A DNA stretch of 64,000 bases, taken from Azolla caroliniana (taxonomy: Eukaryota; Plantae; Polypodiophyta). Numbering within the stretch: position 1 is the first letter of the stretch; every line of letters begins with the position of its first letter. A program made the position numbers and the translations under genes. Below are positions 1 to 64,000 of the stretch, piece after piece. Below the pieces are notes generated by a model. The model had not been told where the DNA came from. It did not search any database and saw only the letters and a program-made list of their open reading frames with translations. The stretch lies in assembly GCA_043228905.1 (NCBI GenBank), contig JBHGNT010000006.1, positions 9,734,001 to 9,798,000 of the forward strand, written 5' to 3'.

Positions 1-6
1 GTGCAG

Positions 7-12339
<12,333 letters not shown>

Positions 12340-12943
12340 GATGTCAGGGTGGAACGACGAATATGTCCAATTTACATTTAATTTTCAGATTGACATGAAT
12401 GATTAATCACCCTCCAAGAGTGCATCACTCTTGGACGTTTGTTTGCAAGGTGAAAAAACATTAGAATGCAAGGTGGATCAAAGAAATTCATTGAGTAAAC
12501 ATTTATTCTGTTGTATATGTATGTGTTGGAGAATCCTCACCGAAATTGGGCTCATGCCAACTTATGTTTGATGGAGTCTTTTTTTGTCCTGTCCATATTG
12601 GACTGATTGTTTAAGTTGATACAAGGTTTGAGTAATAGTTATAAAAGAGACTTGAAACATGGATTTGCATTAATCATCAAGTAAAAGACCTTGTATCAGT
12701 TGTTTTCCCATCTGTATCTGAAGCACCTTTTTGCCGTGGATGATGCCAAGATTAAAGGTGTGCCACCGCAGAATCTAAATCTCCTCTCCTCCCTAAATCA
12801 TAGCCCTCAATTGGCTTTTCTTTCTCTCTTTCCTTTTTCGTCCAAATTGCATAAAGGTATAAAAGGGCGGTTTATGAAGACGAAAAAGGCAGAGCCTTGC
12901 AAATGCTCTCTGTGCATCCGGTAGTGAATCCCCCTTTTAGGTC

Positions 12944-13001
12944 ATAGGCATATCTTAGTTCTCTCTGGTTGTATAGGCATATCTTAGTTCTCTCTGGTTG
13001 T
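12944..13001. repeat. Tandem duplication of about 28 bp (TAGGCATATCTTAGTTCTCTCTGGTTGT)
   Basis: Direct reading. Confidence 0.85.
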
Positions 13002-14445
13002 TATTTCAGATAGCAATATATGCTACCAGTGTGTTGGTTAGAGTTTTTGATACAATCAATGTATGCTTTATATTGAGTTCCTATATGATATATACAAGCT
13101 CTGTAGTAGCTTGAGTGACTTATGTGAGTTAGGATTCAGTTGTAGCTTGAAAGACATATTGCAAATCAGATTTATCGTTCATGTATGTTCATCCATACTA
13201 GTTAATCTATTAAGTTTTTGTCTTTATGTTTTGTTCCTTCCTCCACCTACTCTTTCACCTTTGCATATTCATTCACAGAAATAGACACATCTATTTGTGT
13301 GTATACTTACTTGATTCTGTTCACTTGTGTTCCTTCAGTATCCATATATGAGTTGTATTCCTATACAGGTACTTCGGTTTTCCTTTCTGTATTCATCAAT
13401 GGAGGAAGGATATCATTTGGACCCATCTAAGACCCCATGAAATAGATGCCTTGTGTGTGTGTGTGTAGATATATGTATATATAGATATATAGCTTAGATC
13501 TATGTGTATATAGATGGAGATTAACATCATCAATGGAGAGAAGATATCATTTGGATTCATATCTGAGTTGCACTTGTCATTAAAATCTTAGTTGGCTTTT
13601 TGCATTCATGATTATTTTTGGTGCTATAACATGTTCTTGGTTGCACTTAAATGTAAATCGAAGCAAAAGAGAGGTGGATGGAGGTCATTAAAGAACATGT
13701 ATAAGGATCAGCAATCGCTCTTATGCAGACTACAATTGATAAAGAGTGGAGTAGGCAAGTGAGATGACTCGGCCTTTGAGTCGGGAGCATCCCCAACTCA
13801 CCGAATTCCACCCTCAATTAAGCAAGCTTCGAGTACAGGCAGGAAGAAGCAACTCCATTCACAAATGATCTCACTAAAGACCCCACTACAGACAGTCGGA
13901 AAAGACCCCACTAAAGCTTGAGCAGTCATATATATTACAAAGTTTTAATATAGGAAGAATCGCCTTTCTTAAACAATGAGTCAATACTATTTAAGGTTTG
14001 GATGATCGCATTATTTTCAATGTAAATTAACCATAGAAAATATATATGCTATAATGCTGGGATGACACAAGCATGCAAGAATATGAGAAGGTTGTTTACC
14101 AAGGTAGCCATGTTGTTATCAATGAGAAGGCCATGGAATAGGGATTCATAGCTTCTCAGACATTAGAATGAAAGCTATAGTTTGCGGATTGGAATTGCAG
14201 TGGAGCACTTTCGATGCACCCGGAGAAGAATGAAAATGGAAGAGGTCATGGAGGGGTGAGAGAGGTGCCAAGTCACCTTCAAATTGAGTTTCGTCTCTTT
14301 GTGCCTTGCCAAGCGTCTCAATCGCTACAAATTCATTCATTCATTCATTCTCGGTATTCCTTTCGTCTTTTTTTGGCCTTTTGTTGTTTGTGGTTCTATT
14401 GTTTCTGTAAATATAGTTAGAGTTTTTTGAGAAGAACATTGTAGG

Positions 14446-14516
14446 GCACTGGTGGTCTAGTGGTAGAATAGTACCCTGCCACGGTACAGACCCGGGTTCG
14501 ATTCCCGGCCAGTGCA
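14446..14516 (+). tRNA. tRNA-Gly(GCC)
   Basis: GCACTGGTGGTCTAGTGGTAGAATAGTACCCTGCCACGGTACAGACCCGGGTTCGATTCCCGGCCAGTGCA: full cloverleaf, A and B boxes, TTTT terminator at 14519-14522. Confidence 0.97.
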
Positions 14517-14804
14517 AATTTACTACTCTAAGAATGCATACTACCTTACCATCCACATTCCGAAACTCCTTTTGACAAGGTTCATTCAATCTAAGGATAG
14601 ATCTAAATTTTGCCATTTCTCTTTTCACATACTCTTCAGTCCTCTCATTTCCAAGGGCACCACACTATCCAAAACTCCATTTGTTCAACAATAAGTGACT
14701 AGTAATGATTCATACCAATATATATGTGACCACTTCGTGCTTTTGTCACTTAAGTTTTCATACCAATAGGACACACACATATGTTATTCCAATGTGTGTG
14801 GTGC

Positions 14805-14843
<39 letters not shown>

Positions 14844-17056
14844 TCGACACATAATAGACAGAAAACAAGAAAACTATAATCACAATAAAATACCAACCAA
14901 CCATAATACAAGGAGAGGAGAAGGTGATTATATAGTCACCATCTCTCTAATTTCTCTTACTAGCTCTTGGGAAAGAGGTGGGGGCTTTAGTGAAGATGTT
15001 GGCAATTTAGAGGTTAGCGTTGATATGTTGCAAGTCAACATCTCTGGATAGGATGCACGCATTCTCATATAAAGTGGCAATGCACATCGATGTGCTTAGT
15101 CTGGGCCTGGAACACCGGGTTTCAAGCCAAATGAATTCTACTGAGGTTGTCGTTGTATAGGAGGATTGGATCAGCAATGTAGATGTTCAAATCCTTCAGT
15201 ATCCTTTTAAGCCAAATGACTTCACATGCAGCAACGATTGCGCCCCTGTATTCTGCCTCTATGCTCGACAATACGACTATCGACAACTTTTTGCTGCTCC
15301 ATGATATGGCTCCGCTGCCAAGGGAGAAGACGAATCCAGAAGTCAATCATCTATTGACTTTGTAGCCGGCCCAATTGGCATCTGTGTACCCCTCGAGTCA
15401 AATCGGCATTGCCAATTTGTAGAGGATGTTGTAACTCATAGTACCACTTACATACCTTAGCACTCGCTTGGCACAATCTAGACGAATGTCGCAAGATGTT
15501 TTAATGAATTGGCTAAGGAGGCCGATCGGATAGCTGATATCAGGTCGTGTAATGGTAAGGTAAATGAGGCTTCCGACTAGTTGCCATTAACAAGTTAGCT
15601 CGCACTCTTCTATGCCAAAGTCGACATCTAGTTTCAGGTTTCGATCAAGAGGGGTTGCCACAGATTTGCACTCAATCATTCGGAACTTATACATTAAGTT
15701 CAAAATGCAGTGTCATTGGGAGATAATGATGTTGTTCGAGGTCTCAATTACTTCTATACCAAGGACCCAGGGACTCCACTATATATAAGAAGGTTGTATC
15801 ACGTGCATTCATGATATATCATTTATAAACCCCTTATACGTATGCTTTTTACTATTTTAGTGACCTATTTGTAGAAAAAATATTAATAAAAATACCCCTT
15901 ATTACCAATGTTTTTTTTTATAACCACCCATTTTAAATACCCTTACATATAAATACATATACATGCACACATAGTTTCCAATCCTAGAAGGGATCAATGA
16001 ACCTCCTTACAATTCATGACTCGCAAAATTATGAATGAACATTAAACATCATATGCAAATTCCTAGAAATGCTTCATCAAGTACCATATAAATTGAAACA
16101 ACAATGTGTAAAGTACAAAGTAATGCACACACAATTAGGAAACATTACCCAAAAACACTAGAGGTATAACATATATAAGCCACATAGAAGTTTATTTTTA
16201 TAGTTTATTGAGACATATGAAGAATATAAAGTCACGATAAAAAACAATGTAATTTAAGAAAAAACAATCTTGAACTTGACATATATATCTCAAAGAGCAC
16301 ACATGGAACAATCCAAATGCATATCAATAATGAAATTACTAACAAATTAACATTATGTTTGGTTTCATGGATAGACTCATACGAAGCCACAACATTATTT
16401 TTTCTTAATCACATTGATCAAACGAATGACAATATATTTTATATTTCCATTTGAAATGTAATAATCTATGCAAATATTCTTACCCAAATCAAAATGAAAT
16501 AAAATAAATCATTTTGTTATTTCAATGTCTACTTAAAAAACATATTAAAATAAAGGTTACCCTCATAAATACAAACTATATATTTCCCGAGACATTATCA
16601 CCTTCATAGGCCTCTTGAAGCCTTGTGGTAGCTTAGGAGATATGGGAAAAAGGTTACAAGATATTCAATGTTCATTGTAATAGTGGACTATTTTGTATAT
16701 TGCCTCTAGCTACTCTAATTTTAATACCAATGGAGGATAATTTTATGTGGAAAAAAAATACAAACTATATAAATAGAAAACCCTAGGAAGTTGATTTTAG
16801 GCTATCAATTTCATATTGTTTCCATCTTCAATGTTGGACATGTATTATAACATATAACAACAAAGGCAATAAATCTTAATATACAAGGAAGTAAACCATA
16901 CCTTAAAGAAATCAGAAAATATATTCGGAATACCCTAGATTTATATTTGGTTTCTACTCTTTTCTCCTTTTCCTATTATAATAAAATAAAAAGCATGAAC
17001 ATTAAGTTACTTTAATATATACATACTATATATGTACATGTATGCAAGTATATAAT

Positions 17057-17575
17057 TCAAAACATCTTTAAACTATAAGTAACATTCCTACTTGCAATTC
17101 TTTGGGTTCTAGCCCAATTTTGTTTATCTTCTCTCGTAATATCACATTCCCTTAAGCCATGTGCATCGATGGAGATGTTATTATATACCAATGACACATG
17201 ATTCAATATGATCCATACATCTCTGATTACTAATTGTCTTGAGGGATTATCTAGTGCATTCACAAGTTTCTTTCCATTATGGATGAAATCTTGATCATGA
17301 AGACAACTTACCATATCATTATGCATTTTACTTGTGAAGATCCAACCATCCCAAGGCAACTTATATCTTAAGCATATGCTTGGGTTAAGTAAACTTGAAG
17401 CATAATCTTTCTTCTCCTACTATCTCCATCCGATGCATGTCCAAAATTTGGCCCAATACTTGTGGAGAGGTGTTTTTATCATAGAGTTTCCACTTCATTC
17501 CATTGGCATTTTACAAAATCTGAATAGAAGCAATTACATGTACATTGTACAACCAATACTAATGATATATGTTCC
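17057..17575 (-). pseudogene. P-like DDE transposase fragment
   Basis: LVLVVQCTCNCF..QWNEVE..GHASDGDSRRRKIML..(frameshift)..LHDQDFIHNGKKLVNALD..HGL..DITREDKQNWARTQRIAS; stops and a frameshift are present. Confidence 0.7.
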
Positions 17576-17579
17576 ATAC

Positions 17580-17924
17580 ATCATATATATTTGTATGTGG
17601 GATGCATGTGTGATGTGTGTTATGTTTCTATGTGTGTATGTATGCATATTGTATTGTATTATATGTATGGAATGTGTGTATATGTGTATATAGGTATTGC
17701 ATGTATTTTATTACATGTGTATGTAGGTATGTGCGTGTATGTACATAATGTATTGTATTTTATTAATTGCATTTATTGTATATATTATTGTATGTATGGC
17801 ATGTGTGATGTGTATTATGTTTGTATGTGTGTGTGTATGTTCCATACTGTCACGGACACACCATTGTGTCGTGACACATACAACATATATATATGTGTGC
17901 ATATGTGTATGTACATATATTCTA

Positions 17925-17969
<45 letters not shown>

Positions 17970-18000
17970 ATGTATGTGTGCATATGTATGTATTGTATTG
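17580..18000. repeat. Degenerate (TG/TA)n low-complexity tract
   Basis: Direct reading. Confidence 0.9.
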
Positions 18001-18039
18001 GCTCGTGACTAACTACTACCAAAAATTAAAGAGGGCAAG

Positions 18040-21000
18040 TGAGGGAATCGCGGGCGCGGACGGTGCAAGTCACTCAGCTGATGGCGCGTGCGATCTCCAC
18101 CGTCCAATCTGGATAAAAAGCTGACAACGTCTGTCACTAAGAGCCCGACTCTGACACAAGGAGCCCAACTCTCTGACAACCTCTACCACCAGGAGTCCGA
18201 CTCTGTCATAAGGAGCCCCGTTGTATGATAGCCTCTGTCACCAGGAGCTTGACCAACTATGAGTAGAAGCCTGACTCTCAAAAAAGTAAAAGTAATAAAG
18301 AATAATATAGCAATACAACAAAATAAAAATGAATAGGGTATTGGTTAGAGTTATCCCTAAGTTTTGCTAGGTTTATGGTTCAAATCCTTCTTCTTTTTAA
18401 TTCTTTCTCTTTGGTTTTTTTTCTTCTTTGATTACTTTCTTTATTAGGGTTTCAACATTTGGTTAGTCACTTTACACTTCATTTACATTTAAGGGTCGTA
18501 ATAGTGGTATTGAATTGTCATCTTTACAAGTTACAATGTGATGAATTCTTGTCTTTTGCAATTGTAGATCTTTTACCCTATGATCCTTCTAATCCGCATC
18601 TTGCCCTTAACACTTTTGCTTAAGTAAAATTAGCTCTTACCATTTGGGCTATGTTGATTGTCACTTTAATATGCAACTCACTCATGTTCCAAGTTAAGTT
18701 AACTCTCGTAATTTGGGCTTTTTCTTGATTCTTTGACTTTATACCATGGAATACTCTACCTATGGATCATGAGCCAAAACAAGAAGAAATGACACAATGA
18801 CACATTCACATTTTCAAACTCACTCGTTCACTCTATTCACAATAGTATGCAACTCACTCATGTTCCATGTAAAGTTAGCTTTCATAATTTGGGCATTTTC
18901 TTGGTTCTTTGACTTTCTACCATGGAATACTACTACCTATGGATCATCAATCAACACAAGAAGAAATGACACAATAACACATTCACATTTTCAAACTTGT
19001 AGGAAGCATTGGACACCACTTGGAATTTCCAAGGTTAAATAGACATAGCAAACAACTACTAAAGAGTACAAAAAAGAGTGGCACTTATAACGTTTTAATT
19101 CCACATGAAAGATTCCCTATTAGGGTGTAAAAATAAATTTCCATACATACATCCCTCTAGAGTACTAGTATCAATATACATAATACTACCCAATTTTGAA
19201 TATATACAAGGTATGCATAGAAAACCTTGCGGATGGTGAATATCATTCTCACATGCTCATCGGATGCAATAAGTATGATGCCGTACTAGAGAAGCATGAT
19301 ACTCAAATCCCACCAAGAAGGATGAGCATATAAGCACATTAATTACCTTCACACAATTTTTAACTACAAAATAGCAAACCCCCTTCACAAGGGATCACAT
19401 ATATGATGACATGTTTAATTGTTGAATGGAAAATAAGAATAGATTCTATTATACTCCATTCTCTCTTAACATTACTCAACTACAATATCTCATGATAATA
19501 GGACAAGTTTAGCATGTATTGAACTCATATGTTAGTATTCTTGTAGGATTGTCTATAAGATTGAATTGTGACCCTTTTTGAGCATTGAACAGAAAATCCT
19601 TGGTTTAACACACCCAAGATCCATACAGTAAATTAATGGCTATTCATATAAGAACATTGAGATATTACCATGATGGCCTTTTCAGTGCAGCTACATGTAT
19701 AACGTAACAAAGTTGTGATTTATGTTCGCTTCACAAAGAAATATAACAATGTGAGAAAAAATGACCAAAAAGGTGTCATATAAAGATGCCCCAATATGTA
19801 GTTTTAGTTCATAGATACAAACTTGTGTAAAAAAAATATACACAGAACATAATGATTTTTGAGGATTTCAAACAGAATTTTCAACATTAACCCTTATTTG
19901 AAACTTGAAACGTAATGCCATTGAAGATCTAGTGACATTTTTTATGCATAGAGATTGATAACCTATGAGACTATATTAACAATATGTATCATGGACTAAG
20001 TATAATAAAGTGATAATCAAATAGAAGGCTTAATCCAATATCTCAAACTCCTCAAGATCTTACTCAATTTAATGTTTAATAAAGACAAATATATGAAGGC
20101 ACAAGTTATTGGACTTTCCTATCAAAGAACACCAAACAAAACTATAAAACAGATCAGACTCCACATTGAGTCAGATACAACCAAAATGAGATTCAAATAT
20201 TGATTTTGATATTACAAAATCCATATACATCATCATCAGTTTTGGTTATACAAAAGTAGATCATCACCCTTAGAGTAGATCATAAGTAAATCCATTGGCA
20301 TAAGAGTGTATCATAAGTAAATCCATTGCATTAATCATATCCTCTAAACAAAATCCACTACATACAAAAACCGAAAAATCAAAACTTCATCCTCTGAACA
20401 GAATCAAAACTCATCAACATGTATACAAACAATTTCATATAAACAAGCTTTACATCCATGTTACAAATAAGAGGCAAGAAGAAGATACACAAGACGTATA
20501 GATGCCATATTACAAAATCAACCATTTACAACAGGCCACGATCATTCAAGTTGCCTTGGTTACAATATGCAAAAAAGGTTGGCAGCCTTGGTTCCAACGT
20601 ACTAAAAAGATTTATAGCATTGTTACAAAAAATTGATACAAAAAAGCTTGATAATACACCGATATCATATATTTTATGTTACGAAGTATAACATTTCCTC
20701 CGGTTAATATATGGGAAAGCCCAAAATCCGGCATGCCCATTTGGCCAACGTTTTCGAAGGAGCTCCACATCTTCGAATCTGAACCATTGCTCCTTACCCT
20801 ACACCAATGCACACATTTATTGCAGCTCTTACAATAACAAATGCCATTATTCAATGCTTGGGCCATACTTACAAAATCTGTTGAATCGGATCCAAATCAC
20901 CCGATGTCTTCAAGCTGACCGTCGGTGGATTATTCAATTGGTCACAATAGACTATTGGGCTCCTCCTCAACATTTCTTCATATTGATGTTGAAATTATAA

Positions 21001-21653
21001 CAATGCATTTATATGATACATTTGAAAAATGGAACAACTAAGTCTCTCACCATGTTAGAATATGGAACCTTGTGATCAAATGTAAATGAAAAGAAACCCT
21101 AAACGATGTAAAACATAAAAGTAACCATGAAAATACATACCTATTATTGCCTTCATTTTGATTGAATGTAGGAGGTTGGGAAGTGCTCGCTGGTGGAAAG
21201 TGGTGTGCCTCTCTGATTTTGGTGGAAAGTGGTGCTCCTCTTTGAATCTTCCCTCCAAATACCCTAAAACTCTCTTTTCAAAATAGGTTCAAAATGAGTG
21301 GTTCAGGGATTTTATAATAAGTGCTCATTAATAATGAACGAGGCTCCTTTTGACAGAGTCGGGCTCTTGGTGACAGAGGTTGTCAGGTAGCGGGGCTCCC
21401 TTTGACAGAGTCGGGCTCCTAGTTACGAAGGTTGTCAGACAACAAGGCTCCTAGTCGGGCTCCCCAATAAGTGACGATTTCTTCGCGCGTTTTTTTTCCC
21501 CACATCGGACGGTGCAAATCGCATGTGCCCTCGGCTGAAGTGTATTTTATAAAGTGTATTTTATTGGACATCGGGGTAGTTTGGTAAATTTGGAACTTTC
21601 AGGGGCATTCTGGTAAATAGACGAACTTTCAGGGGTATCCCGGTACTTTTCCC
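18040..21653. mobile_element. MULE-like non-autonomous element with long subterminal inverted repeats; left terminus missing
   Basis: 18070-18280 is inverted at 21340-21540. The right end reads GGGAAAAGTACCGGGATACCCCTGAAAGTT on the - strand (Mutator-type TIR). Internal tandem duplication of about 177 bp at 18661-18997. Confidence 0.6.
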
Positions 21654-22494
21654 TATATAAAATATGTTTGTAAGAATGTGTAAGTATATATGTAAATTTG
21701 TAATATGTAATATGCATATATGAATGTCAATATATATGGTTGATTCTCCTGAAAATATCCTTTCATTAGTTATAAACAATTGTTACAAGAATCTTTAAAA
21801 AAAAACAGTTGTTACAAGAATGTTGACCTATCGTCAAGTTTCCCTTAGTATGTTACACTCTTCCTTGGGTCCCAATCCCTAAAGGATAGATAGTACATAT
21901 GGTAATATATATTTGTATATATATTTATGTTTAATCAATATGCATGTATAAATGGGTGTAGTGTTTATTTTCAAATCTTTATTAATACCCTTATATATAC
22001 ATTTTGTATATCAGTGATTAATTTAAACCCCTTTTGATGAACTCATGTGCTATCATACAATTTTTGACAGTGAAGCCCCCGGGACCAAGGAAGTAATGGA
22101 GCTCCGTCATATCTTTCATTTCGAATCGACTGAAGAGGAGCTTCTTGGTGTTATTGATATCGGCAATGTGCTCTCCTTCAATGACCAACTCGTCAACATA
22201 TATTATAATGAATAGATGTCCTCTAGAATCGCTCCAAATGAACAGGGAATTGTTAGATTTGAACATTTTGAAGCTTGCTTGAGGATGTAGAGAGAAGCTT
22301 TTCGAGTTGGCATATAACAGTCGAATGCGTACTCAACTTGAAGTCGGGTGGTTGTACCATGTACACCTCTTCTTCTAATTAACCTTGAAGAAAAGTGTTC
22401 TTAGAAAAGAACAAGAAAAAGATGATGAAGAAGAAATTGCACAAGGAGACAGAAAGAGGAGCAGACAAACAAGGAGCGGATGAAGATAGACAGG

Positions 22495-24492
22495 AAGACA
22501 TAGAATATACTCTAACTAACAAAACTATATTAAAACTTATTATAGCAATACAGAACGATATTGTTACAATGCTCTCAATCCCTTTTTATAGGCGACCTGA
22601 GAGACTTTACCAAGGTATTACAGTTGACGTTCGAAAAGATCCTATATTAATTGTCCTATTTTTTCTACTTGGTGATATTAATAATTGTTCGACTATCTCC
22701 TTTCACACTTGTTCGCTACAACTACAACTACAACTACTATCTCGACTATCATTATACTAGTTAGTTTGTAGACTTTGACTAGCTTGGTCGATTGATCCAA
22801 CCAGCTAACACATGGCAAGCCTATGGGACAGTGTGTTGCATGGTCGAACCTACAAAAATGGCCTAGTCGCCGACCTCCTCAAAAATTTCCAAAATATTCG
22901 ACTCATCCTATGTCGAATCCTCGTCGTCCCCAAAATGGAGCTCTTCTTGCTCGTCGTGATCTTGTCTCTCCTCCTTTGACTCTTGTTGCTGTGTTGGTGC
23001 CGACTGCTCTGTATCTTCTACTTCCTCTAGTTCCATCGTTGGTATGAGGTCATATTCAGCTTGCTAGTCGTCTTGAGTGGTTTTGACCAATGGCTCCTCT
23101 TGATTGTAGGCCGGTTGGGGACTAGGAAGGTGTGGTGGCTCAAAAGGCTATGGCCTTGGTTCCTCTAGGATACTTGCTTCCGATTTGATATCTAATGTTG
23201 CCTCCATCAGTTGTTCTTAACCCTTTTGATTGTGTCCCCGGTTCCAATGGTGGTGTCGGCAGTCGGTGGGTGACCTTGTCTTCGTCCTCTCTTTCGTCTT
23301 TGTTAGCGTGTAGGTGCTCCTTTTTGTATGTTTCAGGAGTGAAAGCAAGTTGGAGGTGTTTGTCTTCAAATTCCTCCAACATCCTCCGAATTTCGGTACA
23401 ATGGCCTTGAGCGAGAGCTTGAAAGTCCTCTAGCATTTCTTAACGAATGGAAGTGATGCTTGCCTCGTCGAGCTTGTAAAAGTCGTGGCCTTCCTTTCGT
23501 CGGTTTTCTTGGTCGGCATGAAATAACTGAAGTTCGACCACATGCTTAGACTAGTCTTTCCACCCTTTGTCTAATGTTTCGGCAACCCGCTTATTCATCC
23601 ATTGTCTCTGTGCTTGGATGATCGACCAAATTCACCCATTGCCTAAACCCAGCAGATGTTCTAGCGCCTTAATCCGCTCGTTCAAGGTATCAAATTTATG
23701 ATCATGTTGGGCTTTGATCAGTTGAACCGATGTGTCCATGCAATCTCTTTCTTTTTCTTGGGCTTCGTTGAGCATTTGTAGTTGCCGGCTAAAACGTTGT
23801 TGCTCCAAGTCTAATTCTTGCCAACATTGCTCAAGACCCCTATTGAATCATTCATAATGCTCTATACAAATGCCTTATTGAACATTAATTTGCATTCTGA
23901 GATCTGTGATTATGTGCAGTTGTCGTCCCACCGGGCGTGCCAAATTTTCTGTTGTCTTGGTCAACAAATACAAAGGATCGAACACATTCTGTCAATGAGA
24001 TTGTGGTTGGAGATTGGAGTCGTTCAACTTTGCTAAATGATTACTTAAACACAATCAACATAAACACATATACTCAGATTACCATACTTAATCACTGTTG
24101 TTACGAAAATACTAACTAAAGTACGATCGATGGTCAACTATACGTATTCAGAGCAAGAGAAATTCAAGACATGAAATAGTACTTCAAGACATAGAATATA
24201 CTCTAACTAGCAAAATTATATTGAAAACTTATAACAATACAGACCGATATTGTTACAGTGCTCTCGGCCCTATTTTATAGGTGGTCTGAGAGACTTTACC
24301 AAGATATTACAATTGTCGTTCGGCAAGATATTTTTTCTACTTGGCGATAATAATAATTGTTCGACTATCTCCTTTCACGTTTATCTACTATGACGAAGAC
24401 TATGACTACGACTACTATTTCGACTATCATTATACTATTTTTTCGACCTATATATTTTGACTAGCTTGGTCGGTCGATCCGACCAGCTAACA
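22495..24492 (-). mobile_element. Pair of LTR-like direct repeats of about 310 bp (22495-22810, 24186-24492) flanking a decayed coiled-coil ORF
   Basis: Both copies begin TGTTAGCTGG on the - strand and share extensive identity. Confidence 0.6.
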
Positions 24493-24672
24493 ATGTACAT
24501 ATAAAAACCCCACCCATGGGACATGAAATATAACAATAGAAGAAGTTCCTCTCTAAAATTGCTCTCTCTCTCTCTCTCTTTTTATCGCCTTAGTGGTAAG
24601 TTGTTAGCACTACAAGCATTGTGTTCTAGGTTCGAAACCCAACTTCCTCACCTCTCTATTATATACTTCTTA

Positions 24673-24898
24673 TATATCTCTTAATTCACTAGATGCCACT
24701 GTGGAATGTAGGGGTTGAACCCATGACCACGTGGTCTCCATTGGGCAACCTTACCAATTGAGCTACATCCATCTGGGATTCTCTCTCTCTCTCTCTATCT
24801 CTTAATTCACTAGATGCCACTGTGGAATGTAGGGGTTGAACCCATGACCACCTGGTCTCCATTGGGCAACCTTACCAATTGAGCTACATCCATCTGGG

Positions 24899-24914
<16 letters not shown>
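24673..24914 (-). repeat. Two tandem 121-bp units, each with a tRNA-like (SINE-like) head
   Basis: - strand GGATGTAGCTCAATTGG..GGGTTCAACCCCTACATTCCA with A and B boxes; the two units differ by one base in the tRNA-like part. Confidence 0.7.
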
Positions 24915-24939
<25 letters not shown>

Positions 24940-26118
24940 ATAGAACGTCGAGATCGTCCCAAATACAAAATAACTTTGTGTGTGCGCGTGCGTAAAGGAC
25001 CTTTTTTTATGAACGTGTCATAACTAACTATCCTCCTGCTTGGTATCTCCACATCTCAACCTCTTTTGTGGCGGTGTGTGTTTGTGTGTGCGCGCGTGTT
25101 TGGAAACTGGATATAGGGCATCATCTATGACAATTATATTATGGATGTGTGAAAAATGGAAGGGTAGTAATTTTAAATAAGTCTTAACACTCTTTTGTTG
25201 TTCTGATTCCACCCTTACTACTATCTAACTTCGGCACTGTGCATTGGGGCCCGTTAATAGTTTGATGAAATGTTTGTTTAGTGACAGCCTCATGGAGGTT
25301 TCTATGTCGGTCATTTAAAGAAGAATACGACACGTGTACAGGAATTTCAAGGAATGAGTGGGTAAATATTTACCACCCCATCATATTCAATCACATAATG
25401 GATGGTATTTCACGTTTCTTGTGGACAATAAAGTTGCGTGTGGAGAGAGTGTTGTGCATTTAGTTGGCTTTACGTTCCCTTTGATCTGCCAGAAGAAAGT
25501 TTCCAAAGAATGCATATAAAGTTATGGATGTAGATTGATTGAAGGCGTGAGGGATGACTGATTTTTTCAAACAAACCCATCACAATGATAATTAGGGTGG
25601 TTCTTGGGCATGATTGCTCTTATTACTATGCATATATGCATGGACTGGAGGGAGGGAGTATTAGTATGTACATGTATACTATGTAGTTGTTACTCTCAGT
25701 CGCATATCATATCATATCATATCATGCATAAATACATACAGAATAAATATATCATCAGCAGTTACTACTGCGCCACCCGTCCTTGCATCCTTCCTTCCTT
25801 CCTTCCATGGAAGCTTGAACCAAGGAAGTAACGCAAAATGAATTAGCAGCCGGTTTAGGGACAAAACACACACACACACACACACACACTCACTCACTCA
25901 CTTACTCACCACTCTAGTAGCTCGCCAAAAAGAGAAGAAAAGAGTATGTAGTGAAAAAAAAAAGAGAGGGACGGAGAAACAGCAGCCTCCCTCCCTCTCC
26001 TCGTACAAAAAAGGTTAAATTTATTAAAAGCAAGCAACCACATGTTAAATTACATCGGGAAGTCAGTCTCACCCACCAACCACATTTGAACGGAAATTAC
26101 TCCATTCCCTTTTTCTGC

Positions 26119-26159
<41 letters not shown>

Positions 26160-26258
26160 CTATGTGTTTGACGATTGTATATGTATGAATGTATGTATGT
26201 ATAATACAGACCATGCGGCGTGCATCATAGCCGCTATCTCGTGGATCTATAATAGAAA

Positions 26259-29088
26259 ATGGGAGGCCAGAATAGTGGTAAAAGTCGCACCCTACTACTA
26301 CTCCTACTCCCTCCTCATGTGAATCTGTTAATTCTACTACTCTTACCACCACCCTCCATCCTTAGTGCTGAATCTGTTATTGTTGTTGATGGATCCACGA
26401 TTGCTGATGCCCGCATTATATCATCATCAGCTGTAACTATGCCTTCTTTTGGAGGAGGAGGAGGTACCAACAACAACAACAACAACATTCCGGCAGTTTT
26501 CGTATTCGGTGACTCGCAGAGCGATACCGGGAACGGATGGTTTGTTAACCGTCTCACCGCCTTCATTCCTCCTTTCGGGGAGACATTCCCTGGATATCCC
26601 TATGGCCGATTCTCTGACGGTCGGACCTTTGTCTCCGACTTCCTAGGTATATAACTCATAAATTATTATTATTGTACACCGGCTCATGAAGGAATGAATG
26701 CATCCATCTCAGTGAGTTGAATGATATATATATATCTATATGTAGCAGGCTAGTCAGTCTGCAAGTCTATATTTATATTTTCTGATGCCTATCTGGACTA
26801 TTTGTTGTTTATATATATATCTGTCTGTGTGCTGTGTGCTGTACTGTGCTGTGCAGCCGAGCATCTGGGGCTTCCGCCTGTAAATCCATGGCTTAACGTC
26901 TTCCTCAACTTTGAGCATGGCGCAAATTATGCGATCCCTGGGGCAACCGCCTTAGCATCAATGCCATTTCCGCTGGCGACGCAGGTCGCATGGCACCTGG
27001 ACCTCGTTCATGAGGTGTACAACAACAGGACCACATCCTCCTCATCAACGAGGATGATGCTGTTGGAGCTCCAGAAACAGAAACATGAGAGCCAAGAACG
27101 TCGGAAATGGTTACCCACTGTTGAATCACTGGGCGACGCACTGTACGTGATAGAGATCGGAGGATTAGATTACAGGATTGACGAGTCTGATGTCGCTTAT
27201 TCTTCTCCGGAGCTGGTAAATGCCACAATTGTGCCCCTCGTTGTGGACGAAATACGAATAGCGTTGGAGGTATAAATCAATATATATATAATGATGATGA
27301 TTTATTTATACATACTACATACTACTTACTATATTATTGTAAATTGTAATGTTGGGTTCTCCACTTCTTATATATTTGTATTTATTTTATAGACATCATT
27401 ATGTATTAGTTAGTGTGACTTTTAATTTGAGGAAGGCCCTAAAGGTATGTATATATATATATATGTATAAATTATAATGTATGTATGTATGTATGTATGT
27501 ATGTATGGGCATATAAAAGTGGTTGCTCCCTCCCTTAGGGAGTCCAATAATTGAGAATTGACCTAAAACCTTGGGTTTTATTTTGTTGTTCAAATGCTTT
27601 TGGCTGATAACCATGAAAGACAGACACTCTACAATGGAGGGGATGCCAAGAAGTTTGTGGTCGTCGGCGTGGGAGCCAAAGGATGCCATTCTGTCACATT
27701 GGCCCTTTTCCCGAATATGCCCCGAGATTCTCGTGGTTGTGTTAAGCCCATTGACGACATCTCATGGAACAGCCGCCAACAAACGCTCGTGATGCTTGAA
27801 AACCTTCACCAACTACACCCCGACGCCAATTACAATTTTGTTGATTTGTACTCGGCCACCCACTATATCATTGACCATAGAGACGAGTTTGGTAATCATG
27901 CACTTCCATCCATACATTTCAAGCATATGTTATTCATCATTGTCATGTACAATAGGTAATGATATCGACCAATAAGGGAAATGTATCTACTATATCTAGC
28001 AAGATAGATCAATACCATATAGAGAAGACTAGACTAGGTTTTCTAGCATCCAAGGTATGGAACCAAATAAACATATGTAATAATCATCTTATATGTTTCT
28101 CTTTTAGAAGAAGGGGGGGGGGGGGGGGGCTATGACTCTGTAGTACATGAAAACATGCACGTGTTCCCATAGGTGGCTATTTGCGTATGACTCTTAAATT
28201 GTCATGCACATCTAGTTCCGAGTCATTCTCGTGAATTATCTTATTCACTGAGCATGCAAGAAGTAAGTAATATTCATCATCATCATCCTCTGACGCTACT
28301 AGTAGGTTTTCATTGCATTCTTCACATTAGGGTGATGATGCCATGATGCTACCTTAACACCTAACTTTATGTGACCAAGTTTCAAAATGTGTTAAAGACT
28401 CTAATGCCAGTAGTAAAATTTACATTGGGAGGTTCACATTTGCAATGGTATATTCCTATGTTGTCATTTTGGCATATATTGCCCTAGATGATGTGCTCAT
28501 TCCTAAAGACTTACATATATGTATGGAATACATGTAGTTCGTTGTGGGATGTCCCAATTATGCATACTTTATGCCATTACACTTGTGTAATACAAGCTAA
28601 AAAATGATACATTAGTTTTTTATTATTGATTACGACGACTACTCCCATTTTGAAAACAAACAAACCTGACTCTTTTCGAATAAGTAATGCTTGACACTAA
28701 TCCCATGCCTCAAGTGTTTGGCAATTTACACTAATTTGGATAGTCGTACATGTTTTATACTTGTAAATAAATGATCAGATTAAGGTATCACGTAAAGAAA
28801 ATAATGCCCTCTAAATTAATCTTTAAGTACGTGATTTTGAATCATAACATTTCCCTTCGCATTGCAGGATTCACCAATCCCTTCGATGCTTGTTGTGGTG
28901 CTGGGAATAGATATCCATACGGATATAATGACACAATTTTCGAATGCTCAAATGTGACAGAATCATTGTATGTCTGTCCGAACCCAATAAACTACATATC
29001 CTGGGATGGTACTCATTACACAGATAGCTTCAATTTTCAAGTGTTTAATCAAACATTTCTAACTGGAACCTTCATGTATTCTATATAG
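26259..29088 (+). CDS. Probably secreted GDSL/SGNH esterase-lipase (GELP). Exons: 26259-26646, 26857-27269, 27624-27891, 28868-29088 (429 aa)
   Basis: Hydrophobic N-terminus; block I VFVFGDSQSDTGN; GRFSDG; block II GANYAIPGA; block III EIGGLDY; ACCG; block V WDGTHYT; splice phases are consistent. Confidence 0.92.
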
Positions 29089-29575
29089 GTGGGATTGTCT
29101 CTATCGTAAATGTATTAAATAAATGAATAAATTTGGACGATGCCATCACATTATGATGTCATGAATAAAAACAATTTTTTATCACCTCATCGTCCCTAGT
29201 TCTTAAGTTGTAGACAAAAGTATCTGAGAACATAAATAACGTGATAGTGCAATCACATTAAGATCTCTTGAATAAATCCCATTTTTCTATCACCTCGCCA
29301 TCTCCCAATATAATTGTTTTGACATGAATTTCATAAACCGAAATAATATAAAATTTTATTTACTTAAGCTATACATTATTTAATTAGAAATAATAAATAT
29401 TAGAAGATTATAAACTAAGCTTTCATGGTTAGATAATACATATGAAAAGTTAGTGAGTACAACCATTTACAATAATATATTGAACATAATGAACCCATCG
29501 CAATTAGATATCGATTTATTTCCTCTTAACATCTCCCCTAAGTTATATGAATATTCTTCTCTCTCTTTCTCTAAC

Positions 29576-30900
29576 TGTTACGTGGAAGACTGATCGGGAC
29601 AACCTATACCTTCCGAGTTTCGGTGTCGTGAAGATCCGTCACTAGGTGCGGATCATGAGGTGGAACCATCGGGGTCCTGGACCAGAAGGATTCGAAGCTT
29701 CCACTAGTTTAGCGAGAAAGTATTTAAGATAGATTGAAAGAGAGAGATTGATATGGCGAGAGAGAGGTAGAGAGAGAGATTAAGATTGAACCCTTGACTT
29801 TAGACTTAAGAAACAAGATATACCATCAATTGGATAATGAATTTTCTTCTTCTTAAATTCTTGATTAATACATAGCTCCCTGCTTGATTCCTCCACTCTT
29901 TCATGGATGCCCCCATGCATATGGTGCATGTGAGGGTGCAAGACTTGCACACAATGCATGAAATGCATGCAATGCGCACAATGCATGCTTGACATGTCAT
30001 CATCAAAGCTCTCACACATGAGAATTTACATGTAACATTGGTGATAAAAATATAACCCTTAAAGCTCTATCCCTTGAGGCATTCGGGGCATATATTCGAA
30101 CAAAATCATATGTCTCACCATTTATCATGCATTGCATAACCATCAACCTCCCACGTTGATCATTATAGGCATCTGTAGGATTTAGCTCATGTTTTCTTAT
30201 CATAAGCACTCTAGATGTTGTACCTTGACTTGCATAGGAGATGTCAAAACCTCCAAATGAACCAACTTGACCACTGAATTCAACTTGTTTATGTTCTTGA
30301 ACACAAATTACATCTGCTTGAGAAGAGGTAATATAGTTCCAAAATAGTTTCCATTTACTAGGGTTACAAAGACCCCGTATATTGAAGGAGACACATTTGA
30401 CTTGTTGATGCATGATTAATATGGTTGAAGATATAAAACAAAGCAAAATACTAAGCTGATTGCATATTAGTATCACCGCCATGCTTATTTGCATGAAGAC
30501 TAATATCTAAATTTGATCCATCTTTGTAAATGTCCACCTATGAGCCTCTACGCACCCTTTTCTAGGCTTCTAAGACTGAAGAGAGCATTGAAGCATTAAC
30601 CCGTAAAGATGAACCTTGATTCTCAAGTGTGTGAGTGTAGTTCCTCACCACCACATGTGTCTTTCTTCTAAAGGATTTCTTAGATATTTGCAAAGGAAGT
30701 ATGTATTAAGATAAACAAATACAAGCTATAACTTACTTAGAGGACTCGAGAGTGGTTTCGAACCAGAATGGTTCGACAAGAGTGAGGGGGCTTCATTATA
30801 TAGTGGGTCATGGAGCATTCAAAGGTTTTCTAGAATGTTCGAGGAAATTCTAGGAAGTTCTAGAATGTTCTAGGGTACTACCGATTATGATATTATGTAA
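29576..30900. mobile_element. Possible degenerate solo-LTR-like sequence interrupted by the LINE fragment
   Basis: Starts TGTTACG; LTR-like TTCTAGAA repeats at 30825-30875; no TSD found. Confidence 0.3.
30012..30420 (-). mobile_element. Isolated LINE APE-endonuclease N-terminal fragment
   Basis: VSFNIRGL..DVICVQEHK..GR..IYAPN. Confidence 0.8.
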
Positions 30901-31717
30901 CCATGTAATAAATATGTGTATTAGACAACTTGATGTTTCATCAAAGAGTTGATTTAATTTACCACAAAAGCACTTATTCCTAAAAGAGAGGAGGGCGTAG
31001 GTTCAAGTCTTGTCAAAGCAACTTTGGCAAGTTCAAATTATATAAGCATTTTTTAATCAATTAATTATCTTTCCTCGACAACTTCGCATTTATCTCCCTC
31101 CCATTGCACCATCTGTGATTATGCTTTGTCATACTGATCATTCCTGAGTCACAAAACCCCGACGGTTGTGACACACGACCACAATCTTTATGACACCGAA
31201 ACTCGAAGATCTCTCCCCTCTTGGAGCTCCGATTAAGATCTTTTCTTCTATATAATTTTCAATCTACTTATCTGTCTTTTGCCTTCGAGAACATTCTATG
31301 TAACAGAGCCAAGATTTTCTTGTTGTGCTTACACCCCATGAACTTATTGTTATTTACAAAATTTTAACGTAATTTATATTTCCATTATCTTGTGCCAATC
31401 CTTGTTTAAAATCATTATTGGGAGTGTGTTAGGATTTTCGGCAAAGAATTATGAGCTTGGGAGGCAAAGTTACAACTGGGGGGAGTTGAAACCGACATGT
31501 CGTGTCCATTGGAAGGCACCCATGGGCAAGAGCGGGACATAATTTCCGTAACTACCCTACTCCATGAGGGAGGGTTAAATTATTACAAAAAAAATTCAAC
31601 CCCCACCCTCCCCTCAAGAGGGTTAAAAAGTAAAAACAATCACAATAAAATACAAAAAATAATACAAAAAAAACTCAATTAACAAAAGAAAAAAGAAAAA
31701 AAGAAACAACATTTGGA

Positions 31718-31915
31718 AGTAGCAACGGGCTTGGTTCAGGTTTTTGGTCTTGAAACCAAACCACACCATTTATTCATAATAAAAACCAAACCAAACCATT
31801 TAAAAACTATGAAGCCATTTAAACTAAACCGTTTACAAAAAATTTAGACCTAAACCAAACCATTTTACCATAAATCAAAACCAAACGAACCCATTTTACT
31901 GAATGCAACCAAAAA
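31718..31915. mobile_element. Probable hAT terminal/subterminal region (AAACC repeats)
   Basis: GCAACGGGCTTGGTTCAGG followed by many AAACCAAACC motifs; lies on the 3' side of the hAT transposase remnant. Confidence 0.4.
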
Positions 31916-32385
31916 CCTTTAACACATCAATGTTTTTGCAAAGTTTTTTAGAATGAGATGAACAAAGGATTATCTAATGTTACACTCGATATAACATGAT
32001 ATTTTATTGTGCATTCCATACAAGCTACCCTAATGCATACAAAAAGTGAGAAGTATACAACAATGAGAAGCAAGTGAAATCTTTCTTTCACACTCATGAC
32101 TAATAAGATCATCATATTTATTATAAATTTGTGTAAGAATGACCCGAAAGATGCAAGATATTGATCTCTTTGGTCTAATACGAATATTAAATATCAGCAT
32201 AAGAATTCTATTTGACTATGCTTTTAGTTGTTTGCCTAGTTCAGCTTATGGTAAACAGTTTCAAGATTGATTTGTATGCTCTATCTAAAACAGAATCAAA
32301 GATTATACATAATAAACAGAACCAAAGATTAGTACTAGAGAGCGGCGGAGACAGAAAAACAAAAATTTACACCACATTTTCAATG

Positions 32386-33083
32386 TTTTTTTTTTCTTCC
32401 AAAAAAAACTCCTTCCATTAGTTATAAAATTTTACAAATGAGATGATTATGTACAAATCCCTGAAGGGACGCGATAGTTCCATCTTATGTGGATGCCCAC
32501 TGACTCAAGAAAGGGAGAGGACGACCATTGTTGGATGAAGGCTATTCATTGTCATTGAACTCCCTCGGGGCCGCCCTTAAGGCCATCATATTGGCTCTTT
32601 AGAGTGGATACAATTTCACTCCATATCTCTTGTAGTAACCTTGTTGGATTTGCGGTTTGGTTGGAGAAGACTTGCCTACATCGTTGTTTCCATAGAATCC
32701 AAAGGGTTATTGGGTTGACCAATTCCAGCACCTCTTGAGATTTGTCATTAAGAGGAGTGGAGTGGACATTGCCGCTAGAGGAGAAAAGTACTAACAGGAA
32801 TGTGCGGAATAATGCTCGGCCACAACTGAGACTTCAATCACTTCGTTAGAATCACAACCACAGAAGAAATGGGCAATGAGGGTAAATGCACATATACACA
32901 ATCAATATGAGAGAGGGTACACAGTAAGTTAACGTGGAAAACCCTGAGAGGGAAAAACCACGGGAGCCCACTGGCTCCAAACTATCACTATGTAAGAAGA
33001 ATACAACAAGAAGAGCATAGAGGCAACGACCTCGTACTCTCGATCTTCGCCTGGTGGCGGTTGCAACAGAGACACGCTCTGTA

Positions 33084-33140
<57 letters not shown>

Positions 33141-36100
33141 GCTACACTCTATACCGCAGTTACACCGATAACACTATACAAAATAATGACAACCCTACAC
33201 ACGAAGAGTTTGCCCTAGGTCATATTTATACTAATATGACTTTCGGGCTATTTACAAATATAGCCCCAGTGGGCTCCCTGGAACATATTTACATATATGT
33301 CCCTTCATCCGGTGAGAGGTTCTCACTGGGCCTGCATCATCCGGTTCTCACCGGGTCTTCCTTGCCGGGTACTCGTATCCCATCCGGAGGGACCAAAATC
33401 CTAACAAACTCCTCCTTCACTCTGACATGGGATGCCTCGTCAATTCGATCCGCTTCCGGCATGCATCCAGCTTTCGGGTGTTAGCACTTTGGTCAGCATA
33501 TCTGACCCTTTCTCCTCCGTGTGGATCTTCATCAGCGCGAACTCTCGATCTTCCACTCGCTCCCGGATCCAGTGGTACCTCCGCTGGATGTGCTTGGTCC
33601 TGGAATGATACGCCGCGTTCTTTGCAAGGTGGATGGCACTTTGACTGTCGCAATAGAGCCGGTATTCCTCTTGCCGGATCCCTAGCTCTTTGATGAAGTC
33701 CTTCATCCATAGTATTTCCTTGCCAGCTTCCATAGCTGCCATGTACTCTGCTTCCGTGGTTGACAACGCAACCGTCTTCTGCAGCCTTGACTGCCACGAA
33801 ACAACTCCCCTTGCATATGTTATAACATATCCGGATGTTGACCGTCTGGTATCCACATCAGCCGACATATCCGAATCTGTGAAACCGTCAAGTTGGGGTT
33901 TACCAGAGCCGAATCAGAGGCACATACTTGAGATGCCTTTCAAGTACCAGAGTATCCATTTTACCGCATTCCAGTGCTCCTTGCCGAGGTTGCTCATAAA
34001 CCGGCTCACCACTCCGACTGCTTATCCGATATCCGGTCGGGTACACACCATTGCGTACATTAAGCTCTCGACGTCAGAGGCATATGGTATTTTCATCATA
34101 TCCGCCTTCTCTGCCTTCGACTTCGGGCTTTGCTTACCGGATAACCTGCAGTTTGTCGGGAGTGTCGATCCGACCGGTTTAGCATCTGACATGTTGAACC
34201 GCTGAAGCACCTTTGTCACGTACTTCTCCTATGACAGCCACAATTGCTTCTTTGACTAGTCGCAGATGACATGCATCCCCAATATCTGTCTTGCCGAACC
34301 CAAGTCTTTCATTGAGAAGGTCCGGTTCAGAGCCTTCTTCAACATCTGTATGTTGACTTGGTGTCGTCCGACGATCAACATGGCTTCCATGTACAGGAGC
34401 AATATCAAGAAGTCTCCTCCGTCGAATTTCTTCACAAATACGCAGTGATCAGTCTGTGTCTTGTGGTATCCTTGATCCGTCATGAAGGAGTCGAACTTCC
34501 GGTACCATTGCTGGGGAGCCTGCTTCAAACCATAGAGGCTCTTCTTCAACCGGCAAACCAAGTGCTCCTTCCCTTTCTTCACAAATCCCTCCGGTTGCTA
34601 CATGTAGATCTCCTCTTCGAGGTCGCTGTGAAGGAATGTCGTCTTCACGTCTAACTGCTCTACCTTGAGGTCCATGCTTGCCGCTATGCTCAACACCGTC
34701 CGGATGGACGTCATCTTTACTACCGGGGCAAATATCTCGTCAAAGTTCACACCCTTCTTTTGCTGGAACCCCTTCACTACGATCTTGGCTTTGTATCTGT
34801 GGGGGTTACCGGCATCTCCCGGTTTTAGCTTGTACACCCACTTGTTTCGGAGTGCCCTCTTCCCTTTCGGAAACTCCACCAATTCATACGTGTGGTTCTC
34901 ATGCAAGGAATCCATCTCGTCCTGCATGGCACTCAACCATTTGCGGCTATGGGTGTCATTCTTCGCATCTTCGAAGCTTTCCGGCCCCCCCTCATCGGTC
35001 AGCAACCGGAAATCTCCGGGGGGCTCTTCTTTCCCGGAGAGGATATCTCCGTCTTTGGTATTCGGCAACCGGCTCCTCTATTTGTTCTTCATCTGAATCC
35101 GATTCGGGGTCTTGGCCGGTTCCGATTTCATCTTCCTCTTGTTCTTCTGCCGGTTCGGTATCCTCACCGTAACCGGCCAGTTCTTCGAGTGTCAACCGAC
35201 TCTTAGCCAGGTAGGTTCGAATCTCATCGGTCTGATTCTTACCGGTCGACTCAGAGCTCATTATCTTCTTCTCTAGCTCCCAGTCGGCAAGGGTTTTGTC
35301 CTCCATGAAGATAATATCTCGACTCCGGAAAACCTTCTTGTCGACCGGATCCCACACTCGGTAGCTGAACTCATCATCGCCGTATCCGACGAATATGCAT
35401 GGCCGGGTTTTTGGGTCCAACTTTCCTCTCCGGTCCTTAGAAACATGCACGTACACGAGACACCTGAACACCTTCAGATGCCGGTAGGACACTTCCTTAC
35501 CGGTCCACATATTTTGCGGCGTGTCTCCATCCAAGGGCACTGAGGGTGATCTGTTTATTACATACGTCGTTGTCGACAACACCTCAACCCAAAACATCTT
35601 GGGTAGCTTAGCATGTGCTAGCATACTCCAGACCCTCTCCATTATCGTCTGGTTCATCCTCTCGGCCAGCCCGTTGAGTTCCGGTGTCTTCGGCACGGTC
35701 AATTCGAGCCGGATTCCCTTCGAGCGGCAATACTCCTCAAACTCCCCCCCCCCCCCCCCCTTTCTCCTCTATTATCTGCTCGAACCGCCTTCAGCTTTCG
35801 GCCGGTTTCTCTTTCCACTCTCACGTGGACCTCCTTGAAGACGGATAACGCATGATCCTTCGTCTTCAACGGTGTGGCCGATAGCCTCCGGGTGTGGTCA
35901 TCTATGAACGCCACGAAGTACTGCAATCCAGCATGTGACTTTGTGTCCACTTGACACACATCGGTGTGCACCAACTCCAATGGTGCATTACGTCTCATCG
36001 GTGGCCTTGATCGAAAGGAGGTCCAGTTCTGCTTACCGACCAGGCAGTCGGTGCATCTCTCAAGATGCACGTTCTTCACCGGAATGAGGTTGTCATCAGC

Positions 36101-37695
36101 AAGCCTCTTCATCCCCTTCTCACTCATGTGACACAATCTCTTGTGCCACAATTCACCAGTTCTGTCGGATGCCACATTCACTTCTTCCGAGCTTAACCGG
36201 GCATTCATCAGGTACAACGTGTTGACTTTCGAGGCCCGAGCCACTATCAGGCTCCCTTTGCTGAATTTCATGACACCGTTTCGGCTGCTACCAGTGTAGC
36301 CTTCATCATCTAGCCGACCGACTGATATCAAGTTCAATCGAACCTCTAGAACATGTCCGACATCCTTCAACAACAACTTGCATTCGGTTGGTGTTGTCAA
36401 CCACACGTCTCCTATGCCGACAATTCGGCATGTGCCTTCATTCCCCATCCGGACACATCCGTGATCACCGGTTGTGTAGGATGAGAAGCATTTTCGGTCC
36501 GGGGTAAGGTGGAATGACGCTCCGGAATCAACAACCCACGTTGTCTCGTCGCCAGCAAGGTTCTACTCACTCTCCTCGGTGATGAGCATCAACTCTTCTT
36601 CACTTGCCGCGATTGCCGTCGTTCCCTTCCGGTCCGGTCCTCTCCGGTCTTTACCATTTCCTTCTCTTTCCGGAAATGCCGACAGTTCTTCTGGAAGTGC
36701 CCCGGTTTTCCACAGTAGAAGCAAGTGGGCCTTCCCCTTGACTTTGACCGTGTCCCCGACTTATCCCGGTTCTAGGGACCCCGGTTACTTTGTCTTCCGC
36801 GTTCCGATTCGGTAAGGAGCGCTTTGGAGTCAGAGCTTGTATCCTTGTCATTCCGACGCGACTCCTCATCTAACAACCTCGACTTGCCCAAAGTGACAAC
36901 TAACGTCTCCCAGCTATCTGGGAGGGAACCGAGCAGGAGCAATGCTAGTACCTCATCGGGAGAGGTACTTCCAACGATGTTGCCTGGTGAATCAGCCCCT
37001 GGAAGGCATTCATGTGCTCCGCCATACTGAAGCCATCTTGATACCGGAGTCTTACTAGCATCCGAAATATTGAAACCTGATTAACATCATTTTTGTTTTG
37101 AAACATAATGCCGATCTTCTCCCAGAGCTCATGAGCCTTACTCTCCTAATTGAAGTTCTTGTACAGGCTCATGTCGATGAAGCACCGTATGTATGTTGTT
37201 GTCTTCATGTGCATCACCTCCCATATCATGGCATCGATTTTGTCCGGTCTCTTGTCCCCGAACTGAACCGGAAACCAACGATCTTTAACCACGAGCATGT
37301 CCCTCATCTTCGACTTCCACACTGAGTAGTTGGAGCCGGTGAGCTTGAACATGCCTCCAAACGAATCTTCCATTTTTCTGTGTCGTTCGCTCTGATACCA
37401 GATTGACAGGAATGTGCGGAATAATGCGCGGCCACAACCGAGACTTCAATCACTTCGTTAGAATCATAACCACAGAAGAAATGGGCAATGAGGGTAAATG
37501 CACATATACACAGTCAATATGAGAGAGGGTACACAATATGTTAACGTGGAAAACCCTGAGAGGGAAAAACCACGGGAACCCACTGGCTCCAAACTATCAC
37601 TATGTAAGAAGAATACAACAAGAAGAGCATAGAGGAAACGACCTCGTGCTCTCGATCTTCGCTTGGCGGCGGTTGCAACAGAGACACGCTCTGTA

Positions 37696-37754
<59 letters not shown>

Positions 37755-40700
37755 CACTCTATACCGTAGTTACACCGATAACACTATACAAAATAATAAC
37801 AACCCCACACACGAAGAGTTTGCCCTAGGTCATATTTATACTAATATGACTTTCGGGCTATTTACAAATATAGCCCTACTGGGCTCTCTAGAACATATTT
37901 ACATATATGTCCCTTCATCCGGTGAGAGGTTCTCACCGGGCCTGCGTCATCCGGTTCTCACCGGGTCTTCCTTGTCGGGTACTCGTATCCCATCCGGAGG
38001 GACCGAAATCCTAACAAGGACTTCTTGTGCTTTTATCACCAAAGTCATCCCCTCCTCCTAATGCTCGTATCTGCCAATTGCGGTCTGCCATGATAGCCAA
38101 CATATATTTCCCCACTTGATTGAGCCGTGCACCTGGCATAATTGCAACAAGCAGCAAACCCCCCGCCATATTCGATGGGACGTTGGACAGTCCCACAGAG
38201 CGTGTGGTATTGATTCTACTGCATGGGGGCACTCTACACAATTAGGAGAGCTAAGGTTCCCACGTTGCCATGCTCCCACCGGTAGGGACTTATGTATTAA
38301 TAGCCATTGGAACGTGGTAATTCACCTCGGGTGTTGTTGTTTCCAGATTTTCTGCCAAAACTTGGTGATTATTGTGGAAGGAACTTGAAATGTGTGCCAA
38401 ACCTTCGCAGCAGCCGGTTCTCGGGCGGTTTGAGTAGCTAGAATGTGGCGACCCAATCTAGTTGTGAATTGGAAGAAAGGGATGGGTTTGCTTCCTTGCC
38501 TTGCGTAGGGATCACGCCATGTCCATTGCAAAGGGTCCCAACTGGCCTTACATAGCCATGTGTTTTCATGAGTACATATATGCCAATCGGGTTGTACTTT
38601 GATCAGATCAAGATCTACAATACATTTATGACCAGTATACGCAAGTACTCGAATTGCGTTATTCTGTGTTGGTGTCTCAGTGTCTCGCAATTCAGAGCCT
38701 TCGAGTCTGTCTGGTGGTCCCCTACCTCTCGGGATCAGAGATCCCTCCTCCTCGTGGCCTATCCATTTCTCCATTGTCGTCCTTTGAGTAGCAGATTCCC
38801 TAATCAGTAGAGCGTTAATGATTTCCGATCTCATAGTCCATCCGCCCCTGATTCCATGGAGTATGTTCGCCTGATCTTGTAGTGGCATTGACATAGACCG
38901 TCACCAACATTCTATACTTTTTCTTGGACCTTCTGCAATGTATCCCCATGACAACCCCTTACGTGATCCCAGTAGTTGATTAGATTCATCCTTGAGACAT
39001 GGGTTCCATAGGATACGTTGACTAAGCCAGGCAGGTTCGAATCTCGGTTGATCACACTTGAGCCCTCGACGAATGTCACACCATGCCTTCCACATGGATG
39101 CACTGAATCTATCCTCCAATTGGCGGGAGAAACTAGGTTTGAGATCCATGTTTAGAATCTATCCGGTTTGGGGGGCCCAATTGACCCCTTTTCGTGGCCT
39201 AAAGTAAACGAAACATAACCTCAATAACATTTTCCAACAATCATTTCTTGGTTGAAGTCCTCACACCACAAATTTGGCAAGTAAGGCTTTTGATTGTGAA
39301 AGGGGATCAATAAGTCCCAATCCCCTTCTCGACTTAGGCGATGTGAGTATAGCCCACGCCACCTTGGTGCGAGCTACATGGTCTTCCTTACGAGACCAAA
39401 TGTAGTTGCGGACCAGTCGTTGAATCCGATGTATACTTTCCTTGGAGATTGTCCAGCATGATAGACTGTACCATGTTGTTGCGAGTAGTACTTGATTTGC
39501 CACTATGATGCGACCCGCTAGCGACAATTTTTTCGAGCTCCAATGTATCAACTTTTGTCGAATGGAATGGATAACGTGTGCAATCATAGTCTCCAGAAGT
39601 ATGTTGAAACCAATTTGGAAACCCAAATATTTGGTGCTCGCACCTTGATTGATCCATTTGAAAGCGGGATGTGGGTGCCACGTCGGATGTGTTTGCTGAG
39701 AGAGCCATATTGCGTAGGATTTGTGCCAATTGATCATGGCGTTGGATCTCTTGCAAAATACAGCTAGCCCACTTTCTAGCTTTTGGAGGTTTTCCAAGTC
39801 CCCTTGCAAGTAGACTATTGTGTCATCTGCAAATTCTATATTGAGGATGCTTTGGTGAGAATGAGGTATGGGAAGACCACGTAGGTTGAGATGTCGCGAG
39901 TTGAGAAAGCAAGAGAGTGCTTCGGAGTATAATAGAAATAAGGATGGAGCTAGTGGGCATCCCACCGTACAGATCGGGATATTCGGAAAAAGGGGCCCCT
40001 TTCACCTACCAGTGAAACGCAACTGCTGGCATTCCTATAAAGTCCTGCAATGCCTTTGATCCATGTCTCTTGAAAGACGAGTTTTCTCATCACACTTTCT
40101 AGAAAGTTCCAGCATACCATGTCATATGCTTTCTCAAAATCTAGTAGCACCACCGCTACCTTGTTGTTGGTACGTTTGGCAAGGGCTACTGCTTCCCAGA
40201 ATGAGAAAAGGTTGTCTAGGATGCTCCGATTTCTAACGAAACCTGTTTGGGACGGATGAATGAGTTGAGGGAGAAGTGATGTTAAACGGCGTGCCAAGAT
40301 TTTTGCGAGCAACTTATAGACAGTATTGAGAAGAGTTGTGGGCCGCCACTTGCTAATGTCATTGGCTAATGTCGTTGGCATTCCCACCACTTTTAGGAAT
40401 GAGATGTATCATCCCCTATCCAAATTCCTGTGGCATGCTTCCAGAGGTGATGATCTCCTCATATGCCTGGAGAAGGTCTTCTTTAATAGTGCCCCAAAGG
40501 CATGTGAAAAAGTGTGGGGTGAGACCGTCGATTCCGGGGTAGCTATCGGAATCTAAATAAGTGAGGGCCTCCCATATCTCGATGATTGATAGGGACGCAT
40601 GAGCCATGTATTCATTTCCAGTGTGACTTTCTCGGGTATGCTTTGGAGGATAATATCTTCTCTTATGTCTTCCCCTGTAGCTATAATGTCTTCGGTAAGT

Positions 40701-42860
40701 AGGCGCCATCCTCAATGGTCCTTCCATCCTCTCGGTTGAGGTTGCACATCACAGTTCTAGCGTGCCTCATGCCTTTGGAGCGGAAGAATTCCTTTGTGGT
40801 TTTGTCCCCTACTCGAATCCATCGCGCCATGCTTCCATGAAACTCCATGTCATATATTTCCTTTTCCGCCATGCTAAGTTCATGTTTCACCGTGGCGACT
40901 TGTCTTGCGATCCAAATACAGGACGGGTATCTCTATTGGAGTCATTGTAAGGCTATTAGTCCCCGTTTTGTCCTCTGTCGTTTTCCTGAGCATTCTTGCT
41001 TCTAGTCTTGACAATCTCATATAGGAGAGTAGAAGATCTTGTTAATTTAGCTAAAAGTTTGTCCGATGCTGATGAGCCATTGACGGGTAATGACCATTGG
41101 CTGGATAGTTGGTCCTTCACGTCTATAAATCTATAAATAGTGTGTGGGATGCGAGTCTGGAATGGGCCCCATTTTCGGTGCAATTGAAAATGACCAGCTA
41201 CCGGGTAATGGTCAGAGAAAGTCGTGCTTGGAGTTATGCGACACCACCCTCCCTTCGCTTCTAGAGCCTCCCCCACATAAATGCGGTCAATGCGAGATAG
41301 GGTGGGTCCACTATTCCACCCGTCTAATTGGGAGAATAGGAGAGAATCCCTTTTTCGTTGGAAGTTGGCAAAATGCCAGATGTCTCACAGGTTAAGGTGG
41401 ACACATAGCTTCTCCCATTGTTTATGTTCCCTTCCTTGTAGAACTATGGGGTTGTTGTTGGAGCTATCGTGAATGGATTCGATCATATTAAAATCCCCTC
41501 CAATGCACCACTCTTCCGCACCCACTATTTGTAGGCAGATGCGGTCCCAGAATGTTGCCCTTTTTGTTCTGCTATTTGGAGCATAAACATTCATGAAGTT
41601 CCATCGTTGCCCTTGGATGGCCAACGTGCAAAAATGTGCCCTACCAGGTATAAGTGATTCTTGGTGTATTAAGCCTTGGGCTAGATGTTCCAGAATCAAA
41701 GTGCAAATACCACCATGATTTCCATCATCCCCAATTGTTGGCTCCCAAATCGTTCGCCATGATCCTGGTAGAAGGTCTCCGACTTCCTTTAACTGTGTGC
41801 TATCGAGGTGGTGTTCCTGCAACATGATGATGTCAGCACCACTCCCTAGTAAATATTCTTCAAGATCCCTTCTCAGCTTCCATCTATTTTGCTAGTCTAG
41901 TCTACTTCTGAGTCCTTGCACGTTCCATGTTATAATCTTCATACTCATGGAATGGGGTGGGAGATTGCTAGTTGTTCCTGGTGCTTTGTACAACAGATCA
42001 TGAGTGGGGAGCACTCACCATTTAGACATCCAGTCATTTCCAGGGATGGAATAGTGGTCCACATCCATGAGTGGAGTTTGTGGGCTATCCTATGAGCTTC
42101 AATCTCCCCTTCATGCTTCTCATGGAAATAGAAAAAACTTGGAGTTAGTTGGGTGTCTATGATAGTCCGCAGGTGGATGTGGCAAAGATGAGGTTCCTCT
42201 TCATCCATGGTGCACCAGAATTCAGTGTTATGCCAATGTTGCTTTAGTTCATTCATGAGCTCTTCATCTCTTATTTGTGCTACAAAGCACGTTGGTTGGC
42301 TACATAAAGTATCTTTAATCTTGGATTTTGACCAATCTTCCTGTGTCGGAAGCAAGAGTGGAAAGGAGATTGAGGTTGTCGGAACTCCATTATTGTGGAC
42401 CGCTGATACATGTACCCTTATTTTTTCCACTGTCTTGAGCCCTATACCTAGCCATTTCAAAGCGTTTTGTAGGTGTGGTTCAAGGCCTTGGCCAGAGGAA
42501 GCACACTCATTTGTGTCTGAGACGACTATGACTTGAGGCATCACATTCACACTTCTGCCTTGGTTTGTTGCTTTTGCATTGGGTGTCGTTCCACTCAAGC
42601 TCCTTATTAAGGTCTTTACATGACTTATTAGTCTTCGCTTCCCTGTTTTGTAAGCTTTAACGAGAACTTTCTCTTGTGTGCTTGGTGTCAGTTTAGGCCG
42701 TTCCTTGGGGCTTAAGAAAGAACTAGGGAAATGCTCGTCTGTGGGGGGGAGCGCTTGTAGTAGATCAAATCGATTGGGGCTCATAGGCGATGGAGGATTT
42801 TGTGTCGATGATGTTTTTCGAAGGACATGGGTTTTTTCCACCACTCACCATTCCATCACA
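32386..42860 (-). mobile_element. L1/Tx1-type LINE (ORF1 C-terminal part, degenerate ORF2 EN-RT-zf, polyA tail), interrupted by a Copia at 32792-38016
   Basis: EN: TWNVQG, LQEHH, YAPN, GGDFN, SDH. RT: WRP..LLN..YK, LDFEKAYD, GCPLAP, FADD. zf-RVT: C..C..ESIPHALWDC. WILWKQRC at about 32680; polyA at 32386-32396. Confidence 0.92.
32792..38016 (-). mobile_element. Tnt1/Tork-like Ty1/Copia LTR retrotransposon, decayed; LTRs 32792-33406 and 37404-38016
   Basis: TSD AGTAC/AGGAC; PBS for tRNA-iMet at 37389-37400; PPT 33407-33416; gag-PR-IN-RT-RH fragments with stops and frameshifts. Confidence 0.95.
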
Positions 42861-43229
42861 GCCTTGTCATTAACTTGTTAAGAAGTATGCACTGGAAAAT
42901 TACAATGTCTTCGAGGATCTCCAATTGCAATCTACATTGTCATTAACTTGTTAAGAAGTAACATGATTCCTATACCATGTACGTATAAAATACGTAAAAT
43001 AAGTAATAAATTAGTAATAAAAAATAAAATCAAATAATGAAATAAATAACAAAATAACAAAAAAGTATGCACACATTATCTCCCATGATTATCACGTAAT
43101 ATGTAATCCATTATCCTAACTAATGGGAAAGTAGCTTCATTTTGGAAATATATATATATATGTAATCCATTACCTCATCTTCACCAACAAGATCATCCAA
43201 ATTAATTTTAGTTCTTCATAAGCCGTGTG

Positions 43230-44240
43230 AAAATGATTTATTAGCTGAACTTCAAATTCTTGTAAAACTTCCACCCATGATCGAATACACGTTTCGGTTT
43301 AATGTAGTTTGCTCCTGTCATCATAGGTCATTTTTGCTACTGAATTAGCCTATTTAGCCGGTATTGATGATGTTGGTATAACAAGGTAATCATATGTCAT
43401 CCTATATAGTTGTGGCATTGTAGATTTATTATCATGCCACCATTTTAAAGGATCATTTTCTATGCTAGCTAACGGAAGTCTTATGAAGTGCTATTTATTT
43501 GATCGTGAATTAGAAATAAGACTTTTATTACTTACACCCATTAACCTCGAAATCTTAGAGCTAGTATCATTTGGATGTATTGTGGTTGAAGGTGGTTCGA
43601 CATCACTCGAGAACAATTGGTAATGGGATTGAATCATGCTTTCAATGAACTTAATATCTAACTCTCTTTCAATATAATCATTTGGAAGAGGCAATTTATG
43701 CAACAAATAAAAAATATTTTTAAACTCAAAAAAAACTTCAAAAAGAATTATGACAATTGTAAGACATAAATGTAAGCTTTACTTGGGATTAAGAAACATT
43801 GCTATGTGAGATGGAATAGAGTTTAGAGATCCTTGATACTTGATTGAACATTGTAAACAGTTCTCAGATGCTCTTTCTTGTGTGAATTTAGATGATCCTA
43901 GAACTGCAGAATCTAAAAAGTAATTACAATGATTTAGTAAACAAGTATATGCTAGCGATACTAGTGATAATGTGGGATATCTTGATCCTCCCAGAAAGGT
44001 AGAAACCTCTACAGGTGTATCTAGCCATTCCCCCATGGTATGTATGTGACTCCAATCTTCTCCAATCAAAACATAACATTGAAATCACTTAAAATTGTTA
44101 AATATGAAATTGTAAAATGCAATACATCTCTATCCTCGATAACTTGCCTAAACATTTCCAAGGTAGAATTCTATCTGGTAACAACATCAAGCCTTGGGGG
44201 TTCCCTTTCACCATATTCAACCATCCTAACATACTGTCAA
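43230..44240 (-). pseudogene. hAT transposase C-terminal remnant (copy A)
   Basis: LDVVTR*NST, YPTLS, AMFLNP, and dimerisation domain DPLKWW..P.L..DYLVIPTSS. Confidence 0.8.
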
Positions 44241-47200
44241 GAATAGTACTAGAAGCAAAGTTAATTATTATCATTATTATTAAATAATAATAATAATAAC
44301 AATAACATCTACAACAATGGTAACGTAGTAGTAGTAATAATAATAAATAAATCAAATAAATTAAATTAAATATTAAGATTAAAAATTTGAGACCTACCTA
44401 TCCCATCGTCAAATACCTACACAATCAACCTACAATTTAAAACACTCACTTACCTTAAACTAATCAGGACATCAGCATCCTTGAACATTGGATTTGGAAA
44501 ACTCGAATAAACCTATTCTCTCTAGTTCAAGTCCTTGCAGGGGTCCCGCTCATATTTCACATGCATGCACGTAACTTCGCAACATAGGGTCCATCTAATG
44601 TCGTTGCTAGGGGGTTGTTCGGTGGTTTTCCACCCTTCTTTCCGTTCTTTGGCCTAGAACTCCTTATGTTTTGTTTAATTAATTAGTTAGACTCTAACAA
44701 CAAGTCATATTTTTGTTCATGCATGGTTACTACCCCACAAAGTCAATCGTGTCCCTTGGCACAAGATTGGTGTCACACAAGTAAATGAATGATAACACCT
44801 AGTGAGCATGCCTTTTACTTCTAAACCCCTAATGGCCTTACGTAAGAAACCCTAGTAGATACTTTGGATGTCCATATGTTAAATACTCACCACTCGCAAA
44901 ATGATTCATGAAGACATCAACACCGATGAGGACACCAATCTCCAAGAAACACTTAGAGGAAAAAGGGGGAAAGAACAAAACTTTCTTCAAAGCTTTAAAT
45001 AAAATGGCCACCCTAAATTGATAGCCCAAACATCCTTGTAAAATGCTATGAAAGCCACTTGTGTTGACCTTTGTAGCTCCTCTTCCCTATTGAGTTTTGA
45101 TCTCCTCCTATAACTCAAACTTGAGTTTTCTTCTCCCCCTTAATATTTCACTTGAGTACAATGATAAATGCTAAGCACTAAATATTCATATCCTTTCACT
45201 CCTACCAATTCTAGCATGTAGAAGTAGCCATTATTACATTGTTTCTATCTAGTTCAAATCATCTATAGTAAGCATAGTATCTGTTGAGAGACAAGCTCAA
45301 CATCGGCCGGATCGGCTAAAGAAGCCGAGGACTGGATCGGTTGGGACCGATCGGTTAGACCGAATGCGTAAACCGGTACGCAGACCGGTGCGTAGGTAGG
45401 GCCGGATCGGTGCGTAAACCGGGAGGCCGTTAGGAAAGATATTCCATGAGGAATATATTTGGGAGTTAGTGTAGGAGCTCTTAATGAGCATTGAAGTATT
45501 GTCAGTACTTCGGTCAGTCCTTTTAGGACTTGTATAAAAGTGTTCATTGAGCACACATCTGTATAGAATAGTGGATAGAGATTGAGTACTTCTTTGTTGA
45601 ATATAGTTCTTGTGTTTTTTTTCTCTCTCACTCTCTCTGTCTCTCCCGCGTATACTGTGTAAGCTCAAGCTCTCCATTAAACCTGAGCGTTCTTCCTTCT
45701 GTCTGGTCTTCATACTTGCTTCCGCACGCTACTTTCTACATGGTATCAGAGCGCGAGGGTTGAAAACCTCTCTGCAGCCGACACAACTTGACGAAGAAGA
45801 ACAAGAAGACCGATGGATAGAGGCATGGCGAGCTCGCTTCCAACAGAGAAGCTCGACAGAACCAACTACGCGTCTTGGTCCTACAAGATGCACTAGTACC
45901 TGCTCGGGCACGACTACTGGAGTTATGTCGAAGGAGCTAATGACGCGGCACCCGAATCGACACACAGAGACTTCCCGTCGTGGGAGCAATCGGCGAGCAG
46001 GGTATTATACTGCTTCGCGTCGTGTGTGGGCGAACAACTATTGAGCTATGTTCGGGATGCAAAGACGCCGAAGGGTGCGTGGGAAAATCTGAAGAAGATT
46101 TTCGCCGCGAGCACCACAGCCAGGAAGCTTCAGCTCCGACAGGAGTTGAGCAACCTACGACAACGCGACTTGTCGGTGGCGGACTATACCTCGAAGATCA
46201 AGGATATCTACGACTCCCTCGCCTCCATAGAGGTGAACATCGAGGAGATCGAGATGGTCCAGATTTGTCTCGGAGGTTTGGCGTCGAAGTTTGGAGCGTT
46301 CCGAACGGTTGTGTGTACCTGGGAGAATACGCCGTCCTTTTTCGACTTACAGACAATGCTCCTAGTAGAGGAGAACCACGCGGGTGCGTCTACAAGCACG
46401 CACACCGATAGCAGAATGTTGTACACGGAGGGAGATAGGCCTCGTGGACGTGGAGGACGAGGCGAGTCGGCACGCAATGGAGGCGGCCAACGAGATCAAG
46501 AAAGAAGGCACCGAAGTGATGCCGACAGCAACTCTGAACCCTCCGGAAACAGGGGGAGTTGAAGTGATGAGAACCGGCAAGGGAAGGCCATCGCGGAGTG
46601 CTGGTACTGTGGCAAGAAAGGCCACAGGGAAAGTGAGTGCTGGAAGAAGCGCGCCGATTCGGAGAGAACCGGTTCCGGAAACGGCTCCGGACATACCGAC
46701 AAGGGAAATCGGCAGCGATCACACTACGCCAAAGACTCCGGGAGAGCTGGAGAAGGGTCTGCCTTCGTGACGAGACACGAAGCAAACTCAATGAAACAGA
46801 CCACCCCGAGATCGGACGATGTGTGGTACGTAGACTCCGGCGCGGCAAACCACATGACGAGCCATAAGGAGTGGTTCTCGTACCTTGAAAAACCGATACA
46901 ACTTGGAGTAGTCGCAACTGGAGACGACACTCCGCATCCGATCGCGAATGTCGAAGAAGTTCCCCTTAGCCATGTCGGGCAGAAAGGGAAACTCATGAAC
47001 GTGTTGCACGTTCCGACAATCACGAAAAACTTGGTCTCGGTCGGACAGATCGTCGACCAAGGGATGGAGGTACGGTTTACACACCTCGGGTGCTTCATTG
47101 AGGAAGAAGGCCGTGTGATTGCGCAACGGCGCAGAGACGGGAGGATGTTCATCCTCGACTCCACTGATGGCGGCACCGCAATGTTCGCGAAGGGACAAAA

Positions 47201-48816
47201 ATCCGAGTTGGACATCGACTTGTGGCACAAGCAGATAGGCCACGTCAACTAGCAGCGGCTTCAAGATCTGCAATCGAAACAGGTAGTGTTCGGATTGCCC
47301 AAATTTAGTGGCTGAAAGGCACAAATTTGTGAAGCCTGCCAGCTCGGGAAGCAACACCGACTTCCTTTCCCCAACGAGCGAAACCGGAGCCGGAACAAGC
47401 TCGACCTTATACACTCCGATGTATGGGGGCCAACACAAAACGTTAGTCTTGGCGGGAGCCGATATTTCGTCTCCTTCATCGACGACCACACGCGGCACAC
47501 ATGGATCTACCTCATTGAGAGGAAGAGCGAAGTCTTCGACTGTTTCCGGGACCTCAAAGGGTTCGTGGAAACGGAAACGGGACGAAAGATCAAGTGCCTG
47601 CGGTCGGATGGCGGGAAAGAGTACTTTTCTGGTCAATTCAACGGTTATCTACAACAAATGGGAATTCGGCGCGAATTCAGTTGTAGATACACGCCGGAGC
47701 AGAACGGTGTGGTCGAGAGGACGAATCGGTCAGTTGTGGAAGCGGCACGGGCAATGCTGGAGGAGAAGAGCTTGCCCAAGTTCTACTGGGCCGAGGCCAT
47801 AAGGACCGCGGTATACATCCAGAACCGGATCGGAGATAAAGTGTCGGCGCACGAGCTATATTTCGGAACAAAGCCAAACTTGCGACACTTGAGGGTGTTC
47901 GGTAGCATCGCGTATGTGCATGTACCGAAGGAGAAAAGGAGGAAGCTGGACACAAAGGCCGAGAAATGCATCTTCGTCGGTTACTTGGATGAGCAGAAGG
48001 GTTATAAGTGCTATAACCCTCGCACCAAACAAGCGCGTGTTAGCCACGACGTTGTGTTTGACGAGTCCGCGTCCTGGTACCAACCCCCGACTACGAAACC
48101 CGACTCCAATCAGAGCTCTAGCGATGAGGTCAGCGAGGCCGAGATGCCTCCGGATGAGCCCGAAATCGAGACCCGCGAAGAGAGTCCAATTTCACTCAGT
48201 TTAAGTGGACTGATTGGACGACTAAGTCGGTACGACCAGTCCGATGAAGAGCTGGTGAATAGTGGAGACTCGGCCGTGCATTCCCCGCACAGGAAGCCGA
48301 GGAGATGGCTTACGTGCAAAGAGAAAGGGAAGAAGAAGGTGTCGGATTCCGACACGGATAGGATCGAGTCAGACCGACGCGAGTCCGACTCCGAGGGAAC
48401 CGGTGACAGGTCCTTAAAGGTGAAGTCCGCGTCGACCGAGAAGGCCTCGACATCGGCTAATGGGAGATTACGCCGATCTACCCGCCAGAAGAATCCTATT
48501 GTGCGGTTCGAATACAACGAGTACATGGCGCATCATTATGCGTACATGACCCGTGTAGCGGAAGTGCGTGAGCTAGAGAGCTACGCAGAAGCGGCTAAAG
48601 ACGCGAATTGACGTGCCGCGATGGAGGAAGAGATGCACGCATTGGCGGAGAACGAGACCTGGGACCTGGTTGACGCACCAAGAGGGGTAAAACCGATCGG
48701 GTGTAGATGGGTGTACAAGGTCAAGTACAACATCGATGGCTCGGTCAACCGGTACAAGGTTCGGTTAGTGGCAAAGGGCTACGCGCAGAAACACAGCATC
48801 GACTACGATGAGAGGT

Positions 48817-51800
48817 TGTCGCGTTACTACGCGCGTGCGTGGAGAAACGAGGCAGGACGACCGGGGTCTTGAACCAAAGAGTAGGTGATAGAAGGGGAAA
48901 GAGAAAGAGAGAGACGCCCGGTCACGTATGAGCAAAGAAACACAGGGGCACGGCCCGTCAACACAGAAGACGCAAATGGACAGGGAGACAGGGAGACACA
49001 AGTTTTTGTAGATTAACTAATAACAAATACACAACAGAGCACGCGAGGGGTTACAAGCGAACAGGCCGGCGAACAGATGTTGATGCCTGTTCGTCTGCGC
49101 ACGAAAGGAGAAAAGGGGTGGAGGTGCTGCCGGAAGCACACGGGCATTCCTCGAAGCAGCGCGAGCCTCCCGAAACCCTACAGAGAAGAGCGATCGAGAA
49201 CGAACAGAGGAGAAGCGTTCGGTTACAGCCCGACAGCACTTCATCCTCCTTAATGCGCAATGCCTTCTCCCTGCGTCTCCCTCTCCTTTATAGCGTCAAG
49301 AAGGGAGCCGTCTCCCTCATTTACGTCCCACCTACCGAATCTAACTACCCAGGATATACCTACGTACTTAATCCCTATTGTATACATTAAGGGCGCGCAC
49401 GCGTGAAGAGCCGGTTCACGTGTGCTACGCACCGATTGCGCTAAGGGACGGTTTTCTTCACGACATTCGCCCCCACCTAACCGCGCATCCACCGGTATGC
49501 GCCAAAATTGGGTTCTGGTTGGAGAAAACCGGTCCGGGTTCCGGCTCTTCGTCCATCGGTTCGTCCTCCGTTTCGGACTGTTCGTCGTCGCTGTCCAGGC
49601 CTCTTAGATCTGGTTCGCCGTCGTGGCGCTTCTTGAACGCTTTGATCCGCTTCCCTGCTACCGGTATCGCCATCCTCGTACCGTCGAGTTCCGCTAGGTG
49701 ATACGTCCCGTTGTCATTGGCGCTCGTTACTGTGTAAGGCCCGAACCACCGCTTCGCAAACTTCCGTGTTGCTCGGTGCTGGTTGTCGAGGCTGCTATCG
49801 TAGACTAGCACCCAGTCGCCTTCCTCGATTTTCTTCGGTCGGAGCCGGTGCGTTCGGTCGAACCGGGCTTTGTTCTTCATCCTCGCCGTCCGAAGTCTCT
49901 CCGCCGCTCGTTCCACGTCCTCTGGCCTCCGCTCGAGCTGCCGTATACGCGCGGCTAGCAGTTCTTCCCGACTCATCTCGTCTCTCCAGTCTACTGTCAC
50001 CCAAGAGGAGATCGTCCGTTCCATCGGCATGATCGGCTTCTGTCCGAACATGAGCTCTGACGGCATGAACCCGGTTACCGAACTATGCGTTGTCCGGTCC
50101 GCCCACAAGGCATAGGGTAACAGTCGTGGCCAGTTCCCGACCTGTCCTTCGCACGCCCGGACTAGCGCTTTGACGATCGGTCCGTGCCCGCGCTCCACCC
50201 TCCCGTTTGCCTCCCGATTGTACGTTGTGGTGAGCGAGAGCTTGACCCCTAACCGGTCGAATAGCTCCTCGGCCTCTTCAGCGTCCAACTCCCCGTGGTC
50301 AGCCACGATCTTTCCGACGTACCCGTACCGGCATATCACGTCCTCGATCCGGAACCGACACACGGCCGTGGTCGTTTTGTTCTGCAGGGCTTGGCCTTCC
50401 ACCTGGTTCGTCAGGTCCTCCCGGGCCAGCACCAGATATCGCATCTGCCCTACGCCCATCGGCATCGTCACCAAATCTACCATCCATTTGAAGTGGATGG
50501 CCGGAGGGTATGTAGGGTGAAGCTCGTCCCGATGTCGGACTATGGAGTGCATCTGATAGCTCTCACAAGTTGTCACGAACCAATGTACGTCCCGGTACAG
50601 TCCTGGCCACCAGTACTTCCCCTTTAGTTTCTCGAACGTGGCCCACGTCCCGCGGTGTCCAGCCCAGGGGCTGTCGTGGTAGGCCTTCAGCAACTCCTCC
50701 TGTTCCTCCTTCATCGCCACTACTCGGAGCGGGATGCCGTTTCTCTTCTTCGGGTGCTTCCACAAGTGTCCGTCCCGGAGAAAGAATCGGTACGCTTTCT
50801 TCCGGATCCGGTTGGCCTCGTCCTTTGTCCATGACGCGTCCGGCGTCATCGTCCTCAAGAATTCCCCAATCTGCAGCCACTCCCCGTTGTACTTGCTCTC
50901 GTCGAAATCGTTAAGCGCCGGAGTGCTCCCTCCCTCGGTTGTTACGTAACCCGCCTCGAAGAAGTCTACGCCGACTTCCTTGTCCTCCGAAACCATTCCG
51001 CCCTCGTCGTCGAATCGCGCCCTCGAAAGCATGTCGGCCATGGCATTGTCTTTCCCGGAAATGTGTCGTATTTCCGGATCCAGGGACTTGATTTACACTA
51101 TCCACCTGAGCATTGCCAGGTCCGGGGTTGCGCATCCGGAAACCATGCCGAGAATCGGCAGGCAGTCCGTCTCGATAATCACCTCTGTCCCGATTAGATA
51201 GTCTTTGTCGGCCTTCACCGCCGAAACGATACCCTAGAGTTCGCGTTTAACCTGGGCGTATCCTCGCTGTCGCTCGCTGAGGACCTTCGCGCCGAACCGG
51301 ATTGGGAACCGAATGCCATCCTCATCTTCTTGGTTGACGACCCATCCGATCCCGGTCGGACTTGTATCTACCGTTATGTAGATGGGAGTGCCTTTCTCGT
51401 AGACAGCCTTCCGGAGTGCTGGAGCTGCAGCAAGAGCCTCCTTCATCTTTCGGACTGACTCCGTATGCTCGTCTCACCACTCGAATTTTCGCCCCTTTTT
51501 CAACAATCCGTATAGCGGCTCGGCAACGTGGGCGTAGTGCGGGATCCATATGTGGTAGAACGCGCATGCTCCCAAGAACCTCCGTACCTCCGTGACCGAG
51601 TTACAGTCGGGCTTCATTGCGGAGATGGCTTCCACCTTAGCCGGAGACGGTTTCCGGCCATACGGTCCGCATAGATGTCCGACGACCATGATCTCTGATT
51701 GCCCGAAGGCCGATTTCTCCCCAGAGAAGGTGAGCCTCGCGTCCTCTAGCCTCTGCAGCACCTTCTCGCAGTCGTCAATGTGTGTCGCCACGAATCTCCG

Positions 51801-54033
51801 GCATCCATCCGGTCCGATCGTTTCGTCCTTTTCCTCCACCGGACATCCCTTGATCGGGATGTCGTCCAAGAATGGCATGGTGATGTCCGGGACAATCCCT
51901 CAGCACCTTGTTCATCGCATTCACCATGTGGGCCACCGAGTTCGTCCCTCCTTGTGGCAGGGTACACATCCGCACTAGGCCGAGAGGAGTCCGCATCGGC
52001 GTAATGTCTCTGCTCTCTACGGCTAGTTGGAACTGATCGTACCCCGAGTACAGATCACCGACCGAGTAGATCGACCTTCCGGCGAAGGCCTCCGTACTCG
52101 TTTATCGTTGGTCCGATTCCTGTGTTCCGAATGGTCACTCTGTTGACCGGTTGCAGGTCTTGAATGAAGCGCAACGTCCCGTTCTTCTTCGGTACGGTAA
52201 ACCACCGGTTCGAGTACGGGGCACTCGACGGTTCGAGGATGCCCATATCGACTTTCTGCCTCAATAGCTCCATCAGCTCCGGGATGTGAGCTCTCGGTAC
52301 CGAAATTGGCTTGAGATTCACGGCACATGCGGTACCGTGAATATCACCATCGGCTTCACGACTGTCAGGTCTACGCACCCGATCTCTCCGGTGAGAATGC
52401 GAAGGCTTTCTCGTGCCTTCCGAGCATTCTCCGAAACCGGTCTTCTTCCGCCGGCAGTAGGAACCCGCCCCCACCGATTTTGAGCTCCCGTAGTGTTCTG
52501 TCGGTGAAGGCATGCCCTATGCAGGACGGATCTCGTAAATTGGGGTCCGACGCGACCCCCTTGATTCGCAACTCGCTGCCCTCCGGTAAGGGTGCCGCGA
52601 CTGGCCTTACCTTCCGGTCCACAGTCTTGTACTTCGTGTTAACCCGGGCCGTCCGATCCGACTCAAGCCCTCGACTGAAGTCCGCGATGACTTCGTACAT
52701 CTCTTCTGAACAAACCGGTATCGTCCAGTCCTCTTTAAGGCCCTCTCCGACCACCTCTCGCAGCATTCCCAAGGTGTCGTCGAAGGAGACCGCCTCCATG
52801 GCACCATTGATTTCCTCGCTGGGCTCGAGAACTCCGCACGCCCGAAGTCGCTCTTCCGCCCTTGTCTTTTCTCGGCCAACGATGCCGACTATCGTACACC
52901 CTCCGTTGTCGGAGAAACAAAACTTCCTACTTATGGTACAAGGTTTCTTCAGTTTCGCCTCTATCGTACATTTGTGGGGTTTTCCCGGAGTGTCCGAACT
53001 GCCGCGGCCCCACGCCTTGGCAACCCTCTCTAAAAATCCTCTCGGTTCTCGCCACCGAGGGACTCGCGGTTTCGCTCGTGGTTCGGTCGCACCGTCAAGA
53101 ACTGGACCGAATGACGCCCGTCCTGACTCTTGACCCTCGCGTAAGCCGACCCGTTGTTCAGCACCTTGGTCTCCATTCGCGCAGCCGTAATGTACGGTTC
53201 TCCCAGTATGACCGGGTGCGTGGACGTCTCCTGCACAAAGAAGTGTTGGTCTATCTCAACGTCGCCGATCTTGACTCGCACGTTTGGGCAAGCCCCGTGT
53301 AGTTCCTCGGTGGCGCGCGTCGCCGCCCGTATCTTCCACCCGTGCTTAGTGTTGATCGGCCATTCACGTCGGGTTCACCAAATATGTCGCGTTACTACGC
53401 GCGTGCGTGGAGAAACGAGGCGGGACCACCGGGGTCTTGAACCAAAGAGCAGGTGATAGAAGGGGAAAGAGAAAGAGAGAGATGCCCGGTCACGTATGGG
53501 CAAAGAAACACAGGGGCACGGCCCGTCAACACAGAAGACGCAAATGGACATGGAGACAGGGAGACACAAGTTTTTGTAGATTAACTAATAACAAATACAC
53601 AACAGAGCACGCGAGCGGTTACAAGCGAACAGGCCGGCGAACAGATGCCAATGCCTGTTCGTCTGCGCACGAAAGGAGAAAAGGGGTGGAGGTGCTGCCG
53701 GAAGCACACGGGCGTTCCTCGAAGCAGCGCGAGCCTCCCGAAACCCTACAGAGAAGAGCGATCGAGAACGAACAGAGGAGAAGCGTTCGGTTACAGTCCG
53801 ACAGCACTTCGTCCTCCTTAATGCGCAATGCCTTCTCCCTGCGTCTCCCTCTCCTTTATAGAGTCAAGAAGGGAGCCGTCTCCCTCATTTACGTCCCACC
53901 TACCGAATCTAACTTCCCAGGATATACCTACGTACTTAATCCCTATTATATACATTAAGGGCGTGCACGCATGAAGAGCCGGTTCACGCGCGCTACGCAC
54001 CGATTGCGCTAAGGGACGGTTTTCTTCACGACA
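48817..54033 (-). mobile_element. Ty3/Gypsy LTR retrotransposon lacking gag, nested in the Copia RT; LTRs 48817-49465 and 53385-54033
   Basis: 649-bp TG..CA LTRs; 4-bp TSD AGGT/ACGT; PBS for tRNA-Trp (53362-53380); PPT 49466-49477; PR-RT-RH-IN order; open integrase ORF 49458-51041. Confidence 0.95.
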
Positions 54034-54934
54034 ACGTTTGCGCCGGTCGCGAAAATGACGATTGTCCGTGTTTTGCTCGCAGTAGCTACGGCGAAGGGGT
54101 GGCACTTACATCAGATGGATGTAAAGAATGCGTTCCTGCAAGGTGACCTTGAGGAACAGGTGTACATGGTACAGCCCCCCAGATTTCACTCTGGATCGAA
54201 CTCCTCGGCAGTATGCCGACTGAAGAAGTCCCTTTAAGGACTGAAGAAAGCCCCGCGTGCCTGGAACACAAAGATCACGCAACAACTGCGTCGGATGGGC
54301 TTCGCCACGTCAAAATCGGACTCTTCCCTGTTCATCCCGAAAGGTCGACTCGGACCGGTTAGTATTTTACTATATGTTGATGACTTGGTCATCACCGGCG
54401 CCGACCTAGGTGAAATCGACCGCGTGAAGCTCCAGCTTGCGGCATCGTTCGACATGAAGGATCTGTAAGGATTTGACGCTATCAAATCTTTCGCCTCTCG
54501 GCCACAACCGAGACAACACGGATCAATGCAGCAGAAAATGGGAAAAAGACACAGAGAGAGACGAATACACAGGGTATAACGTGGAAAACCCTAAACGGGA
54601 AAAACCACAGGAGTGCACGACTCCAACTATCACTCTACACTGGAATATACAATGGCGAGCTGCAAGGCGACGACCTTGAGCTCGCTGTCCTCGCCACAAG
54701 CGGCGGTATTACACAGAGGCGTCGACCTCTTCGTTTCTCTCTCTAGCGGCTGCTCTCACTTCGCTCCCTCTGAGTGAAAACAGAAAGATGAGCAACAACA
54801 AAAACTGTTTGCCCTAAGTCATATTTATACACATATGACTTTCGGGCTATTTACAAATATAGCCTCAAGGGCTCTTGGCAAAACATATTCAAAAATATGT
54901 CCCCGCATCCGGATCTCCCTCCGGGTACATTCGT

Positions 54935-55175
54935 CATCCGGCTCCGTAACCGGGGTCTTCAGCATCCGGCTCCGTAGCCGGGGTATTCATCATCCGGCTC
55001 CGTAGCCGGGGTCTTCAGCATCCGGCTCCGTAGCCGGGGTATTCATCATCCGGCTCCGTAGCCGGGGTCTTCATCATCCGGCACCGTAGCCAGGGTCTTC
55101 GTCATCCGGCTCCGTAGCCGGGGTATTCATCATCCGGCTCCGTAGCCGGGGTCTTCATCATCCGGCTCCGTAACC
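54935..55175. repeat. 28-bp tandem array (CATCCGGCTCCGTAGCCGGGGTCTTCAT), 8 full units plus 1 partial, in LTR U3; second array at 59822-60062
   Basis: Direct reading. Confidence 0.95.
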
Positions 55176-55247
55176 GCAACCGGGCTTGCCGTCATTCATC
55201 TCCGGACATCCCATCCGGAGGGACCGAAATCCCAACAAACTCCCCCT

Positions 55248-58200
55248 TCACTTCGGCATGGGATGTCTCTCCAATCCGATCCTCTTCCGGCATGCTTCCA
55301 GCTTGTCGGGTGTGAGCACTTTGGTCAGCATATCTGAGCCGTTCTCGTCCGTGTGGATCTTCGTCAGCACGAACTCCTGGTCTTCTATCCTTTCCCGGAT
55401 CCAGTGATATCTTCGCTGGATGTGCTTCGTCCGGGAGTGATAGGCCGCGTTCTTCGCAAGGTGGATGGCACTCTGACTGTCGCAGTAGAGTCGGTACTCC
55501 TCCTGCCGGATACCGAGCTCTCTAATGAAGTCCTTCATCCATATCATTTCCTTGCCGGCTTCAACAGCCGCCATGTACTCCGCCTCCGTGGTTGACAACG
55601 CAACCGTCTTCTGCAGCCTCGACTGCCACGAAACAGCTCCCCCTGCATACGTCATCACATACCCTGATGTGGACCGGCTGGTATCTACATCAGCCGACAT
55701 ATCCGAATCGGTAAAGCCGTCGAGTTCGGGCTTACCGGAGCCGAATCGGAGGCACACGTTTGCCGTGCCCTTCAGGTATCGGAGTATCCACTTGACCGCG
55801 TTCCAGTGCTCTTTGCCGGGATTGCTCATGTACCGGCTCACCACTCCGACTGCGTATCCTATGTCCGGTCTTGTACACACCATTGCGTACATCAAGCTTC
55901 CGATGGCAGAGGCATATGGTACTTTCATCATGTCCTCTTTCTCAGCCTTTGTCTTGGGGCTTTGCTTGCTGGACAACTTGCAGTTTGCCGGGAGAGTTGA
56001 TCCGACTGGTCTTGCTTCCGACATGTTGAACCGGTGAAGCACCTTTGTTACGTACTTCTCCTGTGACAGCCACAACTGCTTCTTCTTCCGGTCTCGGATG
56101 ATGTGCATCCCTAGTATTTGCCTCGCCGGACCCAGGTCCTTCATTGAGAAGGTTCGGTGAAGTGCTTTCTTCAGCATCCGTATCTTGCCCTGGTCCCGTC
56201 CGACGATCAACATGTCGTCCACGTACAGGAGGAGTATTAGAGAGTCTCCTCCTTCGAACTTCTTCACAAACACGCAGTGATCGGACTGCGTTTTGTGGTA
56301 CCCTTCGTCGGTCATGAAGGAGTCGAACTTCCGGTACCATTGCCGGGGAGCCTGCTTCAGTCCGTAAAGACTCTTCTTCAACCGGCATACCAGGTGCTCC
56401 TTCCCTTTCTTCTCGAATCCTTCCGGTTGTTGCATGTAGATCTCTTCTTCGAGGTCACCGTGAAGGAATGCCGTCTTCACGTCCATCTGTTCTACCTCGA
56501 GGTCCATGCTTGCCGCTATGCTCAGCACCGTCCGGATGGAGGTCATCTTCACTACCGGGGCAAATATCTCGTCGAAATCGACGCCCTTCTTTTGCTGGAA
56601 CCCCTTCACCACGATCCTGGCTTTGTATCTCGGGGGGTTTCCGGCATCTCCCGGTTTCAGCTTGAACACCCACTTGTTTCGTAGTGCCCGCTTTCCGTTT
56701 GGCAACTCCACAAGTTCATATGTGTGGTTCTCATGCAGGGAATCCATCTCGTCCTGCATGGCACTCAACCACCTGCGGCTCTGGGTGTCATGCTTTGCTT
56801 CTTCAAAGCTCTCCGGCTCCCCTTCGTCGGTTAGCAGCACGTGCTCTGGTTCCGGAAATCTCCGGGGGGCCCTTCTCTCTCTTAGAGGATATCTCCGTTC
56901 CGGAGCTTCGGCAACCGGTTCTTCCGATTCTTCTTCGTCCAAATCCATTTCGGGATCGGGGCCGGTTCCGGTATCATTTTCATCTTCTTCGGCCGGTTCT
57001 GTTTCTTCATAGTCTTCGGCCGGATCCTCGAGTGTTAACCGGTCCCATGCCGGTCGGGACTGCTCCTCGTAGAGTTGATCCTCACCGGTCGACTTGGAGC
57101 TCTTCATCTTCTTCTCCGACTCCCAGTCGGCGAGTGTCTTGTCCTCCATGAAGATGATGTCTCGACTCCTGAATATCTTCTTGTCGACCGGGTCCCATAC
57201 TCGGTAGCCGAACTCGTCTCGCCGTAACCGAGGAATATGCATGGCCGGGTCTTTGGATCTAGCTTTCCTCTCCGGTCCTTTGCCACATGCACGTATGCGA
57301 GACACCCGAACACCTTCAGATGCCGGTAGGACACTTCCTTACCGGTCCACACTTTCTGCGGCGTGTCCCCGTCCAAAGGTACTGAGGGTGATCTGTTTAT
57401 CACGTATGTCGCCGTCGACATTGCCTCAGCCCAAAACCCCTTGGGTAATTTCGCATGCGCCAGCATACTCCGGACCCTCTCCATTATGGTCCGGTTCATC
57501 CTCTCGGCCAGCCCGTTCAGTTCCGGCGTCTTCGGCACAGTAAACTCGAGCCGGATTCCCTTCGAGCGACAGTACTCCTGGAACTGCCCCCGGTATTCCC
57601 CTCCGTTATCCGCTCGTATCGCTTTCAGCTTCTTGCCGGATTCCCTTTCCACTCTCGCGTGGAGTTCTTTGAAGACGGACAATACTTGGTCCTTTGTCTT
57701 CAACGGTGCCGTCCACAACTTTCGGCTATGGTCATCTATGAATGTTACGAAGTATTGGGCTCCGCCATGTGACTTCGTTTCTACCTGACACACATCAGTG
57801 TGCACCAACTCCAATGGTACACTACGTCTCGTCGGTGGCCTTGAGTGGAAGGAGGTCCGGTTTTGCTTACCGGCCAGGCAGTCGGTGCACTTCTCCAGGT
57901 GCACATGCTTCACCGGAATAAGGTTGTCTTCTGCAAGCCTCTTCATCCCCTTCTCACTCATGTGGCACAGTCTCTTGTGCCACAGCTCACCGGCAGTGTC
58001 GGCTGCCACGTTCAGCTCCTCCGGACATAGCCGGGAATTCATCAGGTACAGTGTGTTGACCTTCCGGGCCCGAGCCACTATCAGGCTCCCCTTGCTGAAC
58101 TTCATGACACCGTTCCGGATGCTACCCGTGTAGCCTTCATCATCTAGCCTCCCGGCCGAGATCAAGTTCAATCGGACCTCCGGAACGTGTCGCACATCCT

Positions 58201-59320
58201 TCAGCAGCATCTTGCATCCGGTTGATGTCATCAGCCACACGTCTCCTATGCCGGCAATCCGGCATGTGCCTTCATTTCCCATCCGGACACAGCCGTGCTC
58301 ACCGGTTGTGTAGGATGAGAAGTATTTCTTCTCCGGGGTCAGGTGGAACGACGCTCCGGAATCGACCACCCAGGTCATCTCTACACCGGCAAGGTTCAGC
58401 TCCCTCTCTTCGGTAATGAGCATGATTTCTTCTTCACTTGCCGCGAGTGCCGTCGTTCCTTTCCGGTCCTGCCCTCGCCGATCCGGACCTCTCCGGTCCG
58501 TGGCTCCCCGGTATGCACCGTTTCTCTCCGGTGACTTCTTCGAATCGGTGTCGTCGGCTCCGTTGTCCTTTCGGTAATGCCGACAATTCTTCCGGAAGTG
58601 CCCCGGCTTCCCACAGTGGAAGCACGTGGGCCTTCCTCTTGACTGCGACCGGGTCCCCGACTTCTCCCGTCTTTGCGGACTCCGGTTCCATTGTCTTCCC
58701 CGTTCCGATTCGGTAAGCAGCGCCTTCGAGTCGGAGGCCGGTTCTTTATCTCTCCGACGCGCTTCTTCGTTCAAAATACTTGTCTTTACCGTTTGTAGGG
58801 ACAAGTTATCTTCCGTGCAGGAGGTGCTGAGTGTCACCACCAAGTTCTCCCAGCTTTCCGGCAATGTACACATCAGAATGATGGCTTGCATTGCATCCTC
58901 CAACGGGAACTTGATCGCCGCAAGCTGGTTCACGAATCCCATGAACGTGCTCACGTGTTCCACCATATTCTCGCTGTCCCGGTACTTGAGGTTCACTATC
59001 TTCCTCATCAGGGAGGTCCGGTTCAACGCATTCTTCCTCTCGTAGAGGCCCGACAGCTTCTTCCACATCTCATATGCGTTGGTGTCGTTCGCCACATGTT
59101 GCAGAACACTTACATCTACATATTGCCGGATCGTCGCTACGGCTTTCCGGTTCAGGAGCTTCCACTCCGACTCTATTACCCCCTTGGGTATCTCGGCATT
59201 GTCGATCGGTTCGTACAGGTCTCGGACGATGAGGAGGTCTTCCATCTTTATCTTCCAGTCGGCGTAGTTCTGTGAGTTCAACACCATCATGCCCGGAGGC
59301 CCACTACCGCCGCCTTCCAT
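55248..59320 (-). CDS. Gag-Pol polyprotein of the young Copia, with a single frameshift near 57220
   Basis: ORFs 57104-59320 (gag, zinc knuckle, PR WVVDSGAS, IN) and 55248-57305 (RT YVDD, RH) join at FLGYG/DEFGYR. Confidence 0.9.
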
Positions 59321-61997
59321 TTTCTGTGTTACCGTGCTCTGATACCAATTTGTAAGGATTTGACGCTATCAAATCTTTCGCCTCTCGGCCACAACCGAGA
59401 CAACACGGATCAATGCAGCAGAAAATGGGAAAAAGACACAGAGAGAGACGAATACACAGGGTATAACGTGGAAAACCCTAAACGGGAAAAACCACAGGAG
59501 TGCACGACTCCAACTATCACTCTACACTGGAATATACAATGGCGAGCTGCAAGGCGACGACCTTGAGCTCGCTGTCCTCGCCACAAGCGGCGGTATTACA
59601 CAGAGGCGTCGACCTCTTCGTTTCTCTCTCTAGCGGCTGCTCTCACTTCGCTCCCTCTGAGTGAAAACAGAAAGATGAGCAACAACAAAAACTGTTTGCC
59701 CTAAGTCATATTTATACACATATGACTTTCGGGCTATTTACAAATATAGCCTCAAGGGCTCTTGGCAAAACATATTCAAAAATATGTCCCCGCATCCGGA
59801 TCTCCCTCCGGGTACATTCGTCATCCGGCTCCGTAACCGGGGTCTTCAGCATCCGGCTCCGTAGCCGGGGTATTCATCATCCGGCTCCGTAACCGGGGTA
59901 TTCATCATCCGGCTCCGTAGCCGGGGTCTTCAGCATCCGGCTCCGTAGCCGGGGTATTCATCATCCGGCTCCGTAGCCGGGGTCTTCATCATCCGGCACC
60001 GTAGCCAGGGTCTTCGTCATCCGGCTCCGTAGCCGGGGTCTTCATCATCCGGCTCCGTAACCGCAACCGGGCTTGCCGTCATTCATCTCCGGACATCCCA
60101 TCCGGAGGGACCGAAATCTCAACAGGATCTAGGGGACCTTCACTACTTCCTCGGGATCGAAGTGATCCGTACCCCCGAAGGCATATTGATCAGCCAACGT
60201 CATTACGTGCTAAGTATGCTCTTCAAACTCGGGATGGCCGACTGTAAGTCCGTCTCGACTCCTCTGGACAGAACCGTCAAGCTTCGTCCCGATACGGGAA
60301 AGGTATGCGACCCGACGAGGTTCCGACAAATTGTTGGAAGCCTCATATACTTGACCATCACCCGACCCGACCTCAGTTATTCGGTCGGAGTGATCAGTCA
60401 GTTCATGGCGCGACCTACCGAGGAGCACCTTCAATGTGCGCAACGCATACTTCGGTATGTCACCAAAACTAAGGACCGAGGACTGCTATATCGGACCGGT
60501 GCAGCCGCGCCGTTAGTCGGCTACACCGATGTTGATTGGGCTGGCAATGCCGTCGATCGCCGATCCACGTCCGGATACGCGTTCTCCCTCGGGAGTGCCG
60601 CGATCGCGTGGAGCAGTAAGAAGCAGCCAACAGTTGCCCTGTCGAGCACCGAAGCTGAGTACCGAGGAGCGGCTGTCGCGACATGCGAAGTCATATGGTT
60701 GAAGCGGCTACTTAAGGACCTGCAAGAGGAGGTGTCAGATCCGACGACGATCTACTGCGACAAACTCAGTAGCATCCAGCTCGCGAAAAACCCCGTTTTC
60801 CGAGCACGGACCAAGCACATTGAGGTGCACTACCATTTCGTCCGTGAGCGTGTCCTTTCCAGTGAAGTCGAACTTCAGTACGTTCTGACGGATCGGCAGA
60901 CTACCGACATCTTCACTAAGCCTCTTGGTCTGGACAAGTTGCGGCAATTCTCGGGTGCGCTCGAATTGTGTCACCTTGACGTGCCAAATTTGAGGGGGAG
61001 AACAGTCTCGAACGACCAAGCAAGGCAGCAGGAAAAGAGCGGAGACCGCGACACCGAGTCGGTTGACTCGGTTGTCGAGTTCAACTTCGGATCAGCTGGA
61101 GAATCAACCGAGGGCAGACCCGCGGAAAAGTTCGGAAGCGGACAGAAGGGGAGCAGCCGAAGGAGAGAGCCGAAGCCAACCACGCATGGGGAAGATGACG
61201 CCATCGAGGGCAAGAAGACTGAAGACAAGTTGGAGACAGCCAACTCAGACGAGAGCGAAAACCGATCGGAGGTAGTTGAGTCGGTTTGGATGTTTGATTC
61301 AGATACGCTAAATCAACCGAGGCCCAAGCGGAAGAAAAGGCAGCAGGAGAAGCGTCAACACCGCAATAGCAAAAGAGCTGATAAGGGCCACATGAGCAGA
61401 CAAGTCGACCGGAAGGGTCGAAGCGCGCGGAGTCGAACAGGTCGAGGAGCGTGAGCGAGGCGTGAAGCCAGGAGGAACCGGAGCTATGAGCCCAAAGATC
61501 CCGAAGATCCTCAAGTTGAGCTTGAGGGGGAGTGTTGAGAGACAAGCTCAACATCGTCCGGATCGGCTAAAGAAGCCGAGGACCGGATCGGTTGAGACCG
61601 ATCGGTTAGACCGAATGCGTAAACCGGTACGAAGACCGGTGCGTAGGTAGGGCCGGATCGGTGCGTAAACCGGGAGGCCGTTAGGAAAGATATTCCGTGA
61701 GGAATATATTTGGGAGTTAGTGTAGGAGCTCTTAATGAGCATTGAAGTATTGTCAGTACTTCGGTCAGTCCTTCTAGGACTTGTATAAAAGTGTTCATTG
61801 AGCACACATCTGTATAGAATAGTGAATAGAGATTGAGTACTTCTTTGTTGAATATAGTTCTTGTGTTTTTCTTTCTCTCTCACTCTCTCTGTCTCTCCCG
61901 CGTATACTACATAAGCTCAAGCTCTCCATTAAACCTGAGCATTCTTCCTTCTGTCTGGTCTTCATACTTGCTTCCGCATGCTACTTTCTACAGTATC

Positions 61998-63660
61998 AAT
62001 GAAATCCACAACAATAATAGAGTTGGTTAAAGTGCAACTAAAAACATATTTGAGTTTCAAGGCTTCTTTGTACATTGTTAAGGTGGAATTACATCTAGTA
62101 ATAACATCAAGGCAAGGTCGTTCTCACTCTCCATGCTCATACATTGGTCTGGAATATTTTCTAAATATAGATAATGAACTTTACTAGAACATATGGATAA
62201 CAAAGTATTTCTAAACTTCATAATGTAAGGTGAGATGATCTCTAATGCAAGCTTAATGCCAAATTGAAATACATGAACCATACATCCCAACATATTTGAT
62301 GACGGTGTCATGGAGGATTTCAGCCACTAGGAGAAAGGACCGTCGGAAGCGTGTGAACAAGGGTGTGCAAGTATGCACATGAACTCGGTCTTTGTATTAA
62401 AATAATGTAATAAAGAGAGTATTAATAAGTACAAGGTAGGAGTATTTAATAAGTACTTCATGATCATGCGAATAGAGGGGAATCATAGTGACTGATGGCA
62501 GAAAATCGTGAGGGAATCTCGAACAGAAGCGGTTGTCATTACTACGGATGTAACGACCTCTCCTTGTGCTATAAAAGGAGAGGATTGAAACTGTAAAAGG
62601 GATCCAATATTTGGGAGGAGGTAGATGTTTCCGGATTGTGATCTTGAGCACAAAGAGTTTTTGTTCTTCTTTTTTGGATCGGTGGTGTGAGGGCACTACT
62701 CTCATAGGAAGCCCCTGTGCTCTCAACCAGAGGCTCACTTGTCTGTGGAGTGTGTGCGTGTACACCGAGCTCGAAGCTCTATTTCCGGCCCAAGGCCATT
62801 CTTGTATTCGTTTCTATTATAATCGATTAACTTTGGCATTGTCGTATCCAGGTGCCCTTTCTCTAAGTCGTGTCCTTATTCCTAACTGGTTTGCGGTGCG
62901 GGAAGGTATCGTCCTTCCCTTCTCTGTTCTGCGCTTTCTTGCTCGATCATGGTAGGAGTGTCGAATCAGATACAGTTCTCTAAGCCCATGTGGTTAGTAT
63001 CCGACCTTTGGTAACCAGGCCGGACAAGCCATTGCAAGCTTAGTAGTTGCTCATCCTCACCTCCTTGGTCTGAGACCCCTGAGGTCCCGCCCGAGCCGAC
63101 CCGCAAGGCGTGGATATCCGCGGAAATGACAAAAAACATTTGCATGCATATCATGTATTAATCTACCCAACTCATTTGAGGCCATAATAGCATCACTAGC
63201 ACCATCTGATGTTATGGATAAAATATGCGAAGAAATACTAAAGGATTTCATGCGCATAAAGAAAGCTTGATCACAAAGCTTACCTACACCATCACCGTGA
63301 AATACATGAAAAAAATAAATGAGCAATTGTCTTAGCATATTCTCTACATATCCATTGTAATGTCATTGGACAAAATCCTTTCAAACTACTATTTGACCAC
63401 CCATCAAACATAACTAATTAACAAATGATAACTTAACTTACACTTGCCATATTGATCGTTTTAATGTACAGGTTGACCTAAGCCCATAACCTGGTAAGCC
63501 ATCATGCATGAATTGCTTAAAACCTAAGGACTCAACATGCACATGAGGTAATATTTTTGTGATTATATATTTTGTTATAGAGTTATGAGTTTTCTTCTCC
63601 AATGTACGAAATATTGTGAAATGCACATAAGAGATCAAAACCAACCTACTTAGCTTCTTA
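61998..63660 (-). pseudogene. hAT transposase N-terminal/catalytic remnant (copy B), continuing at about 45215-45281
   Basis: LPHVHVESLGFK, SITSDGAS, MHAN|MLGCMVHVFQ, LDVITRCNST. Confidence 0.75.
62300..63139. mobile_element. Solo LTR (840 bp) inserted in hAT copy B
   Basis: TG..CA ends; TSD TTTGA/TTTGC; removing it restores the hAT frame MHANMLGCMVH; TATAAA at about 62570. Confidence 0.7.
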
Positions 63661-63674
63661 CGTCTTACTCAATT

Positions 63675-64000
63675 TGTAGTTGATACAAAGGTGCCCATTT
63701 GGGTTGGGTTAGCTAAAAAGGGTGTGCTAAAAGGGTGGCACAAAGGAACACATGCACACCACATTTCCCCCTTGAGAAAAACAAGAGACTAAGGAGCAGG
63801 AATAGGAGCAGTGGCTTGTCGAAGGAGCAGGTGCATCTGTTGGAGATAGAGCTCCCAAGTGGCATTATCATGGTGGCATGTTTTGAATGGACATCAATGG
63901 ACGATTCTTGTGGGAGGTGAGGATCACGCCCATAAAGTGCTTGAAAAGGGCTAATTCGTGCGGCAACCTCATGCTTGAGGGTCTTGTTGAGGCGTTCGGT
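63675..64000 (-). mobile_element. 3' end of a small Gypsy-derived (TRIM-like) element: integrase remnant, PPT and 89-bp LTR (63675-63763)
   Basis: - strand TERLNKTLKHEVAARISPFQALYGRDP; AAGGGGGAAA directly before TG..CA. Confidence 0.55.

Follow-up and report, generated by a model that had tools for sequence, protein, structure and literature searches.

Background

Transposases of the P superfamily are characterised by an RNase H-like domain that is interrupted between beta5 and alpha4 by a helical insertion domain, which binds GTP in P. P elements have 31-bp terminal inverted repeats (TIRs) and internal transposase binding sites located about 40-50 bp from each end, and Yuan and Wessler reportedly gave their terminal motif in 2011 as being of CA(N)RG type. 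The terminal motif of hAT elements (Ac/Ds, Hermes), the classic cut-and-paste family of plants, is of YARNG type. In our study, the P superfamily was represented by the Drosophila P element transposase and vertebrate THAP9, by the PDB entries 6P5A/6PE2, and by the Pfam models PF21787, PF21788, PF21789 and PF12017. The P element transposase uses GTP as a cofactor and cuts the donor ends with a stagger of 17 nt; THAP domains are restricted to animals (PMC7776569). The GTP site of the enzyme comprises residues D528, K385, K400, V401, S409, F443, D444 and N447. The D/C-x2-H signature of P transposases is shared with hAT, MuDR, Dada and Kolobok (PMC9587614).

In regard to plants, recent reviews count six or seven superfamilies of TIR elements among land plants, with P absent (PMC9033089; PMC10741241). 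In 2025, 1,007 plant genomes were screened with Pfam models for P, Kolobok, Novosib and Zisupton, and the recently active elements reported there all belonged to seven other superfamilies (PMC12973397). Our own search of the literature, to which Repbase did not belong, yielded no description or catalogue entry of P-type elements in ferns or plants.

The locus described here lies in the fern Azolla caroliniana, in a stretch of 64,000 nucleotides that was analysed as a whole and is referred to as the window. It very probably holds a non-autonomous, internally deleted copy of a TIR DNA transposon, the family of which encodes a DDE transposase with the architecture of the P element transposase.

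Insertion site and boundaries of the element

Direct reading of the window places the insert at 15766-22083 (6,318 bp), between the two copies of a target site duplication (TSD; Table 1). When position 15765 is joined to 22092 by script, one open minus-strand frame results (...MTELHYFLGIEVIETSNN...), and excision of the insert together with one TSD copy restores the reading frame of a Copia reverse transcriptase, whose portion in the right flank matches Pfam RVT_2 with 33.3 bits (E 4.8e-08). A sequence-only reading of the window had proposed an insert of about 6.3 kb splitting this gene exactly, with an exact 8-bp TSD and 15-bp TIRs starting CCC(A/G)GGG. All of this was borne out, the inverted ends being readable on both sides with 12 of their 15 positions matching. 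Taken alone, the combination of an exact 8-bp duplication with a 12/15 TIR is only a mildly unlikely chance event: it occurs 0.15 times per shuffled window, and the real window holds three cases, two of which are TA repeats. The boundary is settled by independent copies of the element (L010, L011 and L013), whose similarity to the window copy stops exactly at the CCC terminus (CCCGGGGACTCCACT...), each being followed by a different flank. None of L013, L084, L085 and L086 yielded the 5' end of a full-length copy, so the right terminus is read from the window copy alone.

Table 1. Features of the insert and its surroundings (window positions)
Feature	Position	Strand	Basis
TSD, left copy, ACCAAGGA	15758..15765	.	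same letters as 22084-22091
TIR at element 3' end (downstream of transposase gene), CCCAGGGACTCCACT	15766..15780	+	same terminus in L010, L011, L013
3' non-coding part	15766..16582	-	89% identity over 827 nt to L013 5462-6279; also L010, L011
Subterminal box CACGTGCATTCA, ~35 nt inside end, candidate transposase binding site	15800..15811	+	alignment of termini
End of transposase ORF and sequence just after it	16756..17068	-	82% identity to L013 5159-5477
Transposase remnant, residues about 465-632 of 1,122-residue ORF	17061..17563	-	comparison with L013 and P0001
CA-rich short-repeat region (TG-rich on plus strand), upstream of transposase gene in fuller copies	17565..18020	-	
Internal 3.4-kb segment bounded by inverted repeats	18074..21538	.	
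Subterminal box, CACATGAGTTCA on minus strand	22038..22049	-	position and similar sequence as at other terminus and in family members
TIR at element 5' end (upstream of transposase gene), CCCGGGGGCTTCACT on minus strand	22069..22083	-	this copy alone
TSD, right copy, ACCAAGGA	22084..22091	.	exact 8-bp repeat of 15758-15765
Host Copia-type reverse transcriptase, interrupted by insert	22092..22266	-	Pfam RVT_2; resumes at 15757 and below

Termini of the family

The CCC...GGG ends, which had been pointed out as unusual, are common to the whole family. In an alignment of 14 termini from 9 loci, every end reads CYCRGGG...AC, and in most of them a CACGTGCGTTCA-like box is conserved between +33 and +46. 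This subterminal box would be a candidate binding site of the transposase, and a conserved box a few tens of bases inside the ends is a feature that the family has in common with P elements. The ends themselves set the two apart, as P ends are of CA type while those of the family read CYCRGGG, with TIRs of 15-30 bp (15 nt in the window copy and about 30 nt in L017).

The sequence-only reading expected 8-bp duplications around other CCC-ended copies as well. L017, a complete 6.1-kb distant member with 29/30 TIRs, has an exact one (GTTTTCAT), and the duplication of L022 is compatible with GTTACAGC, where homopolymer runs leave 6 and 8 bp ambiguous; other duplication lengths, which had been named as an argument against the P assignment, did not occur. 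The two ends of L018 lacked a matching duplication, and the inverted repeat around the gene of L003 offered no convincing ends. The 8-bp duplication seen in the window copy and in L017 is shared with P/THAP9 elements.

Internal structure and origin of the window copy

Public metagenome contigs (L013 and relatives) carry the intact ORF and end in the same terminus, and L013 served as the full-length reference. The blocks of the window copy that are collinear with L013, L010 and L011 show 89%, 82% and 94% identity, and two stretches of L013 are missing: 1,431 bp (L013 3728-5158), with a TGTT microhomology of 4 nt at the junction, and 2,437 bp (787-3223). The loss of these 2.4-kb and 1.4-kb blocks takes away the first catalytic Asp and the catalytic Glu. 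Because of the two internal deletions relative to L013-type copies, the window copy cannot move itself, and it is an ordinary dead, non-autonomous derivative. Within the CA-rich region, 17565-17689 matches L013 594-786; searches with this region left out 17882-17921, and local comparisons used the pieces on either side. The arms of the 3.4-kb segment (about 18074-18253 and 21337-21538) are 82% complementary over 102 nt, and each arm contains two subrepeats of 52 bp. A target duplication around this segment was sought and not found, nor did L009-L013 hold a counterpart, and the segment is either a nested insertion or a part of the 5' region of the element.

In regard to the mechanism leading to such a structure, the element inserted into the Copia reverse transcriptase gene with duplication of 8 bp of the target. 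The transposase is expected to recognise the CYCRGGG ends, probably together with the CACGTGCGTTCA-like box that lies some 35 nt inside either end, to excise the element, and to make target cuts staggered by 8 bp. The deletions could have arisen when gap repair following excision was interrupted, as is the case for defective P and Ac/Ds elements, and one of the junctions shows a 4-nt microhomology; internally deleted defective copies are a further likeness to P. After such deletions, the copy would have moved, if at all, only where full-length copies supplied the transposase in trans.

Transposase gene and sequence-model searches

The transposase remnant is 94% identical to L013 3224-3727 at the nucleotide level and 87% identical to the protein P0001. 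The three peptide motifs that had been quoted for it are all present on the minus strand: GHASDGD, the second catalytic Asp motif, at 17422-17442, QDFIHNGKKLVN, with the D-x2-H..KK..N motif, at 17258-17293, and EDKQNW..QRI just downstream of the latter. In correction of the earlier reading, the remnant amounts to about 500 bp and covers only residues 465-632 of the 1,122-residue ORF. It is broken by stops and a frameshift (a stop pair and the frameshift lie between GHASDGD and QDFIHNGKKLVN), and only the second Asp motif and D-x2-H are left of the catalytic set. L013 contains an intact ORF of 1,122 aa with the motifs VEDET, SDGD, DQDFIHNGKK and GSDGAEIFFS, and the open stretches of L010, L011 and L013 extend over 1,137-1,151 aa. 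The upstream ORF of L013 (967-1779) and the main ORF (1833-5201) are probably one spliced gene. Among 24 long family members, the motifs D, D, D-x2-H and E show little or no variation; in alignment A3, with P0019 numbering, D292, D412/D414, D464-x2-H467 and E651 are invariant or at least 90% conserved. The D, D, E triad and the D-x2-H in the insertion domain are shared with P/THAP9, while the family protein, with 1,000-1,500 residues, exceeds theirs in length and carries a further conserved region at its C-terminus.

The N-terminus also differs from that of P/THAP9. The sequence-only reading had advised looking for an intact copy with a THAP domain; the intact ORF exists in L013, but no THAP domain was detected at E up to 1 in the 24 members or in the L013 ORFs. 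Three Cys are invariant in the N-terminal block, whose Cys-rich module has a different spacing (C-x9-20-C-x2-C), fern copies carry C2H2-like motifs at the N-terminus, and a model of this part (pLDDT 74) had no match in the PDB.

A Pfam check had been proposed for the translated segment. None of the P-element models (PF21787, PF21788, PF21789, PF12017 and PF12596) reached its gathering score in any member. The best match was to PF21787, which scored 18.7 bits in a single one of the 24 members, below its cut-off of 24.6; faint matches to this model include P0002 (E 0.0022) and an L001 ORF (E 0.1). The window pieces, P0001 and the L013 ORF had no match to the P-element models, and Pfam as a whole returned nothing or faint matches for three window pieces, P0001 and the L001 ORFs. 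A profile built from the 24 long members found no transposase among all PDB sequences. Profiles of hAT, MULE, Kolobok and KDZ/Zisupton, best hits to which had been named as refuting the P assignment, gave no match at E up to 1, and at the same threshold there was none to the KDZ transposase model or the CxC domains. The statement that the motifs do not fit hAT or MULE is in line with this, and for hAT also with the fold comparison below.

Fold of the catalytic core

The fold was assessed on residues 200-688 of the family member P0019 and not on the window fragment. The AF2 model of this region (pLDDT 92.2, pTM 0.90) had the P element transposase (6p5a_A) as its top Foldseek match (E 3.2e-09, TM 0.59/0.64), followed by Transib/RAG1 with TM about 0.44 and Hermes with 0.24. 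In the VIA comparison, 393 residues were aligned to chain residues 149-566 of 6p5a_A with Z 29.0 and rmsd 4.9, at a sequence identity of 14%, while Hermes/hAT, RAG1/Transib and Tn5 all remained at Z 10.9 or below (RAG1 10.9, Hermes 8.1). The scope of this comparison is set by the solved structures, which Kolobok, KDZ/Zisupton, Novosib and Dada lack. The predicted architecture is of P type, with a helix-turn-helix followed by an RNase H-like domain that is split by a large helical insertion domain, and the modelled core shares the fold of P/THAP9 over about 390 residues. By shape, the ESM Atlas offered THAP9/P clusters at TM 0.70-0.81 and unnamed clusters, mostly from Basidiomycota, at TM 0.90, and in a language-model feature search every named cluster was TNP-like (scores 0.91-0.95).

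Alternative explanations and classification

It is highly improbable that the insert is an element of the hAT superfamily. Such an assignment could account for the 8-bp duplications and for the D/C-x2-H motif in a large insertion domain, both of which are present here, as well as for deletion derivatives, and P and hAT form adjacent clades among the RNase H-like transposases (PMC3985635). However, the fold match to Hermes is weak (Z 8.1, TM 0.24, against Z 29 and TM 0.6 for the P transposase), and the hAT dimerisation domain (PF05699), DUF659 (PF04937) and DUF4371 (PF14291) had no match at E up to 1 in the 24 members and the L013 ORF. The CYCRGGG ends of the family are also not of the YARNG type. 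Equally hard to credit is the idea that another transposon captured a piece of a P-like gene, so that the inverted-repeat element and the transposase fragment would be unrelated. The coding sequence of only about 500 bp and the segment 18021-22083, over half of the insert and without counterpart in the fuller copies, would agree with capture. Against it, the arrangement of L013, L010 and L011 recurs in the window copy, where the terminus, the 3' non-coding sequence (1.1 kb), the coding piece and the repeats upstream are all collinear and equally oriented with them, which already refutes capture for the 3' half, and distant members with complete genes share the terminal motif.

A further reading, which we regard as unlikely, places the family in a superfamily without a solved structure (KDZ/Zisupton, Novosib, Dada or Kolobok), with P as merely the nearest solved relative. 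KDZ/Zisupton and Novosib also make 8-bp duplications, the unnamed look-alikes at TM 0.90 are mostly from Basidiomycota, KDZ and Kolobok being common in fungi, and in 2017 Kolobok, Novosib, KDZ and Dada had catalytic domains without detectable Pfam similarity (PMC5751038), just as the family is not seen by Pfam today. Kolobok, with such a domain and a patchy distribution across a broad range of eukaryotes, fungi and algae among them, resembles the family in both respects. Nevertheless, Kolobok makes 4-bp TTAA duplications and has 5'-RR..YY-3' ends (PMC9587614), whereas the duplications found here (ACCAAGGA and GTTTTCAT) are of 8 bp and non-TTAA, with 5'-CC..GG-3' termini. The current Pfam models of KDZ, Plavaka and CACTA had no match at E up to 1, the named Atlas neighbours are all P/THAP9 families by features as well as by shape, and the match to the P transposase spans 393 residues including the insertion domain. 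KDZ/Zisupton is set apart by the sequence models and the Atlas neighbours only.

Our data support a deeply divergent P-like lineage in seed-free plants. The earlier proposal of a P-superfamily lineage finds agreement in the modelled fold, the catalytic motifs and the 8-bp TSD, and disagreement in the missing THAP domain, the sub-threshold Pfam scores and the absence of a P-type terminal motif; taken together, a P-like lineage is shown at the level of fold and mechanism, which stops short of strict membership in the P superfamily as currently modelled. Tentatively, these elements could be a eukaryote-wide sister lineage of P/THAP9 at superfamily rank, which would bind DNA through a module other than THAP and have CYCRGGG ends with a CACGTG-type box in subterminal position. 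Such a lineage would have been inherited vertically in land plants since before the fern/liverwort split, would remain mobile in one or more fern-like hosts, where copies with intact ORFs reach at least 99% identity, and would have been missed by surveys relying on Pfam P models. As the family combines a P transposase fold with scores below every Pfam threshold, it exemplifies how a Pfam-based screen can miss P-like elements, and this invisibility to standard domain models may be the reason why plant surveys omit them. If confirmed, the lineage would enlarge the plant mobilome by a group of superfamily level and extend the reach of the P-type mechanism past animals to ferns and liverworts. Seed-free plants have few transposon tagging tools, and the lineage would offer them a candidate for an active cut-and-paste element; it would also allow a natural test of whether the dependence of the P transposase on GTP is ancestral.

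Hosts, recent activity and descent

The hosts are a further difference from P/THAP9. Named relatives of the family come from the fern Adiantum, the liverworts Riccia and Calypogeia, and one brittle star, in addition to the mostly fungal Atlas look-alikes; the search for related loci was built on 8 closer alignment rows. Near-identical, apparently intact copies occur in public plant-associated and metagenome data. L010, L011 and L013 are 99.4-99.9% identical to each other and yet have different 3' flanks, which argues for recent activity of the family. In a quick tree, the fern and liverwort proteins group together, apart from one animal and two protist rows, and this topology leans towards retention over horizontal transfer.

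Boundaries and content of the insert

Read directly from the window, the left boundary of the element runs ...TATACCAAGGA|CCCAGGGACTCCACT... and the right one ...AGTGAAGCCCCCGGG|ACCAAGGAAGT..., with an exact 8-bp direct repeat, identical at both boundaries, flanking inverted ends of 15 nt that match at 12 of 15 positions. Such a duplication together with such ends arises by chance at a rate of about 0.15 per shuffled window. Deletion of 15766-22091 in silico, by script, gives a single open minus-strand frame, ...KDMTELHYFLGIEVIETSNN..., and the right flank matches a Copia-type reverse transcriptase (Pfam RVT_2, 33.3 bits). As the Copia frame is restored and other copies agree, the boundaries are certain, and the sequence-only reading, which described an 8-bp target duplication, 15-bp terminal inverted repeats and a split Copia reverse transcriptase, is confirmed as an observation.

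The insert is AT-rich and largely non-coding. Its sole coding signal is a minus-strand remnant of about 500 bp, in two frames with stops between, which contains all the peptide motifs quoted in that reading and had no match when its pieces were searched against Pfam. Inverted repeats, some 100-180 nt long, enclose a 3.4-kb internal segment; each of their arms carries two 52-bp tandem subrepeats, and the segment also holds a tandem duplication. No target duplication was found at the segment borders and no counterpart in the fuller copies of the element; it may have come in as a nested, foldback-like insertion, or else form part of the 5' region of the element itself. A run of TG-rich short repeats in the insert includes 17882-17921, and later searches and comparisons used sequence outside those positions.

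Coordinates of the window element and of related features on metagenome contigs
Feature	Window	Metagenome locus	Remark
Left boundary	15758-15780		
Right boundary	22069-22094		
Shared segment	15766-16582	L013 6279-5462	89% identity
Shared segment	16756-17068	L013 5477-5159	82% identity
Coding remnant (-)	17061-17563	L013 3727-3224	94% identity
Shared segment	17565-17689	L013 786-594	repeat region
First deletion		L013 787-3223	missing from window copy
Second deletion		L013 3728-5158	missing from window copy; TGTT microhomology at junction
Main ORF		L013 1833-5201	1,122 residues, intact
Upstream ORF		L013 967-1779	270 residues
Copia-type integrase and reverse transcriptase		L013 6834-7934	adjoin the element
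Deleted derivative		L086 5984-8336	without L013 3707-5248, cut at 2368
Internal segment	18074-21538		
Tandem subrepeats	18121-18224, 21339-21442		two of 52 bp in each arm
Tandem duplication	18661-18820, 18837-18997		~177 bp, 89% identical
ORF of P0067		L003 4606-7977	Tudor domain at residues 1066-1119

Transposase family and fuller copies

A word search with the remnant yielded a single relative, P0001; the short ENA metagenome contig that encodes it (L001) is 93% identical to the window in DNA, restricted to the coding remnant. An exhaustive HMMER search with P0001 then gave 712 proteins at E <=0.001 and 193 at E <=1e-10, many of them 1,000-1,500 residues long. In an alignment of 24 long members, four blocks are invariant or nearly so: AEDET, SDGDxRRR, DQDxIHxxKKxxN and GSDCCExxFS. 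A C-terminal block, SKDRLxRV ... GRVxRM, is also conserved in most of the long members, the fern type among them, and some marine members (P0067, P0261) carry a PTM/DIR17-like Tudor domain at the C-terminus (PF21743, E 9.7e-10). Such a C-terminal module may serve chromatin targeting.

When the core alignment was scanned against metagenome contigs, 80 loci were obtained, four of which (L009, L010, L011 and L013) belong to the element family of the window copy. The intact main ORF of L013 bears all four blocks, and the ORF upstream of it is probably a first exon; the two were searched separately, not as a joined product. Open stretches of 1,137-1,151 residues are present in three copies of this element family, and the 90% cluster of the L013-type protein holds 58 member sequences. 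L010, L011 and L013 are mutually 99.4-99.9% identical, and their similarity stops exactly at the terminus CCCGGGGACTCCACTATA..., beyond which the flank differs in each, so that at least three recent insertions occurred in the plant-associated DNA of those samples. Together with L084 and L085, they form a set of apparently intact ENA metagenome copies, 98-99.9% identical and differently flanked; none of the metagenome copies yielded the 5' end of a full-length element.

Being deleted relative to L013, the window element is a defective derivative, as KP and Ds elements are. Other deletion breakpoints mark two more derivatives, L086 and L001. The window copy is dead; the family looks recently active elsewhere. 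L001 ends in ~70 nt that repeat the sequence just before in reverse complement, probably an assembly artefact. Copia-type sequence adjoins both L013 and the window copy, two cases from which we claim no target preference.

Element ends also agree across larger distances. L017, which is only distantly related (about 34% identity in the core) and complete on its contig, has terminal inverted repeats matching at 29/30 nt and starting CTCGGGGGGGTCACTCC, and an exact 8-bp target duplication, GTTTTCAT; that of L022 is compatible with 8 bp, homopolymer runs allowing 6-8 bp. Among 14 aligned ends from nine loci, C1, C3, G5-G7 and AC at 13-14 are invariant, and most have, between +33 and +46, a box resembling CACGTGCGTTCA, of which the central TG alone is invariant. 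The window element has this subterminal box at both ends. P elements have internal transposase binding sites, and by analogy we infer that the box is a candidate transposase binding site.

Fold and superfamily

An AlphaFold2 model of one member's core, built from a 40-row alignment, is confident (pLDDT 92.2, pTM 0.90). Its top Foldseek match is the Drosophila P element transposase, 6p5a_A (E 3.2e-09, TM 0.59/0.64), followed by Transib/RAG1 (TM ~0.44) and Hermes (0.24). A search independent of Foldseek aligned 393 residues of 6p5a_A with Z 29.0, rmsd 4.9 and 14% identity, the aligned part (149-566) comprising the helix-turn-helix, RNase H and insertion domains; RAG1 (10.9), Tn5 (8.1) and Hermes (8.1) came next. 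In the ESM Atlas, THAP9/P clusters matched the model at TM 0.70-0.81 and one unnamed, mostly Basidiomycota cluster at 0.90. With the fern-type protein as query, a search by language-model features gave P/THAP9 families alone among the named clusters (scores 0.91-0.95). On these matches the family has P transposase architecture, beyond the reach of current sequence models.

Profile evidence is faint: PF21787, which models the N-terminal RNase H part of P-type transposases, reached E 0.0022 in a single family member and 0.1 in an ORF of L001, and the family profile found no transposase among PDB sequences. The hAT, MULE, CACTA, KDZ and Plavaka models of Pfam had no match in the family, so the matches to hAT, MULE or KDZ that the sequence-only reading had named as contrary evidence did not appear. 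That reading had also proposed a search for an intact copy with a THAP domain; the intact L013 ORF was found, but no THAP finger was detected in it, in the upstream ORF or in 24 long family members. Members instead share an N-terminal block of three invariant cysteines, spaced unlike a THAP finger and followed by a long helix, whose model matched no solved structure. A review of the P element, in which the GTP-binding residues are listed too, describes THAP domains as confined to animals (PMC7776569). Unlike those of P elements, the ends are not CA-type.

Kolobok, defined by TTAA duplication and RR..YY ends (PMC9587614), does not fit this family and is excluded. The family could instead belong to KDZ/Zisupton, Novosib or Dada, none of which has a solved structure, so that the fold comparison covers none of them; yet no sequence model and no Atlas neighbour points to any of the three. 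Fold, target duplication and element anatomy all support the P-like reading, which falls short of strict P-superfamily membership as currently modelled, given the faint Pfam signal, the missing THAP and the ends.

Hosts and phylogeny

P is absent from the TIR superfamilies of land plants in two reviews (PMC9033089; PMC10741241). In 2025, a screen that covered 1,007 plant genomes and used Pfam profiles for P, Kolobok, Novosib and Zisupton reported recently active elements from seven other superfamilies only (PMC12973397). In the literature, with Repbase outside the search, we found no published description of P-like elements in ferns or bryophytes.

The named proteins related to the L013 ORF core, all annotated as hypothetical or uncharacterized, come from the fern Adiantum nelumboides, the liverworts Riccia sorocarpa (P0204, P0205, P0029, P0247) and Calypogeia fissa (P0210, P0268), the brittle star Amphiura filiformis (P0227, XP_072023023.1, 38% identity) and one EukProt protist; none carries a precomputed Pfam P-type domain. 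The brittle star and liverwort proteins are 37-50% identical to the family in the core. One further member lies on a TARA Oceans contig.

In a quick, unrooted maximum-likelihood tree of 94 core domains, with many rows unlabelled, the window's family joins three Adiantum rows (SH-aLRT 99). The fern and liverwort rows fall together with unlabelled ones in a single group of 29-32 rows (88 and 98), and a separate 62-row group (98) holds the animal and protist rows and the TARA Oceans protein. As the fern and liverwort group stands apart, this tree leans towards an old plant lineage rather than a recent transfer from animals. No RNA run with parts of the element is on record; the sequencing runs that contain such parts come from five organisms and from leaf or plant metagenomes.
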